Below are positions 1 to 64,000 of a DNA stretch of 64,000 nt, one piece after another (position 1 is the first letter of the stretch; the number at the start of each line of letters is the position of its first letter). The stretch lies in assembly GCA_019058315.1 (NCBI GenBank), contig JAHPZH010000009.1, positions 32,001 through 96,000 of the forward strand, read 5' to 3'. Position numbers and translations under genes: made by a program. Under the pieces are notes generated by a model, which made no database searches, was not told the DNA's origin, and saw only the letters and a program-made list of their open reading frames with translations. The stretch is from Candidatus Helarchaeota archaeon. Lineage in GTDB: Archaea; Asgardarchaeota; Lokiarchaeia; Helarchaeales; RDOG01.

Positions 1-512
1 GAAAAAGAGCCGGTGAGGCCTTTGTATTTTCATATTACTTACAACACAACTTAGATGTCCGAATAGTTCGAATATTTAATACCTATGGTCCAAGAATGAG
101 GTCTGGAGATTTATATGGAAGAGTTATTCCTCGATTTATCGAACAAGCTTTGAAAAATCAGCCAATAACAGTTTATGGAGATGGAACACAAACCCGTTCT
201 TTTATATTTGTAAGTGATGAAGTTGAGGCAATTATTCGAGCAGCACTTTTAAATTCTGCTAGAGGAAAGGTAATGAATATTGGAAATGAATTGGAATTTA
301 AAATTATAGATTTAGCAAAAAAAATCAAAAATTTAACTAATTCTAACTCTAAAATAACATTTTACCCACTACCAAAAGATGATCCTCTCAGAAGAAGTCC
401 TGATACAAGTAAAGCTAAAAAATTTCTAAATTGGAAACCAAAGATATCATTAGAAAAAGGTTTAGAGCTTACAATAAAATGGTATAGAAAAAAAATGCAA
501 ATTTACAAATGA
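1..512 (+). CDS. NAD-dependent epimerase/dehydratase, UDP-glucuronate decarboxylase-like (5' part outside window)
   Basis: The frame is open from base 3 (KRAGEAFVFSYY..VRIVRIFNTYGPRM) and continues with GDGTQTRSF and DDPLRRSPD motifs typical of UXS-like extended SDRs. Confidence 0.85.
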   Translation, partial: KRAGEAFVFSYYLQHNLDVRIVRIFNTYGPRMRSGDLYGRVIPRFIEQALKNQPITVYGDGTQTRSFIFVSDEVEAIIRAALLNSARGKVMNIGNELEFKIIDLAKKIKNLTNSNSKITFYPLPKDDPLRRSPDTSKAKKFLNWKPKISLEKGLELTIKWYRKKMQIYK

Positions 513-874
513 AGTATGAATTTTAGAAAATATTAATTAGATTTTTTCTTTTTAAACAAGATTTTTAGAGGCAAAACCTGCTTTTTAAACTATTATATAA
601 GGCTTGCAGTGCAGATCTAAATTTTATGCTAATATAGGAGTTGGAAAACGATATAAATTGATAAATAAGAGCTATATGGATTTTAATGACGAAATAATAT
701 AATAAAATTAGGTGTATTTCTAGCTGTTTGGACTTTAAAATAGTCTTAAATATTAAATTTTGAATCTAGAAGATTTAAACAAAGAAATTTTGATATAGGA
801 GAAATTTTCTAATAGCTAACTAGTACTGATTTAACATAATTTCATTATGTATAATAGAAATATGGGTTCAAAAT

Positions 875-1987
875 TTGGAAGAGAACAAAAAATCAAGTTC
901 ATTTCGAAAAAATTTGTTATATTTAATATTTACTCTAATTACAATTGTTGTAATCTTATTCTATATTTTTATTAATATTCCCGCTGACACTTTTTTTCAA
1001 ATAATAACTAATTTTATTTGGAGCTGGTTTATTTTAACTTTCATAGATCTATTGTTTTGTATGTTACTTAGGGGATTACGATTGAGATTTCTTTTAAAAG
1101 AATTTAATGAAGGAGTAACTTATAGAGATTGTTTATTTTCGATATTTGGAGGTTATTATATTAATACTATATCTCCAGCAAGATTAGGGGACGTTTATAA
1201 CGCATATGTCTTGAACAAATCTAGTAATGTAAATTTAGGACATTCAGTTGGTTCTATTGTAATATCACGAATTATGGATATAGTTATATTAGTAATTTTT
1301 GCTCTTACTACTATATTTTATCATATTTTTTTCGGAAAAAGTATATTTGTAGGATTCACCCCGAGTGTCCTTCAATATCTACAACCGGTATTCATTATAA
1401 TTATTGTTATAACTGTAAGTTTCGTTCTAATTTTAATTTTTAAGAATAAATTTTTAATTTTGTTAAATAAGATATTAGGTCGTTTGCCAATAATTAAGAA
1501 AATGGAAAGAAAAGAAAGTATTGAAAAATTATCTAAAGATAGTATTAATACTATCGAATATTTCTTGAAAAATAAGAAGCTATTTTTGATTATAATTTTA
1601 TTTACATTTGGGATTGTATTTTTAGATACTTTAACAATTTTTTGCATGACACGGGCAATAAATTTTCCATTTACTTCTCTTCGGTTCTTTGCTAATGACT
1701 TATATCACAATATGCCCTTATATTTAACAATAATGACCGGAAGTATGGCTTTATTATCATTATCTTTCGTTGTCTTACCTGGTGGAATTGGACAATATGA
1801 GCTAGTAGGGGCTATTATATTAGAAAATATTGTTGGTTTAGCATTAATTCCTTGGGGTTTTACTGGTTTTACCTTTATGTTTATTGAACATCTTTTAGTT
1901 AGAGCAGCTTTTTTTTCAGTAGGAGGAAATATTTCCCTCTATAAGTTGGGTAAACCAGGAAAAGTATTAGAAGAACTTAACGATTAG
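875..1987 (+). CDS. UPF0104 / LPG-synthase TM-domain (flippase-like) membrane protein
   Basis: Multi-TM protein with LRGLR, NTISPARLGD, SRIMD and PGGIGQYE motifs. Confidence 0.8.
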   Translation: MEENKKSSSFRKNLLYLIFTLITIVVILFYIFINIPADTFFQIITNFIWSWFILTFIDLLFCMLLRGLRLRFLLKEFNEGVTYRDCLFSIFGGYYINTISPARLGDVYNAYVLNKSSNVNLGHSVGSIVISRIMDIVILVIFALTTIFYHIFFGKSIFVGFTPSVLQYLQPVFIIIIVITVSFVLILIFKNKFLILLNKILGRLPIIKKMERKESIEKLSKDSINTIEYFLKNKKLFLIIILFTFGIVFLDTLTIFCMTRAINFPFTSLRFFANDLYHNMPLYLTIMTGSMALLSLSFVVLPGGIGQYELVGAIILENIVGLALIPWGFTGFTFMFIEHLLVRAAFFSVGGNISLYKLGKPGKVLEELND

Positions 1988-2687
1988 ATAAAAATTTTTT
2001 TCCTTTAAATAATTCTTTTAAAAAGAATTTTGTAAATCTAATTCCCATTCTCCATGTTTGAGCTTTTCTAGCCCCTCCAATTCTCTCTAATTCTAATGTA
2101 GGAATTTCTTTTATTCTATATTTTAGTTTAGCAGCTCTAATTGTCATTTGAAATTCTATTTCATGTTCAGTTGCGTCTTGATTTAATTTTATTAATTTCT
2201 CTTTCTTGATTCCTCTAAATCCATTAATAGCATCATGTATTTTTATTTGCCAAAATAATCGTACAAGTGTCGTAAAAAATAAATTTCCCATCTTACGAAC
2301 TCTAACAGGGTCATCACTATCATCACTTTGAGCTGTTTTCATAAAACGAGAAGCAATTACGAGATCATAACCTTTTTCTAATTCCTGCTTTATTTTTAAA
2401 ATATCGTACGGATTTTCATTTCCATCAGGGCTGAAGAAAATTATGTTTTCTTGAGTAGCATGTTTAGCACCTATCAAAAAAGCTACACCCCTACCTCGAT
2501 GTTTTTGAATCAAGAGTCTTAACTTCTTATTAATTTTCATTTTCTCCCTATAAAACTTAATTGTACCATCAGTTGACCCTCCATCAATAGCAAGAACTTC
2601 ATCTACAATATCAAATGGAATTTTTTCATACATTTTAGTTATAGTTTCTATTTCGTTCAATGTTAGAATGACTAGCGTAGTTCCGAT
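1977..2687 (-). CDS. GT2 glycosyltransferase, polyprenol-P-glycosyltransferase (DPM1-like), no TM anchor
   Basis: Motifs IDGGSTDGT, FSPDG, ASRF, DAINGFRG and ERIGG. The first beta-strand (TTLVILTLNE) lies upstream of the track's TTG at 2660, so I place the start at ATC 2687, 9 nt after GGAG. Confidence 0.85.
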   Translation of the reverse strand: MGTTLVILTLNEIETITKMYEKIPFDIVDEVLAIDGGSTDGTIKFYREKMKINKKLRLLIQKHRGRGVAFLIGAKHATQENIIFFSPDGNENPYDILKIKQELEKGYDLVIASRFMKTAQSDDSDDPVRVRKMGNLFFTTLVRLFWQIKIHDAINGFRGIKKEKLIKLNQDATEHEIEFQMTIRAAKLKYRIKEIPTLELERIGGARKAQTWRMGIRFTKFFLKELFKGKKFLSNR

Positions 2688-2813
2688 AGGGATAAACTCC
2701 TTTTATATTTCCTTAAATTTTTTCTTTATACTATTTCTTCAATAAATTTCTCAAATTTTATTATAATTAGCATTAAAAATTCTTTTCTTTGGAAATTGTA
2801 AATATCTCGCTAA

Positions 2814-4199
2814 TTAAGTTTTTTCTTTTATCCAATCAAAATTTCTATTAATTAGTATAAATAGAACTATTCCAATTAATATACAAAAAATTGGTGTTAT
2901 TGGTATTAAGAACCTAATAGCTACTGTTTCAAGTTGCGTAAAACCTTGAAAGCTATAAAAAAATACAAATAAGAGAAGCCATGAAATAAGAAAAGGGAGA
3001 ATTCTCTCTCTTCTATATATTAAGAAAATTATTCCAACGATACTTATTATAATTTCTATAAAAAATCCACTCATTATTGCCAACAATGAATTCAAAACAT
3101 ATGTTATTGAAAAATATCCATTAGGTGTTAATATGGCATAGTCTAAGCCGGATCCCTTAAATTCAGGTATTAACCACTGAAATCGATAAAAGTGTTCGTA
3201 ATACCAAGTATAACCGAAAGTAAGAAAGCTACCGAAATGAACCATATTATATAGGAGCTGAAATGATATTAAAATTGCGATTATAAGAATAGAAATTAAA
3301 TATTTTTTCTTTTCTTTAATAATCTCATAAATACTCTTAAAAAATGAAGTTATAAGGTTGTTTTCCTGTCGAAAATTATTGAAAGTAGTAATATAATTTT
3401 CTGATAATATATAAATAATAAAGCTTATTAAAATCAATACATTTGAAATCCTGATTAATATTGCGAAACCTGAAAATATTGCAAATAGAATATAGTTAAA
3501 ATATGTAGTAATCTTGTCATTATTATCTTTTTTTTCGATTTTTAAAAAGAAATAAGTTGAAAATAATATAAAAGCTAAAGAAGTAAAATCAGATAATTCA
3601 AGAAAGCCGATATTATAAATAAATTTTGGAAAAGAAAAAATAAAAATAAATGGATAAAAACAAAATATAAGAGCACTATAAAGAGCAATTTCTTCATTTT
3701 CAAATAGATAATTCACGATTTTATAAAGTGAAAGAGTAGCTAAAGACCCCAAAATTAAACCATTGAATATTGCCCAAGGTATTAATATAGATTGGGCAAC
3801 AGGGATGAGAGGAATTAAGAAACCGACTAAGTATGCAATGGCAAAATTGGAATTGTAATCTAATACATTTAGATAAATGATAAATTTCATTGGTTCGTAT
3901 AGAGGTCCAGCAAAGTCGGGTTTAAAGATATAAAAAAAAGGAGCCATAATTAATGGTTGCCCTAATGTCTTTTGACTTGAAGGAAAGTAACCATTTGAAA
4001 TAGGAACCCCGAATTCGACAAAATATAAATGATCAGCAAATGCACATGTGCCCTGTAAAAAATACTGATAATCCACTATAAAATAAATCAATAAAATTAT
4101 TGCTTTAATGAACACAAGAAAAATTAGGAAATTCCATTTGTCTTTTAAAATCTCTTTAATTCTATCAAAATTAATATTAATCATATCTTTATCACTCAT
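2814..4199 (-). CDS. GT-C-fold (PMT/ArnT-like) polytopic glycosyltransferase
   Basis: About 11 TM segments, an acidic ADH motif in the first external loop, plus LSD, ILIR, YNMVHFGSFLTFGY and RFLIPITP motifs. Confidence 0.65.
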   Translation of the reverse strand: MSDKDMININFDRIKEILKDKWNFLIFLVFIKAIILLIYFIVDYQYFLQGTCAFADHLYFVEFGVPISNGYFPSSQKTLGQPLIMAPFFYIFKPDFAGPLYEPMKFIIYLNVLDYNSNFAIAYLVGFLIPLIPVAQSILIPWAIFNGLILGSLATLSLYKIVNYLFENEEIALYSALIFCFYPFIFIFSFPKFIYNIGFLELSDFTSLAFILFSTYFFLKIEKKDNNDKITTYFNYILFAIFSGFAILIRISNVLILISFIIYILSENYITTFNNFRQENNLITSFFKSIYEIIKEKKKYLISILIIAILISFQLLYNMVHFGSFLTFGYTWYYEHFYRFQWLIPEFKGSGLDYAILTPNGYFSITYVLNSLLAIMSGFFIEIIISIVGIIFLIYRRERILPFLISWLLLFVFFYSFQGFTQLETVAIRFLIPITPIFCILIGIVLFILINRNFDWIKEKT

Positions 4200-4277
4200 G
4201 AGCTAATTAACGAACAAATTACTATGATTCTAATAAAAATATTTGGAGTAATATTTTTTTTAATGTAGATTAAGATT

Positions 4278-5504
4278 TTATTTAAAAATTTTTAAAACTG
4301 ATTCAGTGAAATTCTGAATTGAGAATTTTTTACTCTTTTCATAAGCTTTTTCAGCAATTTCTTCTCTTTTCATGTTATTTTCTGCTAATTCTCTAGTGAT
4401 TTCAATTAATTCTTTTAAATTGTTTATAAGAAACCCCTCTTTTCCATTTTCAATAACTTCAACTTGGCCTCCCCCGTTAAATACTATAGGAACACAATAA
4501 TTCTGCATTGCTTCAATATTAGTAATGCCAAAATGTTCATATAACCAAGCGTGTGCCTCATCTTCCTTAAAATACAACCCTCTTAAATTCCAATAGATTT
4601 TCGCTTTTGAATAATATTCTTCCAATTCGGTGAATTTCGCATTTTCATGAAAAATAATGGGATAACCTTTTGCTAATGATTTAATATAGTTCAAATAAGC
4701 ATCCTGATTCGCTTCTTCTACAGTACCACCAATTAAATGTAGTTGCCAGTCTTTCAAACCAGTATCATACAATTTTTTGAATGCTCTAATTGCATCATGT
4801 TGTCGTTTAATTCCATATGGGTCAAATCGCCCAACGTAAATGATAAAATTTTCTTTTTTCTCCTTTTTTTGAAAAAAATCAACTGGAGGATAAAGAACTC
4901 CTCTAGGTTTTACATTCCATAGATTTTTTGTCCATTTCTCCGTAAATCTTGAATTGCAAAAAATTTCATACCTATTGAAGAATCCTGTGGGGGGATTTAG
5001 CAAATACAATAAAAAAGTATAGGTTTTAATATATATACTATTGTAATATGTGAAAATATTCCAAGTGAAATTTGTTGGAAAATGACATAACATTATATTT
5101 CTCTTAGCATGTGGATAAATACCTCTTGTCATATTTGAATTAATAAAAATATCGAAATATCTACTATATTCGCTGATTGTATTTAAATATCCTTTATAAA
5201 AGATCAAATTCAAAACAATATCCTTTATAATTGTAGATATTGTGCCTTTATTTCCCATTCTATTTATAAAATTTAAGATATTGTTGAAAATTTTATTTTT
5301 TCCAAAAAAATCCTCTTTTAATATTCTAAATTTCACTCTATCGAGTTTAACCTTGTAGAAATTTTCTAAAAATTCTCGCTTTACCTTTTTTATACTAACT
5401 ATTGTAATTTTATGCTTATTTTGTAGAGTTTGAGCAATGTACGTTGAAAATTTTCCTACACCGCCTAAAAAATGAAGAGAATCATCAAAAATTAAGATTT
5501 TCAT
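4278..5504 (-). CDS. GT4 glycosyltransferase (ALG11-like EHFG motif)
   Basis: Begins MKILIF; motifs GGVGK, NSRFT, VLYPPV, VGRF, KRQ and YEHFGITNIEAM. ATG at 5504 preferred over GTG 5513. Confidence 0.85.
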   Translation of the reverse strand: MKILIFDDSLHFLGGVGKFSTYIAQTLQNKHKITIVSIKKVKREFLENFYKVKLDRVKFRILKEDFFGKNKIFNNILNFINRMGNKGTISTIIKDIVLNLIFYKGYLNTISEYSRYFDIFINSNMTRGIYPHAKRNIMLCHFPTNFTWNIFTYYNSIYIKTYTFLLYLLNPPTGFFNRYEIFCNSRFTEKWTKNLWNVKPRGVLYPPVDFFQKKEKKENFIIYVGRFDPYGIKRQHDAIRAFKKLYDTGLKDWQLHLIGGTVEEANQDAYLNYIKSLAKGYPIIFHENAKFTELEEYYSKAKIYWNLRGLYFKEDEAHAWLYEHFGITNIEAMQNYCVPIVFNGGGQVEVIENGKEGFLINNLKELIEITRELAENNMKREEIAEKAYEKSKKFSIQNFTESVLKIFK

Positions 5505-5553
5505 GAAAAACACTTGATTGTTAATAAATAAAAATTAGTTAAAAATGAATCAA

Positions 5554-6735
5554 TTAAATCAATAAATATGGATTAAATTCAAATTTATTTATTGAATTTA
5601 AATAATAAATATATAAAGCTTGAATTGTAAACATTGTTGCAGCAGAATTTACATGCATTTTTTTCACTCCATTATCATTACAACCGAATATTATTCCATA
5701 ATTCGCCTTTGGATCTTCATCTTTACATTGATAACTTAATAAATGATGAATCGCTTTTTCTAAATTACCAACCTCAAATTTAATATTTTCTATATATGAT
5801 AACAATAACCACATTCGTATTACTTGAGCAACAACATCTGATCTTTCATCTGGTAAGAATTTTTTATCTACGTACCAAGCAGGAAATCCCCCATTTTCAA
5901 ATTGGTTTCTTAATATCCATTCAACTGCTCTTTTAGCACTTTTAATATATTCCTTATTTTTTAAAATAAGACCAACACAAAATAGCCCTTCTGCTGCATA
6001 AATATGCGGATGAGTATGTGTATCACCTTTTTTCAGAAAATTGATAAATCGACCATCTTCCTTTTGTAGGGTTAATGCCCAATCACATACTTCAATCGCA
6101 CTTTTTTTAAAACTATCCATTTGCGTCACTGTATAAAGATTTAATAATCCAATAGCATTCTTAGTATGGAAAGGCTCGGATTGAGTGGACCATTTTCCAT
6201 ATCCGTCAATATAAATTTTATTATCTGCGTCATAAACTGCAAAAAAAGAACCATCCTCCTTCTGCATATCGTTAATTAACCAGTTACCAACTTTCTTAGC
6301 CATATCAAGATATTTTTTGTTTTTTGTTTGCTTATATAAATTAACAAAACCATTCAAACACATTGCATTGTCGAATGAAAATAGCCAAGGTCGAAAGGAT
6401 TCCCTGTGATACAAATAACGGTCATTAAAAATCCCATCTCGACTAATTTGTGCAAAATTTATTAAGTAGTCTCCTGCTTTGATAGCACGGTCAATCAAAG
6501 AAGGATCCGGTGTAATATGATTTAAATAAAGCAGTGTGGTTATACCATATCCAGTTATTTCAGAATAAGCAAAAGGATAGTTTTTCTTACTTAAATCATA
6601 CCAACATTGGAATGATCCCAGTATACAATCTTGCTCCTTTTCTATACATTGAATTCCAGAATTTAATAACCAGGATTTAATGGATTGAATTTTATTTAAT
6701 ATAAAATCTTTATCTAACTTACCAGGGATAACCAT
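5554..6735 (-). CDS. (alpha/alpha)6-barrel protein (prenyltransferase/squalene-cyclase-repeat or AGE-epimerase-like), function unknown
   Basis: Repeated W-L-x-x-x-Q-x-x-D/N-G units (WLINDMQKEDGSF, WALTLQKEDGRF, WILRNQFENGGF) and YSEITGYG. Likely start is ATG 6735 after GAGG. Confidence 0.6.
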   Translation of the reverse strand: MVIPGKLDKDFILNKIQSIKSWLLNSGIQCIEKEQDCILGSFQCWYDLSKKNYPFAYSEITGYGITTLLYLNHITPDPSLIDRAIKAGDYLINFAQISRDGIFNDRYLYHRESFRPWLFSFDNAMCLNGFVNLYKQTKNKKYLDMAKKVGNWLINDMQKEDGSFFAVYDADNKIYIDGYGKWSTQSEPFHTKNAIGLLNLYTVTQMDSFKKSAIEVCDWALTLQKEDGRFINFLKKGDTHTHPHIYAAEGLFCVGLILKNKEYIKSAKRAVEWILRNQFENGGFPAWYVDKKFLPDERSDVVAQVIRMWLLLSYIENIKFEVGNLEKAIHHLLSYQCKDEDPKANYGIIFGCNDNGVKKMHVNSAATMFTIQALYIYYLNSINKFEFNPYLLI

Positions 6736-7546
6736 AACGTCTTCCTCTTTCTTTATCCATAGTTTCTTGCCATGGATAAGGGTGGTCAATAATACCTAAT
6801 GGACATTTGATATCTCTTATATTTCTAACAACCTTTGCGGGATTTCCCATAACAATAGTTTCGGGTGGTACATCACGGGTTACTAGAGAGAGAGCTCCAA
6901 TTATAGCACTTTGTCCAATTGTGATTCTGGGAAGAAGAACTCCTATGCTTCCGACTATTACATAATCTTCGATAATAGGACCTTTTATACATTTACCACA
7001 TGGTGGATGTAAATCTGTCGCTGCTCCAGAGTATGGAAACCACCAAGTAAAATTTTTTACAACAGTTGTATCTCCCAAGTGGTTAAGATTAATAAATCTA
7101 TTATGATCTCCGATTGTTATAGGTCCCCAAAATTCAGAATGGTTTCCAATATAATTGTTGTAACCAATATTACATCCTTGTCTCAGCATTACCCAAGAAC
7201 CCGTCTCAAATTTATCCCCTATTTCACAATCTGCATAAATTATAGTATAAGAACGAATATTTGCATTTTCTCCAATTTTTAAAACGGGATTGTCATATCC
7301 TTCAGGGTCTTGTAAATATCCGAGTCGATCCTTTTTTGTCTCATCCTTATGAAAATATTCAATGTACTGTCCTAAGGTAACAAAATCTGCTATTACAGAA
7401 TTCGAACCGAGATGAACATTTGATTTTATTATAGAATTATAACCGATTCGGCAATTATCTCCAATAACAGCACCGTCTTCAATAATTACACCCGGTTTTG
7501 TTTTAACATTTTTACCTATTTCTGCATCTTTACTTATTAGATTCAT
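6719..7546 (-). CDS. Hexapeptide-repeat (LbH) acyltransferase, paralog 1
   Basis: [LIV]G-x4 repeats and C-terminal VTRDVPPETIVMGNPAK. Confidence 0.85.
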   Translation of the reverse strand: MNLISKDAEIGKNVKTKPGVIIEDGAVIGDNCRIGYNSIIKSNVHLGSNSVIADFVTLGQYIEYFHKDETKKDRLGYLQDPEGYDNPVLKIGENANIRSYTIIYADCEIGDKFETGSWVMLRQGCNIGYNNYIGNHSEFWGPITIGDHNRFINLNHLGDTTVVKNFTWWFPYSGAATDLHPPCGKCIKGPIIEDYVIVGSIGVLLPRITIGQSAIIGALSLVTRDVPPETIVMGNPAKVVRNIRDIKCPLGIIDHPYPWQETMDKERGRRYGYPW

Positions 7547-7601
7547 ATTAAATCATCATATTTTAATTGTATAAAATAGATGTAAGTTAAAGTCTGTGAG
7601 A

Positions 7602-7619
7602 TTGAATAAAAATATTGCT
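7602..7619 (-). promoter_or_regulatory. Putative BRE/TATA promoter shared by the two LbH paralogs
   Basis: TTGAATAAAAATATTGCT is identical at 7602-7619 and 8572-8589, each 56 nt from its start codon. Confidence 0.55.
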
Positions 7620-7688
7620 CATATATCTTATAAGCGTAAAATATCTATAATAAATATAATTTAAATGAGCTTTTTTAATTTATTTGGA

Positions 7689-8516
7689 TTAATCGGGGTA
7701 ACCATATCTTTTTCTTCTATTCTTATCCATTTTTTCATACCATGGATATGGGTGGTCAATAATACCTAATGGACAAGTGATATCCTTAACATTCTTAACC
7801 ACTTTAGCTGGATTACCTACAACAATAGTTTCTGGGGGAACGTCTTCTGTTACTAAGGAACATGCTGCTACAATAGCATTTTTTCCCACCTTTAGTCTTG
7901 GAAGAACTAAAGAAAAACTTCCAATAATTGCATAATCCTCAATTATTGGTCCTTGTAAGCATTTTCCACAAGGTGGATGAAGGTCCGTAGCAAGTGTGGC
8001 ATAAGGGAGAAACCAGCAACAATTTCCAATATCACTTGTATCTCCAATATGGGCACATGCGATAAACCTATTATGATCTCCGGTTTTTAAAGGACCCCAA
8101 AATTCACAATGGTTTCCCAAATAATTATTATTACCAATTTTGCACCCATTTCTAATAACTGTCCAGCTACCCGTTTCTAGTTTATCTCCAATTTCGCAAC
8201 CCGCATAAATTAGAGTATTGGCACGAATTTTTGCTTTTGTTCCAATCTTCAAAATAGGATTTTTGTATGTTTTTGAATTTTTATAATATCCAGTTTTTGT
8301 CTCATCTTCTCCATTTATAAAATAAGTTCCGATATATTCACCTAAAATTACATTTGCGCCAATATATGAGTTAGAACTTAAGTGAACATTTTTCCTTATA
8401 ATTGTATTATGACCAATCTCTACATTATCCCCAATAATTACACCATCTTCAATAATTACATTGTGCCCCATATATACGTTTTTTCCAATTTCTGCGTCTT
8501 TACTAATAAGATCCAT
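7689..8516 (-). CDS. Hexapeptide-repeat (LbH) acyltransferase, paralog 2
   Basis: Same length (275 aa) and colinear with 6719-7546; VTEDVPPETIVVGNPAK. Confidence 0.85.
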   Translation of the reverse strand: MDLISKDAEIGKNVYMGHNVIIEDGVIIGDNVEIGHNTIIRKNVHLSSNSYIGANVILGEYIGTYFINGEDETKTGYYKNSKTYKNPILKIGTKAKIRANTLIYAGCEIGDKLETGSWTVIRNGCKIGNNNYLGNHCEFWGPLKTGDHNRFIACAHIGDTSDIGNCCWFLPYATLATDLHPPCGKCLQGPIIEDYAIIGSFSLVLPRLKVGKNAIVAACSLVTEDVPPETIVVGNPAKVVKNVKDITCPLGIIDHPYPWYEKMDKNRRKRYGYPD

Positions 8517-8571
8517 ATAATACCTTCATTTTTTTGTTATTTTAAATAATATAAAGTTAAAAATTTAAATG

Positions 8572-8589
8572 TTGAATAAAAATATTGCT
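8572..8589 (-). promoter_or_regulatory. Putative BRE/TATA promoter, second copy
   Basis: Identical to the 18-mer at 7602-7619, at the same offset from the start codon. Confidence 0.55.
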
Positions 8590-8696
8590 TAATATTAAAT
8601 GATTTGAGTAATATAACTCTATTTAAAAAATTCACAAAAAATATTTTAAAATAGATGAATATTGATTGTGTATTAAAAAATCGTGGTGCAATAAAA

Positions 8697-9668
8697 ATGG
8701 ATAAGGATTTTTGGACTGGAAAAAGAGTATTAGTAACTGGCGCAGACGGTTTTATGGGCTCTCATCTTACTGAAAGACTCCTAAAATTAGGGGCTGAAGT
8801 TTCAATTTTTGTTAGAGGAAATTCAATAACAGGGACTACTCAATATGCAGTAAGGAATATAGATCACATAAAAGATAAATTAAAATCTATAATTACTGGT
8901 AATATTGCTGCAAATGATTCAATATTTTTAATGATGAAATCAGAACCTCAACATATTTTCCATTTAGCTGCTGATGCATATGTCCCAAATTCATTCGATC
9001 ACCCTATAGAAGTGATGGAAACAAATCTTATTGGAACCTTAAATGTGCTTCATACTGTTATGAATCTAAAAGAAATTGAACAATGTGTTTGTACATCTTC
9101 AAGTGAAATTTATGGAACTGCTCAATATGCTCCAATTGATGAAAAACATCCTTTAAATGGAACATCACCATACGCCGCATCAAAAATTGCTGCAGATAGG
9201 TATTGCTATGCATATTGGAACACATATGGACTTCCAATTGCTACAATTAGACCATTTAATACTTTTGGGCCACGTCATACTTATGATGTAATTCCAAAAT
9301 TCATTAATTTAGCATTAGAAGGGAAAAATATTACAGTTTATGGCAGTGGGGAACAATCTAGGGATTTTACATACGTCTCTGATATGATAGAAGCTTTTTT
9401 AGTAATGGGAGGAAATAAAAAAGCAATTGGTAAAGCCATAAATTTTGGGACGGGAAAAGATTACTCTATTAATTATATTGCAGAAAAAATTGTTGAATAT
9501 AGTAATACAAAATCGAAGATTGTTCATATTGAAAAAAGATTAGCAGAAGTTCAAAGATTAATATGTGATTATTCAAAAGCAAAAGAGCTGTTTGGTTGGG
9601 AGCCGAAAGTTTCAATTGATGAAGGCTTGAAGAAAAATATTGAATGGGAAGTTAATCGCAGGAAATAA
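8697..9668 (+). CDS. NDP-sugar 4,6-dehydratase (LegB/GDP-mannose dehydratase-like extended SDR)
   Basis: Motifs GADGFMG, TSSSEIYG, SPYAASK and RPFNTFGPR. ATG 8697 follows GGTG. Confidence 0.85.
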   Translation: MDKDFWTGKRVLVTGADGFMGSHLTERLLKLGAEVSIFVRGNSITGTTQYAVRNIDHIKDKLKSIITGNIAANDSIFLMMKSEPQHIFHLAADAYVPNSFDHPIEVMETNLIGTLNVLHTVMNLKEIEQCVCTSSSEIYGTAQYAPIDEKHPLNGTSPYAASKIAADRYCYAYWNTYGLPIATIRPFNTFGPRHTYDVIPKFINLALEGKNITVYGSGEQSRDFTYVSDMIEAFLVMGGNKKAIGKAINFGTGKDYSINYIAEKIVEYSNTKSKIVHIEKRLAEVQRLICDYSKAKELFGWEPKVSIDEGLKKNIEWEVNRRK

Positions 9669-9671
9669 TAA

Positions 9672-10061
9672 TCAAAAAAGTTGTTTTATTTCATCTTTTA
9701 GAAAAATCCAAACAATAATAAGTCCGATTAAAAACATAGTCCAGAACATCGAAATTAGTAAAGTGTATTTCCATCCCCAATCTTTTAAGTGATAAATAGA
9801 ATAAACTGCTGGTAGAGTTAAAATTCCTGCAACCAAAAAAAGAGGACCAAAAATATAATTTACTGTTACAATGATTAAATCAACAGGGACTGTAACATCA
9901 CCTATAAAAATTCCACTAGGAAAAAACATTTTCATAATTAAATTATCATCTATATTCGTAGTCCAAGCTATAATTACAATTCCTATTAATCCAATAGCAC
10001 CTAATAAATAAATTATCATAATTAAATTCAGTTCAAGTGATCGCTCTGGCATTTTTAACAT
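9672..10061 (-). CDS. Small hypothetical membrane protein (~3 TM)
   Basis: 129-aa hydrophobic ORF with a WGW motif. Confidence 0.6.
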   Translation of the reverse strand: MLKMPERSLELNLIMIIYLLGAIGLIGIVIIAWTTNIDDNLIMKMFFPSGIFIGDVTVPVDLIIVTVNYIFGPLFLVAGILTLPAVYSIYHLKDWGWKYTLLISMFWTMFLIGLIIVWIFLKDEIKQLF

Positions 10062-10142
10062 TCCTTTTATAAATTTTTTCTATTTTTGATTGAATTTTAA
10101 TATAAGAGGCTTTATCTTACCATCAAATATTGTCTATTATTT

Positions 10143-10442
10143 TTACAATACTCTCATTTGATTCAATCATCATAATATAATTCCATTTGCGCTAAGCACA
10201 AATAGAACTGCTATGACAGCAAACACCACAATTAGGATAACAATGGCTTTTCAAATCGGAGGGCGTTCACCTTTTATACCTGTATACATAATTAAAATTG
10301 CAGCAGTATAACCAAAGAGACAAAGCGGTCAAACATGTTTAAAGATCGTCATTGACATAATTTCAAACCCTATTTGATACACCATTGCCAGAATTCCAAT
10401 TGAAAATGTTGTTTTATCTTTTATTTCTATTTTATCAACCAC
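10143..10442 (-). pseudogene. Cryptic 3-TM membrane-protein ORF with four in-frame TGA codons
   Basis: Manual translation: MVDKIEIKDKTTFSIGILAMVYQIGFEIMSMTIFKHV*PLCLFGYTAAILIMYTGIKGERPPI*KAIVILIVVFAVIAVLFVLSANGIIL**LNQMRVL, then TAA. All internal stops are TGA and there is no frameshift. Confidence 0.55.
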
Positions 10443-10608
10443 CTAAAATTTATCGTTATTCGTTATGAAAAACGGTTTATTAATTATTAAAAGGAGAAAA
10501 AAATAAATCTTTTTCTTTAACGTTTTTTTTAAGAATGTTAATTAAAATATAAAAAACAATTTAAATTACAAATAATTGATTAAAAAAAAAGAAAAAATCT
10601 GGTTAATA

Positions 10609-10803
10609 TTATGAAAAATAGTTTGGAATCTTCTGATCAAATTCTATTTCTATAAAAATTTCATAAGTTTCGCATTTTGGGCATTTTATATCCTCTAGGA
10701 GAGTTTCTCCATCTACCTTAAAAAATAAATTACATTTCATACAATAAAAACTAAGTGTCGGTTTTTCTTTAATTTCTTTTTTAATTTCAATCAAAAGCAT
10801 CAC
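10609..10803 (-). CDS. Small zinc-ribbon protein
   Basis: CMKC...CPKC pair. Confidence 0.6.
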   Translation of the reverse strand: MMLLIEIKKEIKEKPTLSFYCMKCNLFFKVDGETLLEDIKCPKCETYEIFIEIEFDQKIPNYFS

Positions 10804-11180
10804 ATATTCTCTAATTTTTGGTTAATACTAAAAAATCCCAATTATATTAATATCTATTCCACTAAATTTCTTGTAATATATATAGAGTCATCATAATATT
10901 TAATATTTTGCATTTTCCGAATTGCCTTGAAATGCCGAATTTCGAATTCTCTGGCAGTAAAACTACATTTTTAAAAATTAGTTTTTGAAAATGTTTCAAA
11001 ATTTTTTATCAAAAGTAAAAAAAAAATTATTTGAATTTCATAACAATCAAAATTTTTTATAAAATATCCCTAGATCAAAAAATGATTCTAATAAAAGAAA
11101 AAAACATCTATTGCAATAATTAATGAAATAATTCACTTTCCGTTTATCTAAAGGCAAAAACTCCTCGAATGGATAAAAAA

Positions 11181-12248
11181 TTAGTATTTTCTAAATAATT
11201 TACCCCAACCAGTATTCATAAACCATGAAATTTTCTTTCTGGCTTTGGTTGGATACCAAAATCTATCATGATAAGTTGCTGATAATTTGACAGGTATGTT
11301 AAAAACATTTGTATCGAAGAGAATATGTTTGAGCGGGCTATCATATAATCTTCGATTCCAATATATTACGGGAGACATCTTTGTTTCAGTATGAAAATTC
11401 GGTAATTTCTCCATACCATCATAATCTCCGACTATTTCAATCTGATCTAAGTCTCCAATTCCTAAACCTAAATCATGACACATCTTTATCTTAGGCACTT
11501 TTTCTAATGGAATACCCATTACTTTACACTGAATTGCATCAATTGAAACCATATCACTAGAAGCTAATAGAATATTTCCTAATTTGACATCATGCGTTCT
11601 TGGTCCTGCCCCATCACCTATGATAGTTCCATCTGTTAATGCAAATAAAGGACCGCAGACCTCTTTTTGAACTAATAATAGGTCAGTTAAAATTTCATGA
11701 ATCCACAAATGCGAATGAAATCTAACTTTTTTTAACAACATACCAAATGCATTTTTTAAGGCTCCAGTCATCTCACTATGTCCATGACATTTAATAGTTG
11801 GTAAATGCAATATTTGAGCCTTTAAAACATTTTCTGGGACTATAACTTGCCCAAAAATTTCTTCTAATTTCAAAGTAGGTTTAGATAATTTTACAGGAAC
11901 CCATTTTGTCTTTGTTAAGTCTCCAAACTTAAGCTTATAATTCTTAATTATCGAATTCCAGCGATTATTCTTGAGACCTTTATCAATTTTTGTTACAACG
12001 GTTTCATTTTCTATTGGGACGATTTTTTCTGGACTAAAATCATTATTAATCAAATACTTCATAAGTCCATCAAAGATGTAAGGATGAGTAGAACAAGCGG
12101 GATAAAATAAACTCCAACTTAAATTTAATTTCAATATTGTTTTATCTGTGGGCTTAAATGTTTTTTTCAATCCACCTAATTCCATAGCTCTCTCAATATC
12201 GCTAAAAATTGTTTTTGGAGAGGTCTTTACTGCAGCCACAACGGACAT
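11181..12248 (-). CDS. DUF362-domain protein (putative Fe-S)
   Basis: Motifs LKLNLSW, ACSTHP, KCHGHSEMTGALKNAFG, GDGAGP and SSDMVSID. Confidence 0.8.
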   Translation of the reverse strand: MSVVAAVKTSPKTIFSDIERAMELGGLKKTFKPTDKTILKLNLSWSLFYPACSTHPYIFDGLMKYLINNDFSPEKIVPIENETVVTKIDKGLKNNRWNSIIKNYKLKFGDLTKTKWVPVKLSKPTLKLEEIFGQVIVPENVLKAQILHLPTIKCHGHSEMTGALKNAFGMLLKKVRFHSHLWIHEILTDLLLVQKEVCGPLFALTDGTIIGDGAGPRTHDVKLGNILLASSDMVSIDAIQCKVMGIPLEKVPKIKMCHDLGLGIGDLDQIEIVGDYDGMEKLPNFHTETKMSPVIYWNRRLYDSPLKHILFDTNVFNIPVKLSATYHDRFWYPTKARKKISWFMNTGWGKLFRKY

Positions 12249-12344
12249 TTTTTTTACATCGAAAATCTTTAAACTTAATTACAAAAATTAATAAGAAAAA
12301 TTGTTAAAAATTCTTTTGTTATACTTCGGGAGCTTGAAAAATTC

Positions 12345-14744
12345 ATGGATAGAAAAAAAATTGAAGTATCAACAGAAAAAATAATACTTAACATTATAAA
12401 AAATCGACAAATAGACCTTGTTGAAAATTTAGTAAAAATCGTAAAAAAAGAACATAATATCCCTCAAGAAACAACTCTTAAAATAATAAATCAATTAAAT
12501 TCAGCTGGCAAATTAACGTTACATGATCCAGAACCAGAAATTGAGGATTATTCTGCTTATAGTTTCATTAAATTTATAAAACATAATTCTAATCGAGATT
12601 ATTGGTTTATTTTAATATCAGCTATCCTTGGGTTATTTTTTTCTTTGATTATTCAAAATGAATCTCCCTTTACTCTCCTTAGAGCTATTTTTGGTATATT
12701 TGCATTTTTTTTTAGTTTAGGTTATTTAATTGCCGATTTAACCTTTTTTAAAGAAGAAATGGATACTTATGAAAAAATTACTATTAGTATTGGATTAAGT
12801 ACTGTTATTTCTCCCTTAATACTTTATTTTATAAATTTTACACCATTAAAACTAACGGAAATATATAATACTATTCTATATTCCATAATAATAATTATAG
12901 GATTCATATTTTTATACATAAGATTTAAAAAGACAGATTTAACTAAATTAAAAACTAAAGTACCAATAATAGGTCGCCGAAGACTTTTCACGCTGACAGT
13001 TCTTTGTTTATTAATTGCGGCGTTGGTGAGGGCTTTTAATATCTATCAATATCCTTTATTTGGAACTCCTTCAGACCCTTGGCTTCATTATGGGGTCGCA
13101 AAGGCTGCTATTAATTTAAAATGGTTCGAATTTTATTATGGGGCAATTTATGATGTTTTTTATCCTTTATATTATATGACATTGGTCGGTCTTAAGTTTC
13201 TTTCAGGCTTTGATTTATTATTCATGTGTAAAACAACTCCCATGATAATAAGTGTGTTCACCACATTCATCTTAATAGTTTTATCATATAGAGTAACTAA
13301 AAAATGGGAGATTGGAATTCTTACAGGTCTTTTTAGTTCAACAATGGATGTTATTACTCCTGTGAACTCTGCCACTTTGTGGCCCCAAACAATAGGGTAT
13401 ATGTTTTTCCCACTTATCATTTATGCATTTCTTAAAGTAAGTGAAGAAAGGAAATTGAAAGATATGATATTATCAATAATATTTTTTTCGTATCTTACAG
13501 TCACACATGTTGTAACAATAGCTGCATTAATATCGGCTTTAATTTTAATTGCAATTACTCTATTTTATAGAAAAACGTATAACAAAGAATTCCTCTATAC
13601 ATTAATTATTTGTATTGGTTTCTTTATCGGATGGGGAAGTATTTTTTACACTAGAAAATTAACGGAATTAGTTACTATAAATATATCACGGTTGGATTTT
13701 TCATTAATCCTAGTATTAGGTGGCGCAGCATTATTAGGAATAGGTATTATTTTTTTCTATCTAAAACGATTTGGGCCAACAGTCAGGACAAGTTTTGAAT
13801 TGACATTTACTAAAATGAGTTGGTTAATAATCATTTTAGTTTTCGGAATCGGATTAAACCCACTTTTATGGATGATTTTTCCAATAACTAGTGGATTCGC
13901 TCAAGGGATACCCTTTATTTATTATATAATTATATTCATCGCAGCTTATCCAATGTTAATATTAGGTATTACGGGATTTAGAATAATGTTTCATAGAGGT
14001 GGAATGAGAGATCAATATTTAACTGGTTGGTTAATGGGTCTGATTATAATTGCGGTTTTAATTATGTTTGGGGGAAATTACTTATTTTCGGGGAGAGTTG
14101 CAGCATTTGCTACTGGTTTATTCATTATATTAGCTTCAATTGCTATATTTTCAATTTTTTCTACCATGAAAAATCGGACTAGAAAGCAAATACTAATATT
14201 GTCTTTAATTACTGCATACTCAACACCCTTTGCTATTTTATACAGATATCCACTAGTTTATGGGATTGAAGAGACGCGATATTCCGAATATCAGAGTTTA
14301 GCTTGGTTAGCTCCTCATGTCACATCCTTTCCGGTTTTTATAGGTGATAATAGGGCATTATATCTAGTAGAAGGTGTTGTATGGAATCCAGTGATGAGTC
14401 TTCAATTCATTGGAGATATTCCATTGTTTGATTCAACAGAACAGATATTATTAGCATATTTTACTGGATTATTTCCTCATTTTTTCAGATTAGGTATATA
14501 TACGTATTATTTTAAATTTTTAAAGGAATTTCTAGAACCTCTAGTAGACTTGGGCTTTGGTCCTGTTTATATAATTATCTTTAGGTACTTTTATGAAGTT
14601 GGTCCAATTGATTTATTCGGTCGAGATGAGACTATCCCTACTATTCCGTTGACTATCTATGATTGGTTCATGTATAGTAATTCTGAAAATTATAATAAGA
14701 TATTTGATAATTGGTTTGAACAAATTTACATTCCAAATCTTTAG
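12345..14744 (+). CDS. Large polytopic protein: small soluble N-domain + DUF1616-like TM domain + GT-C-like domain
   Basis: DUF1616-like LRAIFG..GY..EKITISIGLS..NFTP; SDPWLH in the first external loop; WPQ and THVVT motifs; C-terminal external domain. Confidence 0.6.
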   Translation: MDRKKIEVSTEKIILNIIKNRQIDLVENLVKIVKKEHNIPQETTLKIINQLNSAGKLTLHDPEPEIEDYSAYSFIKFIKHNSNRDYWFILISAILGLFFSLIIQNESPFTLLRAIFGIFAFFFSLGYLIADLTFFKEEMDTYEKITISIGLSTVISPLILYFINFTPLKLTEIYNTILYSIIIIIGFIFLYIRFKKTDLTKLKTKVPIIGRRRLFTLTVLCLLIAALVRAFNIYQYPLFGTPSDPWLHYGVAKAAINLKWFEFYYGAIYDVFYPLYYMTLVGLKFLSGFDLLFMCKTTPMIISVFTTFILIVLSYRVTKKWEIGILTGLFSSTMDVITPVNSATLWPQTIGYMFFPLIIYAFLKVSEERKLKDMILSIIFFSYLTVTHVVTIAALISALILIAITLFYRKTYNKEFLYTLIICIGFFIGWGSIFYTRKLTELVTINISRLDFSLILVLGGAALLGIGIIFFYLKRFGPTVRTSFELTFTKMSWLIIILVFGIGLNPLLWMIFPITSGFAQGIPFIYYIIIFIAAYPMLILGITGFRIMFHRGGMRDQYLTGWLMGLIIIAVLIMFGGNYLFSGRVAAFATGLFIILASIAIFSIFSTMKNRTRKQILILSLITAYSTPFAILYRYPLVYGIEETRYSEYQSLAWLAPHVTSFPVFIGDNRALYLVEGVVWNPVMSLQFIGDIPLFDSTEQILLAYFTGLFPHFFRLGIYTYYFKFLKEFLEPLVDLGFGPVYIIIFRYFYEVGPIDLFGRDETIPTIPLTIYDWFMYSNSENYNKIFDNWFEQIYIPNL

Positions 14745-14758
14745 AAATTACATAAAAA

Positions 14759-15451
14759 GTGATACTTTTGTCAATCCGTGGAAAAACCTATAGAGATGAA
14801 TTGTCTGACGAAATTGTGAAAAAATTATTAGCGAATCCCTACACGGTTCATTCGAAGATGCTTGAAATAGTAGGGAAAAACAAGACTATATTAGAAGTTG
14901 GTTGCGCAACAGGTTATATGACTAAAAGGTTTAAAAAAAATAATTGCAATATTACTGGTATTGAAATCAATCCAAAAAGTGCAGACCTTGCTAAGCAATA
15001 TTGTGATCAAATAATTATAGGTGACATTGAAATAGAAAAAGATCTTCCTTTAAAAAAGGAATATTTTGACTTTATTTTATTTGCTGATGTGCTTGAGCAC
15101 TTACGTTTTCCTCTTCGAACACTATTTAAGTTTAAAAAATATTTAAAACCTGAAGGAAAATTCTTTATTTCTCTCCCTAATGTTGCAAATTATCGTGTAC
15201 GACTGAATCTATTAACTGGCAGATTTAATTATACAGAAATTGGATTGCTAGATAAAACACATCTTAGATTTTTTACAATTAATACAGCTAAACAACTTAT
15301 ACGGGATGCTGGATTAAAAATAGTAAAATTGGACGTATCTCCAAGTTGGAATAGTTCAATCAATTTATTAAATAAATTATATTATTTAATTACTAAAACT
15401 TGGAAAAGCTTATTTGCTTATAGTATCCTAATTCTAGCCTCAAAAAAATAA
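14759..15451 (+). CDS. Class I SAM-dependent methyltransferase
   Basis: Motifs LEVGCATG, DVLEH, SLPN and GLLDKTHLRFFT. Confidence 0.85.
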   Translation: MILLSIRGKTYRDELSDEIVKKLLANPYTVHSKMLEIVGKNKTILEVGCATGYMTKRFKKNNCNITGIEINPKSADLAKQYCDQIIIGDIEIEKDLPLKKEYFDFILFADVLEHLRFPLRTLFKFKKYLKPEGKFFISLPNVANYRVRLNLLTGRFNYTEIGLLDKTHLRFFTINTAKQLIRDAGLKIVKLDVSPSWNSSINLLNKLYYLITKTWKSLFAYSILILASKK

Positions 15452-15462
15452 AACTCAGTAAT

Positions 15463-16665
15463 TTAAATTTTTAGTAGAAAATCTTTTAATTTTTCAAATC
15501 TTGCTTCCCAAGTGTTTTGCTGCAAAAATTTATCAATTTTTTCCGGTTCAATTTCAGCTGATAAACTGATGTCTATATTCTTTAGAAATTCTTCATAATT
15601 CTTTGAAATATAAACATATGGAAATCCTACCATTTCCCTTAGAAATATTGATACAACAGGTTTTCCTCCCGCAAGTGACTCGTAGATCTTAACGGGATGC
15701 CCTGAATCAGTTACTTGTTTTAATGAAACAAATGGGATTAGAGTTGTGTCGAAATAATGGATGTATTGAGGAAGATCTTCGTATTTTTTAGCTCCCAATA
15801 AGAAAAAATTTTCGTTATTACTTTTTATTTGTTTTAGTTTATCATTAAAAGCGGGATCAATATTCCCAATAAAAACAAAATTGTAATTTGGACGTTTCGA
15901 AATTACATAATCTAATAGTTTTGCATCTAAATGCTCAGCTATCAACCCAAAAAATCCTATAATGGGATTACCAGAAGGTAAATCAGGAGGTCTCGAACAC
16001 TTCTCTCTCGCTTTAATGAAATGATGAAATTCAGCCCCATTTGTTAAATAATACGTATTTTTATTGAATTTTAATGCCCTTTCTTGGAGATATTTAGCTG
16101 TCGCTAATACAAAATCGGAATTTTTTATTAAATATTCTTCTTTTGCTAAGATTTGAGTTGTGGGTGAATCCCAGTAAGATATATCATCTACGCTGTCATA
16201 AATAAGCTTAAATCCCATTTTCTTAAAAAATGGAATATATTCAACTAACAAAGGAAATTGATAAAGTACAACTTTTTTTTCAGAAGTTGAATATGTATTA
16301 AATTTTCTAATATACGCTTTTTGAACATCTTGAGTTTTTTCTTGATGAGTGGTCTTTAAAAAATTAAATATTCTTAAGATTTGTAGACGGCGTAAAATTC
16401 TTATAGCCAATGAATCAATTTTAGATTCTAAACGTGATCCTTTTTTTAAACGATTGAAGGGATTTAAGTCAAATTCGTAAGGATTATGCCATATTTCTAA
16501 ATTAGGAATTGTTCTTCCCTTTTCTTTTTCTTTATCAAAATGTACATTTGGAAAATTTACAAATAGGACCCTATTACCATCATTTGAAAATAATTCTGCA
16601 AAATGATGGATTCTGTTATAGGTAGAAACATTCCAAGGAATTGGGTTAATCAATATTACATCCAT
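15463..16665 (-). CDS. GT-B glycosyltransferase (GT4/TuaH-like)
   Basis: Motifs YDSVDD, NGAEF, IGFFG and PVKIYESLAGGKPVVS. Confidence 0.8.
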   Translation of the reverse strand: MDVILINPIPWNVSTYNRIHHFAELFSNDGNRVLFVNFPNVHFDKEKEKGRTIPNLEIWHNPYEFDLNPFNRLKKGSRLESKIDSLAIRILRRLQILRIFNFLKTTHQEKTQDVQKAYIRKFNTYSTSEKKVVLYQFPLLVEYIPFFKKMGFKLIYDSVDDISYWDSPTTQILAKEEYLIKNSDFVLATAKYLQERALKFNKNTYYLTNGAEFHHFIKAREKCSRPPDLPSGNPIIGFFGLIAEHLDAKLLDYVISKRPNYNFVFIGNIDPAFNDKLKQIKSNNENFFLLGAKKYEDLPQYIHYFDTTLIPFVSLKQVTDSGHPVKIYESLAGGKPVVSIFLREMVGFPYVYISKNYEEFLKNIDISLSAEIEPEKIDKFLQQNTWEARFEKLKDFLLKI

Positions 16666-16755
16666 AGTAAATTTTCCTCAATTCAATAAGTAACAACCTA
16701 ATTATTTATTTTGATATTTTATATTAACAAAATTCTAAAAATAACGCTTAAAAAT

Positions 16756-17877
16756 TTAGCTCATATTTCCAATAACCCATTTTAAAGAATATTTATACCT
16801 AGATTTTTCCCAAAGAATGCGTAAAACCCAAATCCCGCAATAGAAAGAAAAAGAAATTATATAATGGGAAAATAACGAAATCTTATTTGGTCCACCAAAA
16901 ATGGATAAAAGATACCATCCAAAATAAGCATGTAGAACAAGAATCGTTAGAGATATTTCTCCTAAAAAAGTAATTATGCTAAATATTTGGATTTCTTTAC
17001 CCTTAATATCTTGAATCCAATAAAAAAATATAAAAATTAAAAATACAATCCCTTGAGACCAAAAATTGTAGCCAGTATTCCCTACCATTTTATCAGCAGG
17101 AGTTAATGGATAAAGATTTGATAATATTTCTAAAATTAATCCTCCTATTATAAAGACAATTCCTAATATTATAAATTTCTTAAAAAATGAATTATCTTCT
17201 TGGTTAGTTGCATGTTTTAAAATTGATTTTCCCACCCATACTCCTACAATTACAAAAAATATGTGAGGAAATATCGGAAATCCAGGAGTTACTAAGACTC
17301 CTCTAATAAATGCAAAAATATCCCAAGGAGATTTATAACCAATGATAGTAAGATAATTGTAATCAAAATAGAGAGCGGAATCTGCTTGATAATCTAAAAG
17401 AACTCTTAAAATTGGGCTAAGAATAATGACGACAATGGCACATAACCAAATTGTTCTATCAGAGTATTTCTCAAGAAAATATGAAATTATTATTGAAATT
17501 CCTATTAAAGATAAAATCCCCCAAGCCCAGACTGATTGAAGACCAAATACAGTGGGACTTAATATAAAATGTAAAATTATAATCACTAATCCTCTTTTAA
17601 TAATATGGGATTTGATTTCTTCTTCAGATTCACCCTTGTTTCTTCTATTAGTTGTTGATAAAACTACACTAATCCCTACAATCATAAGAAAAATCGGAGC
17701 TCCAACAATACCTAAAAAATGAATAATCGTTATGGGCTCTAAAACTGACCGGATAACAAAAAGATTTGCAAAATGAAATATTAACATAATAAAGACTGCA
17801 AAACCTCTTAAAAAATCTATAGATTTAAGCCTTGGAATTTTTAACTTAGCTAGGATAATGTCATTTTTTTTTTGCAA
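16756..17877 (-). CDS. DUF1624/HGSNAT-like membrane acyltransferase, paralog E
   Basis: Motifs RLKSIDFLRG-x9-H, PIFLMIVG, IIKRG, FPIFP, SLTILVLH and KYSLKW. Confidence 0.8.
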   Translation of the reverse strand: MQKKNDIILAKLKIPRLKSIDFLRGFAVFIMLIFHFANLFVIRSVLEPITIIHFLGIVGAPIFLMIVGISVVLSTTNRRNKGESEEEIKSHIIKRGLVIIILHFILSPTVFGLQSVWAWGILSLIGISIIISYFLEKYSDRTIWLCAIVVIILSPILRVLLDYQADSALYFDYNYLTIIGYKSPWDIFAFIRGVLVTPGFPIFPHIFFVIVGVWVGKSILKHATNQEDNSFFKKFIILGIVFIIGGLILEILSNLYPLTPADKMVGNTGYNFWSQGIVFLIFIFFYWIQDIKGKEIQIFSIITFLGEISLTILVLHAYFGWYLLSIFGGPNKISLFSHYIISFSFYCGIWVLRILWEKSRYKYSLKWVIGNMS

Positions 17878-17932
17878 TCTATCTCACTTAATATTAGGCT
17901 ACCAATTTGATAATAAAATCAGATTATTAAAT

Positions 17933-19015
17933 TTAACTTAATTTTCTTAATAAATATTCTAAGCTTCCCTTAAATTTGATTTTACTCCAGTATGTGCCTA
18001 AAATTAAAAAAACCAAGATAAAAAATAGAAGAATTATATAGAATGAATATATTGATAGTTTTTGAACGCCACCACTCAAAAAAATCACACTATAACCAAA
18101 AACTACATGGATATAAAAGAGAGTTAAAGATAAACTACTTAATAATGTGAAGATACCAGAGGAGGGGACTTTATTAATATCTTGAATCCAATAAATTACT
18201 ATAAAAACCAAACCCCAAATACCAAAACTTTGAATTAAATGAATTCCTAGATCCCAAGGACCAAAATTCGGATTGAATCTTATTATAGTAGTTATAAAAA
18301 TTATAAAAATAAATGCTGTTAGTAACTTTATCAATAATTTTGATGACATTTCTCCATTTTTTGTATTTATAATATACTCTGCAAGTATAGATCCAAATAT
18401 AGCCATGGATGATTGTGGAATAATCGGACAAGTTCCATTAGATATCATACCCGCAATAAACCTATCCAAAGACCACGGTGCATTATATATAAGCAAAGTA
18501 TAATCTAGTTCGATATGGAGAATTATTCGCAAAGCTGGATAAAAAAACATCATTAAGCTTATAAGAATTAATCTCCATTTTATTGAAATTTTAGAAGTAT
18601 AATAAATTATAATCCCAGAAATTGCAATTGTTCCGATTTCGTCCCACCACCAGACATTTTTACCTGGTTCCCAATAAAAATAAACAAAATGAAGAAAAAA
18701 ATGAAAAAGAAGTAATAATAAACCACGTTTTATCACATGAGTTCGAATTTCTGATTCTGGAAAACCTTGTATTCTCCTTCTCTCAATTGCAATTCTTTGA
18801 CTCATTCCTGAGACCATAATAAAGATCGGCGCTGCAACCATTCCAAGATATGGTATATATGATAATAGAAATTCATGTCTCCAATATCCAAAAAACCATA
18901 ATGCACTGGCAGAAGTCCACCATGAGGCAAAATGAAACATTAAATAGAAAATAACACAAAGACCTCTTAACGTATCAATTGAATTAATTCTTTCCGTTTT
19001 TTCCAATTGAATCAC
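17933..19015 (-). CDS. DUF1624/HGSNAT-like membrane acyltransferase, paralog D
   Basis: Motifs RINSIDTLRG-x9-H, PIFIMVSG, VIKRG, SLTLFYIH and KGSLEY. Confidence 0.8.
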   Translation of the reverse strand: MIQLEKTERINSIDTLRGLCVIFYLMFHFASWWTSASALWFFGYWRHEFLLSYIPYLGMVAAPIFIMVSGMSQRIAIERRRIQGFPESEIRTHVIKRGLLLLLFHFFLHFVYFYWEPGKNVWWWDEIGTIAISGIIIYYTSKISIKWRLILISLMMFFYPALRIILHIELDYTLLIYNAPWSLDRFIAGMISNGTCPIIPQSSMAIFGSILAEYIINTKNGEMSSKLLIKLLTAFIFIIFITTIIRFNPNFGPWDLGIHLIQSFGIWGLVFIVIYWIQDINKVPSSGIFTLLSSLSLTLFYIHVVFGYSVIFLSGGVQKLSIYSFYIILLFFILVFLILGTYWSKIKFKGSLEYLLRKLS

Positions 19016-19037
19016 AAATTCCCCAATAAAAGGAATT

Positions 19038-20135
19038 TTAACTTAAAGTACCTAAAAGCCATTCAAGCGAATACTGAAAATTATTTCTTTTCCATAATTC
19101 ACCTAAAATATAAGTAAAAACAAAGAATAATAAAAAAATAATAAAAAATGAGTACATCCGTAGGATTTGTTCGCCTCCGACGACTTCAACAACAGCGACC
19201 ATAAAATATGCATGAATGAAAAATAAAGTTAAAGTTAATCTACCAACTAAATTAATAATATCTAGAACCACAAATTTCACCCGTTTCATATCTTCTAACC
19301 AATAAAAACCTGCTATTATAAAGCAATTCAGACCTATCACCCATATAATGTTACCAGTATTAAAAATATTTAAATCAGCTATTGTAAAAGTTGGGAATTT
19401 TATAATATCCATAATAAGGCCTAGGGGAAATAGAATTGCCCCAATTATCATCAATTTTTTTAATGCTTTGTTTATATTATTTTCTTTAATTCCCGTAATT
19501 AAATATTCACCTAAAATACTACCTGCAATTACAAATCCAATCCACGGAAATAATGCAAAGCCTGGTGCAATTAATGTTGCTTTTAGCCATTCAATAATTG
19601 TCCATGGGGCTGCAAATCCAACTCTACCAATAAAATCATTAACATCAATAAATAATAAACGTAAAAATGGAGAAACTCCAATAATAATTCCTGCTATTAT
19701 TCCTCGAGTTAATTTAGAATATCGCATTAGGAAACAATTTATAATTATTGAAAAACCTAATAATGAAAAAATCCCACTCGCCCATGAGGCAGCGAATCCA
19801 AATGCTCCTATATTCATTAGTTGGTTTAGAAATATTAAAATAAATCCTCGCTTAATAATGTGTTTAAGGCTCTCTTTTGAAGGTTCTCCTCTTAATTTTC
19901 TATTTTCTAATGATAAAGTTAAAGAAACTCCTGGGATTATTATAAACAATGGCAACCCGATAATATAAATTATTGACATATAATCCAATTGAGCTTTTAG
20001 AAAAGGGATAACCCAAAGGTTTGAAAAATGAATTTGGAGCATATTTATTAATTTAAGACCTCTTAGACTATCTAATGAATAGATACGAGGAATTCTAGTA
20101 ATTTTTTTTGTATTAATATCATTCAAGAATATCAC
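19038..20135 (-). CDS. DUF1624/HGSNAT-like membrane acyltransferase, paralog C
   Basis: Motifs RIYSLDSLRG-x9-H, PLFIIIPG, IIKRG, LFPW, TLTLFFIH and QYSLEW. Confidence 0.8.
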   Translation of the reverse strand: MIFLNDINTKKITRIPRIYSLDSLRGLKLINMLQIHFSNLWVIPFLKAQLDYMSIIYIIGLPLFIIIPGVSLTLSLENRKLRGEPSKESLKHIIKRGFILIFLNQLMNIGAFGFAASWASGIFSLLGFSIIINCFLMRYSKLTRGIIAGIIIGVSPFLRLLFIDVNDFIGRVGFAAPWTIIEWLKATLIAPGFALFPWIGFVIAGSILGEYLITGIKENNINKALKKLMIIGAILFPLGLIMDIIKFPTFTIADLNIFNTGNIIWVIGLNCFIIAGFYWLEDMKRVKFVVLDIINLVGRLTLTLFFIHAYFMVAVVEVVGGEQILRMYSFFIIFLLFFVFTYILGELWKRNNFQYSLEWLLGTLS

Positions 20136-20224
20136 TAGGGCATTTAAAAACTACAATTTTTCTATGAGATTAAATTAAATCGAAACAATTTATCAGAGAA
20201 TTATTAGAAAATAATGAGGAATAA

Positions 20225-21412
20225 TTAATCTTTCTTTGATTTAAGTGATTTATAAAGTTGTCTTTGGACAATGAATTTTTGAATATCTGTTGTTCCTCCA
20301 ACTACCCACATGACTGGTCCTGCTCTCCACATAGCAGCTGGAATATCGTATCTATGGGTTATAGCTTTCCCTGCAAGAGTCTGAACACAAGCATTACTTA
20401 CTTCTATATGCATTTCGCTAGCATTTGCAAATGCCATAGAGGCTGCAAGAGTTGCTTGTTCCATATCTCTTTGATCGAGATATTTTGCGGCTTCAAGAGT
20501 GAGCAATCTAGAGGCATGAACTTTAAGAGCTGAGTCTGCTATTCGAAAATTGACTGCTTGTTGTCTAGAGATGGGTAGTCCGAATTGGACTCTTTCATTT
20601 GAATATTTTAAGGCTATATCTAACGCTGTTTGGGCATTTCCTACACAAGATGCTGCCATTACTACTCTTTCAACATTTAATTCTGACATTAAAATTGGAA
20701 AACCCTGTCCTTCCTTACCTAAAAGATTTTCAACTGGAATGCGTAAATCTTCAAATTCAAGTCTACCACAACATGCCCCTTGAATACCCATTAATTCATA
20801 TTCTTCAGCGACTTTGAAACCTTTGGTTTTGGATTCCACAAGAAAACCTGTTATTTTTTTTCTTGGATCCTTTTCTTCAAGATGTTCAAGAATTCCAAAA
20901 ACAGCTAATATATCAGCTTTTGTACCATTCGCTATATATTTTTTATGCCCATTTATTATATATTCATCCCCTTCACGAATAATTTTTGTCTGCATACTCG
21001 ATAGATCTGAACCAGCTTCATCTTCAGTCATACAAATTGCTCCAATCCAATCTCCTGAGGTGATTTTAGGTAAATATTTTTCCTTTTGGCTTTCAGTTCC
21101 AAAAACGGAAAGGGGCATTCCAAAGAAAATTGTAGATACAGCACGTGTCATATTTACAGAAGCATCAATTTTACCACATTCTTCTGAAATAATACATTCT
21201 GCGACAATACCTTTTTCTGTACCACCATATTTTTTCTGATGTATGGCACCCAACAATCCTTTTTTAGCTAATTGCTTTAATGCTTTTCTCATTGCAGAAT
21301 AATCGCCCCTAAGAGCTGGTTCAACAAATTGCGGAATGTTTTCTTGAAGAAATGTTCTGGTTTCTTTTTGAAATTCAAGTTCCTCATCAGTATAAAAAAC
21401 GGATGTATTCAA
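20225..21412 (-). CDS. Acyl-CoA dehydrogenase (isovaleryl-CoA dehydrogenase-type catalytic layout)
   Basis: Motifs ICMTEDEAGSD, NGHKKYIANG, RVQFG, LNVER and GGTTDIQK. Confidence 0.9.
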   Translation of the reverse strand: MNTSVFYTDEELEFQKETRTFLQENIPQFVEPALRGDYSAMRKALKQLAKKGLLGAIHQKKYGGTEKGIVAECIISEECGKIDASVNMTRAVSTIFFGMPLSVFGTESQKEKYLPKITSGDWIGAICMTEDEAGSDLSSMQTKIIREGDEYIINGHKKYIANGTKADILAVFGILEHLEEKDPRKKITGFLVESKTKGFKVAEEYELMGIQGACCGRLEFEDLRIPVENLLGKEGQGFPILMSELNVERVVMAASCVGNAQTALDIALKYSNERVQFGLPISRQQAVNFRIADSALKVHASRLLTLEAAKYLDQRDMEQATLAASMAFANASEMHIEVSNACVQTLAGKAITHRYDIPAAMWRAGPVMWVVGGTTDIQKFIVQRQLYKSLKSKKD

Positions 21413-21476
21413 ATTATCAAAACCCTTTCAATAATCTTATTTTCTAATTGTATATTTTATAAAAAATATTTTTCTA

Positions 21477-22616
21477 TTAACCTCTTAAAAAATACTCAAG
21501 ACTATATTTATAGTTTTTATGCTTCCAAATTAATGTGATAATATAAATTAAAATAAATAAGCTTAATCCCATAACTGTGAACGGTAAAACATGGAAATAA
21601 TTATATAAATTAAGAGGAAGGAAAAAATATGCCGCAAATAGAAAGTGTGTTACAAATAAAGTTAAAGAAATGTTCCCAATTAACATTATTGGGTCAAAAA
21701 CTCTCCATTTTTTCTTTTTAATATCTTGAATATATAAAAGAACTGAAAAAAGAATTGCAAAATTACCAATTGAGAATAGATAATATATCCATTGATTAAA
21801 TATCCATGAATAGTCGTGATAGATTGGAATTATTATATTCAAAGACTTAATAATAAACCATAAATCATAATGTCCAGCAGCTAAAAGAAGAAAATTAATA
21901 AATACTGGATTATTTATATCTACAAAGTTGAAAACAATCCATAAATCAATTGGAAATGTCGCAACAAAAAGTAAAATCCCAAATATTATTAAATAACGTT
22001 GATATTGGCTAATCTTATTATTTCTGACTGCTTCTATCCAGTAACTTCCTAGTAATGTTCCAATTAACATATTTGCTAAAACATGAAATCCGATTCTTAC
22101 AGGCATATTTGCATCTATAATAATTAATATAAATCCTATAATTCCATAAGCAATTTTAGGTGGTTTTAAGACCATTAAATAAGCGTTTATTATATATGCA
22201 AACCCAATCATTGCCATTACATTCCAATCTAATATTAATAGGGGATTAATCGATAAAATAGAGATGTATGAGCCTAAATTCAAGAGGAAACTTATTGCGA
22301 TTATTATTAAACCTCTTTTTAATATATATTTTGATAGTTCTTTTATTGGAATTTCCTTTTCTAATCGTCTTTGAATAGCAAAACTTAAAGTAATTCCAAT
22401 AAGAATAACAAAAAATGGAAATCCATGATTCATAGAATAATTTGCAATCCAAAAATCAAAAATTCTACCAAGTTCAGATTCTTTATTATAAAACCAGTGA
22501 AAATAGTGACCAAAAACCATAAAGAATGTAGCAATTCCTCTAATAGTTTCAATAGACCTAACTCTTGGTAACTTTTGGGGTTTTTTCATAACTGCCAATT
22601 GAGTTTGTTCTCCCAT
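21477..22616 (-). CDS. DUF1624/HGSNAT-like membrane acyltransferase, paralog B
   Basis: Motifs RVRSIETIRG-x9-H, PFFVILIG, ILKRG, SLTLFVTH and KYSLEY. ATG 22616 follows GTGAT. Confidence 0.75.
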   Translation of the reverse strand: MGEQTQLAVMKKPQKLPRVRSIETIRGIATFFMVFGHYFHWFYNKESELGRIFDFWIANYSMNHGFPFFVILIGITLSFAIQRRLEKEIPIKELSKYILKRGLIIIAISFLLNLGSYISILSINPLLILDWNVMAMIGFAYIINAYLMVLKPPKIAYGIIGFILIIIDANMPVRIGFHVLANMLIGTLLGSYWIEAVRNNKISQYQRYLIIFGILLFVATFPIDLWIVFNFVDINNPVFINFLLLAAGHYDLWFIIKSLNIIIPIYHDYSWIFNQWIYYLFSIGNFAILFSVLLYIQDIKKKKWRVFDPIMLIGNISLTLFVTHFLFAAYFFLPLNLYNYFHVLPFTVMGLSLFILIYIITLIWKHKNYKYSLEYFLRG

Positions 22617-22632
22617 AATAATCACTTTGAGT

Positions 22633-23832
22633 TTAACTTAATTTTCGAATTGCCCATTCTAAACTATACTTAAATTTAAATTTGGACCAAAAAACGGTAA
22701 TAATCCAAAAGAAAATGGTAAAAACAATAGTTATTATCTGGAGTGAATAAGTTGAAATTAAATTTACAGGTTGCATAATAATTTGAAAGAAAAGTGTTCT
22801 GATCAACGGATTAGATATGAAATAAAAAATATCAAACATTTCGAAACTAGAGCGAAATATAGGACCAAAGAAATATCTTGCAAATAAGTGATGCGCTACG
22901 AAAATTGTGAAAGCTAGTGAGCTTAAAACTGATATTTGTTTTAAAATAATATTATTACGTTTTTTAACATCTTGAAACCAAAAAAATAATGCGAAGAAAG
23001 ATAGAAATACACCAGTAGAAAAAATTATATGAACTTCATGGTTAAAATCCAAAATTAAAGGCATAACTCCACCATATCTCAAATTAACATCAATTGCACA
23101 GCTGAATATACATAAAATTAGACCATAAATAAGGAAAGTTCTAGGGAGTGATTCTATTTTACCTTCTTTAATCTTATTTAGAGTAAAGCTACCAATAATG
23201 GTTCCAATTAAGACCATGTTTAATGAAAATGGATTCCAAAGATCATGTATAGTTATAGAAGAAAGCATAATGAATTCTATAAAAGTTGGATGCCAACTCC
23301 AAAATGGGAGAATGGATAAATGATAAATAATTCCTAAGAGTTGAGAGAGAGGATTGAGGATTAATAATATACTAGATATAATGATCCTATGTTTAATTGA
23401 AAGTTTTAAGGTGAAAAATGTTATTATAGTCGAGACTCCAATTAAAACAATTATATTCCAAATCCACCATCTAGAAAAACCTTCAATTAAAAGATTTAGA
23501 ATATATCCAAATCCCCAAAGGAAACCTCCTCTTCTTAAAACGGCGTTTTGAAGCTCTTTCTCAGTACTTCTTTTCTTTTTATTCTCAACATAAAATACCA
23601 AACTAAATCCTACACATATTAAAAAAATTGGAGCTCCAATAGGACCAAACCACATGCCAAAATAGTCCCACCAACCCCATGAAAGCTCATCACCATCTAA
23701 AAACCAAAGACCAAAGTGACCAAAAATCATAATTAAAATGGCAAGTGCCCGTAAAAGATCAATAGAATGAATTCTAGGAATTTTTTTGACCATTTCACTT
23801 TTATTTAATTTAGGTGTTGCTAAACTTTCCAT
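22633..23832 (-). CDS. DUF1624/HGSNAT-like membrane acyltransferase, paralog A
   Basis: Motifs RIHSIDLLRA-x9-H, APIFLICVG, VLRRG, AFTIFVAH and KYSLEW. Confidence 0.8.
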   Translation of the reverse strand: MESLATPKLNKSEMVKKIPRIHSIDLLRALAILIMIFGHFGLWFLDGDELSWGWWDYFGMWFGPIGAPIFLICVGFSLVFYVENKKKRSTEKELQNAVLRRGGFLWGFGYILNLLIEGFSRWWIWNIIVLIGVSTIITFFTLKLSIKHRIIISSILLILNPLSQLLGIIYHLSILPFWSWHPTFIEFIMLSSITIHDLWNPFSLNMVLIGTIIGSFTLNKIKEGKIESLPRTFLIYGLILCIFSCAIDVNLRYGGVMPLILDFNHEVHIIFSTGVFLSFFALFFWFQDVKKRNNIILKQISVLSSLAFTIFVAHHLFARYFFGPIFRSSFEMFDIFYFISNPLIRTLFFQIIMQPVNLISTYSLQIITIVFTIFFWIITVFWSKFKFKYSLEWAIRKLS

Positions 23833-24173
23833 AATTATCAAAACAATTGAGAATTTTTTAAATATTTAATTTTTTTTCATCTTGCTTTAAAGAAAATAAA
23901 TAGCTCAATAATGATTAAAATGCGTTAGTGCAAATATAATGTAAAAATAATTAGAAAATTAGAAATAATAAAATTTTTCCAAATTAAATAAAATATAATC
24001 AAAAAAATAAAGATATGGAAATAAAAGTACCAAATTTTTTCTTTTGTTCCACTTTTAAGGATAATAGGATAAATTTTTAAAAAAACTCTCTAAAAAATCA
24101 TTAATATTTAGTTTAAAGTCTTAAACAATTATAATGAATACTTTCTTCTTGAATTGTATATTAATGTGGTTAG

Positions 24174-25808
24174 ATGATTAAAAGAAGTACAAAAGGTCTT
24201 GAAAAAACAAGAGTATCTGAAAATAGCATCTTTGTTCTGTTACAAATTGCAATAACTGGCATATTAGGAATTTTTAACTCTATCCTTTTAGTTTGGGGAA
24301 TAAATAGTTACTATCCTTTTTTTGGAGGAGATATTTATGGTCGTTTGGGATATATACAGACTATAGTTTTGATCTTTACTCCTTTTTTATATGTAGGATT
24401 TTTACTTACTCTAACTAAAAGAATTGCTGAACATTATGCAATTAATGACGAATATAGTAAGCAAAAAGTAAAATATACCCTTAAATTTGCCTTTTTAACA
24501 ATAAGTATTGTTACCCTTACTTTTTATTTTATTTTTATTCTTTTAATCATGCCTTCCTCTTATCAGTTCGATTTATTTAATATAAACATGCCGTTTTTTT
24601 ATGCTTTATTTGGACTGGTGTGGATCTTAAACATTATATCCGTAATTTCAACAGGAGTTCTACAAGGGTTCCAAAAATATAGATTTGTAGCCTATAGTAG
24701 TTCCGCATCGGTATTGTTTATTACTTTATTATATCTATTATTAGCTCTTACAGTTAATCTTAATTTATTGACTGTAACAATCGTATTATTAATCTCTGAA
24801 TTGATAAAGGGGTTAATTGCCTTTGGATATATGATGTACTTATTAAAAAATTATGAAATTCTAGATGTTAAGATGAATTTATCCTCTCAACAGAAAAAAG
24901 AAGAAAGAACCGAACTCATGAAAGCTAATGTAATATTTATGTTATTAAATCTATTTTATATTTTTATTTTCTACTATGATAAAATTCTCATTTATATCTT
25001 CTTAAATTCATATACAGAATTAGCATATTATTTTATTGCTAACTATATTTTCACGTTTTTATTTCCTATCGCATGTGCAATTTTCAATGCACTTCTTCCA
25101 GCCTCTTCAGAGCAAAATATTCTAAAAAATAAAGAAAATCTTGTTAAATATATAAATTTAGGCTCAAAATATGCGTTATACATTTCAGTTATACTAGCAA
25201 TTTTTATGGCTACTGTAATAAGTGAGGTAATGCCAATTGTATATGGAGAATTTGGCAAAGAATCGCTTGAATATTTACCATTCTTTGCTATAGTATTAAT
25301 ATTTGAAACTTTATTCTCCCCTTTAGGTAATGTCTTAATAGGTATTAAATTGAGAGATTACGCTTTAATTTATGGTCTTAGGGCGCTGTTAAATATTTTT
25401 CTGTGGCCTCTAATGTTCTCGATCTTTCAAAATATTATTGGAATATTAGTTGGAAGCATTATAAGTTCCTTTTTCTGGTATTTGACATGTGTAATTTATT
25501 TACGTGAATATATTAATATGAAAAATCTAATCAAACTAATTCCAAAAGTACTTTTACCAAGTAGTATAATAATTGGAAGTTATCTAGTACTATATTGGGT
25601 CAATTTCTTTTCAAGTACAACATTTATAATTTTCTTTCTAAAAATTAGCGTATTTTCTGTATTTATTGGAGGAATATACATATTATTGATTGCCTTGTTG
25701 AAAGGTTTTAGTCCTGAAGATCTTAATATACTTGAAAAAGGAATATATTGGATTCCTGGCTCACGACGGCTATTATCTATTTTAAGAAAAGTTAGTAGAC
25801 ATGTTTAA
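24174..25808 (+). CDS. Oligosaccharide flippase (Wzx/MOP superfamily)
   Basis: About 14 TM segments with YG, GVLQGFQ, DKILI, LAYY and ALLPASSE motifs. Confidence 0.8.
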   Translation: MIKRSTKGLEKTRVSENSIFVLLQIAITGILGIFNSILLVWGINSYYPFFGGDIYGRLGYIQTIVLIFTPFLYVGFLLTLTKRIAEHYAINDEYSKQKVKYTLKFAFLTISIVTLTFYFIFILLIMPSSYQFDLFNINMPFFYALFGLVWILNIISVISTGVLQGFQKYRFVAYSSSASVLFITLLYLLLALTVNLNLLTVTIVLLISELIKGLIAFGYMMYLLKNYEILDVKMNLSSQQKKEERTELMKANVIFMLLNLFYIFIFYYDKILIYIFLNSYTELAYYFIANYIFTFLFPIACAIFNALLPASSEQNILKNKENLVKYINLGSKYALYISVILAIFMATVISEVMPIVYGEFGKESLEYLPFFAIVLIFETLFSPLGNVLIGIKLRDYALIYGLRALLNIFLWPLMFSIFQNIIGILVGSIISSFFWYLTCVIYLREYINMKNLIKLIPKVLLPSSIIIGSYLVLYWVNFFSSTTFIIFFLKISVFSVFIGGIYILLIALLKGFSPEDLNILEKGIYWIPGSRRLLSILRKVSRHV

Positions 25809-26739
25809 GTTGTTTTTTTCGAATTTTAAAGCCCAGTTTTAGTCCTTTTCGTATTCCAAGCGAGAGAACTTTAAGACGGTTTAAATTATGGTGATAAAAG
25901 TTAGTAAATAATTCAATTAAAGTCCAGAATAATTGGGTGAGGAGGAAAAAAAATATTTGAATAAAACTAAAATTCTTTAACGCGAATAAAAATCGATTCC
26001 TACAATGAACGAAATATTGAAAGTCGCCTAAGGGATTATGAATTGGTATTTTATGATAAACTTTGGCAGAAGGGACATATATAACCTTATATTTTTTCTT
26101 TTTAGCTCGATAATTCCAATCAGTTTCCTCATAATACATAAAAAAAGTTTTATCTAATAATCCAATTGTATTTATTACTTCCCTTTTAATGAAAATAGAA
26201 GTACCACAAGCGTAATCTGTTTCTTTAAGAATATTATATTTTGTTTCGTTACTCTTTCTCCTTATACCTTTATGAATTGCTGTTAATAGGAGAAAAGGGG
26301 AAATTTTTCCTCCACCATACCAAATTAAATTTGGGTGGTCATAATATACAATTTTAGGACAACAAATCCCATAATCTCTTTTTGAAATTAAAACTTTTAC
26401 ACATTCTGAAATAAAATTTGATTCACATTCAGTATCATTATTTAAAACACAAATGATATCCCCTTTAGATTTTCTTATGCCTATATTATTTCCTTCAGCA
26501 TAACCCCAATTTTTTGAGTTCTTGATAAATAAATGATTTAATTTAAAATTGTTTAAAAAAATTCCAAGCTTTTCTATTTCTTCTTCTGGAGAAGCATTAT
26601 CAACAATAATAACCTCAAAATTTTCATAATCTTGTTTCTCCAAGGATTTAAGGCAATCAATTGTTAATTGTGCAGGTCGAAATGGATTTGTTAGAATAAT
26701 TATACTTATTAAAGGATTTTTATCCATATTTGATTTCAA
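25792..26739 (-). CDS. GT2 glycosyltransferase (rhamnosyltransferase-like subgroup)
   Basis: Motifs VDNAS, NWGYAEGNNIG, LNNDT and FFMYYEETDW. Confidence 0.9.
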   Translation of the reverse strand: MKSNMDKNPLISIIILTNPFRPAQLTIDCLKSLEKQDYENFEVIIVDNASPEEEIEKLGIFLNNFKLNHLFIKNSKNWGYAEGNNIGIRKSKGDIICVLNNDTECESNFISECVKVLISKRDYGICCPKIVYYDHPNLIWYGGGKISPFLLLTAIHKGIRRKSNETKYNILKETDYACGTSIFIKREVINTIGLLDKTFFMYYEETDWNYRAKKKKYKVIYVPSAKVYHKIPIHNPLGDFQYFVHCRNRFLFALKNFSFIQIFFFLLTQLFWTLIELFTNFYHHNLNRLKVLSLGIRKGLKLGFKIRKKQLKHVY

Positions 26740-26743
26740 ACTC

Positions 26744-27994
26744 TTAATTTAATTTTTTAATTAAATTTAAGTAATATTTTCGAACTAGTTTTGTAGTCTT
26801 TATTACATTATAATTGTTCTTAATGTTGTTATAAGCATTATCAATTATTTCTCTTATTTTCTCCGGATTTTTTAATATAAATTTAATTTTTTTAATGATG
26901 GTAGAATGAGGAGATTTCTTTAAATCAAACAAAAATCCATTTTCTCCATCTTTAATCACTTCATCAATATCAGGTTGATTTGCACCTATCACAGGAATTT
27001 TCATAGCCATAGCCTCTAACATACTCAACCCAGGTGTTTCATAGATAGAAGAATAAATCATAAGATTTGCAATAGATAAAATTCTTGGAATATTTTCAAA
27101 TTTTGTATATCCCTCCAAAATTACTTTATTTTCAAGTTTATAACGTTTTATTAACGATCTTAACTTATTTTCTAATCTTCCTCCACCAACAAATATTAAT
27201 TTAAAATTTTTTCCAAAATTCTTAATTTTATTTAATAAATAAACTATTTCAATTAAAATTTCGGGATTTTTTCTAGTAACTAGTCCTCCTGTAAAAACTA
27301 TAACATAATCTTTTTCAGAAATTTTATATTTTTCTATATAATATTCATCTGGACCCCTAATATTAAAAATATTTAAATCAATTCCATTAGGAATATAAAC
27401 ATAATTTATATAACCATTTTTTTTCTTCCAAAACTTTTCTCGTATTTTGAGAAGATTTTTTAATACACCATTTGTAACAGCAATGATGTTTTGTGCTCTT
27501 CCTAGATTAAATTTCTCTGAAATATTCAAAGGGGGATAATATACTTTATGGGCAATTTTTTCTAAAAAATTAATTGTTGGGCAATTTCCAATCAATTTCG
27601 ACTCGAAATTTGTACATCCATGAGCCGTAATAACTAGCTTTACTCTTTTTTTTGATTTATTTATTATTTTTTGAATTAAGAAATAATAAGGATTGAAACT
27701 TTCATTAATATGAATGAGATCGACATTCTCATCTTCAATTAATTTTCTAATAATGTTTCGAATTCTAAAACCAAAAAGAAATTTCCCAATTTGTAAAAAC
27801 CTAATTCTCTTTCTTAAAGGAATAAAGATTAATTTAAAATTGTTATCTTTTCGAAGAGATTCTATATGTTTTGTGCTAGTTGAAGAGATATAGTAGACTT
27901 TATCTCCATTTTTTAGGAGATTTTTAACGATATAATAAAAATAAATCCCGCTTCCAGTTAAACCCACAGAATCATCAATGAAGCAAATTTTTAT
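26744..27994 (-). CDS. GT4 glycosyltransferase
   Basis: Motifs TAHG, IPNGID, RKNP and ETPGLSMLEAMA. The N-terminal IKICFIDD strand lies upstream of GTG 27967, implying an ATA start at 27994, 9 nt after GGAGG. Confidence 0.85.
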   Translation of the reverse strand: MKICFIDDSVGLTGSGIYFYYIVKNLLKNGDKVYYISSTSTKHIESLRKDNNFKLIFIPLRKRIRFLQIGKFLFGFRIRNIIRKLIEDENVDLIHINESFNPYYFLIQKIINKSKKRVKLVITAHGCTNFESKLIGNCPTINFLEKIAHKVYYPPLNISEKFNLGRAQNIIAVTNGVLKNLLKIREKFWKKKNGYINYVYIPNGIDLNIFNIRGPDEYYIEKYKISEKDYVIVFTGGLVTRKNPEILIEIVYLLNKIKNFGKNFKLIFVGGGRLENKLRSLIKRYKLENKVILEGYTKFENIPRILSIANLMIYSSIYETPGLSMLEAMAMKIPVIGANQPDIDEVIKDGENGFLFDLKKSPHSTIIKKIKFILKNPEKIREIIDNAYNNIKNNYNVIKTTKLVRKYYLNLIKKLN

Positions 27995-28067
27995 GGCAAA
28001 AAACCTCCTAAAAAAATATATTATAATTTATTTCAAATTAAAAATTAATTGAAAAAACTTTTGGAGT

Positions 28068-29231
28068 TTGATAAATCAATTGCGAATTTGTCTTGTGAGT
28101 TACACGTATCCTCCTAATACCTCAGGAGGTGGGGATATATATGCATATAATATAGTTGAGGGATTAAAAAAGTTAAATCACGAAGTTTTAGTTGTAACTT
28201 CTTCATCAAAACCCATGAAAGACAAAAACGGGATTCATTACATTCTGATTCGTAATATTCCTTTTTTTAGAGTTCAAAATTTTTTAAGTAAAGCTAAAAA
28301 ATACTGTAATAATTTAATGAAATCAAAATTAATCGACATTTTTCATTTTAATGGACCAAGTGGATGTGTATTTTATAAGAAAAATTTGCCAACTGTAATG
28401 ACTATTCATCATTCAGTTTTATCCACTTTAAAAGTTCTTTCTCATTATCCTTCTTCTCTGTTTTCAATTGATACAATCCAAGAATGTAATCCATTTAATA
28501 TTTGGTTAGAAAGTAAAAGTATTAAATCTGTAAATCAAATAATAGCTGTTTCCCATCATACCGCATCTCAAATAAAAGGAAGAGGGGTTTTAGAAAATTC
28601 TATTAATGTGGTACATAATGGAATTGATGTATTTTCTCCTCCTACTAAAAGTGAGCAAAATAAAATACGACAAAAACTTGGAATTTCTGAAAAAGTAATA
28701 CTTTTTGTTGGAAGATTAGATCAAAGAAAAGGGCCTATTTTTTTAGTAAAAGCGATTAACGATCTAAGAAAAATAATTAAGGAAGATTTTAAATGTATTA
28801 TAGTCGGTGATGGACCTCAAAAAACCCAAATTATTAATTATATTAAGAAAAATAATCTATGGAGCTATTTTTCATTTATAAAAAAAATCAAATATAAAGA
28901 TTTGAGAAAACTTTATTATATATGTGATTTATTAGTTCTTCCTTCGCTATATGAGGGACTAGGACTCGTTCTGTTAGAAGCTATGGCTTCAAAAAAACCT
29001 GTTATCGGAACAAATTCTGGAGGAATTCCAGAGATTATCAAACATAACGAAAATGGTTACTTAATACCATTAGGATCTATTAAAAATTTAACAAATGCAA
29101 TTAAAAAAATTTTGATGAATAGGGTTTTAGCAGATAAGATGGGCGAAAGAGGATATAAAATTATTCAAAAGAAATTCACTTGGGAAAGAGCGGTAAAAGA
29201 AACATTAAGTATTTATAATAAAATATTATAA
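28068..29231 (+). CDS. GT4 glycosyltransferase
   Basis: Motifs YPPNTSGG, HNGID, VGRLDQRKG and EGLGLVLLEAMA. Confidence 0.9.
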   Translation: MINQLRICLVSYTYPPNTSGGGDIYAYNIVEGLKKLNHEVLVVTSSSKPMKDKNGIHYILIRNIPFFRVQNFLSKAKKYCNNLMKSKLIDIFHFNGPSGCVFYKKNLPTVMTIHHSVLSTLKVLSHYPSSLFSIDTIQECNPFNIWLESKSIKSVNQIIAVSHHTASQIKGRGVLENSINVVHNGIDVFSPPTKSEQNKIRQKLGISEKVILFVGRLDQRKGPIFLVKAINDLRKIIKEDFKCIIVGDGPQKTQIINYIKKNNLWSYFSFIKKIKYKDLRKLYYICDLLVLPSLYEGLGLVLLEAMASKKPVIGTNSGGIPEIIKHNENGYLIPLGSIKNLTNAIKKILMNRVLADKMGERGYKIIQKKFTWERAVKETLSIYNKIL

Positions 29232-29488
29232 TAATGCATCTTAAAAAAAAAAAATTTACAAAATCTTGAGTTTTTTAATAATGATTATTTTGAGTCATTT
29301 AAAGCCTTTATTCTATAATTAGATAATAAAAAATAATTGATAGAAGAATTTAAAAAAAAATTAGGAATAAATATTCGTTAAAGATAAAACAAATTAAATA
29401 AATCAAGAAAATTATAACTAATATATGATTTTACAACAAAAATTAAAATTTACAGATTAAGATAAGTATTTTAATAATTTTAATATGT

Positions 29489-30211
29489 TTGGGTCTATCT
29501 GGAGTAAAAAAATTGCGCCCCAAAATCTCAGTAATAATTCCCGCTTATAATGAAGCGAAGACAATAAAAGATCTAAAACTTGAAGTAATTCGAGCTTTAA
29601 TCTCGAAATCTACTACAAATTCAGCGGAAATTATTATTGTAGACGATGGATCCACCGATGATACTTATCGTTTTGCTAATGGAAATGGAACTATCGTTCT
29701 TCGTAATGAAAAAAATTCTGGTTATGGGGCTGCAGTTAGAAAAGGATTGGATCATGCAACTGGAGATATTCTTATAACTATTGATGGGGATTATCAAAAT
29801 GATCCAACGGAAATTCCCGAATTAATTAATGCATTACTTAAAAGTAAGGCAGATTTTGTTAATGGATCGAAATTCTTGGGGAAATTTAAACCAAAGGTGC
29901 CTTTTATAAAAAAAATTGGAGAAAAAATTGTTAGTTTTCTAATTAAGTTAATTTATCGTAAAAAAATAACTTATTCACAAAGTGGGTTTAAAGCATTTAA
30001 AAAATCATTGTATGAAAGAGTTAAGCCTATTAAAGAACAAAGATTTGGCTTTAATTCGGAACTTTTAGTAAAAACATTAAAAAAAGGTTACAATATTAAA
30101 GAAATTCCTGTAACTATCAAACCAAGACCCCATGGAAAGAGCCGAATTCAATTTTTTAAGGATGGTGTAAGAATACTTTATGTATTTATTAGAACCATTT
30201 TAATAGGTTAA
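29489..30211 (+). CDS. GT2 glycosyltransferase, DPM1-like, no TM anchor
   Basis: Motifs IIPAYNE, VDDGSTD, IDGDYQ, SQSGFKA and RPHGKS. The true start is probably the TTG of LRPKIS. Confidence 0.9.
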   Translation: MGLSGVKKLRPKISVIIPAYNEAKTIKDLKLEVIRALISKSTTNSAEIIIVDDGSTDDTYRFANGNGTIVLRNEKNSGYGAAVRKGLDHATGDILITIDGDYQNDPTEIPELINALLKSKADFVNGSKFLGKFKPKVPFIKKIGEKIVSFLIKLIYRKKITYSQSGFKAFKKSLYERVKPIKEQRFGFNSELLVKTLKKGYNIKEIPVTIKPRPHGKSRIQFFKDGVRILYVFIRTILIG

Positions 30212-30220
30212 ATTTTTAAA

Positions 30221-30832
30221 TCAATTTTTTTCATTCTTAACCTCTTGTTCTTTTTCATTTTCTTTTTTTGGTAAAAAAGAGTAAATCAACAAGACTATCA
30301 ATATAAGTAGGATCATATAAATAAGCAAATTTCCTCCTATTTGATCCAGCCATAATTTTGGTAGACCTAGTAAAGGAATCCTACCAACTACTTTCCCTAT
30401 TACACAGAAATGAGGTATAAAAGGATCACTGTATAAGTTTGTATCTTGAAAAAAGTCGATTAAACTAAATAAATCTCCTTTAGTTTCATACCATGTCCCC
30501 TTATAATATGGAAAATTACCTTCTCGGCTAATATTAATAACCCTATGAACAATTGGGACCATAGGTATAAAAGACCGCTCTGGCTTCCAGGTTAAAGGCC
30601 AAAATACAATTATATCTGATGGCATGATTTCTCCCTCATCTACTTGTTCTATTAGTAAAAGATCGCCAGGAAAATAATTTGGAATCATACTATCGCTCGA
30701 AACTACGGTTAAGGGCATTTCAGTTTTTAAAAAAAGTATAAGAATCCCAAAAACTGAGAAAATGCAGATAAAAATGAGAAAGAGTATAACAATTATTTTT
30801 TTCCAATTATTATTTTCTTTTTTTTTATCCAT
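30221..30832 (-). CDS. Signal peptidase I, Sec11/ER type (S26)
   Basis: N-terminal TM, SDSMIP (catalytic Ser), IVHRV (His), TKGD and a C-terminal TM. Confidence 0.85.
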   Translation of the reverse strand: MDKKKENNNWKKIIVILFLIFICIFSVFGILILFLKTEMPLTVVSSDSMIPNYFPGDLLLIEQVDEGEIMPSDIIVFWPLTWKPERSFIPMVPIVHRVINISREGNFPYYKGTWYETKGDLFSLIDFFQDTNLYSDPFIPHFCVIGKVVGRIPLLGLPKLWLDQIGGNLLIYMILLILIVLLIYSFLPKKENEKEQEVKNEKN

Positions 30833-30852
30833 TTTTTATCCTACTTCATGGA

Positions 30853-31941
30853 CTAATCAGATAAATTTTCTTTTTTAATTATATCAACAATTTTTTCACT
30901 GGCATAACCATCACCATAAGGTGATGGAAAATTGAGTTGATTTTTAAAATCATAATTATCAATTGAATCTAACACAAATTTAGGATCGGTTCCAACTACT
31001 TTTGCGAAACCTGATTTCACTGCTTCTGGTCTATCAGTCGATTTTCTTATAACAAATGCAAATTTTTGGAATATTGGTGCTGTTGCTTCTTCTTGAATCC
31101 CCCCAGAATCGGTTATTATGAATTTGCAGCTTTTCATAAGGCATAATATATCCAAATAACTTACAGGCGGTAATAGCTGAATTTTATCAGATTTAGAAAT
31201 TTTATCATATAATCCAAATTCTTTCATCCTATTCAAACTTCTAGGATGAATTGGATAAATTACAGGAAGGGGAACATTAAGTAGGATTTCAACAATGTTT
31301 TTTAATGTTTCTTTATTATCCACATTTTCTGCTCGATGAGCAGTCACTAATATAAAATCTTTAAAATTTATCTCTTTAAGAATGGATGATTTTTTTATAG
31401 CTATTTCAAAATGTTTTAAGCAAGCATCTATCACTGTATTACCTGTAACATAGATTTTTCCCCAGACATTTTCACCTTCTAAAAGGGTTCTTGACAATTC
31501 TGTTGGAGCAAATAAATAATCCGACATATGATCTAGAATTCGCCTATTATATTCCTCAGCCATGCGCATATCATATGAACGAAGACCGGCTTCTAAATGT
31601 CCTACTTTAATATGAATTTTTGCCGCAGTTAGCCCTCCTGCTAGAGCTGAATTTGTATCTCCTTGAACAATTACAAATGACGGGTTTTCCTTTAATAATA
31701 CTTTTTCAATATCTATCAGCATTTTTCCTGTTTGTTCTCCATGTGACCCTGATCCCACGTTTAAATGATATTCTGGTTCTCTTAATTCCAAATCATTGAA
31801 AAATTGGTCACATAACGAAGCATCATAATGCTGGTCAGTAAATAAAACCCTGTAATCTATTTTTCTTTTTTCACATACCTTTATAACTGGAGATACTTTG
31901 ATAATTTCTGGACGTGTACCAAGTACAAAGAAAATTGTCAT
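30853..31941 (-). CDS. wecB: UDP-N-acetylglucosamine 2-epimerase (non-hydrolysing)
   Basis: Motifs GTRPEIIK, QGDT, HLEAGLRS, HRAEN, DSGGIQEEA and YGDG. Confidence 0.95.
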   Translation of the reverse strand: MTIFFVLGTRPEIIKVSPVIKVCEKRKIDYRVLFTDQHYDASLCDQFFNDLELREPEYHLNVGSGSHGEQTGKMLIDIEKVLLKENPSFVIVQGDTNSALAGGLTAAKIHIKVGHLEAGLRSYDMRMAEEYNRRILDHMSDYLFAPTELSRTLLEGENVWGKIYVTGNTVIDACLKHFEIAIKKSSILKEINFKDFILVTAHRAENVDNKETLKNIVEILLNVPLPVIYPIHPRSLNRMKEFGLYDKISKSDKIQLLPPVSYLDILCLMKSCKFIITDSGGIQEEATAPIFQKFAFVIRKSTDRPEAVKSGFAKVVGTDPKFVLDSIDNYDFKNQLNFPSPYGDGYASEKIVDIIKKENLSD

Positions 31942-31958
31942 GTTATTCCTCTATGCAT

Positions 31959-33173
31959 TTATCTTAATTTATATTTTAATTCCTTAATGTGTCTAGTTAT
32001 ATACATATCGCAAACCAAGCCAAATAATAGAATTTGGATTCCCATTATTATTAATAAGGCGGACAAAACCAAATTTCCTGTTAATAATTGTCCAAACATA
32101 ATTGAATTATAAACAACAACTGCACCCACAAGTATTCCACCTGCAACTAATACAGTACCAAGAGCACCAAATAGTGATAATGGATGATAATCACGATATG
32201 TTTTAAGTCCAATAATGGAAATTCGTAAAGCGTAATCAGCAGGATCTGAAATTAATTTTGATTTTCCATGGGGTCTTTTCAAGAATTTAACTGGTACTTC
32301 GGTAATGCGAAATCCTTCCTCAGCAGCTCTGATTATCAATTCCTGTGTATAAGTATAGTCTGAAGTTATTGGTACTTCCTCTAAAACTTCTCTTCGAATT
32401 GCTCTAAATCCCGTCTGCGAGTCAGTCAAATGTAAGCCCGCAAAACGATTAACACACCATGTAAAGACTTTATTTCCCAATTTTTTAATAGGCCCCATTT
32501 TTTCGATAGTTCCCATGAAGCGAGACCCTAAAACTAGATCCGCTTTATTGTTTTCTGCTATTTCTAATAATTTTGGGATTTCATCAGCATCATATTGCCC
32601 ATCCGCATCAATAGTAAGTACTATATCCGCTTCTAATCTTAAAGCCTCTTTGAAGCCATCTTTAATCGAAATACCTAATCCTTTATTCATATCATGATTA
32701 AAAACATAAGCCCCAGCTTCTTTAGCTCGTTTCCCTGTTTCATCTTTTGAGCCATCATTAATAACAATAATATAATCCAAATATTTTAGAGCTTTAGTTA
32801 CTACATCTGCTATGGAAGCTTCTTCATTATATGCTGGCATTACTCCAATTCTCTTCTCTACTGGTTTTAAAATTGGCATACTACTTGGTAGAATCGGGAC
32901 TTTACCTGTGTGATGAAATAATTTTATAAAGTAATGGATAAAAAGAAATATTAAACCACCCAAAAAACTCCACCATGCGAAAGCTACGAAATAAGAACCT
33001 GCCCCACCAAATATGTTTGTTGTCAGAGGCCAAATCCAAATTTCTATAAGCATTCTTGGATTCGAAATAAAAACATTCCAAATTGTTATAGCTATAAATA
33101 CAGCTATTATTCCAACTATAATTAAGAAAGATAGAGCCAATAGACTCCATCCAATTGAACGTAATCTCGGCAT
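31959..33173 (-). CDS. GT2 polyprenol-P-glycosyltransferase with N- and C-terminal TM helices
   Basis: Motifs MPAYNE, INDGSKD, IDADGQ, DSQTGFRA and PLSLFG, with two extra N-terminal TMs. Confidence 0.9.
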   Translation of the reverse strand: MPRLRSIGWSLLALSFLIIVGIIAVFIAITIWNVFISNPRMLIEIWIWPLTTNIFGGAGSYFVAFAWWSFLGGLIFLFIHYFIKLFHHTGKVPILPSSMPILKPVEKRIGVMPAYNEEASIADVVTKALKYLDYIIVINDGSKDETGKRAKEAGAYVFNHDMNKGLGISIKDGFKEALRLEADIVLTIDADGQYDADEIPKLLEIAENNKADLVLGSRFMGTIEKMGPIKKLGNKVFTWCVNRFAGLHLTDSQTGFRAIRREVLEEVPITSDYTYTQELIIRAAEEGFRITEVPVKFLKRPHGKSKLISDPADYALRISIIGLKTYRDYHPLSLFGALGTVLVAGGILVGAVVVYNSIMFGQLLTGNLVLSALLIIMGIQILLFGLVCDMYITRHIKELKYKLR

Positions 33174-33296
33174 TTATAAATCCTTTCCTTATTCCAAAAA
33201 ATTATAAGCACGTTAATTTTATTTGGTTAAATTTCAAATAAAAGTTAATAAAACTCATAATATATTTTTCTTTTCTAATGATGAAAGAGGGTAAAT

Positions 33297-34505
33297 TTGA
33301 AAAAGAAACAAAAAACTAAAAACTTAAACGTTTTAGTAGTTACACATAAAACAGAATCGTTTGTGAGAGATTTGGCGATTCATGTTTCAAAAATAGGGAA
33401 TAAAAATATTATATTGTATGGACCAAAACCGGGGAAAAAGGATTTAGAATCTATATTAAAGTCTAAAGTTACTTTTATTCATACTAAAGTTCGCAGTATT
33501 TTTACTTCAGGTGAAAAAATAGAAGATCAATTTCTAGAAAAACCAAGATTAGAAATGTTTAAACATTTTTTTTCAACATTTTTAGAGCTTTTTAGAATAA
33601 TTAGAAAATATAAAATAGATTTAATTCATGCTCATTGGGTTTTACCTTCTGGTTTTATATGTAGTTTAATTTCATATATATTAAAAAAACCTCTAGTTAT
33701 TACAGCTCATGGCAGATCAATTTATTTTAATCCAAAATTAGGAAAAACGGTACCAGAAAAAGGCTATGTTCGAATAATGTATAAATTCGTATTTAAGAGA
33801 ATGAGTAAGATTATTGCTGTAAGTAAATATGTCAAAGAAGTTATTTTGGAACTGGGAATAGAACCTTCAAAAATAAAACTTATATATAATGGAACTGACC
33901 TTAAGCAGTTCCATCCGGATATTAAAGGCGATAAAATAAAAAGAAAACTAAATTTGGAAGATAAATTCATAATTCTGACTGTAAGAAAGTTTTTTTTCAG
34001 AAAAGGAGTGCAATATTTAATTAAAGCAATATCTTTGGTAAAAAAGAAGATTTCCAATGTAAAATTAATAATAATTGGCTACGGTCCCTACGAATCAAGT
34101 TTAAAATCATTAACAAAAAAATTAGCTTTAAAGGATTATGTTTTATTTTTGGGAAAAATCCAAAACCAAAATCTACCCCCATATTATGCTGCATGTGATG
34201 TATTTGCTATTCCATCTTTAGTGGAGGGCTTTGGAGTTGCCGCTGCAGAAGCTATGGCGATGGAAATACCTCTGATATCAACAAATATTAAAGGTTTGAC
34301 CGAGGTTTCAGATTCAACAAATGCGATTGTAGTCCCTCCTGCTAATGAACCTGCTATTTCAGACGCAATTATAAAATTGTGGCAAGATCCGAGACTTCGG
34401 GAAGAATTAGGTAAAAAAGGTCGCCAAAAAATATTAAATTTATTTAATTGGACTCGTGCTGCAAAAGAATATGACAAATTATATGAAATTCTGATTAAAA
34501 AGTAG
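33297..34505 (+). CDS. GT4 glycosyltransferase
   Basis: Motifs HAHWVLPSG, TAHG, RKG and EGFGVAAAEAMA. Confidence 0.9.
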   Translation: MKKKQKTKNLNVLVVTHKTESFVRDLAIHVSKIGNKNIILYGPKPGKKDLESILKSKVTFIHTKVRSIFTSGEKIEDQFLEKPRLEMFKHFFSTFLELFRIIRKYKIDLIHAHWVLPSGFICSLISYILKKPLVITAHGRSIYFNPKLGKTVPEKGYVRIMYKFVFKRMSKIIAVSKYVKEVILELGIEPSKIKLIYNGTDLKQFHPDIKGDKIKRKLNLEDKFIILTVRKFFFRKGVQYLIKAISLVKKKISNVKLIIIGYGPYESSLKSLTKKLALKDYVLFLGKIQNQNLPPYYAACDVFAIPSLVEGFGVAAAEAMAMEIPLISTNIKGLTEVSDSTNAIVVPPANEPAISDAIIKLWQDPRLREELGKKGRQKILNLFNWTRAAKEYDKLYEILIKK

Positions 34506-35808
34506 ACTTTGAAATTCTCTTTAATTCATAGAGTTTATGAGCATTAATACAAGCTTTTCGAAGAGTATCTATCTGATATTCGATATTATTTTGCTCAAAT
34601 TTTAGAGTATAGATATGCCTCAAAGATTTGATTGCATTTTTTATATAAAATGCTTGCTTTTGGGTATTTTTAATCGAAAAAAGTGTCGAAAGAGCCGCAG
34701 TATATATTTTTATTATTGGAGATTGTTTTGAAAATATATTATTTAAAGTAAAAAATCTTTTATGATTCCTCATATATGTAAAATTTTCATAAATTTGTAA
34801 TAATAACGAACCAAAATAAACTAGAAATTTATTATTTAAAATGAAATCTTTAAGATAATATTCTATATAAGGATAAAAATAGTATAATTCTAAAAATTTT
34901 GGAATTTTTTTAATAAATTTGAATGGATCTCCGGCATTTTTCCTCGTAATATACTCAAAATAGTACATAAGAACTTCTATAAGATCATCAGAAGTTGAAT
35001 GCCATAATTTAATAGGATCTAAACCAGATTCATTATATTCTGGTCTTAACTTTAACTTGGTGAATTTTTTTATTTTTTCATCTAAATTTGGAAATCTTTC
35101 TGATAAAAATGGTAATTTTTTATAACATTTTTGAAAATTTATTGCTCTTTCCTTATAAGTTGCCTCATAACATCTCATTAATATAGTTAAAGCAGTAGCA
35201 ATTTCTAAATATACTTTTCCACATTCATAGATACAGGATTCATTAAGGAATGAGTCTTTAAGGAATAATGAAGGATTTTTTGGATAATATTCAAGCAATC
35301 CAATAATTTTGTTTAAAAGAACTCTCAAACCACTTGAATAAGTAATATCTTCTTTTCGGATTTGAATTAGTTGACGAACATCTGATCCATATATAAGTCT
35401 ACTACCTTCTTTTAATTCAAAATTACTAATATCTGGTGGTAACCTTGTTAAGCTCTTCTTTTTAACTATTTTAATATTGATATGAAAATGACCTGGTGAA
35501 GCCTTATAATACCAATCACTGGGAATTTTCAAGACATTATGAATATTGGATATTAATTTTATGTAGTCATTTTCAGAAATCTTATGATTTGAGACAACTA
35601 TTAAATCGTAATCTTTTAATGGAATTAATTCGCGATTATTAATAATTTTTATTGAACCCTCTCCACGCCCAAATCCCCCAACAAGGATTATAGAACCGAC
35701 ATTTTTAATTTTTTTAAGAATTTCCTGACAAATTATTCTCATATGTGAGGAAATAAAAGATTCAATCCAATCTTCGCTATAATCAGTAAATGTGTTCAAA
35801 TTTTTCAC
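34495..35808 (-). CDS. Pol-beta-superfamily nucleotidyltransferase-like protein
   Basis: LVGGFGRGEGS...KDYDLIVV signature followed by a helical C-terminal domain. Confidence 0.65.
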   Translation of the reverse strand: MKNLNTFTDYSEDWIESFISSHMRIICQEILKKIKNVGSIILVGGFGRGEGSIKIINNRELIPLKDYDLIVVSNHKISENDYIKLISNIHNVLKIPSDWYYKASPGHFHINIKIVKKKSLTRLPPDISNFELKEGSRLIYGSDVRQLIQIRKEDITYSSGLRVLLNKIIGLLEYYPKNPSLFLKDSFLNESCIYECGKVYLEIATALTILMRCYEATYKERAINFQKCYKKLPFLSERFPNLDEKIKKFTKLKLRPEYNESGLDPIKLWHSTSDDLIEVLMYYFEYITRKNAGDPFKFIKKIPKFLELYYFYPYIEYYLKDFILNNKFLVYFGSLLLQIYENFTYMRNHKRFFTLNNIFSKQSPIIKIYTAALSTLFSIKNTQKQAFYIKNAIKSLRHIYTLKFEQNNIEYQIDTLRKACINAHKLYELKRISKSTF

Positions 35809-37049
35809 GAATTTTCAATTTTTAATATAGATTTTCCTAAAATACCTCTTTTAGGAGGCAAATTTAAAATCTCTAGAATTGTTGGGAGAATATCAATAAA
35901 TTCCATTTTCTTTTTGATTTTTTGAGGAGAAATATTTAATCCATTTAAAATAAACAGGGCATTTAAATTCGAATGAGTAGGAAAATAACCATGCATACCT
36001 TTGACTATTTCTGTTCCTTGATAAAAATTTGGTAAAATAAGAGTTCCTGGGTTAACAGCAAATATTAAGTCACCATAAATATTAGTATTAGGAATATGAA
36101 GCTGTTTTTTTTCTTTAAGAGTAAGAAAATGTCCCTCTGGAAATTTATCTAATTGATTTTTTATTTGTTTGTGTATTGAGATATTTTTAGTATAAAAACG
36201 TGCTAAAGTGGAATCTAAAAAAATTTGATAATCTTTACCTATTTTTAAATTCAATGGTTTTAAACAAGCAAAAATATTCAATATTTTTTTAATTTTAACC
36301 ATTCCGTGGTCCGAAAGAATTAAAAATGACGTGTCATCACTTCTATTTTCAAAAGTTTCAAAAATTTCTTTAATATTGTAATCAGTTTTTTTAAGTGTTT
36401 CATTAAATTTTGATGAATTGGGACCATTCTTATGACTTATGGTGTCTAAGTCAAAAAATCTAAAGAGATAAAAATCAAAACTATTCTTTTTTGAAATATT
36501 TGTCCGAAACATTTTCATTGTATCTTTATCATTATGTACAAATGGAAAATTAATAAATAAGGATTTTTTTTGGTTATTACGTAAGATATCAAAGAGTGTT
36601 TGAATTCTTCCTATTGAATTTTTTTCTACAATGCTCTTAACCATTGGAATATTAAAATTTTTTAGTAGATTCCATGGAATCAGAGTAGTTCTTGGAAATT
36701 GTCTGAAATTTTTAAGAGTCTGTGTTGTATAACAAATGGGAGCAGTTAATATTTTCTTGAAATACAAGTTAGGAATACGTTTTACAAAAAAATTTAAAAG
36801 AAGAAGAAATGGATTATAAGTCCATCGAAATGGTGAATGAGAAGGATCGTAATAATAATCTAACCAAATTTTATGTTGATCAGGGTATAAACCAGAAAAT
36901 ATTGTAGGTTCTATCCCTCGAAATGCTAATAAGGGCTCTATTTTTGCAAAAATGCCATCTTCAGCAAGACGATACAAGAATGGAGAATACTTTTTCGAAA
37001 TATATGCGTAACCTAATGCATCTATCATCAACATAATTAATTTTTTCAT
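35805..37049 (-). CDS. Alkaline-phosphatase-superfamily (nucleotide pyrophosphatase/phosphodiesterase-like) protein
   Basis: Metal-ligand motifs IDALG, DTISHKNGP, SDHGM and GMHGY, plus DILPT. Confidence 0.85.
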   Translation of the reverse strand: MKKLIMLMIDALGYAYISKKYSPFLYRLAEDGIFAKIEPLLAFRGIEPTIFSGLYPDQHKIWLDYYYDPSHSPFRWTYNPFLLLLNFFVKRIPNLYFKKILTAPICYTTQTLKNFRQFPRTTLIPWNLLKNFNIPMVKSIVEKNSIGRIQTLFDILRNNQKKSLFINFPFVHNDKDTMKMFRTNISKKNSFDFYLFRFFDLDTISHKNGPNSSKFNETLKKTDYNIKEIFETFENRSDDTSFLILSDHGMVKIKKILNIFACLKPLNLKIGKDYQIFLDSTLARFYTKNISIHKQIKNQLDKFPEGHFLTLKEKKQLHIPNTNIYGDLIFAVNPGTLILPNFYQGTEIVKGMHGYFPTHSNLNALFILNGLNISPQKIKKKMEFIDILPTILEILNLPPKRGILGKSILKIENS

Positions 37050-37068
37050 AATTTAAACCAAGGATATT

Positions 37069-37875
37069 TTATGCATTACTAATTTTTGCTCTAATATATC
37101 CCACCATATATGGAAATAACATGGAAACATCAAATAAATTAAATCTTGGATTACGCGCTAAAACTTTTGGAACTCTTTTCATTTTTGCTTTATTAAATCC
37201 AGAATCATAAGAACGCTTTACAAACCACCTTAATTTTAATTTTTTATCAGATATTTTATGATAAACAATAGCTTTGGGAGAATATAATATTTTAAATTTT
37301 TTTGCTGCCCTTTCACAATATTGAGTCTCTTCTCCACCATACATTAATTTCGGATATTTGCCAATAGAGGTATCGAATACCCCTATTTCATTAAAAACTT
37401 CTCTTTTTAAAGAAAAATTGCATCCTATAATCCTATCTACATAAAAAGGAAAGCTTCCTAAATTTAGTAAAGATAACCATTCCCTGGCTAATAAAGACTT
37501 CTTTATCAACTGAGAAACATTTTTTGGCCAGATGGGTTTAATCATACCACCAACAATACCTACATCTTTTAAATTATAGGATTTAGAAATATAATACAAC
37601 CATTTCTTATGTGCAATTGCATCATCATCAATAAATGCTATTATATCACCTTTTGATTTTTGAATTCCCAAATTCCGAGAGTAACTTAATCCCGGTCTCT
37701 TTTCAATAAACACTTTTAAACCAAATATGTCCTCAATTTCTTTAATTTTTTTTGTTTCTTTTGATGTAGCTATTACTAAGATTTCATCGGGTTTCAAAAT
37801 CTGATTATTTATAGATTTTAAACAGTTTTTTAAATTTGAACTTTCAAATTTTGTTGGAATAACTACAGAAAGCAT
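37069..37875 (-). CDS. GT2 glycosyltransferase
   Basis: Motifs VVIPT, GLSYSRNLG, FIDDD, GCNFS and GEET. Confidence 0.9.
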   Translation of the reverse strand: MLSVVIPTKFESSNLKNCLKSINNQILKPDEILVIATSKETKKIKEIEDIFGLKVFIEKRPGLSYSRNLGIQKSKGDIIAFIDDDAIAHKKWLYYISKSYNLKDVGIVGGMIKPIWPKNVSQLIKKSLLAREWLSLLNLGSFPFYVDRIIGCNFSLKREVFNEIGVFDTSIGKYPKLMYGGEETQYCERAAKKFKILYSPKAIVYHKISDKKLKLRWFVKRSYDSGFNKAKMKRVPKVLARNPRFNLFDVSMLFPYMVGYIRAKISNA

Positions 37876-38068
37876 TTTTTTATCTCGATAATCCTCATTA
37901 TGTCATATTTTGAATTTTAAACAAAATTAACTTAATTTGCTATTTATTATCCTACATAAAAATATTGAGATTCTATAATAAATTCAATTATGATTAATAG
38001 TAATTATTTTATTAAAATCAATTTATTTGAAGTAAACAATAATAATTTTAGTCCAATCGGTTGTAACT

Positions 38069-39616
38069 TTGAAAATCAAAGAAAATATAGAGAAAAATGG
38101 AAATAGATCCATTTCTCAAAAACTTGCTAAAGAAAGCATACACTCGGTCAGCTGGTTATTAGTTTTCCGGATATCAGCCATTATTTCCTCTATAATAATA
38201 GCAAATTTACTTCTTGAACAATATTATGGAATCTATTCAGTATTAAGCTCATGGGGACTGGTTTTAAATTATGTTTGTAGTATGGGAATTCCAGTTGCCG
38301 CAGCTAAGATAATTTCAGAAAATAGAATTAAAAATCCTGAAAAAAATTATACACTTTTTGCGAATATGATTTTAATTAATCTAATTAATTTTATTTTTGT
38401 TTTTGTTTTTTCTATTCTAACATTTAATTTCTTTATTTCTAATGTTTACAACGTAAAAATTTATGATATTCCGTTATTTGAAACCTTATTATTGTTAACA
38501 GTTTTAAAAGCATCGATTTATTCCTTCTTTTCTTTGGAACAAGGTATAGCTACTGGATATCGTGAATTTAAAGCTATTGCACTTATTTTTATAATTTGTT
38601 ATTTCGCTAAAATTCCAATTCTCTATGTGATGGTTAATAATTACAATATAAATGGAGTGTTTCTGACTGAAATAATTACGGAGTTAATAGTATTTTTTTG
38701 CTTTTACGTATTTCTATCAAATTATTTTAAAAGAAATAATATTAAAATCATGTTTAAAATTAAAAAAGAGCAAATAAAGAAAATATATCGCTTAGGAATT
38801 CCTTCATTTCTATCAAATTTAATATTTATTTCTGTAAATTGGTTTGGATTAACGATTTTGGCGATAAATCTTTCTTTTGTTGATGTTGGGTATTTTCAGA
38901 CTTCTCTAAATATTGCAAATTTGATTTTTCTCATCCCTTACGGAATAATAGCTCCATTTTTACCTGAAATTACAGAAAAATATCAACAAAATAAAGAAGA
39001 TTTCCATAAAACAATCTCAAAAGTATTAAAATTAATTATTTTGATTATATTTCCGTTAATAATTTTTGTAGGCCTTTTTTCACCATTTCTAATTAAAATT
39101 TTTTATCCAAAATATTACAGCTTGTTGACTTTTTATTCAACTTACATTTTACTCCCATATGTATTCATTAGTGGATTTACGATGGTTTTTTTTTATTCAT
39201 TTATTTCCATGGAAAAAAGTCGAGTTTTAATCGCTTTAGAAGGGTGTAAAGCAATAAGTTTTTTTATTTTTACCATAATTTTAGTACCTGTATACGGGAT
39301 TTTAGGTTTAGCTTATGTATATTTTCTATCTTTTTTGATTTATTCGATTATTTATCATTTAGTAATTATCCACTATAAATTCAAGTTTTCAGTGTTACCT
39401 CTTATCATGGTGAGTATATTATACGGAGGTTTTCTTTTATATTCCTCTATTTTATCTGAAATTAATATATACTCTCTTATTTGGATAATTAGTGCTGTAA
39501 CACTTTGTATAATTGTCTCAACAACTTCATTTATCCAATTATGGAAAGATCAAGATTGCAAAAATTTTATCTTAAGTTTAATCAGTATTTTTAAAAGGAG
39601 CTCAAATCCTGACTAA
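38069..39616 (+). CDS. Oligosaccharide flippase (Wzx/MOP superfamily)
   Basis: About 14 TM segments with YGIYS, VGYF, PFLPEITE and LVPVYGILGLA motifs. Confidence 0.85.
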   Translation: MKIKENIEKNGNRSISQKLAKESIHSVSWLLVFRISAIISSIIIANLLLEQYYGIYSVLSSWGLVLNYVCSMGIPVAAAKIISENRIKNPEKNYTLFANMILINLINFIFVFVFSILTFNFFISNVYNVKIYDIPLFETLLLLTVLKASIYSFFSLEQGIATGYREFKAIALIFIICYFAKIPILYVMVNNYNINGVFLTEIITELIVFFCFYVFLSNYFKRNNIKIMFKIKKEQIKKIYRLGIPSFLSNLIFISVNWFGLTILAINLSFVDVGYFQTSLNIANLIFLIPYGIIAPFLPEITEKYQQNKEDFHKTISKVLKLIILIIFPLIIFVGLFSPFLIKIFYPKYYSLLTFYSTYILLPYVFISGFTMVFFYSFISMEKSRVLIALEGCKAISFFIFTIILVPVYGILGLAYVYFLSFLIYSIIYHLVIIHYKFKFSVLPLIMVSILYGGFLLYSSILSEINIYSLIWIISAVTLCIIVSTTSFIQLWKDQDCKNFILSLISIFKRSSNPD

Positions 39617-39618
39617 AA

Positions 39619-40785
39619 ATGTCAAAATTAAAAATCCTCTTGTTAACAATTTATAATTATCCCCATCCTGGAGGGATTTCCTCCCATATTAGTAATCTAA
39701 GAGATGGTTTAACAGAATTAAAGACAAAAGTAGAAATTTTTTCAACAAGTTCCTTATCAAAACTTTTTAATTCTTTTATTCGAATCATTTATTTTCTCAG
39801 AAAATTAAATCTGGCAATATTTTATTTCTTTTATTTAAATATTTTGAAGATTTACTTTCAGATTCGCTTATTTGTGAATTATTTGAAGAATAAATGGAAT
39901 GTAATAAATGCACAAGACCCTATTGCTTTAAATTGTACTAAATTAATTAGAATTTTCTTTAAACCAACACTAATTTTAACTGTTCATGGTTTCCTTGCTG
40001 CGGAAACATTAGTAGATTTGGATACTAAAAATAGTTTTATTAGTAATTTACTTATAAAAGAAGAAAAAAAATCATATTTTGATGCTGATAGAATAATTAC
40101 AATAGAAAATAGTAGAAAAGAGCATATTCTTAAATATATTAATAATCCTAAAAAAATTTTAATCCGAAATAACTTCGTAAATACTTCAATTTTCAGAAAA
40201 TTTCGAAATAATTATTTTAAGAGTAAATTTTCTTTACCAAAAGAAGCATATATTATTCTTTTTCCCAAAAGAATAGTGAAAGCTTCAGGAGTGAAATATT
40301 TTATTGAGGCAGCTAAAGAATTACTCAAAATAGAAAAGCATTATTATTTTATTATCTTAGGAAAAGGATATCTATTAAAAAAAATTAAAAAATTGACTAA
40401 GAATCAAAAAAATATCTTATATCATGACCCCATTCCCAATTCATTCATGCCATATCTCATAAATTCATCGAAAATTACAGTTATTCCATCTATTTCTCTT
40501 GGTTCTACAAAAGAAGGAAGCAGTATGGCAATAATTGAATCAATGGCTTGTGGTATTCCAGTTATTGCAACTAGAGTTGGAGGAAATCCTGCACTAATTA
40601 AGTCAGGAAAAACAGGTTTATTGATCCCTGAAAAGAATAGTAATGCAATAAGTGAAACAATAATTCGATTATATGAAGATAAAGAACTATGGAATAAAAT
40701 CTCTATTAATTCCCGTGAATTTATAATTAAAAATTACTCTCATATTAAAGCTGCAAAATTTTTTCTAAAAAATTATTTTCTATGA
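39619..40785 (+). CDS. GT4 glycosyltransferase
   Basis: Motifs YPHPGG, TVHG and EGSSMAIIESMACGIPV. Confidence 0.9.
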   Translation: MSKLKILLLTIYNYPHPGGISSHISNLRDGLTELKTKVEIFSTSSLSKLFNSFIRIIYFLRKLNLAIFYFFYLNILKIYFQIRLFVNYLKNKWNVINAQDPIALNCTKLIRIFFKPTLILTVHGFLAAETLVDLDTKNSFISNLLIKEEKKSYFDADRIITIENSRKEHILKYINNPKKILIRNNFVNTSIFRKFRNNYFKSKFSLPKEAYIILFPKRIVKASGVKYFIEAAKELLKIEKHYYFIILGKGYLLKKIKKLTKNQKNILYHDPIPNSFMPYLINSSKITVIPSISLGSTKEGSSMAIIESMACGIPVIATRVGGNPALIKSGKTGLLIPEKNSNAISETIIRLYEDKELWNKISINSREFIIKNYSHIKAAKFFLKNYFL

Positions 40786-41909
40786 TAAAACATTTTTATT
40801 GTTGACACATAAATTTTATGAATTTTCTTGAAAATCTTTTTTGAGTCAAACTTATTTTCAATTATTTTTCTGCTATTTTTACCCATTTCTCTTCTTAATT
40901 CTGGTCTGGAAATTAATGTATTAATGTTATTTTTAAGAGCTAAATAATCATTTTTTGGAATTAAAAAACCATTAAATTCGTGTTTAATCAATTCCTGGAC
41001 TCCTCCTACAGCAGTTGCTATAATTGGAGCTTCACACGCCATCGCTTCTAATATAACTGTTGGTTGTCCTTCATATAAACTTGGTAAGACGAATAAATCA
41101 CAAGCAGAATAGTATATTGGTAGTTTATCATTAGAAATTTTACCTAAAAAAAACACTTTATCTTTTATCCTATGTTTTTTTGCAAATTTGATTAATTTCC
41201 TTTTTTGTGGGCCATCACCAATTATTTGTAGACAAATATTTGAATATTTTTTCGCTAATTCCTGTATTGCTAATATGAGATTACCTATTCCTTTTGTAGA
41301 AACAAGGCGACTTACGATTAGAACAATTATTTTATTATTTAATCCATTTACTTTCTTGAAATCAATAATTCTTTGCTCATTAGATCTCCTAAATTTTTTC
41401 GAATCTATGAAATTTGGAATAAGATCAATTTTTTTTATCGTATATTGTTTTGCTCTAATCTGGAGGAATTTATTAATGGCTATAATCCTATCAGTGTTTT
41501 TTAAAATGAATTTTACTAAAAAAGGGATTTTTCTCGCAAAATTATAAATTCCCCCACCATGTAATGTAATAATAACTGGAATTTTTAAAATTTTTTTAAT
41601 TAAAATGGCAGCTAAACCTTCTGAAATAACTCCATTTGCATGTATTATATGAGTTTTTAACTTTTTATGATTTTTGATAAATGATATAAAATACATTAAT
41701 GTTTTAAATAAAAATCGAATAATTGGGAAATTTAAGGACTTTAAGGAAAAAATTTTAACATTTTTCTTTGAAATTTTCAATGAGCCGAAAGAAAAGATCG
41801 TTGTTTTATATTTTAATTTTATTGAATTTTTTAAAAGTAAATAACAATAAATCTCTTGTCCCCCAATTTTGTCTGGAAATATTCCACGTGTAAATATCGC
41901 CAAATTCAT
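40773..41909 (-). CDS. GT4 glycosyltransferase
   Basis: Motifs FPDKIGGQE, TLHG, SRLVSTKG and EGQPTVILEAMA. Confidence 0.9.
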   Translation of the reverse strand: MNLAIFTRGIFPDKIGGQEIYCYLLLKNSIKLKYKTTIFSFGSLKISKKNVKIFSLKSLNFPIIRFLFKTLMYFISFIKNHKKLKTHIIHANGVISEGLAAILIKKILKIPVIITLHGGGIYNFARKIPFLVKFILKNTDRIIAINKFLQIRAKQYTIKKIDLIPNFIDSKKFRRSNEQRIIDFKKVNGLNNKIIVLIVSRLVSTKGIGNLILAIQELAKKYSNICLQIIGDGPQKRKLIKFAKKHRIKDKVFFLGKISNDKLPIYYSACDLFVLPSLYEGQPTVILEAMACEAPIIATAVGGVQELIKHEFNGFLIPKNDYLALKNNINTLISRPELRREMGKNSRKIIENKFDSKKIFKKIHKIYVSTIKMFYHRK

Positions 41910-42340
41910 AAATAATCACAAATTTATGAAGACTTTTACTTTACAAATTATTTTTTAACTCATTATTTAATAACAAGAAAATCACAATCTTAACAAATTA
42001 TTAATTAACCATTGTTTTTCCTTTCGGTTTTTAATGTTTTTAGATAAAACTGACCAAATGAACATAAAAGATTTTGAATTTATTTAAATCAATACTTAAT
42101 AATATAAGAATCAATTTAAGTAAATAATTTATTATAATCTTTTTCTTTTAAATAAGATGATATTTAGCAATAATTTAATCTAAAAACTCAATTCTATGAC
42201 AGAATTCTTAATTCCTTTCCATTATTTTACCTAAAAGAAACATATGAAAAAACTTTTAATAAGAGAAATCTAAGTGAATTTTTATAATATTATTATTAGA
42301 AAATATTTTTTTTCCAAAAAAAAATATAACAAGAAAAAAT

Positions 42341-42667
42341 TTGGATTTGAAAAAATTGCAAAGAGACAAGCTTTATGGATTGATAATCTTCTTGGTAGCG
42401 CTAATTCTACTGGTCTATTTAACAATGGCAAACGTTATGATCATTTTTGCTGGTGGTAATAAAGATTATTACGCAATAGATTGGCCAATCTTCTTTGGAC
42501 CATGGGTATACGTTGTTGCACCGCTTATGCTCGCAGAAATCTTAATCTTTGGTATAGCTGCGTGGATAGGGTGGACAATGATGACAACTCCGCCTCCAGT
42601 TCCTCTTGAGGAATTAGAAGGTCTCGGTTTAGACGAAGATATAGAAGAAAAAGACGAATCTGCATAA
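42341..42667 (+). CDS. Small 2-TM protein, DPM2-like, with TPPP motif and acidic tail
   Basis: DKLYGLIIFLVALILLVYLT...FFGPWVYVVAPL...WIGWTMMTTPPP. The probable start is TTG 42356. Confidence 0.7.
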   Translation: MDLKKLQRDKLYGLIIFLVALILLVYLTMANVMIIFAGGNKDYYAIDWPIFFGPWVYVVAPLMLAEILIFGIAAWIGWTMMTTPPPVPLEELEGLGLDEDIEEKDESA

Positions 42668-42791
42668 ATAATTTTATAATATTTTTTTATTTTCTTATTT
42701 TTATTAAAAAATGTGAATAAAGAATAAAATCTTTTTAAAATAAAAGACTATATTTTAGATTTTTTATTTTTAGATTTTCAAATTACCCACT

Positions 42792-43073
42792 TTATTCCAA
42801 TTCTTGTAATTTTTGCTCTTTAAGTGGAATGGGCTTTGGAGGTTTCATTTTATTCCATCCTATCCATATTAAAACTCCTAAAACTAAAAATTCTACAAGC
42901 ATAATCGGTACTACCACATAGACCCAGGGACTGAAGAAAAGTTCTCCCAAATATGGATATGCACTTGGGATTCCATTTGATAAAAGGATGTTAGTATTTG
43001 CAACAGTCATATAAATCAATATTGGGAATATAAAAAATAATATTAAGCCCCCATAAAGTTTTTCTTTTGCCAA
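42792..43073 (-). CDS. Small 2-TM protein, paralog of 42341-42667
   Basis: Shares KLYG, YxTxAN, FFxPWVYVVxP, LxE and WIGWxxMxPP with its convergent neighbour. Confidence 0.7.
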   Translation of the reverse strand: MAKEKLYGGLILFFIFPILIYMTVANTNILLSNGIPSAYPYLGELFFSPWVYVVVPIMLVEFLVLGVLIWIGWNKMKPPKPIPLKEQKLQELE

Positions 43074-43326
43074 TATTTACAAATCCATTTTATTTTCTGA
43101 AAATTTTAGTTCTAATCATAATACTACTAATTTCAATAAAGATTTTAAAATTATAAAATTTTTTATATTTATTTTATTAAGCAAAATCTCATAATTAAGG
43201 AAGTTTATTTAGTAACTTTTATTCTTTTAAGAAAAAAAAACATTAGAAAGATATTTATTTATCTGGTATTTTACCTTACTTTCACTTATATTATAAAAAT
43301 TAAAAGTTTTACTCGGAAGGATTAGA

Positions 43327-44442
43327 TTGGTTAATGAAATCATATTGGACGACGAAAATCGAATAAAATCTATTGATTCAGATGATATGTATAAATTTTT
43401 AATGAACATGCCTGAAAGTTGCGCTGAAATGTTAGATGTTGCCAAAAAATTTCAACTTTCTCATGGAATAGAAGAGTTTAGGAATATTTTGATTTGTGGA
43501 ATGGGCGGAAGCGGGATAGGAGGTAACTTAGTCCGGGATCTATTATATGATAAAATACCAATTCCAATTATTATAAATCGAAGTTATAACATTCCAGCAT
43601 TTGTAAATAAAAAAACCTTTATGATAGTGATAAGTTATTCAGGAAATACAGAAGAGACACTAAGTGCATTTGCAGAAGGAATTAAACGTGAATGTAAAAT
43701 TGTAGGATTAAGTTCAAATGGTAAACTAATTGAATATTGTAAGAAACTTGGGATTGAATATATCAAAGTTCCTACTGAAATTCAACCAAGAGCAGCAATT
43801 CCTTATCTATTTATTGCAATATTAATGATATTACAAAAATCAAAAATTATATCAGATTTTTCACAAGATTTAGAAGAAACTATAACCATTTTAAAAAATT
43901 TAAGAAATGAATTGTTTATTAAAAGTCCTTTAAATAATAATCTCGCAAAACAAATTGCAATTGGGATTATGGGTTCCATTCCTATGATATATGCGACTTC
44001 AGGTTATGGAAGTCTTGCGCGTAGAATGAAGTGTCAAATTAACGAGAATAGCAAGAATCCCGCTCATTGGGACGAATTTCCAGAATTAAACCATAATGAA
44101 GTAGTAGGTTGGGAGGTAACATCGAATATTACCCAAATTTCATGTGCTATTTTATTAAGAACACAAGATGAAAATGAAGTAATCAATAATAGGATAGAAA
44201 TAACTAAAAATATTATTTTAAAAGACAAAGTTAAAGAAGTTTTTGAAATTTGGAGTCGTGGAAAATCTAAATTAGCGAAAATGTTCTCACTTTTATTCAT
44301 AGGGGATTTCGTAAGTTATTATTTGGCAATTTTAAAAGGAGTAAATCCAACACCCGTTAAAAGTATTAGTGAATTAAAGAAAAAATTAAAAGAAAGATTA
44401 AATTTTTTGCATTTAATCGAAAATAAACTGTTTTCAACTTAA
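43327..44442 (+). CDS. Bifunctional phosphoglucose/phosphomannose isomerase
   Basis: Motifs GMGGSG, SYSGNTEET, QPRAA, QINENSK and PELNHNE. Confidence 0.92.
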   Translation: MVNEIILDDENRIKSIDSDDMYKFLMNMPESCAEMLDVAKKFQLSHGIEEFRNILICGMGGSGIGGNLVRDLLYDKIPIPIIINRSYNIPAFVNKKTFMIVISYSGNTEETLSAFAEGIKRECKIVGLSSNGKLIEYCKKLGIEYIKVPTEIQPRAAIPYLFIAILMILQKSKIISDFSQDLEETITILKNLRNELFIKSPLNNNLAKQIAIGIMGSIPMIYATSGYGSLARRMKCQINENSKNPAHWDEFPELNHNEVVGWEVTSNITQISCAILLRTQDENEVINNRIEITKNIILKDKVKEVFEIWSRGKSKLAKMFSLLFIGDFVSYYLAILKGVNPTPVKSISELKKKLKERLNFLHLIENKLFST

Positions 44443-44652
44443 ATTTTAATTTATTTAATAATTTATATACCATTTATTACTTAAATTAGAGGAAATCTTA
44501 ATTTTTTTAGGATTTCATAGATATAATTCCTAATTTTTTAAAGGTATAGTCATTAAGTTAATAGAATTGATAGTAAAGATTTTAAATTCTTAATGTTTCA
44601 TAATCTAGATAATCTGTAATTTTATAGCATTTGAAATAAATCTATTTAAAGG

Positions 44653-44724
44653 AATATTTAAACTAATTAATTATATTATTAGTAGAGCATTCCGAATAGG
44701 ATGCAAGTTACTTAGAAATAAGTA
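44653..44724 (+). promoter_or_regulatory. Putative TATA box plus structured 5' leader of the r-protein operon
   Basis: AATATTTAAA at 44653-62, then hairpins GCATTCC-GAATA-GGATGC (44687-44704) and TACTTA-GAAA-TAAGTA (44709-44724). Confidence 0.4.
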
Positions 44725-44760
44725 TTTCAACAGATTAAATTATTTGAGTTGAATATTAAA

Positions 44761-45165
44761 TTGGTAAGAAAATTTACATTTCATGGCTTCAGCTTAGAAG
44801 AGCTTCAATCAATGCCAATGGATGAGTTCATAAAACTTATTCCTTCTCGCCAGCGTCGTAGTCTATTACGAGGATTGCCGAGACGACAAAAAAAATTGCT
44901 TGAAAAGTTGCGACGTGCAAGGCGGGCATTGAAAAAAGGAAAGAAAATTACTATAAGAACTCATAATAGAGATATGGTAATATTACCAGAAATGGTTGGT
45001 CTCTCTATAGGAGTTCATAATGGAAAAGAATTTATTAAAATTGAAATAACTCCTGAGCATATTGGACATTATCTGGGTGAATATGCACCTACACATAAAA
45101 GAGTTACCCATGGTAACCCTGGAATAGGTGCTACACGAAGTTCAATGTATGTTCCACTTAAATAA
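44761..45165 (+). CDS. rps19p: 30S ribosomal protein uS19
   Basis: [16 protein letters not shown] and HYLGEYA...[15 protein letters not shown] 44761 is the likely start. Confidence 0.97.
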
Positions 45166-45191
45166 ATGAAAAATGTTTGAGGAAATAGATA

Positions 45192-45662
45192 GTGAGTCCT
45201 GAATTTGGTTATAGTGTTACTGGATTGGATCCTGATAAAACAGCAAAGGCTGCTGGGCGTTTTATTCGTTGTTCACCAAAATTAGCTAGAGAAGTCTGTC
45301 ATGCTATAAAAGGGATGCAATTAGAAAAAGCAAAGGAATATTTGACTAATGTTATTTTGAAAAAAAAGGCAGTACCTTTTAAAAGGCATAAAAAACACCA
45401 AGCTCATAGAAAAGGACTTCAAAAATGGTCAGCAGGACGTTACCCAGTAAAAGCAGCATATTTTATACTTACTGTACTTAAAAATGCTGAGGCAAATGCT
45501 GAATATCAAGGTTTAGATACAGACAGGATTAGAATTATTCATGCATCCGCTATGAATGGTCCAATTCAAAATAAAGGTAAATATATCCCACGTGCATTTA
45601 GCCGTTCAACTCCCTATTATAAACATTTGACACATGTCGAAATAATTTTAGAAGAAAAATAA
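45192..45662 (+). CDS. rpl22p: 50S ribosomal protein uL22
   Basis: GRYPVKAA, NAEANAE and PRAFSR motifs. Confidence 0.97.
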   Translation: MSPEFGYSVTGLDPDKTAKAAGRFIRCSPKLAREVCHAIKGMQLEKAKEYLTNVILKKKAVPFKRHKKHQAHRKGLQKWSAGRYPVKAAYFILTVLKNAEANAEYQGLDTDRIRIIHASAMNGPIQNKGKYIPRAFSRSTPYYKHLTHVEIILEEK

Positions 45663-45680
45663 AATAAATGGATTGATAAT

Positions 45681-46328
45681 TTGCCAGCATTAGAACATTT
45701 CATTACAAGAAGATTGAAAAAAACACAAATCGATGAATTTTTTGCCGAAGAATTACAAAGAGCTGGATACAGCGGTGTAGATATTCAAAAAACTCCCCTT
45801 GGAACAAGGGTTATAATATATGCCGCCAGACCAGGAATGGTTATTGGTAGAAGAGGAAAAAATGTTAAAATCATGACACAAATTTTAGAAGAACGTTATG
45901 ATATAGAGAATCCTCAAATTGAAGTATCAGAAATAGAAGTTCCGGAATTAAATGCTAAAGTGATGGCACAACGTTTAACAGGAAGATTAGAAAGAGGTAC
46001 TCATTATCGACGAGCTACATATTCTATTTTAAGAAGAGTAAAAGCAGCTGGAGCTAAAGGAGTTGAAATTAAAGTTAGTGGTAAATTATCTGGCCATCGA
46101 TCGAGATACAAGAAATTTCGAGATGGGTTTGTTGCTAAATGTGGCGAACCTGCAAATCAATGGGTTGATAAAGCTGTATCTTATGCTGTTTTAAAGAAAG
46201 GTGTAATTGGAGTCTCGGTTAAAATTATGCGTCCTACTGGCTTGCTACCAAATGAAATTGAAATTATAGATATGCCACCTGAAGAAAAAGGTGAAACCAA
46301 AACAAAAGAAGAGTCAAGAGCAAGTTAA
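45681..46328 (+). CDS. rps3p: 30S ribosomal protein uS3
   Basis: RPGMVIGRRG KH motif and GAKGVEIKVSGKL. Confidence 0.97.
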   Translation: MPALEHFITRRLKKTQIDEFFAEELQRAGYSGVDIQKTPLGTRVIIYAARPGMVIGRRGKNVKIMTQILEERYDIENPQIEVSEIEVPELNAKVMAQRLTGRLERGTHYRRATYSILRRVKAAGAKGVEIKVSGKLSGHRSRYKKFRDGFVAKCGEPANQWVDKAVSYAVLKKGVIGVSVKIMRPTGLLPNEIEIIDMPPEEKGETKTKEESRAS

Positions 46329-46362
46329 ATACTCAAATTATCATTAATTAAATCAAAGAGAT

Positions 46363-46575
46363 ATGAAAATGGGAATATTAAGTGCAAATGATATAAGAAA
46401 GATGAAATATGAAGAAAAAGAAAATAAATTGATAGAATTAAAGGCAGAATTAAGCAAACAAAGGGCTTTAATTGCCGCGGGTGGAGCATTAGAAAATCCA
46501 ACCAAAGCAAGACTATTAAAAAGAACAATTGCACGTTTATTAACAATAATGAGAGAAGAAGAACGAAGCCCTTGA
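46363..46575 (+). CDS. rpl29p: 50S ribosomal protein uL29
   Basis: ENP...KRTIARLLT and operon position. Confidence 0.95.
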   Translation: MKMGILSANDIRKMKYEEKENKLIELKAELSKQRALIAAGGALENPTKARLLKRTIARLLTIMREEERSP

Positions 46576-46588
46576 GGATAAATAAAAT

Positions 46589-46888
46589 TTGTTAAAAGCT
46601 AGTAAAAAATTAGTCAATAAATTTAGAATAAAAGAATTTATTGGATTATATGTTGAAATTATTGATAGCACAAATGAAAATTATATAGGATTGAAAGGAA
46701 AAGTAATTGATGAATCATATCATATGATAACAATTTTAATAGGAAGAAATCAAAAAAAAATACCTAAAAAACCTTGCATTTTTAATTTCAAACCAAATAA
46801 AAAAGATGAAATAAAAATTGCCGGGGTTGACATTATAGGTCGACCTGAAGATAGGATAAAAAAATTTCTAAAAAAAAGTAGGATATGA
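46589..46888 (+). CDS. rnp1: Ribonuclease P protein component 1 (Rpp29/Pop4)
   Basis: EFIGL, GKVIDES, IPK and GRPEDRIK motifs; conserved position before uS17. Confidence 0.9.
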   Translation: MLKASKKLVNKFRIKEFIGLYVEIIDSTNENYIGLKGKVIDESYHMITILIGRNQKKIPKKPCIFNFKPNKKDEIKIAGVDIIGRPEDRIKKFLKKSRI

Positions 46889-46894
46889 AATATT

Positions 46895-47224
46895 GTGGCA
46901 AAGAATATCGGTTTACAAGTAACACCTCCAAAAAGAACATGTGAAGATCCAAATTGTCCTTTTCATGGGAAATTAAATGTTAGAGGTAAGTTTTTGGAAG
47001 GAATAGTAACATCAATTAAAATGAATAAAACCATCGTTGTTAGAAGAGATTTTTTAAAATTCATTAAAAAATATTTGCGATACGAAAAGAGACATAGTAC
47101 ATTACATGCACATTGCCCTGAATGCATTCAACCCGTAGTAAATAAAAAAGTTAAAGTTGCAGAATGTCGACCTATAAGTAAAACTGTCTCATTTGTTGTA
47201 GTTGAATGTGAAGAATCGGAATAA
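46895..47224 (+). CDS. rps17p: 30S ribosomal protein uS17
   Basis: CEDPNCPFHG, KYLRYEKR and ECRPISKT motifs. Confidence 0.97.
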   Translation: MAKNIGLQVTPPKRTCEDPNCPFHGKLNVRGKFLEGIVTSIKMNKTIVVRRDFLKFIKKYLRYEKRHSTLHAHCPECIQPVVNKKVKVAECRPISKTVSFVVVECEESE

Positions 47225-47240
47225 TGGGGAATATAAAAAA

Positions 47241-48005
47241 ATGGCAGAAATGTTTGATGAAAAAATAAATGAATTGAAAGAACTAATTAATGAAAAAATC
47301 ACTGATTTAAGTTTGTCTATCAAAAAAATCACTGAAGAACTACCATCTAATTTAGGTCAAATTCTTATGCAATTTTCAGACCTTATAGGAGAAAATTTTG
47401 AAGGAGTAACTGAAAAAATTGAAGAATTATCATCAACTTTAATTGAAATTAAACAAGAAGTTAAAGAAATGAAAATGGAGAAAGAATTAGAAAAGGAACA
47501 AGACGCAGAATTATCAGAATTAATTAAACAAACTGTAATTGAAGAAAAAACAACCCAAAAAGAGGAAAAAACTCCCCCGGTAGTGCCAAAACCAGTAGTC
47601 ACAAAAGAGAAACCCACACCAGTACTAAAAAAACCTTCTCCAAAAATTCAAGAAAAACCTCCTGTTCTAGAACCTCCAGTAGTAACAAAACCTCCTGTCG
47701 TAAAACCTGCTAAACCCGTAACTGTTACTGAACCAGCAGAAGAAGTTCCTGAAGAAGTTTTACAATTATTTGATAAAATTTCTAGCGTAGTCGTTTCTAA
47801 CGTAACAGCAAAAGAATTAGCAGATACTATGAATGAGGCGAGGGAAAATATAATAAAGGTCTTTAAATGGCATCCAGTATTATATGAATTGGCAAGTTTT
47901 TCTCGAAGGATTCAAAAAATGCCTGAAGGACCATTAGATGCTGAAATTACATCTTTACTAATTGAAAAAATTACAGACTGGAAAAATAGGATTGCAGGAG
48001 GATAA
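47241..48005 (+). CDS. Hypothetical protein: coiled coil + Pro/Val/Lys-rich linker + C-terminal helical bundle (Vps28-CTD-like)
   Basis: Heptad-rich N-terminus, PPVV repeats, and a C-terminal domain NVTAKEL...RRIQKMPEGPLD..LL. ATG at 47241. Confidence 0.6.
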   Translation: MAEMFDEKINELKELINEKITDLSLSIKKITEELPSNLGQILMQFSDLIGENFEGVTEKIEELSSTLIEIKQEVKEMKMEKELEKEQDAELSELIKQTVIEEKTTQKEEKTPPVVPKPVVTKEKPTPVLKKPSPKIQEKPPVLEPPVVTKPPVVKPAKPVTVTEPAEEVPEEVLQLFDKISSVVVSNVTAKELADTMNEARENIIKVFKWHPVLYELASFSRRIQKMPEGPLDAEITSLLIEKITDWKNRIAGG

Positions 48006-48105
48006 ATAGAACTTTTTTATTAAGAATTCTATTAATTTAATGATTAAAAAATTGGATGTTTAAATCGATTAAAAATAAGAATTAAGAAAAATTGAGGCAA
48101 AGTAA

Positions 48106-48531
48106 ATGGGTAAAAGACGAGTTCGAAAATCTGCTGCATTATTATTACCTAAAATATCAAAAGCTATACCTACTAATGCTAAAATTAAATGTTCTGATAA
48201 TTCTGGAGGAAGAATCCTTAATGTAATTTCAGTAGTAGGTTATAAAGGAAGACTGAATAGGATACCAACAGCACATGTAGGTTCTATGATAGTATGTAGT
48301 GTTAAGAAAGGTACTCCTGCAATGCGTAGGCAAATTGTGAGAGCTATTATAATAAGACAAAAAAAACCATATAGAAGACGAGATGGCAGATTTGTAAGCT
48401 TTGAAGATAATGCAGCAGTAATAACTACAGAATTAGGAGAACCAAAGGGATCAGAAATTCGAGGACCAGTTGCAAAAGAAGCAGCAGAAAGATGGCCAAG
48501 ACTTGCAAGTGTTGCAAGCACGGTTATATAA
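48106..48531 (+). CDS. rpl14p: 50S ribosomal protein uL14
   Basis: CSDNSG, FEDNAAV and GPVAKEAAERWP motifs. Confidence 0.97.
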   Translation: MGKRRVRKSAALLLPKISKAIPTNAKIKCSDNSGGRILNVISVVGYKGRLNRIPTAHVGSMIVCSVKKGTPAMRRQIVRAIIIRQKKPYRRRDGRFVSFEDNAAVITTELGEPKGSEIRGPVAKEAAERWPRLASVASTVI

Positions 48532-48558
48532 TTTAAAATATGAATAGAGGATAAATAA

Positions 48559-48960
48559 ATGATAAAAAAGAAAAATACAAAATCTCCTAAGAAGCAAAGA
48601 AAAAGATTTTACAATTTACCAATTCACAAAAGAAATAAATTATTTAATGTCAAACTAATTCCCGATTTAGTTGCTGAATATGGCGTGCGAAGACTGCCAG
48701 TTCAAAGAGATGACTTTGTTCTAATAACAAAGGGTGAATATGCTGACATTGAAGGAAAGATAAAAAGAATCGATAAAAAAAAGTTACAAGTGTTTGTTGA
48801 GGGTGCAAGTGTCGAAAAAAAAGACGGTTCACAGTTAGAAATTCCCATTTATCCATCCAATATAGTAATTACTAAATTAAAAAAAGATAAAAACAGAGAT
48901 AAGATAATTCAAAGAAGAAAAAGAGAAATTGAAGAAATAGTTGAAGAAGAAATCATTTAG
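48559..48960 (+). CDS. rpl24p: 50S ribosomal protein uL24
   Basis: PKKQRK, KOW-like region and IYPSNIVI. Confidence 0.95.
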   Translation: MIKKKNTKSPKKQRKRFYNLPIHKRNKLFNVKLIPDLVAEYGVRRLPVQRDDFVLITKGEYADIEGKIKRIDKKKLQVFVEGASVEKKDGSQLEIPIYPSNIVITKLKKDKNRDKIIQRRKREIEEIVEEEII

Positions 48961-48973
48961 GAGTAAAATAATT

Positions 48974-49696
48974 ATGGGCAATAAGGGTGGCAAAAAACAC
49001 TTAAAAAGATATCCAGCACCAAAGTATCTTCCAATACATAGAAAAACTTCAATATGGACCGTAAAATCAGCCCCAGGGCCTCATCCATTAAAAGATTCTA
49101 TCCCATTAGTAATACTTGTTCGAGAAGTATTAAATTTAGGTGATACGGCTAAAGAATGTAAAATAATAATTTCAGAAGGGAATATAAAAGTGGACGGAAA
49201 AATTCGTAAAAATTACAAATTTCCGGTAGGTTTAATGGATGTTGTTGAAATTCCTTCAATTAATAAAATTTATCGCATTTTACCAGTAAAAATAAAAGGT
49301 TTAATTCCTCATCCTATAACTGAAGAAGAAAAAGACTTTAAACTATGTGAGATACAAAATAAAACTCCTATAAAAAATGGAAAATTCCAGTTAAATCTAC
49401 ATGATGGTAAGAATATAATTACAGCAAACTCAGAAGCTAATTATAAAACTAGAGATGTTCTAAAAATATCAGTTCCAGAACAAGAAATATTAGAACATTT
49501 ACCAATGAAAGAAGAGATGTCAATATTAGTAACAGCTGGAAAACATATGGGTGCAAATGGAATTTTGAAAAAAATTGATCATCGTTTTGGACCACATGCA
49601 AGTATAGTAACACTAGAACATGAAGGAGAAACGTTTCAAACCGCCTTAGAGTATGCATTTGTTATTGGAGAAAAAACTCCAGCAATATCGATTTGA
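48974..49696 (+). CDS. rps4e: 30S ribosomal protein eS4
   Basis: HLKRYPAP, PGPH, FPVGLMDV and QLNLHDG motifs; ATG at 48974. Confidence 0.97.
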   Translation: MGNKGGKKHLKRYPAPKYLPIHRKTSIWTVKSAPGPHPLKDSIPLVILVREVLNLGDTAKECKIIISEGNIKVDGKIRKNYKFPVGLMDVVEIPSINKIYRILPVKIKGLIPHPITEEEKDFKLCEIQNKTPIKNGKFQLNLHDGKNIITANSEANYKTRDVLKISVPEQEILEHLPMKEEMSILVTAGKHMGANGILKKIDHRFGPHASIVTLEHEGETFQTALEYAFVIGEKTPAISI

Positions 49697-49706
49697 GGTA
49701 TTATCT

Positions 49707-50303
49707 ATGGAAGAAGATAACATTATAAAAATCCCTGAGGAAGTAAAAGAACAGTTTTTTAATAAATGGCAGACCAATAAAGCGTTAGAACCTAAAATTA
49801 GTAAGGTTACTATCAATATGAGCGTTGGAGAAAGCGGAGTTCAGTTGGAAAAAGCTGGTCAAGTTTTAGAATCACTAGTTGATCAAAAACCTGTCAAATT
49901 AAAAGCAAAAAAAACTATTCGTTCATTCGGAATTCGAAAATTTGAACCAATGGCTATTAAAACTACATTAAGAGGGGAAAAGGCTAATAAATTCTTAAAA
50001 AGGTCACTTGAAGTAGTTGAAAATAAATTAAAAAAGAGTTCATTTGATAGATATGGTAATTTTTCCTTTGGAGTGAAGGAACATATAGAACTACCTGGTG
50101 TAAAATACGATCCCAAATTGGGTATCTTCGGTTTCGACATTTGTGTATCTTTAGAACGTCCAGGTTTTAGAATTCGTCAACGCTCATATAAGCGGAAAAA
50201 AATTCCCACCAAAATTAGAATTTCCCCTGAAGAAGCAATGATTTTTATGGAGAAATATTTTGGAACAACAATTATTAAAGAATACATTGTGAGTTATTAT
50301 TAA
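49707..50303 (+). CDS. rpl5p: 50S ribosomal protein uL5
   Basis: GNFSFGVKEHI and YDPKLGIFG motifs; ATG 49707 follows GAGG. Confidence 0.97.
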   Translation: MEEDNIIKIPEEVKEQFFNKWQTNKALEPKISKVTINMSVGESGVQLEKAGQVLESLVDQKPVKLKAKKTIRSFGIRKFEPMAIKTTLRGEKANKFLKRSLEVVENKLKKSSFDRYGNFSFGVKEHIELPGVKYDPKLGIFGFDICVSLERPGFRIRQRSYKRKKIPTKIRISPEEAMIFMEKYFGTTIIKEYIVSYY

Positions 50304-50391
50304 TCTAATTTTTAATCAAAAGTCTACTTTCTAAATAATTAATATATTATTCTAAACAAATTATTAAATGAATTTAACTTTAGTGAGAGCA

Positions 50392-51177
50392 ATGTCAGAA
50401 AAAGAAAAACCTCAAGTGGTCATATTATGTGGTGGATTCGGTTTAAGACTAAGACGAGAAACTGAATTTAGACCAAAACCACTTGTTAAAATTGGACCAC
50501 ATCCAATATTATACCATATTATGAAAATTTATTCCCACTACGGTTATAACAGATTTATTTTATGTCTTGGTTATAAAGGAGAAATGATCAAAGAATATTT
50601 CTTGAATTATGATTTAATGGATCATGATTTTTTATATAATACTAAAACAAGAAATAAGAAAATTTTCTCAGAAGAAAAAGTAGAATCATGGGAAATTCTC
50701 TTCGCTGACACTGGTTTGGCTACTCCAACAGGTGGAAGAGTAAAAAAAATTGAAAAATATATTGAGGAAGATAATTTTCTTCTTACTTATGGTGATGGGT
50801 TAGCAAATATAGATATAAATGATTTATATGAATTTCATTTAAAAATGGACAAAATTGGCACATTAACAGCTATCCATCCTATGTCACCCTTTGGAATAAT
50901 TCAAGTAAATGAAGGGGAAGTTCGATCTTTTAAAGAAAAACCTCAACTTGAAGGTTTAATCAATGGAGGATTTTTTGTTTTTAAGAAAGACTTCTTTGAT
51001 GTACTTAAAATGAATAGTGTATTAGAAGAGACTCCATTAAGGTATTTATCGAGAACTGATCAGCTCTCAGCATATGAACTTAAGGGTTTTTGGATGTGCA
51101 TGGATACTTTTAAGGATACCACGCGTTTAAATGAGATGTGGGAAGTAGGTAATACACCATGGATAATTTGGGAATAA
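50392..51177 (+). CDS. rfbF: Glucose-1-phosphate cytidylyltransferase
   Basis: Motifs LCGGFGLRL, PKPLV, LGYKGEMIKEYF, TYGDG, INGGFF and FWMCMDT. Confidence 0.85.
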   Translation: MSEKEKPQVVILCGGFGLRLRRETEFRPKPLVKIGPHPILYHIMKIYSHYGYNRFILCLGYKGEMIKEYFLNYDLMDHDFLYNTKTRNKKIFSEEKVESWEILFADTGLATPTGGRVKKIEKYIEEDNFLLTYGDGLANIDINDLYEFHLKMDKIGTLTAIHPMSPFGIIQVNEGEVRSFKEKPQLEGLINGGFFVFKKDFFDVLKMNSVLEETPLRYLSRTDQLSAYELKGFWMCMDTFKDTTRLNEMWEVGNTPWIIWE

Positions 51178-51210
51178 TTTTTAAATTATTATAAAATAAC
51201 TCATTTTTAC

Positions 51211-52086
51211 CTATTTATTTTTTCTAATTTGTAAATATTCTTTTAGTGCATCTTTCCAATGAGGCATAATATTTATTCCCAAATCTTTTAATCTTTTATT
51301 CTCTAAAACTGAATATTTAGGACGTTTAATAGCTAAAGGATCTTTTTGACTTTCTTCTTTTCGGTGAATTAAAATAGTAGAAGAGCCAATTTGTCGTATT
51401 ATCTCTTCTCCGAATTCGAACCAACTACATTCCCCCTCATTTGTAACATGAAAAATTCCATATTGATTAGATTCAATAAGTGGAATTAATTGATTTGCAA
51501 TATTTTTTGTTGAGGTAGGTGTAAGCCATTCCTGCCCCCCAAATTCTTGAGTTTCTTTCGTATCAATTAAGCTAATAAACATTTCTACAAAGTTTTTTCC
51601 AGGTTTTCCTATACAAGGATGAATTCCATATAATCCACTTACTCTTATTATGATATATTTATTTAAAATGGATTCAATATAATGTTCACCAGCTAATTTA
51701 CTTATTCCATAAGTATTTAGTGGTTCTGCTATATCAGTTTCTATATATGGATTGCCTTTTTGTCTTTTACCATCAAAAACATAATCTGTACTAACATGAA
51801 GCAATATAGAATTATTTTTTAAACACCAACAAGCTAAATCTCGAGAAGCAATTGCATTCACAGCAAATGCTATTTGAGGGTTTTCTTCACATTTTTTTAA
51901 ATCGTGATAAGCAGCAGTGTTAATAATAAGATCGCCTTTATATGGATCTAAGGTTTTTTTTATGGAGTTTTTATCAGTAATTTCTATATCCGGTTGAATT
52001 AATTGAATGATATCATATTTATTTTTTAATATTTGACAAATATCACTCCCTAACTGACCATTAGCCCCTATAACCACTACTCTCAT
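51211..52086 (-). CDS. rmlD: NDP-4-keto-6-deoxyhexose reductase (RmlD family)
   Basis: Motifs GANGQLG, STDYVFDG, YGISKLAGE and RPKYSVL. Confidence 0.88.
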   Translation of the reverse strand: MRVVVIGANGQLGSDICQILKNKYDIIQLIQPDIEITDKNSIKKTLDPYKGDLIINTAAYHDLKKCEENPQIAFAVNAIASRDLACWCLKNNSILLHVSTDYVFDGKRQKGNPYIETDIAEPLNTYGISKLAGEHYIESILNKYIIIRVSGLYGIHPCIGKPGKNFVEMFISLIDTKETQEFGGQEWLTPTSTKNIANQLIPLIESNQYGIFHVTNEGECSWFEFGEEIIRQIGSSTILIHRKEESQKDPLAIKRPKYSVLENKRLKDLGINIMPHWKDALKEYLQIRKNK

Positions 52087-52123
52087 ATTTCCTCATTTTT
52101 TTAAGAGTTTCGAATTTATTAAA

Positions 52124-52651
52124 TTATCTGTATTTAACTTCCCATTTATATCCCCAAGCATTTGGGGGAATTCTATGCTCATCTGGTTTATCATGATTAT
52201 ATACGTTATTTGCAATAGAAATTAATATGGTATTATCTTCTAAAGACATCCAACCGTGGAAAACTCCGACAGGAACAGTCAGAGTTGAAATATGTTTATC
52301 ACTCAAGGTAATTTCGTTCATTTTACCAAAGAATTCATTATTTTTTCCTTCAATTTTTTTTCGAGCATCAAATAAGGCAAATTTTGCACTACCTTTAATG
52401 ATTGAAAACCAATCAATTAATTCTTTATGACCATGAAATGCTCTTACAGTATTTTTAGAATGATTCATTACAACATAGACTTCTTCAATTTTATCAGTTG
52501 CAAAATGATCATCCGCCCGAATTAGAGAAATTAAAACACCTCTATCATCTATATTGATTCGATTTTTTTCAACAATCACGCCGGGTAATCGTTCAGATAT
52601 AATTTCTGATTTTTCATTTAAAATTCTGTTATCTAAAATTATTTCAGTCAT
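52124..52651 (-). CDS. Cupin NDP-sugar 3,5-epimerase (RmlC-like)
   Basis: Motifs DDRG, RAFHGH and VPVGVFHGW. Confidence 0.8.
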   Translation of the reverse strand: MTEIILDNRILNEKSEIISERLPGVIVEKNRINIDDRGVLISLIRADDHFATDKIEEVYVVMNHSKNTVRAFHGHKELIDWFSIIKGSAKFALFDARKKIEGKNNEFFGKMNEITLSDKHISTLTVPVGVFHGWMSLEDNTILISIANNVYNHDKPDEHRIPPNAWGYKWEVKYR

Positions 52652-52672
52652 TTAATCCACCAAATATATTGA

Positions 52673-53701
52673 TTAATTAATCCATTCTAAATTCTCATTT
52701 ATTTTATTCTCATTCATTAATTTTTTTATTTGCTTTAATGTGATATAAGGAGCTATTTCAAATTCACTTAATTTTTTTTGCTCTAGACTTTGATAAACTT
52801 CTTTTGCACCATCTTTCACTTTATATTTGGGTTGAAATTTCAAGATATCATTAATTTTCGTAAAATCTACTCGATATGATCTTGCATCTTTAGGGTTTAA
52901 ATTCAAGCATTTTACTTCAGAATCCTTTTTTACAGACGCAATAATATCAGCAATCTCTTTAACTCTATAATTTTCAGAATTCATTCCAACATTAAAAATT
53001 TGATGGTGTATCTCATCTATTGGTGCAATTAGACATTTGTAAAATGCAGTACAGACATCTAAAACATGTATATTTGGTCTCCAAGGCATACCATTGCTTT
53101 TCATCTCAATATATCCTTTCGTATATAAATGGCCAGTCATATTATTTACAACAAGGTCATATCTCATCCTTGGTGAAACTCCATATACTGTTGCGTTTCT
53201 TAAAATTACAGGACAAAATGATTTGTCTGCTAATTTGGAAAGATCTTTTTCAGTCATTACTTTGGATTTGGCATAAGCTGTAATCGGACCTAATTCCGAT
53301 TTTTCACTTAAAAAATCACCACCTTGGTAAGAACCATAAACACTACAGGATGAAGAAAAAATAAATCTCTCAATCCCTACATCCTTTGCTAATTTAGCCA
53401 ATTTTATTGATGCTTTATGATTCACATCATAAGTTATTTGTGGATTTAATTCTCCCAAGGGGTCGTTGGAAATGGCTGCTAAATGAACAATTCCATTAAT
53501 TCCTTTAATATCATCTATTTCAACAGTTCTTATATCTTTAATCATTTGTTTACTAACTTTAGTACGAGGAACGTAAGCATAATCCTTAAAGAAACCATTA
53601 TCTAATCCTATTACCTCGAAATCTTTTTTAATCAAATAGTTTGTTAAAACGGAACCAATATAACCGAGATTACCAGTAACTAACACTTTAATTTCTATCA
53701 C
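52673..53701 (-). CDS. NAD-dependent epimerase/dehydratase (extended SDR)
   Basis: Motifs GNLGYIG, HLAAISNDP, SSSCSVYG, YAKSK and RNATVYGVSPRMRYDLVVN. Confidence 0.85.
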   Translation of the reverse strand: MIEIKVLVTGNLGYIGSVLTNYLIKKDFEVIGLDNGFFKDYAYVPRTKVSKQMIKDIRTVEIDDIKGINGIVHLAAISNDPLGELNPQITYDVNHKASIKLAKLAKDVGIERFIFSSSCSVYGSYQGGDFLSEKSELGPITAYAKSKVMTEKDLSKLADKSFCPVILRNATVYGVSPRMRYDLVVNNMTGHLYTKGYIEMKSNGMPWRPNIHVLDVCTAFYKCLIAPIDEIHHQIFNVGMNSENYRVKEIADIIASVKKDSEVKCLNLNPKDARSYRVDFTKINDILKFQPKYKVKDGAKEVYQSLEQKKLSEFEIAPYITLKQIKKLMNENKINENLEWIN

Positions 53702-53847
53702 ACAGCTTCGAAGTCTTCAATTCTTGGAATCTAATAGAAAATTTTTAAACTCCATTATTTATGATTTTCAATAAATGTTTGTGTTTTAAGTATTTGTTTT
53801 TTAAATGAAAAGCAATTCGAAAAAAAAATAAAAAAGAAATTAATTTA

Positions 53848-55146
53848 TTAACGTTCCGATTGGATTGTTTCCAAAGTTTTATGTTTTGTTTCGTAGGGTT
53901 TTATCAAAATAGCAACTAGAAAAGTAAGCATAATTAGCCCGCCTGCTATCCAGAATATTTCCATTGTTGGAAACATAGCAATTAAAACCGACGATAGTAA
54001 TGGACCCACCACATATCCAATACGGCTGAAAGTGTTCACGATACCAATACAGGTTCCCCGATATTCTGTTGGAAAAATTTCTGAGGAATATATCATAATC
54101 CAACCTAACAAGAGTGCCAAGAAAAGAGCAACAAGCCATAGAAAAACGGGTAAGCCTGTGAATCCTAATACAATAAATGAAATTACTGATCCTATGGTCC
54201 CAATGGTTAGAGTTTTATTTCTGCCAAGTTTCTCCATTAAAACACCAGCAAGTATTGCCCCTATTATGGTATTTAAACCAACGATTAGATAAATTCTACT
54301 CCAAGTTTCTACTGAGACTCCTTTAACTATCATATAGTAAGATCCTCCTCCAATCAATGCAAATTTTAGACCAATGTTCCATATACAATAGACTATTGAA
54401 AAAACGATTATATACATAGTATCAGTTCCAGTCATTTTTTCTACACATGCTTTAAATGTTAAAAATTCTCCACCACGTTTTTCATGTTCCATCTTCCATC
54501 TTTCAGTTTCTTTCATGAAATATGAGAGTATTAAGGCTCCAATCATGAAGAAAAACATAATTCCATAAAGCCATCGCCATCCCAATGTTCTTGCAATAAC
54601 TGGACCTAAAAATGAATATAAAGGAATTAACCCTATGAAAAAAGTAATGGTACCGTAAAGTGCTCGTCTTTTGGGTGGGGCTTCCTCTGTAATTGGAACT
54701 TCCCATAGATTTGATAATGTTGCCATTATAATTATTCCATATAAAAGCATGAACCAGTGGAATGCGAGATTTGAAGTTAATGAATCAAGAATTTGGGTGG
54801 GGGGCGTTAGACCTACTATGAGAGCTGGAATTCCCATGAATAAGAGTAAAATAATTATGCCTTTCTTTCTTCCAATTGCATCAGAACTCCAATTTATTAG
54901 AAACACTGCAAATGTAATTATACTGTATATACCTTGCCAAAAAGTAAATTGACTAATAGTAGATTGTCCAAGTTTTGTTAATATAGTTTGAATTTGAATG
55001 GGTGTTAACCAGAATTCTTCTACAATATATGGTATAGCCGTACTTTCTATTAGATTTAAATATTGGTCTATCAACGCTACTAGACCCATGAAAACGATAA
55101 GGAAAGTCATATATCCATTAGACCTTCCCGTAGTAATTTCTGACAT
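53848..55146 (-). CDS. MFS transporter (sugar/organic-ion-like)
   Basis: 12 TM segments with DAIGRK, EEAPPKRR, EKLGR, SEIFPTEYRG and ETK motifs. Confidence 0.9.
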   Translation of the reverse strand: MSEITTGRSNGYMTFLIVFMGLVALIDQYLNLIESTAIPYIVEEFWLTPIQIQTILTKLGQSTISQFTFWQGIYSIITFAVFLINWSSDAIGRKKGIIILLLFMGIPALIVGLTPPTQILDSLTSNLAFHWFMLLYGIIIMATLSNLWEVPITEEAPPKRRALYGTITFFIGLIPLYSFLGPVIARTLGWRWLYGIMFFFMIGALILSYFMKETERWKMEHEKRGGEFLTFKACVEKMTGTDTMYIIVFSIVYCIWNIGLKFALIGGGSYYMIVKGVSVETWSRIYLIVGLNTIIGAILAGVLMEKLGRNKTLTIGTIGSVISFIVLGFTGLPVFLWLVALFLALLLGWIMIYSSEIFPTEYRGTCIGIVNTFSRIGYVVGPLLSSVLIAMFPTMEIFWIAGGLIMLTFLVAILIKPYETKHKTLETIQSER

Positions 55147-55392
55147 AATTTTTTAATTTAATAAGTTTCTTTAAATATTTTTTTGAAAAAAAATTGAAAA
55201 TTTAGGTTAAAGAATTGAATAATACTAAAAATATGAAAAAAATTAATAATTTTTTAGAGAATTTTCGCTTTTTTTTTTCATCTCCACACCCCATTTATTT
55301 ATATCTCAAGCCAAATTGAGTGTTATTAGTTTGTAAATATATTTAGGATTTAATAGTAAAGGTTTGATTAAAAGAAAAAATTAATAGCATTT

Positions 55393-56478
55393 TTGAAAGA
55401 CCATATATATATGGTTAAAATGCCATTTTTGCTCTCTGTAATTTTGGTAACTTGGAATGATACAGAGGATTTAATAAATTGTTTAAAAAATTTGGAAAAA
55501 CAGACCTTTAATAATTTTGAGGTAATAATAGTCGAAAATGGTTCAAGAGAAGAGAATTTACAATTACTTAAGAATTTTTTACGCAATTTTCAACCTAAAA
55601 ATGATTATAAACTAAGAATTTTTTATACGGGGGTAGATGATGGATACACTGGAGGAAATAATTATGGGGTAAAAAAGGCAAGAGGTGAATATATATTAAT
55701 TATAAATCCTGATACAATGGTTAAACCTAATGATATTGAATTACTGATTAATAAATTAAAATCCCTTGAAAAGGAATTAAAAACTGATAAAATATTATTG
55801 AATCCTAGGTTGTGCACCGCAGATGGAAAGCATGAATTTTCAAGAGGGCTGGTAAATTTTCTAGGTTTTGGTCTTATTGATACCTGTAAAACTGAGGCGT
55901 GTGTGGAATCTGATTTTGTATCTGGTGGTTGTTTTATAATGAAGAGAAAACATTTTAAGGAATTAAAGGGATTTGATGCGTCCTATTTTATGTATCAAGA
56001 TGACTTAGAATTTGCACTACGTGCCAGATTAGAAGGTTTTCATATTCTCGTAGAAAATAAAATCTATGTATTACATAATAAAACTCTTAAAGATTATCAG
56101 TTAACCCCGTTTAAATATTATTATATTGAAAGAAATAGAATTAGAACCGTATTAAGGTATACACATTCTAAGAAATTACACTTTTTTATTTTATTATTAT
56201 TTGAACCAATTTTACTTGCTCATGCACTTGTTTCTGGTTTTTTGAAATGCAGATTTAAGATCTATAAATACTTAATTCAAAATTTTTCTAATTTAATAAA
56301 ACCTAAGAGAAAATTTTCTTTAAAACGGAAAATAAAATTCTTAAGATATGAAATGGATGGAGTAGCTGACTTTTTTGGAAATAAAAGGAATAGTGGTATG
56401 GTCAAACTGCTAAATATCTATTCGAAACTTCTCTATTATATCTATTTAAAAAGACTTAAAAAATTTAAAGCAATTTGA
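55393..56478 (+). CDS. GT2 glycosyltransferase
   Basis: Motifs VILVTWN, ENGS, GYTGGNN, INPDT and YFMYQDD. The true start is probably ATG 55411 or 55420. Confidence 0.88.
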   Translation: MKDHIYMVKMPFLLSVILVTWNDTEDLINCLKNLEKQTFNNFEVIIVENGSREENLQLLKNFLRNFQPKNDYKLRIFYTGVDDGYTGGNNYGVKKARGEYILIINPDTMVKPNDIELLINKLKSLEKELKTDKILLNPRLCTADGKHEFSRGLVNFLGFGLIDTCKTEACVESDFVSGGCFIMKRKHFKELKGFDASYFMYQDDLEFALRARLEGFHILVENKIYVLHNKTLKDYQLTPFKYYYIERNRIRTVLRYTHSKKLHFFILLLFEPILLAHALVSGFLKCRFKIYKYLIQNFSNLIKPKRKFSLKRKIKFLRYEMDGVADFFGNKRNSGMVKLLNIYSKLLYYIYLKRLKKFKAI

Positions 56479-56833
56479 TGTATTAGAAAGCATAATTCTT
56501 TTTTATTTTTCTAGTTTGAATAATTGCGGTTAAAAAGTATATGGATTATATTAAGAAAAAAATAAAAGAGGAAAGTTTCATTTTTTGTTTTGTAATAATG
56601 ATTTCAAAAAGTTAAAAAATAATTGTTCCTCTTCTAATTTAAAAAATAAGAAAAAGCATATGGACAATTAATTCATATATCAAAATAATTGTATAAAATA
56701 ATTAAAAATTAGAATCATGTTAACTTATTAACACCACAGAGGAATAAAATCTTATTAAAGATTAATATTTAAAAATTTTTAATAGGGTACTTACTCTTAA
56801 ATTTAAAGATTAGAGAATATTGGCGAGATTTAG

Positions 56834-56980
56834 ATGTCACGACAAAAAACGGGCAAAGGTAGCAGAAAATGCCGCCGGTGTGGAACACATCGAGCAGTAA
56901 TTAGATCATACGGATTATTTGTCTGCCGCCGGTGTTTCCGGGAAATAGCTACAAAATTAGGTTTTAAAAAATACTCTTAA
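56834..56980 (+). CDS. rps14p: 30S ribosomal protein uS14 (Zn-binding; not in ORF track)
   Basis: Manual translation: [48 protein letters not shown]. Lies immediately before uS8. Confidence 0.97.
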
Positions 56981-56996
56981 AGAATGGTGAAGTAAA

Positions 56997-57389
56997 ATGG
57001 TCCTATTAGACCCCCTTGCAAATGCATTATCGAATATAATGAATAATGAAGTTATAGGAAACGAAAATGTTATTGTTCAACCTGCTTCTAAAATTATTGC
57101 CGAATCACTTCGAATAATGCAAAAGGGTGGGTATGTGGGTGAATTCGAGTTTATAGATGATGGACGAGCGGGTAAATTTCTTATTCAGTTATTAGGCCGA
57201 ATAAATAAAGTAGGTGTTATTAAACCTAGGTTCGCTGTAAAGCATGATGAATTTGAAAAATGGGAAAAAAGATTCCTCCCAGCAAAAAATTTCGGATTAT
57301 TAATTATTACAACATCCCAAGGTATTATGTCGCATCCCGAAGCTAAAGCAGCTGGTATTGGTGGTCGATTAATAGCTTATGTTTATTGA
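56997..57389 (+). CDS. rps8p: 30S ribosomal protein uS8
   Basis: [15 protein letters not shown] and GGRLIAYVY motifs. Confidence 0.97.
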
Positions 57390-57398
57390 TGTGATTAT

Positions 57399-57977
57399 AT
57401 GGTCAGTGAAACAATCATTACAAAAGAAATCGAGATTCCACAAGGAGTCCAATTAACCCTTGATAATAAGATTGTTAAAGTTTCTGGACCTAAAGGTGAG
57501 TTAAATAGAGATTTTTCTCATGCAAGAGCGTTAAAACTTAGTAAAGATAATAATAAAGTCAATTTAAGTGTTAAAAATCCAAGGAAGAAAACAAAATCAC
57601 TCATATTTACTATAAAATCTCACATTGAAAATATGATCAAAGGAGTGACCACTGGACCATATATGGTGAAGATGAAAGTTGTTTATGCGCATTTCCCTAT
57701 CTCGGTTAAAGTTAAAGAAGACAAAGTATTGATAGAAAATTTTTTAGGAGAAAGAAGTCCTCGTATTGCAAAAATATATGGTGAAAATACCACAGTTGAA
57801 GTTGAAAAAGACGATGTAATAGTAAAAAGCAATGATATTGAAGCAGTTGGACAAACAGCAGCAAATATTCAAAAAGTAACGAAAATTAAAGATAAAGATC
57901 CAAGAACATTTCAAGATGGTATATTCAAATATCAAAAATTTTTAGGAGATAAACTTATCTGGAAATTGAAATTTTAA
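57399..57977 (+). CDS. rpl6p: 50S ribosomal protein uL6
   Basis: YAHFP, NFLGE and DPRTFQDGI motifs. Confidence 0.97.
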   Translation: MVSETIITKEIEIPQGVQLTLDNKIVKVSGPKGELNRDFSHARALKLSKDNNKVNLSVKNPRKKTKSLIFTIKSHIENMIKGVTTGPYMVKMKVVYAHFPISVKVKEDKVLIENFLGERSPRIAKIYGENTTVEVEKDDVIVKSNDIEAVGQTAANIQKVTKIKDKDPRTFQDGIFKYQKFLGDKLIWKLKF

Positions 57978-58004
57978 TTAGGAATTAAATAGAAGGATTT
58001 ATTG

Positions 58005-58511
58005 ATGGCAGAACAAAAGAAACTTCTAAAATTACGAGAAAAAAAGAATAAAAAACAACCCAAATTTCTAAGGGACGAAAGTTGGAGATATAAAAGAGTT
58101 AAAACACCTTGGCGTCGACCAAGAGGGATTGATAGTCGTTTAAGGAGAAAAGAAAAAGGTATAATTAAAAATGTTAATGTTGGTTATAGAGTTCCAAAAA
58201 AAATTCGAGGATTGCATCCAACTGGGTTAAAAGAAGTTTTAGTTCATAATATTAAAGATTTACAGACATTAGATCCAAGAGTAAATATTGCAACTATAGC
58301 AAGTTCTATAGGGAAATTAAAACGAACCTTAATACTTCTAGAAGCAGAAGAATTAGACATTTTAGTTTCAAATCCAGGTAAATTAAAACCAACTGAAGAA
58401 AAAATTCCATTACCAGAAATAAGTGAAGAAGAGGAAGAAATAGAAGAAGATATGGAAGAAGAAATTTCAGATCAAGAAATTGAGAATGAAGAAAATATTG
58501 ATGAAGAATAA
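58005..58511 (+). CDS. rpl32e: 50S ribosomal protein eL32 with acidic C-terminal tail
   Basis: WRRPRGIDS and RGLHPTG motifs. Confidence 0.95.
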   Translation: MAEQKKLLKLREKKNKKQPKFLRDESWRYKRVKTPWRRPRGIDSRLRRKEKGIIKNVNVGYRVPKKIRGLHPTGLKEVLVHNIKDLQTLDPRVNIATIASSIGKLKRTLILLEAEELDILVSNPGKLKPTEEKIPLPEISEEEEEIEEDMEEEISDQEIENEENIDEE

Positions 58512-58553
58512 AAATTTTGATTAATAAATTAAAAAACTGAAAGGTGTTAAAAA

Positions 58554-59003
58554 TTGAATTTATCTGTTCAAAGGGCGTTGGCAGCAAGAATTCTAAAAGT
58601 AGGTAAAGAAAGAATATGGATTGATCCAGAAAGAGAGGATGATGTTTCTATAGCAATTACAAGAGATGATATTAGAAATCTTATCCATGAAAAAGTTATT
58701 AAGGTAAAGTATGACCAAGGAATTAGCCGGGTTAGGGCAAAACAAATAAAAGAAAAGAAAAAATTTGGTAAAAGAAAAGGTGCAGGTAGTAGAAAAGGTA
58801 AAAAATATGCAATTGTTTCTAAAAAACGTAAATGGATTTTAAAAATTCGTCCACAAAGAAAATATTTACGACGTTTAAGGGCTAAGCGTATTATTACATC
58901 TACAAATTATCGGAAATTATATCGCTGGGCAACTGCTGGAATATTTCGGTCAGTTTCACATCTGGAACACTTCATTAATGAGAAGAAGATGAAAAGGAGA
59001 TAG
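58554..59003 (+). CDS. rpl19e: 50S ribosomal protein eL19
   Basis: RIWIDP, TRDDIR, GSRKG and YRKLY motifs. Confidence 0.97.
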   Translation: MNLSVQRALAARILKVGKERIWIDPEREDDVSIAITRDDIRNLIHEKVIKVKYDQGISRVRAKQIKEKKKFGKRKGAGSRKGKKYAIVSKKRKWILKIRPQRKYLRRLRAKRIITSTNYRKLYRWATAGIFRSVSHLEHFINEKKMKRR

Positions 59004-59007
59004 AAAT

Positions 59008-59601
59008 ATGGCAAATGGACCGAGATATAATGTCAAATTTAGAAGACGAAGAGAAGGAAAAACTGATTATTATTATCGTAAAAGATTATTAATGGCAGAA
59101 ATTCCTAGGTTAGTAGTTCGAAAAAGTTTAAGGCATATTTCTTTACAATTAATAGAAGCGCAATTAGAGGGCGATAAAGTTCTAATTTCGGCTCATTCGA
59201 AGGAATTATTAAAAAATTTTGGGTGGAAATTTAGTGGTGGTTCAATTCCAGCAGCTTATTTAACTGGATTATTAGCTGGTTATAAAATTATTAAAAGTGG
59301 TATAGATAATTCCATTTTAGATATAGGAATTTATCGGCCGATTAAAAAAACAAGACTATTTGCAGCATTGAAAGGTGCATTAGATGCAGGTCTTGAAATA
59401 CCACATTCTGAAGATATTTTGCCTGATGAAGAACATATTACTGGATCTCACATTTTAAAATATGCTAAATTGCTTGAATCGAAAAGTCCTGACATTTATC
59501 AGAAACAATTTTCTAAATATTTAAAATTAGGTTTAGATCCTAAAAAAATAGTAGAAATTTTTAACTCAACTAAAGAAAAAATCATAAAAAAATATTCTTA
59601 A
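59008..59601 (+). CDS. rpl18p: 50S ribosomal protein uL18
   Basis: RRRREGKTDY, AAYLTGLL and DAGLEIPH motifs. Confidence 0.97.
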   Translation: MANGPRYNVKFRRRREGKTDYYYRKRLLMAEIPRLVVRKSLRHISLQLIEAQLEGDKVLISAHSKELLKNFGWKFSGGSIPAAYLTGLLAGYKIIKSGIDNSILDIGIYRPIKKTRLFAALKGALDAGLEIPHSEDILPDEEHITGSHILKYAKLLESKSPDIYQKQFSKYLKLGLDPKKIVEIFNSTKEKIIKKYS

Positions 59602-59631
59602 TATTAAAAAATGTAAATTTAAGTGTAAATT

Positions 59632-60258
59632 ATGGCTCAAGAAGAAATTAGTTTAGATAGTTGGAAACCTCAGACAAAATTAGGTCGTTTAGTTAAAGAA
59701 GGATATATTACTTCAATTGATGAAATTTTTCAAAATGTTTATACTATAAAAGAACCTGAAATTGTTGATTTTTTATTACCAAATCTTCAAGAAGAAGTTA
59801 TTGACATTAATCTTGTCCAAAAGCAAACAGATGCTGGGGAACGATCACAATTTAAAACTACAATTATTATTGGCGCACCGGGTTATATAGGTATAGGAGA
59901 AGGTAAGAACCAAGAAATAGGTCCTGCTATACGAGCAACAATTTCTCATGCGAAATTAAATTTAATTCCTGTCAGAAGAGGTTGCGGTAGCTGGGAATGC
60001 TCTTGTGAGGAGCCACACTCTGTCCCATTTAATGTTGAGGGAAAATCAGGAAGTGTTCGTATTGAACTAATTCCTGCTCCACAAGGTGTCGGCTTGGTGG
60101 CTGCAAAAACTCCTACTACAGTACTAACTTTAGCAGGAATTAAAGATATCTGGACAAGGACTAAAGGACATACAAAAGCAACCCTTAATTTCGCCAAAGC
60201 TACATATAATGCTTTAAAAAATACATATAAAACAATGTATCCAAAGGATGATTGGTGA
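59632..60258 (+). CDS. rps5p: 30S ribosomal protein uS5
   Basis: [17 protein letters not shown] and NFAKAT motifs. Confidence 0.97.
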
Positions 60259-60278
60259 GTTTTCAAGGAAGTAAAGTA

Positions 60279-60770
60279 ATGTCAAAAACAATTGAACCAA
60301 AAAAAAGATTAGTTGCAATACGAATTCGAGGTAACGTAGGAATTAGAAAATCAATAAAAGAAACATTGCAGTATCTAAGATTATTTAAAGTGAATCATGC
60401 AATATTGTTAGATGATAGGAAAAGTTATAAGGGTATGTTGCAGAAAGCTAAAGATTATATTACATGGGGTCAAATAGATAAAGAAACACTTTTTCGATTA
60501 ATAAAGGAAAGAGGTCGATTGATGGGTAATTTGCCTTTAACCGATGAGCATATTAAAAAATATACAAAATATAACTCCATAAAGGAGTTTTCAGATGCAA
60601 TTTTCAATTTAGAAACAGAATTTGTAAAACTCCCATATCTAAAACCCATTTTCAGATTACATCCTCCAAAAAGAGGATATAAATTTAGTAAAAAGAGAGC
60701 ATATAAGGCTAGAGGGGAATTAGGAAATAGAGGCATTGAAATAAATCCATTATTAATGAGAATGATTTAG
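60279..60770 (+). CDS. rpl30p: 50S ribosomal protein uL30 (archaeal long form)
   Basis: IRIRG, KDYITWG and FRLHPP motifs; ATG at 60279. Confidence 0.95.
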   Translation: MSKTIEPKKRLVAIRIRGNVGIRKSIKETLQYLRLFKVNHAILLDDRKSYKGMLQKAKDYITWGQIDKETLFRLIKERGRLMGNLPLTDEHIKKYTKYNSIKEFSDAIFNLETEFVKLPYLKPIFRLHPPKRGYKFSKKRAYKARGELGNRGIEINPLLMRMI

Positions 60771-60784
60771 GCTGGTAAGATTAA

Positions 60785-61201
60785 ATGTCAAAAAGATTAA
60801 AAAAAGCAGTTAGAAAAAAACGCGGTTCTCGAACACATGGATATGGTACAATAAGTCAGCATAGAAAAGGGGGTCAAAGAGGTGGAAAAGGAGTAATGAC
60901 CGGAGGAAAAAAACATTTATGGATTAAAACTGTAAAATTTTATAAAGATTATTATGGTAAACATGGATTCAAACGTCATAATTATATAATTAAAAGTTTG
61001 AGAATAATTAATATTGGACAATTAAATGAATTATCTAAAACCCTTTCAAAAACTAATTTAAATGGTCTGGAACTAGGGTTTGATAAAGTTTTAGGAAAAG
61101 GAAACTTAGATGCAGCCCTAAATGTTACTGCTCTTGAATTTTCTAAACTTGCTATTAAAAAAATTGAAGGTGCAGGTGGAAAAATAGAAAAAATTGAATA
61201 A
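60785..61201 (+). CDS. rpl15p: 50S ribosomal protein uL15
   Basis: RGSRTHGYG, GKHGF and KVLGKG motifs. Confidence 0.97.
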   Translation: MSKRLKKAVRKKRGSRTHGYGTISQHRKGGQRGGKGVMTGGKKHLWIKTVKFYKDYYGKHGFKRHNYIIKSLRIINIGQLNELSKTLSKTNLNGLELGFDKVLGKGNLDAALNVTALEFSKLAIKKIEGAGGKIEKIE

Positions 61202-61234
61202 TTTTAATTAATATTATATATCTAGAGGATATAA

Positions 61235-62839
61235 ATGCCGAGTCGATTTCTTCAAGTATTATCTCCATTTATAAAAGTGATGCCTGAAGTTAAACCACCC
61301 GAAAGGGAAATTGCTTTTAAGGAAAAATTTTTATGGACCGCTATTGTCCTCTTGGTTTATTTAATAATGTCAAATTTACCTCTATGGGGGATAGATAGAG
61401 AGGCGGGTACCGATTATTTCTATTGGTGGCGGGTCTTATTAGCTAGTAACCGTGGAACCTTAATGGAGCTCGGAATTGGACCTATTGTTACAGCTGGGTT
61501 AATTATGCAGATGCTGAGTGGGTCAAAACTAATTAATGTGGATTTCTCTGATCCAGATGATCGGATGCTGTTTACTGGATCCCAGAAGGTCCTAGCAATT
61601 TTTATGACTATAATTCAAATTGTTGCCTATATGGTAGCAGGTGCTTACGGACAACTTTCGATCCCTACTGCAGGCATGATATTCATTCAATTATTTGTTG
61701 CAGGCATTATTGTGATATTATTGGATGAACTTCTTCAGAAAGGTTGGGGACTGGGATCTGGAGTCTCTCTCTTCATTGCTGCAGGAGTTTGTCAAAGTAT
61801 AGTTTGGTCTATGTTTTCTCCTTTTCCAGCAAGTGAAGATCAACTTTCTATGGGTGTTATTATTGCACTTATTGTGGTTGTGTTTCAAGGTGGCCTTCAT
61901 ACAGTAAATGTTTCTTTACCCGAATGGCCTGATTGGTTTAAACAATTGGTAGCTTACTATCAAATTGATCCATCTACACCCTCTATTCCTCCAATACCTG
62001 TTCAAAATACGATTAACACCATAATTTATCAACGTCCCTTTGTTCCTTATTTTGATTTAACAACAAATCTTAACTGGACAAACCCTAATTTGCCAACACT
62101 TATTGGTTTCATTGCTACAATTATAGTATTTGCTATTGTAATTTGGTTAGAAAGTGTTCGTGTTGAAATTCCACTCCAATATGCTAAATATAGAGGTTTT
62201 AAAGGAAAATATCCCATAAAATTACTTTATGTCTCAAATATTCCTGTTATATTAGTTCAAGCTTTATACGCTAATGTACTATTCTTTTCTCAATTGTTAT
62301 TTCGTCTCCCAGTATTAGGCGAAAATTTCTTTTTCAGACTTTTTGCCAATTTTGAAGATATCAATTTAACCCAACAATCCCCATTCATGCAGCCTAAACC
62401 AGGGTGCCTCGTCTACTATTTAACTCCTCCCCGCGGAATAAATTACTTGTTACAAGATCCAATTAGGGGCATAATATACATGTTTATTCTAATTTTTCTA
62501 TGTACTTGGTTCGCTAAGGTCTGGTTGGACGTTGCGGGAATTGCACCGCGTGATGTATCTTATCAAATTTTACAAGCTGGTCTTATGGTTCCTGGGTTCC
62601 GACCATCACCAAAGATTTTAGAAAGAATATTAGAACGATACATACCCACAGTTACAATTATCGGTGGGATATGTGTGGGGTTGGTAGCGGCGTTTGCAGA
62701 TTTCTTAGGTTCCTTAGGAACGGGAATGGGAGTATTATTGACTGTAGGAATAATTTATCAATATTATCAAATCATTGCACAGGAGCAAATGGCCGATATG
62801 CATCCCGCTATGAAAGGATTACTCGGATTAGAAGGGTAG
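61235..62839 (+). CDS. secY: Protein translocase SecY/Sec61 alpha
   Basis: GTLMELGIGPIVTAG, GWGLGSGVSLFI, PIKLLYVSNIP and GTGMGVLL motifs. Confidence 0.98.
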   Translation: MPSRFLQVLSPFIKVMPEVKPPEREIAFKEKFLWTAIVLLVYLIMSNLPLWGIDREAGTDYFYWWRVLLASNRGTLMELGIGPIVTAGLIMQMLSGSKLINVDFSDPDDRMLFTGSQKVLAIFMTIIQIVAYMVAGAYGQLSIPTAGMIFIQLFVAGIIVILLDELLQKGWGLGSGVSLFIAAGVCQSIVWSMFSPFPASEDQLSMGVIIALIVVVFQGGLHTVNVSLPEWPDWFKQLVAYYQIDPSTPSIPPIPVQNTINTIIYQRPFVPYFDLTTNLNWTNPNLPTLIGFIATIIVFAIVIWLESVRVEIPLQYAKYRGFKGKYPIKLLYVSNIPVILVQALYANVLFFSQLLFRLPVLGENFFFRLFANFEDINLTQQSPFMQPKPGCLVYYLTPPRGINYLLQDPIRGIIYMFILIFLCTWFAKVWLDVAGIAPRDVSYQILQAGLMVPGFRPSPKILERILERYIPTVTIIGGICVGLVAAFADFLGSLGTGMGVLLTVGIIYQYYQIIAQEQMADMHPAMKGLLGLEG

Positions 62840-62858
62840 TAAAGGAGGTTAGATTTAT

Positions 62859-63608
62859 ATGGATTCTAAAATAAAATATCTCATTATTTTTATTGTGTTA
62901 ATAGGTTTTATTATTGCAATACTTAGTTATTTTCCTCGATTAGACTTTACAGTATGGGCGCCAATTAGATATTTTCTCAAATATAATCTCCATATTTCAT
63001 TCCTTGTAGTTACTCTTTTTTCATTATCTCTTGGACTGATATCAAGTATGGTTTCTTATATTGTATTAGATCTTCCCCGTCTAAAGAGATATCAACAAGA
63101 GATTAAAAAGTGGACCGCTCAAGAAAAAAGAGTAAAAGAACTTAAAGCTGAAGGAACTCCGAATAGAAAATTAGCGCTTAAAGTCAAAAGGAAAAAAAAG
63201 TATATTGAAAAAATTCGTAGAGAAGTTGCATCGGAAAGAATGAAACCAACCTTTTTCACAATGGTTCCTTTCATGGTAATTTTTATAATTTTAAACGGAT
63301 ATATCTTTCCAACCGCTTCTGGAATTGTTGTTGCCATTTTTCCATTTAATATCTATAAAGTTCCAATAATCGGCGCCATGCCCTACTTAGGTCCAATAAG
63401 CAGTATGACAAAACCAATTGCTCTATTTTTTTCGCTTCCTTCTATTGATTTAGGAAATGGAATTGCTATCTCATCAATTTATTTCTTTCAAATATTATAT
63501 AGGTGTAATAATGGGTATTATCTCTATTTCACGGGTTGGTACTTTATTTGTACCTTTGGTTTTAATTCAATATTACAAAGATTAATGGGATTAAACCCCG
63601 AAATGTAA
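62859..63608 (+). CDS. DUF106 / EMC3-TMCO1 (Oxa1-superfamily) membrane insertase
   Basis: TM, coiled coil, MKPTFFTMVP and WYFICTF; conserved position after secY. Confidence 0.85.
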   Translation: MDSKIKYLIIFIVLIGFIIAILSYFPRLDFTVWAPIRYFLKYNLHISFLVVTLFSLSLGLISSMVSYIVLDLPRLKRYQQEIKKWTAQEKRVKELKAEGTPNRKLALKVKRKKKYIEKIRREVASERMKPTFFTMVPFMVIFIILNGYIFPTASGIVVAIFPFNIYKVPIIGAMPYLGPISSMTKPIALFFSLPSIDLGNGIAISSIYFFQILYRCNNGYYLYFTGWYFICTFGFNSILQRLMGLNPEM

Positions 63609-63680
63609 AATATTAATTTTAGCATAAGTTCTTAAAATTGTTTTGAAATTTATTTATTATCTCTAATTGGAGTTGAAGAA

Positions 63681-63959
63681 ATGCCTGAACCACGTTATAG
63701 ATCTAGATCAAAACGAAGAAAAAAAGTGGTAACCCCAAGTGGTGAAAATAAGATACATTACATTGCTAGAACACCAAGTTTTGCAGTCTGTGCTCTATGT
63801 CATGGAAAATTGAAAGGTGTCCCTCGAGCAAGCAAAGTAGTGGGCAAAAAATTGAACAAAGTTCAAAAAAGACCGGATAGAATGTATGGAGGTTATCTCT
63901 GTCCACAATGTTTAAAAGAAGAATTGAAAAAGAATGCTCGGAAAGAAGCAAAAATTTAA
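63681..63959 (+). CDS. rpl34e: 50S ribosomal protein eL34
   Basis: TPSG, CALC and RPDRMYGGYLCPQC motifs. Confidence 0.97.
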   Translation: MPEPRYRSRSKRRKKVVTPSGENKIHYIARTPSFAVCALCHGKLKGVPRASKVVGKKLNKVQKRPDRMYGGYLCPQCLKEELKKNARKEAKI

Positions 63960-64000
63960 AATCACTTATTGATTTTTGGATGTTCTAGATTTGGGGGTGG

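Follow-up and report, generated by a model that had tools for sequence, protein, structure and literature searches.

Asgard archaea, the closest known relatives of eukaryotes, include a Helarchaeales-like organism that carries a row of five genes whose products are predicted, from their sequences and from a structural model of one copy, to be acyl-CoA-dependent transmembrane acyltransferases (ATs) of the TmAT superfamily (HGSNAT/DUF1624 plus AT3). A sixth gene, coding for an acyl-CoA dehydrogenase (ACAD), is embedded between the second and the third of them. Comparison with sibling lineages shows that this ACAD is dispensable for the array; it is an optional, lineage-restricted component and not part of the core. 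The genes lie in a 64,000-nt window (the whole stretch of DNA analysed, from the first letter of which all positions are counted), and we give an about even chance to the reading that they form the decoration part of a surface-glycan locus, with five TmAT acylases and the ACAD as an optional donor-tailoring accessory. Limited literature searches returned no description of a five-paralog run with an internal ACAD in an Asgard archaeon.

The six minus-strand ORFs follow one another in the order AT-AT-ACAD-AT-AT-AT and lead into a co-oriented glycosyltransferase (GT) gene (Table 1). The gaps along AT1-AT2-ACAD-AT3-AT4-AT5-GT are 7, 64, 89, 22, 55, and 90 nt, in keeping with the original prediction of six co-oriented genes, in this order, with gaps below 100 nt. 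The AT1 ORF ends at 23841; the end first given, 23832, corresponds to an internal ATG three codons in, which is possibly the true start. As the same six genes recur in the same order in three other assemblies, the arrangement is not a product of chance. A 332-nt A/T-rich spacer separates AT1 from a divergently oriented Wzx-like flippase gene, and on both sides the array is flanked by a Wzx-like flippase and glycosyltransferases. It belongs to a glycan locus of ~40 kb (about 1–41 kb of the window), where GT1, GT2, and GT4 genes accompany those for a hexapeptide acyltransferase, two Wzx-like flippases, and sugar epimerases and dehydratases. Among listed datasets no RNA data containing the 7 kb stretch were found, only sediment DNA runs, among them probably the source run, and a scan for sigma-70 promoters, a model not applicable to archaea, gave fewer sites than shuffled sequences.

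Table 1. Features of the acyltransferase array and its borders, with positions in the 64,000-nt window.
Feature	Position	Strand	Evidence or remark
GT4/TuaH-like glycosyltransferase, closes co-oriented run	15463..16665	-	Pfam Glycos_transf_1 26.1 bits, just below cut-off; NCBIfam TuaH-like E 4e-23
AT5, TmAT acyltransferase, 373 aa, modelled copy	16756..17877	-	HGSNAT_cat 72.6 bits, Acyl_transf_3 41.1 bits
AT4, TmAT acyltransferase, 360 aa	17933..19015	-	HGSNAT_cat 36.5 bits
AT3, TmAT acyltransferase, 365 aa	19038..20135	-	HGSNAT_cat 48.8 bits
ACAD-AT3 spacer, 89 nt, A/T-rich, poorly conserved	20136..20224	-	203 nt in L022
Acyl-CoA dehydrogenase (ACAD), 395 aa, P0001	20225..21412	-	Pfam N, M, and C ACAD domains
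AT2-ACAD spacer	21413..21476	-	T6 run, then A/T-rich TATA-like stretch, then conserved GAAAGGG...TTGATAATTTG start region
AT2, TmAT-superfamily membrane acyltransferase, 382 aa	21477..22625	-	Acyl_transf_3 25.4 bits, below cut-off
AT1, TmAT-superfamily membrane acyltransferase, 402 aa	22633..23841	-	Pfam HGSNAT_cat 46.8 bits; all motifs
Wzx-like flippase (Polysacc_synt)	24174..25808	+	Pfam 37.4 bits

The five ATs are 29–32% identical to one another. Their alignment has invariant columns at R23, S26, R31, H42, P71, F73, G78, R104, G105, T312, H317, S393, and L394 (AT1 numbering), and these match, in all five proteins, the motifs R-x-x-S-[IL]-[DE]-x-x-R, R-x10-H, P-x-F-x4-G, [KR]RG, T-x4-H, and SL[EK][WY] that had been read from the DNA at the outset. 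The accompanying assignment to HGSNAT/DUF1624-type membrane acyltransferases agrees with Pfam, with the pore residues, and with the model of AT5. Among the families put forward, HGSNAT_cat (PF07786; cut-off 22 bits) is passed by AT1, AT3, AT4, and AT5 at 36–73 bits, AT2 being without a match, and Acyl_transf_3 (PF01757; cut-off 31 bits) is passed by AT5 alone (41.1 bits), with AT1, AT2, and AT4 at 25–28 bits and AT3 unmatched; DUF418, for which no Pfam match was obtained at E ≤ 0.01, was dropped. AT2, in which an external segment is long and additional, has diverged furthest and reads ExxR instead of DxxR, but keeps R-x10-H, FxxxxG, R-G, and T-x4-H. AT3 is the most conserved, its orthologs being 72–90% identical.

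The AF2 model of AT5 (pLDDT 90.6, pTM 0.91) has ten long helices, the ninth of which is bent, and presents the 10-transmembrane-helix core fold of the TmATs (Pfam clan CL0316). All 15 of its Foldseek matches in the PDB at E ≤ 0.001 are human HGSNAT (TM 0.57–0.65, probability 1.0); GWT1 came next (E 0.02–0.12), and no other match had a TM-score >0.25. The acyl-CoA site of TmATs is defined by DxxR in transmembrane helix (TMH) 1, FxxxxG in TMH2, an Arg in TMH3, and a Gly in TMH6 (PMC12423673), and these lining residues are kept in all five paralogs, bar the ExxR of AT2. Across 102 family members, the pore positions hold D in 101, R in 96 (K in 6), F in 102, G in 97, the TMH3 Arg in 98 (K in 4), and the TMH6 Gly in 99, so that pore residues plus R-x10-H are 93–100% conserved. 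The TMH1 His of the AT3-type R-x10-H motif (R31 and H42 of AT1) is present in 5/5 copies and 101/102 relatives. The Tyr column of TMH9 (S-x3-Y) reads F in four array copies and L in AT5; Phe is a conservative substitution and Leu is not (PMC12423673). These changes were rejected as the mark of a special donor because F or L occupies the position in 44 of the 102 family members (Y 56, F 26, L 18).

Two groups of known enzymes resemble the array ATs most closely. The superfamily includes human HGSNAT, CASD1, and PIG-W, and HGSNAT (PF07786; PDB 8JKV, 8VKJ, and others) comes first both in structure, with a TM of ~0.6, and among Pfam families, where four of the five ATs match it best. HGSNAT and the archaeal proteins share the 10-helix core and the DxxR, FxxxxG, TMH3-Arg, and TMH6-Gly residues of the acyl-CoA pore, but at a sequence identity of only 16–20%. 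HGSNAT has an extra N-terminal luminal part (solved chains ~500–550 residues), whereas the archaeal ATs, at 360–402 aa, lack it and start ~15–20 residues before TMH1; where HGSNAT has a functionally important TMH1 Asn, they have the AT3-type His. HGSNAT, moreover, N-acetylates heparan sulfate in degradation, not biosynthesis. The other group is the stand-alone bacterial AT3 O-acyltransferases of PF01757 (Oac/OacB, ExoZ/ExoH, IcaC, OpgC), membrane-only proteins encoded in glycan loci, some of which have more than one; in polysaccharide loci, Oac/OacB, ExoZ/ExoH, and the xanthan O-acetyltransferases act as glycan acylases (PMC9558356, PMC12423673). These enzymes carry DxxR-x10-H in TMH1 and S-x3-[YF] in a bent TMH9, and pass acyl groups from cytoplasmic acyl-CoA to an external sugar. 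The array ATs are unlike them in that AT5 alone exceeds the PF01757 cut-off, in that the RxxR of TMH3 is reduced to a single Arg (TMH3 reads [KR]-R-G, with the second Arg at +3 absent), and in having four Phe and one Leu in TMH9.

For all five ATs there are 1:1 orthologs at 57–90% identity, versus ~30% between paralogs, and all six array genes are under purifying selection, with omega of 0.09–0.27 (ACAD 0.09–0.15, AT2 0.17–0.25, AT3 0.09–0.13, AT4 0.16–0.27). The paralogs had been taken for old and maintained genes, and these values bear this out. The two weaknesses that had been named for the paralogs, a missing acyl-CoA channel and relaxed selection, were not found, the pore residues being conserved and omega low.

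The N-terminal, middle, and C-terminal domains of the ACAD score 84.4, 73.7, and 111.5 bits (E 1e-20 to 5e-32), over the Pfam cut-offs, and 80 PDB ACAD sequences match it at E ≤ 1e-20. The best are bacterial butyryl/short-chain ACADs (E 3e-64), to which it is overall slightly nearer than to IVDs (E 1e-57); no NCBIfam equivalog scored over its cut-off. At the position of the C-terminal Glu (MCAD E376), it reads VVGGT, where of the five top-matching PDB ACADs four have IYEGT and one (7p98) has IYTGT. The helix-G segment finds its best PDB match in 1egc, the MCAD double mutant E376G/T255E, whose E255-R256 lines up with E248-R249. Like the array ACAD, IVD, LCAD, and the MCAD mutant 1EGC combine a helix-G Glu directly before Arg with a Gly at the C-terminal Glu position. 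The helix-G bases of IVD and LCAD are E254 and E261 in the established numbering, and in these two enzymes a Glu at this site suits branched or bulky short acyl-CoAs. The array protein is intact and, judged by its sequence, a genuine short-chain-like acyl-CoA dehydrogenase with E248 on helix G as the predicted catalytic Glu. A nitrososynthase-type sugar oxidase of the ACAD fold (KijD3/ORF36-like) was set aside: such enzymes are absent from the best 60 PDB matches, all of which are acyl-CoA or acyl-carrier dehydrogenases, and the helix-G Glu is present.

The helix-G Glu before Arg is kept in 24/24 subfamily members checked, and since all of the Asgard subfamily shares it, even at identities as low as 39%, this base is not peculiar to the array copy. 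The residues beside it differ, reading ER-[VA]-[VI]-M in the array clade versus ER-x-G-M elsewhere. The array ACADs form their own clade of four sequences (100% support), found only inside arrays and sister to a clade that holds the second copy of the genome studied here, encoded elsewhere; the array ACAD is a duplicate within an Asgard-specific ACAD subfamily. A dehydrogenase dependent on an acyl carrier protein was also considered, but the Pfam-scanned genes of the locus included none for such a carrier. The genome encodes an ETF pair at another site, and its ACAD-domain genes number 15, in varied contexts.

The exact AT-AT-ACAD-AT-AT-AT-GT order is found in L020, L021, and L022/L023, representing three lineages at dS up to 1.2–1.8, with which the array ACAD shares 88%, 87%, and 73% identity. 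Two further loci, L027 and L028, preserve the same ~21 kb synteny, from an Epimerase_2 gene to the hexapeptide transferase, but have no ACAD; they hold five and four ATs, respectively, no AT4 ortholog being called in L028. Apart from this AT4, the ACAD is the sole difference in gene content between the two types of locus, and no ligase, carrier-protein, or ETF gene varies with it. The GT is syntenic in L022, L027, and L028, the Wzx-like flippase in every related locus, and roughly equal distances separate the three lineage groups (63–78% in flanking genes). The ATs of L027 and L028 have omega of 0.07–0.13 at dS ~1, and being so strongly constrained they evidently do not need an ACAD in cis. 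A search of 5.8 billion proteins placed 4/4 array-clade ACADs between AT2 and AT3 and returned none from the L027 or L028 assemblies. ACAD-AT linkage was absent from 40 class-level relatives, among the ~150 ACAD and ~130 AT matches listed, and from nine other AT loci of the same genome. ACAD orthologs at ≤67% identity lie in unrelated contexts, and other members of the subfamily adjoin genes for GNATs, Arf-like GTPases, and flavodoxin-like or Fe-S proteins, never TmATs. The linkage stems from one evolutionary event, with no independent recurrence in the relatives and loci searched. The notion of a 'dedicated' ACAD-AT module, for which co-occurrence across genomes had been named as a check, therefore survives in part: the ACAD has held its place within the arrays of the three nearest lineages, as its own paralog clade, but the constrained ACAD-less siblings, the unlinked relatives, and the lack of covarying partners mark it as an optional, lineage-restricted insert.

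How the genes might work together can be pictured as follows. The stretch would be the decoration section of a large surface-glycan biosynthesis locus, in which each of the five stand-alone TmATs would bind cytoplasmic acyl-CoA in its transmembrane pore and transfer the acyl group to an outer-face sugar, at positions or on acceptors that probably differ between the paralogs. The ACAD, as a duplicate cassette set between AT2 and AT3 in one lineage group and kept under purifying selection, would turn a short or branched acyl-CoA into the corresponding 2-enoyl-CoA, or alter which acyl-CoAs are locally available, for at least one AT, and the outcome would be a variant glycan decoration in ACAD-bearing lineages. 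The glycan acceptor, the per-paralog positions, and any coupling of ACAD and ATs are what we infer here. Limited literature searches on Asgard surface-glycan decoration, on Helarchaeales glycosylation, and on ACADs in polysaccharide or O-antigen clusters yielded nothing relevant.

A competing reading, to which we attach appreciable though clearly less than even weight, holds the ACAD to be a passenger, a duplicated catabolic gene that landed between AT2 and AT3, has been inherited there by descent and, with no part in acylation, serves general acyl-CoA metabolism via ETF or Fe-S acceptors, next to ATs that are ordinary acetyl-CoA-dependent glycan O- or N-acetyltransferases. The ACAD-less arrays, equally old and equally constrained, speak for it, as do the single origin of the linkage without recurrence in the 40 relatives, the wealth of ACAD-domain genes (15, in varied contexts), the absence of TmATs beside the rest of the subfamily, and the longer, A/T-rich spacers with a T run ahead of the ACAD; purifying selection, for its part, shows that the ACAD works, not who its partner is. 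Unrelated genes are, however, rare inside tight co-oriented glycan clusters, all four array-clade ACADs sit between AT2 and AT3, and their clade has changes of its own beside the catalytic Glu. The sister paralog kept elsewhere in the genome also means that the array copy is not simply the housekeeping gene. A decidedly improbable alternative is that the TmATs act on another acceptor (such as a small molecule, a membrane lipid, or the glycan of an S-layer protein, produced elsewhere) or scavenge or recycle in an acyl-CoA-dependent manner, as lysosomal HGSNAT does, with an ACAD that is then lipid-related. The genome has 15 TmAT paralogs, and of the ten outside the array only one lies near GT or epimerase genes, as judged by BLAST against the window's glycan genes; with most of them outside obvious glycan loci, the glycan is not proven as the acceptor. 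The TmAT family is also large, with 6135 representative clusters at E ≤ 1e-3, most of it is uncharacterised, and HGSNAT, the best structural match of the modelled AT5, serves glycan degradation. Against this stand the position of the array between a Wzx-like flippase and glycosyltransferases, in an order kept in six assemblies, and the glycan-acylating AT3s of bacterial polysaccharide loci (PMC9558356, PMC12423673).

Within the favoured reading of a glycan-decoration array with a donor-tailoring ACAD, it is tempting to speculate that the ACAD makes an unsaturated or branched acyl-CoA (crotonyl-, methacrylyl-, tiglyl-, or 3-methylcrotonyl-CoA) that one or more of the flanking TmATs thread through the membrane onto the surface glycan, the presence or absence of the ACAD serving to switch the surface between variants, for instance in defence against viruses; we regard this elaboration as doubtful. 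As far as we know, a 2-enoyl-CoA donor is without precedent for any TmAT or AT3 enzyme, and limited literature searches yielded none. A point in favour of donor tailoring is that the superfamily can thread isovaleryl-, isobutyryl-, butyryl-, or propionyl-CoA, donors of the kind on which short-chain and IVD-type ACADs act, as the AT3-family enzymes CarE (CarE/AcyB1 isovaleryl), Asm19, and CmmA show; in actinomycetes the acceptors of these enzymes are antibiotic sugars or aglycones, and the accessible part of the source mentions neither an ACAD supply gene nor an enoyl-CoA donor for them (PMC9558356). Should the unsaturated- or branched-donor reading be true, the array ACAD would be the first enzyme to tailor donors in coupling with a TmAT/AT3 system, and an Asgard surface would bear acyl groups that are other than acetyl and possibly reactive. 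Donor tailoring by the ACAD would, more generally, extend the known chemistry of the HGSNAT/AT3 superfamily and provide a new route to cell-surface diversification. Sibling lineages with the same ~21 kb glycan locus, with or without the ACAD and with four or five TmAT paralogs, offer a natural comparison. If the ACAD does not tailor donors, there is still a clear lineage-specific radiation of TmATs, with 15 copies in one archaeal genome.

The spacers bear on the history of the insert. A run of T6–T8 follows the AT2 stop in 4/4 ACAD-bearing loci, and in the ACAD-less loci the AT2-AT3 junction is ~28–40 nt, with the T run absent, which suggests that the ACAD is a cassette with its own signals. 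Because its flanking spacers are longer and A/T-rich and a T run follows AT2, the ACAD may be transcribed alone. The tight 28–40 nt junction fits better with an insertion of the ACAD than with its loss. Paralog-rooted AT trees conflict, those of AT2 and AT4 nesting L027/L028 within the ACAD-bearing lineages and that of AT3 putting them outside. ACADs of the housekeeping clade are present in the samples of L022 and L027 (the same sample, not the same genome), which hints that the duplication is older than all three lineage groups and, in consequence, that the ACAD was lost in the ACAD-less ones. Orthologs of AT1 occur in L020–L023, L027, and L028; the window's own AT1 is 65% identical to those of L020/L021, at dS ~1.15 where its neighbours have ~0.5, and it falls among the L027/L028 alleles, so that it looks like a swapped allele.

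Seven minus-strand ORFs in 15463-23841 make up an array of five acyltransferase (AT) genes, an embedded acyl-CoA dehydrogenase (ACAD) gene and a glycosyltransferase (GT) gene, in the order AT1-AT2-ACAD-AT3-AT4-AT5-GT and with gaps of 7, 64, 89, 22, 55 and 90 nt. ORF coordinates and Pfam identities (see table) bear out the original prediction of a co-oriented AT-AT-ACAD-AT-AT-AT run followed by a GT, and every motif that it had ascribed to the ATs is an invariant column in an alignment of the five, which are 29–32% identical in pairwise comparison. The host genome (G000) comprises 5.8 Mb in 12 contigs with a G+C content of ~28%, and the assembly has a completeness of 94% and a contamination of 6.6%; the window is C10:32001-96000. 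Its closest database proteins carry the labels Helarchaeota, Hodarchaeota or Promethearchaeota, which places the source among Asgard archaea of the Helarchaeales type. The ~40 kb surrounding the array is a glycan-biosynthesis island, in which a Pfam scan found GT1, GT2 and GT4 genes, two Wzx-like flippases and a UDP-GlcNAc 2-epimerase, together with an NDP-sugar dehydratase/epimerase, a hexapeptide acyltransferase, a methyltransferase and a large DUF1616-like membrane protein. Two plus-strand ORFs antisense to AT3 and the ACAD are most likely spurious, arising in A/T-rich DNA.

Features of the array and of loci compared with it (window positions unless a contig, C, or related locus, L, is named)
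Feature	Coordinates	Strand	Annotation
AT1	22633-23841	minus	HGSNAT_cat (PF07786), above cut-off (Pfam)
AT2	21477-22625	minus	Acyl_transf_3, sub-threshold (Pfam)
ACAD start region	21412-21422		TTGATAATTTG
ACAD, third gene in run	20225-21412	minus	complete acyl-CoA dehydrogenase (Pfam)
ORF inside ACAD	20814-21239	plus	141 aa, antisense
AT3	19038-20135	minus	HGSNAT_cat (PF07786), above cut-off (Pfam)
ORF inside AT3	19348-19968	plus	206 aa, antisense
AT4	17933-19015	minus	HGSNAT_cat (PF07786), above cut-off (Pfam)
AT5	16756-17877	minus	HGSNAT_cat (PF07786), above cut-off (Pfam)
GT, last gene in run	15463-16665	minus	weak GT4 (Pfam); TuaH-like (NCBIfam)
AT paralog loci outside array, examples	C9:151986-154315, C9:114310-116719		
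Sister (housekeeping) ACAD	C3:1382070-1383257		
ETF alpha/beta pair with another ACAD	C3:398344-401066		
ACADs with GNAT and Arf-like genes	L024:8001-10901, L025:8001-11873		
AT3-AT5 interval	L028:11089-11307		218 nt

The AT family is large, as 6135 representative clusters among 1.8 billion proteins match a profile of the five array copies at E ≤ 1e-3. An AlphaFold2 model of AT5 built with 102 relatives as input (pLDDT 90.6, pTM 0.91) has ten long helices, the ninth bent, and a Foldseek search of the PDB with this model retrieved 15 chains of human HGSNAT (TM 0.57–0.65, probability 1.0), then yeast GWT1 and nothing else. Both belong to the transmembrane acyltransferase (TmAT) superfamily, of which they are the two members with solved structures. 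The conserved acyl-CoA site of TmATs consists of DxxR in TMH1, FxxxxG in TMH2, an Arg in TMH3 and a Gly in TMH6 (Kinniment-Williams et al., PMC12423673). All four elements are found in the array ATs, AT2 having ExxR for DxxR, and these residues are 93–100% conserved over 102 relatives; the predicted acyl-CoA channel is thus intact in the paralogs rather than lost, in line with the original prediction. At one TMH1 position HGSNAT carries Asn, whereas the array ATs carry His, which gives the DxxR-x10-H of AT3-type proteins (Pfam Acyl_transf_3, PF01757, not to be confused with array gene AT3). The array ATs are therefore best described as stand-alone TmAT enzymes that fall between two Pfam definitions, HGSNAT_cat and AT3. 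A TMH9 Tyr column, occupied by Phe in four array ATs and Leu in one, was considered as a special feature and set aside because such variants are common in the family (44/102 members).

The 15 AT paralogs of G000 include 14 that form one well-supported clade with metagenomic relatives, and within it the five array ATs are interleaved with dispersed copies; the array does not stem from a recent tandem burst. For each gene of the array, related assemblies contain a 1:1 ortholog that is 57–90% identical, compared with ~30% between paralogs, and Nei-Gojobori estimates of omega are 0.09–0.27 for the ATs and 0.09–0.15 for the ACAD, with similar values for flanking GT, flippase and methyltransferase genes. 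The ATs are thus old and maintained, as proposed from the sequence, with no relaxed selection seen on the paralogs. With its orthologs in the related ACAD-bearing loci L020 and L021, AT1 shares just 65% identity (dS ~1.15), versus 84–90% for neighbouring genes (dS ~0.25–0.7). It groups with alleles of L027 and L028, related loci that lack the ACAD, a pattern suggestive of recombination or an exchange of alleles within the locus.

In the PDB the ACAD is most similar to bacterial butyryl/short-chain ACADs (E 3e-64), isovaleryl-CoA dehydrogenases ranking just after them. Where the matched enzymes have IYEGT at the canonical base position, it has VVGGT. Its helix-G segment is closest to 1EGC, an MCAD double mutant (E376G/T255E), and E248-R249 falls on E255-R256 in the alignment; E248 thus occupies the helix-G position of the catalytic base in IVD/LCAD. 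This Glu is common to the whole Asgard ACAD subfamily, down to 39% identity, and so is not peculiar to the array enzyme. The window copy and its three closest ACADs form a 100%-supported clade with ER-[VA]-[VI]-M beside the base and WRAGP, where the rest of the subfamily has ER-x-G-M and WRM[AGS][PN]. Since the sister clade (99% support) includes a second G000 ACAD, at C3:1382070, the array ACAD is a retained duplicate and not the sole gene of its kind. This housekeeping copy is followed by a gene for a ~380-aa multi-4Fe-4S protein, and the housekeeping ACADs of relatives (L029, L032) have a gene of flavodoxin-like type (FMN_red) and a DUF7379 gene upstream; such neighbours may constitute a dedicated electron-acceptor set for the subfamily. 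The genome has a single ETF alpha/beta pair, which immediately follows another ACAD gene in an order resembling Bcd-EtfBA. The ACAD start region, conserved in 4/4 ACAD-bearing loci, is similar to the starts of AT1 and AT2, TTG/GTG-ATA/ATT-ATT-ATG (M-I-I-M), and from its first TTG runs a three-codon M-I-I-stop frame overlapping the ACAD start codon. This may have arisen by chance in A/T-rich DNA, or it may reflect how the cassette was joined.

A search of 5.8 billion proteins placed the three closest ACADs (88%, 87% and 73% identity) in the same AT-AT-ACAD-AT-AT-AT(-GT) arrangement, and every array-clade ACAD found so far sits in an AT array. Subfamily members at ≤67% identity adjoin genes for GNAT acetyltransferases and Arf-like GTPases, or for flavodoxin-like and Fe-S proteins, and never a TmAT in the neighbourhoods examined. 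In G000, no ACAD lies near any of the other nine AT loci, and three of 40 class-level genomes possess the ACAD subfamily with no AT match at E ≤ 1e-20. The predicted ACAD-AT linkage thus holds in the three closest lineages but is missing from ACAD-less siblings and from the matches listed for the 40 genomes, none of which share an ACAD-AT neighbourhood; it is real, yet stems from a single event, and the ATs are independent of the ACAD. In L024, L025, L013, L014 and L017 (Helarchaeales-like contigs), ACADs of the subfamily (52–67% identical) are followed by a convergent gene encoding a GNAT acetyltransferase of 157 aa and by one or two genes for Arf-like small GTPases, a second context of this ACAD type beside an acyl-CoA-using transferase.

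The ACAD-less siblings L027 and L028 carry AT3 orthologs (76% and 72% identity) in the same syntenic locus, with the order Epimerase_2, GT2, GT4, GT4, GT2, flippase, ATs, GT, methyltransferase, DUF1616, DUF362, epimerase and hexapeptide transferase, and with AT2 and AT3 only ~28–40 nt apart. They have five and four ATs, respectively; no AT4 ortholog was called between AT3 and AT5 of L028, and AT copy number therefore differs among lineages (four or five). Between the two loci the ATs show omega of 0.07–0.13 at dS ~1, establishing that the ACAD-less state is also old and functional. An AT-ACAD module 'dedicated' in the sense that the ATs need the ACAD is accordingly not supported, as the ATs stay constrained without the ACAD. 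The ACAD may have been either inserted or deleted: the three lineage groups, ACAD-bearing and ACAD-less, are about equidistant, and AT trees conflict.

That the ACAD tailors the acyl donor of the ATs has, in our judgment, about an even chance of being correct. Its location inside a tight, co-oriented glycan cluster, the placement within arrays of all clade members found so far and the changes that its clade has acquired adjacent to the active site argue for such coupling. Against it stand the dispensability of the ACAD in L027 and L028, the absence from the locus comparison of any partner gene that varies with ACAD presence, and the transcription signals of its own that the ACAD may have; moreover, we know of no enoyl-CoA donor for the TmAT superfamily. 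That the ACAD is a passenger gene is somewhat less probable, and a non-glycan role for the ATs is improbable. Also favouring donor tailoring, some AT3-family enzymes are known to accept isovaleryl-, isobutyryl- or butyryl-CoA (PMC9558356). The existence of a natural ACAD presence/absence pair renders the coupling question testable.

Polysaccharide loci with stand-alone TmAT/AT3 genes in tandem are of an already known kind; the literature searched gave no example of an ACAD kept within such an array. The remaining AT paralogs of G000 are spread over contigs C3, C5, C9 and C11 and include two further tandem pairs, most dispersed copies lying away from genes that resemble the glycan genes of the window. 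Same-class relatives have 1–7 AT paralogs per genome, versus 15 in G000.

Follow-up and report, generated by a model that had tools for sequence, protein, structure and literature searches.

Among the subunits of the enzymes that initiate Dol-P-Man and GPI-anchor synthesis are DPM2 and PIG-P, two small proteins of medical relevance. DPM2 is the regulatory subunit of the eukaryotic Dol-P-Man synthase and is also present in the GPI-GlcNAc transferase complex, of which PIG-P, or Gpi19, is a subunit. In eukaryotes, the membrane tether of DPM1 is DPM3.

In an AlphaFold3 model, PIGP, PIGY and DPM2 form V-shaped two-helix domains under the peripheral enzyme PIGA (PMC12182360). The archaeal ancestry of DPM2/PIGP has already been stated: a study that dated gene duplications (Nature, 2025) lists 'DPM2 and PIGP' as a duplication that predates the last eukaryotic common ancestor, within a family that originated in archaea (PMC12872463). 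Earlier, PIG-A had been found in archaea, but not its accessory subunits (PMC2446393), and a survey of conserved archaeal membrane proteins makes no mention of DPM2 or PIG-P (PMC5898192). Our literature search found no functional study of archaeal DPM2/PIG-P-like proteins. Here we describe a pair of such genes from a Helarchaeota archaeon, the archaeal family to which they belong and the role that this family may play.

A convergent pair of hairpin genes in Helarchaeota

The window, i.e. the whole 64,000-nucleotide stretch of Helarchaeota DNA that was analysed, harbours two small genes that lie tail to tail. ORF A (42341..42667, plus strand; 108 aa counted from its first TTG) represents the canonical copy of the DPM2/PIG-P-like hairpin of archaea, and ORF B (42792..43073, minus strand; 93 aa) is its divergent paralog. 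The two proteins align without gaps, with 38 of 86 positions identical (44%, E 4e-26). The initial annotation, which described two paralogous, convergent proteins with two transmembrane segments each, was thus correct as to both coordinates and paralogy. The AT-rich, 124-bp spacer between the convergent stop codons (42668..42791) contains runs of T on both strands, and reading the sequence suggests that it is likely a shared termination zone.

The true start of ORF A is probably the TTG at 42356, giving a protein of 103 aa, because its orthologs begin with MQRDK as this shorter form does. ORF A is composed of an N-terminal (R/K)DKxYG motif, a first helix, a variable loop, a second helix, the segment WIGWTMMTTPPPVPLEELE and an acidic tail. 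ORF B has retained the hairpin, and its tail motif has decayed (WIGWNKMKPPKPIPLKE). An AlphaFold2 model of ORF A based on a 50-sequence family alignment confidently predicts a two-helix hairpin (helices 3-37 and 54-82, mean pLDDT 87), and the modelled fold matches the V-shaped two-helix domains of PIGP, PIGY and DPM2 (PMC12182360).

Codon comparisons with Helarchaeota orthologs yielded pN/pS values of 0.13-0.17 for ORF A and 0.14-0.44 for ORF B. Both ORFs are under purifying selection and are therefore real genes. ORF B, whose orthologs are 65% identical, evolves faster than ORF A. The family profile (A2) matches ORF A at E 7.8e-31 and ORF B at E 1.4e-21, and these are the only copies of the family in their own genome. 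An NCBIfam scan gave no match for either protein.

Next to the pair, on the side of ORF B, is a gene for a PGI/PMI-type SIS isomerase (43327..44442, plus strand; Pfam bact-PGI_C 8.7e-51), an enzyme converting Fru-6-P to Man-6-P or Glc-6-P, so that the PGI/PMI neighbour proposed initially was correctly assigned. On the other side, the divergent upstream neighbour of ORF A codes for a GT4 glycosyltransferase (40773..41909, minus strand; Pfam Glycos_transf_1 2.3e-48) and is the final gene of a long glycan-synthesis cluster. The surroundings of the pair are conserved on two related contigs of Helarchaeota (L095 and L096). The gene order shared by these contigs and the window is polysaccharide flippase, GT4, GT4, ORF A, the convergent ORF B, PGI/PMI, S19, L22 and S3.

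A core gene family of Asgard and Thermoproteota archaea

We collected more than 100 relatives of ORF A at 50% clustering from a library of 1.8 billion proteins. They start with an M-x-(K/R)-D-(K/Q)-x-x-G motif that leads into helix 1, followed by a loop of highly variable length and by helix 2, which begins around a conserved proline. Immediately after helix 2 comes an almost invariant motif, WIGWTMxTTPPPxP(L/I)EE, and the proteins end with an acidic, low-complexity tail. This canonical motif is intact in ORF A, and its decay in ORF B extends to the orthologs of the latter.

With the family profile, 138 of the 151 Asgard genomes sampled were found to carry the gene, as were 73 of the 77 that are of high quality, almost always as a single copy. 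Among the sampled Thermoproteota, 234 of 251 genomes harbour it, often in two to four copies. The family is near-universal in Asgard and Thermoproteota archaea. Judging by the titles of public records, it occurs in Bathyarchaeia, in every major Asgard group, and in Methanomethylicota and Nitrososphaerota. The earlier statement that relatives with a WIG...TTPPP motif occur in other archaea and that the family is not Asgard-specific is borne out, as WIGWTMxTTPPP was found there as well. The database names of these proteins, 'hypothetical' or 'transcriptional regulator', can now be corrected for the whole hairpin family.

A search for longer, fused forms identified members with helix-hairpin-helix/DUF4332 domains after the tail motif, which suggests that the C-terminus of the family is cytoplasmic. 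The same search revealed no fusion to an enzyme, glycosyltransferases included, which is weak evidence against a glycosyltransferase partner.

Relationship with DPM2 and PIG-P

Neither ORF A nor ORF B matches the Pfam DPM2, PIG-P or DPM3 models, even at E <= 10, and the DPM2 and PIG-P models run over their whole genome did not touch them. The likeness to DPM2 is seen in their relatives. Scanned one by one, 34 of the 50 members of the family alignment match Pfam DPM2 (best 1.7e-8) and 38 match Pfam PIG-P (best 2.3e-10). Four members exceed the DPM2 gathering cut-off of 27.3 bits, with scores between 30 and 35: the Asgard proteins P0050 (32.6), P0052 (33.7) and P0058 (35.0), as well as P0069. 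Their matches cover positions 2-71 of the 75 of the profile. Two of them are also marginally above the PIG-P gathering cut-off of 39.3 bits (P0050, 39.8; P0058, 40.8). In the 1.8-billion-protein library, ORF A matches P0050 at E 3.7e-14, P0052 at 8e-12 and P0058 at 2.5e-9. By this chain of sequence matches, ORF A and ORF B very probably belong to the DPM2/PIG-P family, their membership being transitive through the members that pass the DPM2 cut-off.

The specificity of the DPM2 matches was assessed by a six-frame search of the 151 Asgard genomes, about 450 Mb, at E <= 0.001. It returned 40 matches in 39 genomes. Of the matches, 37 lie at loci found independently by the family profile. The other three are two-helix proteins of 82-84 aa, all from one genus, that lack the proline motif and have a basic C-terminus. 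The gathering cut-off was exceeded in 24 of the 151 genomes (best 54.3 bits), and the same search of 14 control genomes gave no match. The lack of a significant profile match beyond hydrophobicity, together with the lack of an interaction with a GT2, had been set beforehand as the refutation of the DPM2 assignment. As the DPM2 matches are confined to the family gene and absent from the 14 controls, the likeness goes beyond mere hydrophobicity. The description of the pair as DPM2-like, made initially from the two proteins themselves, therefore stands at the level of the family but not for ORF A and ORF B taken individually. Furthermore, it is too narrow, because the likeness of the family to PIG-P is about as strong.

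In the six-frame survey, the DPM2 model found nothing at 0.001 in the window's own class. The PIG-P model picks up the family locus in many genomes, among them four of this class (2e-6 to 1.5e-4). No genome surveyed in six frames reaches the PIG-P cut-off (best 38.6 versus 39.3 bits), and this model also matches an unrelated CPBP-protease-like protein of ~260 aa at 1e-5 to 1e-3. A 272-aa protein of the Helarchaeota genome with a weak PIG-P match is such a CPBP-type protease lookalike, and it was discarded as a false positive.

Foldseek found nothing at E <= 0.001 among solved structures with the AlphaFold2 hairpin of ORF A, which is not surprising for a fold of only two helices. When the sequences of solved structures were searched with a profile, no DPM2 or PIG-P chain was identified, and there was a weak match to helices 1-2 of the DHHC20 palmitoyltransferase (E 0.09).

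DPM3 and the origin of ORF B

The tail of these proteins had been said to recall loosely the C-terminus of DPM3, and it had been suggested that the duplication may parallel the DPM2/DPM3 split. Our data support neither idea. The DPM3 model (PF08285) weakly matches 10 of the 50 family members, at E >= 0.05 and over the helices only. It does not match ORF A or ORF B in their own genome, and it found nothing in the 151 Asgard genomes, in a search run without a positive control genome. According to the family profile, two copies occur in none of the other genomes sampled from the window's own class, and the duplication is therefore lineage-specific. ORF B is a recent, faster-evolving paralog of ORF A that has lost the conserved tail motif, and it is not a counterpart of DPM3. 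In Hermod/Promethearchaeota loci, a gene convergent with the hairpin gene codes for HypC, and it was rejected as a paralog.

Genomic context across archaea

We analysed the genetic environments of the hairpin gene in 73 loci from other genomes. In 36 of them, which belong to several lineages, it is at most four genes away from a gene for a phosphomannomutase, an NDP-sugar pyrophosphorylase, a mannose-6-P isomerase or a triose-P isomerase. These sugar-activation neighbourhoods come in at least five different arrangements, related genomes not being independent of one another. A phosphomannomutase gene is found near the hairpin gene in Thorarchaeota-type loci, and a cupin mannose-6-P isomerase and a PfkB kinase are encoded close to it in Odin-type loci. 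A GMPP-like nucleotidyltransferase is present in Hermod/Promethearchaeota and, independently, in Bathyarchaeia, and a triose-P isomerase in Methanomethylicota/Nitrososphaerota. In other Asgard genomes, genes for a phosphohexomutase and a SIS isomerase accompany the single hairpin gene and point the same way. One of these genomes (G006, locus L101) harbours a co-directional mutase-SIS-hairpin cluster, and in the genome with the most DPM2-like copy a sugar-nucleotide epimerase gene lies 70 bp downstream of the hairpin gene.

Other recurrent neighbours are the ribosomal S10 operon, beside which the hairpin gene is often found in Asgard genomes, and, in Bathyarchaeia, genes for SAH hydrolase and an amidohydrolase. 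Some Bathyarchaeia also have, downstream of the hairpin gene, genes for two soluble proteins of ~550 residues that have no Pfam match and no membrane segments.

Candidate catalytic partners

GT2 proteins of the Dol-P-Man synthase/GtrB/ArnC kind number five in the Helarchaeota genome, and four of these have no membrane anchor. Two anchor-less ones, of the polyprenyl-phosphate sugar transferase kind, are encoded in the window and are candidate partners only. The first (29489..30211, plus strand; 240 aa) matches the Dol-P-Man synthase of P. furiosus (5mlz) at 2.6e-20 over the catalytic domain only, and it is AglJ-like according to NCBIfam, below the cut-off. The second (1977..2660, minus strand; 227 aa when counted from the first canonical start) is more distantly related (5mlz, 5e-5), with a conserved N-terminal strand encoded upstream of that start codon. 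Neither has a hydrophobic segment. Their DPM1-like kind and lack of an anchor had thus been recognized correctly at the outset, but to place them in the locus of the pair was generous, as they are 12 kb and 40 kb away. The window also codes for a GT2 protein with four membrane helices (31959-33173). The best DPM1/Ppm1-type candidate is an anchor-less GT2 protein encoded on another contig (C3:748948-749703; 251 aa). It matches 5mlz at 2.8e-38, and its relatives at 80-92% identity are named polyprenol monophosphomannose synthase by NCBI.

No GT2 gene adjoins the hairpin gene in the 73 loci from other genomes. With a profile of the anchor-less mannose synthase, 21 of the 151 Asgard genomes gave no match at 1e-30, and most of these 21 carry the hairpin. 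This is the case for all three genomes of one family (f3). In addition, a 3.2-Mb Thorarchaeota chromosome harbours the hairpin gene and has no match to the mannose synthase profile at 1e-10. The hairpin is more widespread than the close orthologs of the anchor-less mannose synthase. Because it is almost always present in Asgard genomes, comparing the phyletic distributions of the two proteins is uninformative in this phylum. A complex prediction for ORF A (alignment A2) with the best DPM1-type GT2 (alignment A3) yielded a score of 0.00 and no verdict, which argues neither for nor against binding.

Proposed role and alternatives

We propose that the DPM2/PIG-P family has archaeal members in ORF A and ORF B and that these form two-helix hairpins whose two ends are both cytoplasmic. 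If the archaeal hairpin works as DPM2 and PIG-P do in eukaryotes, it would be a membrane platform or a regulatory subunit. It would keep in place or orient a glycosyltransferase that is peripheral, faces the cytoplasm and transfers a sugar to a membrane lipid. Such a role appears most likely to us because of the AlphaFold3 model of PIGA (PMC12182360) and of the sugar-activation gene context. We give an even chance to this explanation as a whole, that of a DPM2/PIG-P family hairpin serving as a platform for lipid-sugar transferases, and roughly the same to the glycosyltransferase-platform role as such. The leading candidate client would be an anchor-less polyprenyl/dolichyl-phosphate mannose synthase. 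That the partner is specifically a Dol-P-Man synthase is a tentative proposal, which we regard as possible rather than probable. The helix-hairpin-helix fusions of the family, which have no obvious fit with glycosylation, count against this explanation. The same is true of the missing DPM2 and PIG-P matches of ORF A and ORF B themselves, of the lack of adjoining GT2 genes in the 73 loci, of the wider distribution of the hairpin compared with the anchor-less mannose synthase, and of the negative searches for DPM3 in Asgard genomes and for PIG-A and PIG-C in the Helarchaeota genome.

The hairpin might serve a different client, namely a peripheral membrane enzyme other than a Dol-P-Man synthase that takes part in making glycans or lipid head groups, although we consider this unlikely. 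A GT4 such as those next to the pair, a chitobiose-forming GlcNAc transferase or a PIG-A-like GlcNAc-inositol-lipid transferase could be such clients. In a variant of the same alternative, the hairpin might tether soluble enzymes of activated-sugar supply to the membrane. PIG-P, which the family matches about as well as DPM2, does serve a GT4 enzyme (PMC12182360), but searches of the Helarchaeota genome, which is 94% complete, found no match to the PIG-A-specific domain (PF08288) or to GPI2/PIG-C (PF06432). A GT4 gene does lie upstream of ORF A and is conserved there in its relatives, but only in Helarchaeota contigs, the other lineages having other neighbours. The recurrent neighbours are enzymes of sugar-phosphate and NDP-sugar metabolism rather than GT2 genes, and the family is more widespread than the close orthologs of the anchor-less mannose synthase. 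Both observations would favour a different client, yet no fusion of the hairpin to any enzyme was found that could designate one.

Alternatively, the family could be a general archaeal membrane scaffold, homologous to DPM2 and PIG-P but unrelated to glycosylation. Its invariant, proline-rich and acidic tail would then recruit another conserved cytoplasmic machine, and the role in glycosylation would have arisen in eukaryotes alone. A broader housekeeping role of this kind fits a near-universal, mostly single-copy core gene of two phyla, as well as its frequent position beside the ribosomal S10 operon in Asgard genomes and next to SAH hydrolase and amidohydrolase genes in Bathyarchaeia. Nevertheless, the hairpin gene is repeatedly linked, in different arrangements and in several lineages, with genes for mannose or hexose activation. 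The tail motif, whose conservation far exceeds that of any part of DPM2 and which is missing from the most DPM2-like of the short forms, and the helix-hairpin-helix domains of some members would also suit a scaffold, but the two descendants of the family in eukaryotes both act together with lipid-directed glycosyltransferases (PMC12872463, PMC12182360). On balance, we find the general scaffold improbable.

Lastly, that we are dealing with a chance likeness of hydrophobic hairpins, the proteins being something else, for example holin-like, is very improbable: 41 of the 50 members weakly match an actinobacterial holin family of Pfam (best 3e-5), the PIG-P model does produce false matches on the CPBP-protease-like protein and Foldseek gave no significant match among solved structures, but the holin scores never exceed the cut-off (Holin-X, PF07332; 18-19.5 versus 28.4 bits), the DPM2 matches are exclusive to the family gene in about 450 Mb, reach 54 bits over the full profile and are absent from the controls, and a conserved, single-copy, chromosomal core gene under purifying selection among housekeeping genes is unlike a holin.

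The favoured platform role can be taken further. The archaeal hairpin may represent the ancestral membrane receptor of anchor-less lipid-sugar transferases, with the TTPPPxPxEE tail docking the catalytic subunit and the Helarchaeota pair forming a heterodimer. We hold this extended version to be rather unlikely. If it is true, a eukaryotic-type, multi-subunit Dol-P-Man (or Dol-P-hexose) synthase already existed in archaea, and the Helarchaeota heterodimer would be an independent parallel to the paired hairpins of eukaryotes, DPM2 with DPM3 and PIG-P with PIG-Y.

The archaeal relatives of DPM2 and PIG-P are thus a core gene of Asgard and Thermoproteota archaea, with a near-invariant motif that is predicted to be cytoplasmic and with repeated links to mannose activation. 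The archaeal hairpin represents a simple, testable system to study the role of such hairpins. It also makes it possible to ask whether multi-subunit lipid-sugar transferases predate eukaryotes.

Comparison with known systems

Like DPM2 (PF07297), the archaeal proteins are small two-helix membrane hairpins, and the matching members cover nearly the whole DPM2 profile. Some Asgard forms, with their 82-84 residues and basic C-terminus, have a DPM2-like size and layout. In contrast, the loop of most archaeal members is long and variable, and these members carry the invariant TTPPPxPxEE motif as well as an acidic tail. Moreover, the DPM2 model misses the copies of the window, and no DPM3 was found alongside the family. 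DPM3, too, is small and has two membrane helices and a C-terminal segment in the cytoplasm, but the archaeal family has no significant match to its profile. With PIG-P/Gpi19 (PF08510), the family shares a two-helix hairpin followed by a cytoplasmic extension, and the match to its model runs past helix 2 into the tail. However, the archaeal proteins mostly score below the PIG-P cut-off, and PIG-A and PIG-C were not found in the Helarchaeota genome.

In other systems, too, a membrane protein brings an anchor-less catalytic subunit to its lipid substrate, as Alg14 does for Alg13 and the mycobacterial Ppm2 for Ppm1. Although these proteins are unrelated to the archaeal hairpin in sequence and fold, so that the parallel is an analogy only, their way of working is the same as that which we propose for the hairpin.

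Genomic context of the pair and of candidate partner glycosyltransferases

The pair of convergent two-helix hairpin paralogs is preceded in the window by a glycan-synthesis region of approximately 40 kb (1-42000). It harbours numerous GT4 and GT2 genes, as well as genes for a UDP-GlcNAc 2-epimerase (30853-31941), a phosphodiesterase/sulfatase-like enzyme (35805-37049) and a Wzx-type flippase (38069-39616). For the anchor-less GT2 encoded at 1977-2660 (reverse strand), the N-terminal strand TTLVILTLNE, conserved in the fold, is encoded upstream of the first ATG, GTG or TTG codon and downstream of the preceding stop, in the same reverse-strand stretch (1977-2750). Either a non-canonical start codon is used, or the protein is truncated at its N-terminus.

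Among the anchor-less GT2 enzymes of the same genome, the best one of the DPM1/Ppm1 type is encoded on contig C3 (stretch L093, C3:745948-752703; gene at L093:3001-3756). It is followed by a second GT2 gene, and convergent to the two is a gene for a many-helix membrane protein of 593 residues with no match in Pfam. Approximately 1 kb upstream, two genes encode small membrane proteins (87 and 104 residues), neither of which matched a family.

Associated domains and related forms

A possible second partner that recurs with the hairpin family is a DUF1616 protein. On one Bathyarchaeia contig the hairpin gene shares a single open frame of 312 residues with a DUF1616 membrane protein (L057:5347-6285, forward strand), and in Hermod/Promethearchaeota loci (L007:4110-4772, forward strand) a DUF1616 gene is found two genes upstream of the hairpin gene.

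Some members of the family (P0298-P0300, P0120 and P0158; 150-295 residues in total) harbour C-terminal helix-hairpin-helix/DUF4332 domains beyond the conserved tail motif that follows helix 2. The presence of these domains could account for annotations in databases such as 'DNA-binding transcriptional regulator'.

Users of the Pfam PIG-P model on archaea should beware of CPBP/CAAX-protease-like membrane proteins, a recurrent false positive. One such protein of the same genome (contig C5, L085:928-1746) matched at E 0.07, and ORFs of ~260 residues in sister genomes did so repeatedly (E 1e-5 to 1e-3).

Lastly, short forms of the hairpin family with 82-84 residues (MNDKFVG...VWIGxNFLKNRAPKED) were found in one Asgard genus, in genomes G139 (L097:195-443), G142 (L098:159-407, reverse strand) and G130 (L099:195-449). 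They have a short loop and a basic C-terminus, and lack the TTPPP motif. The family profile barely detects them, yet they exceed the Pfam DPM2 cut-off. Of the archaeal matches to eukaryotic DPM2, they seem the closest in size and layout.
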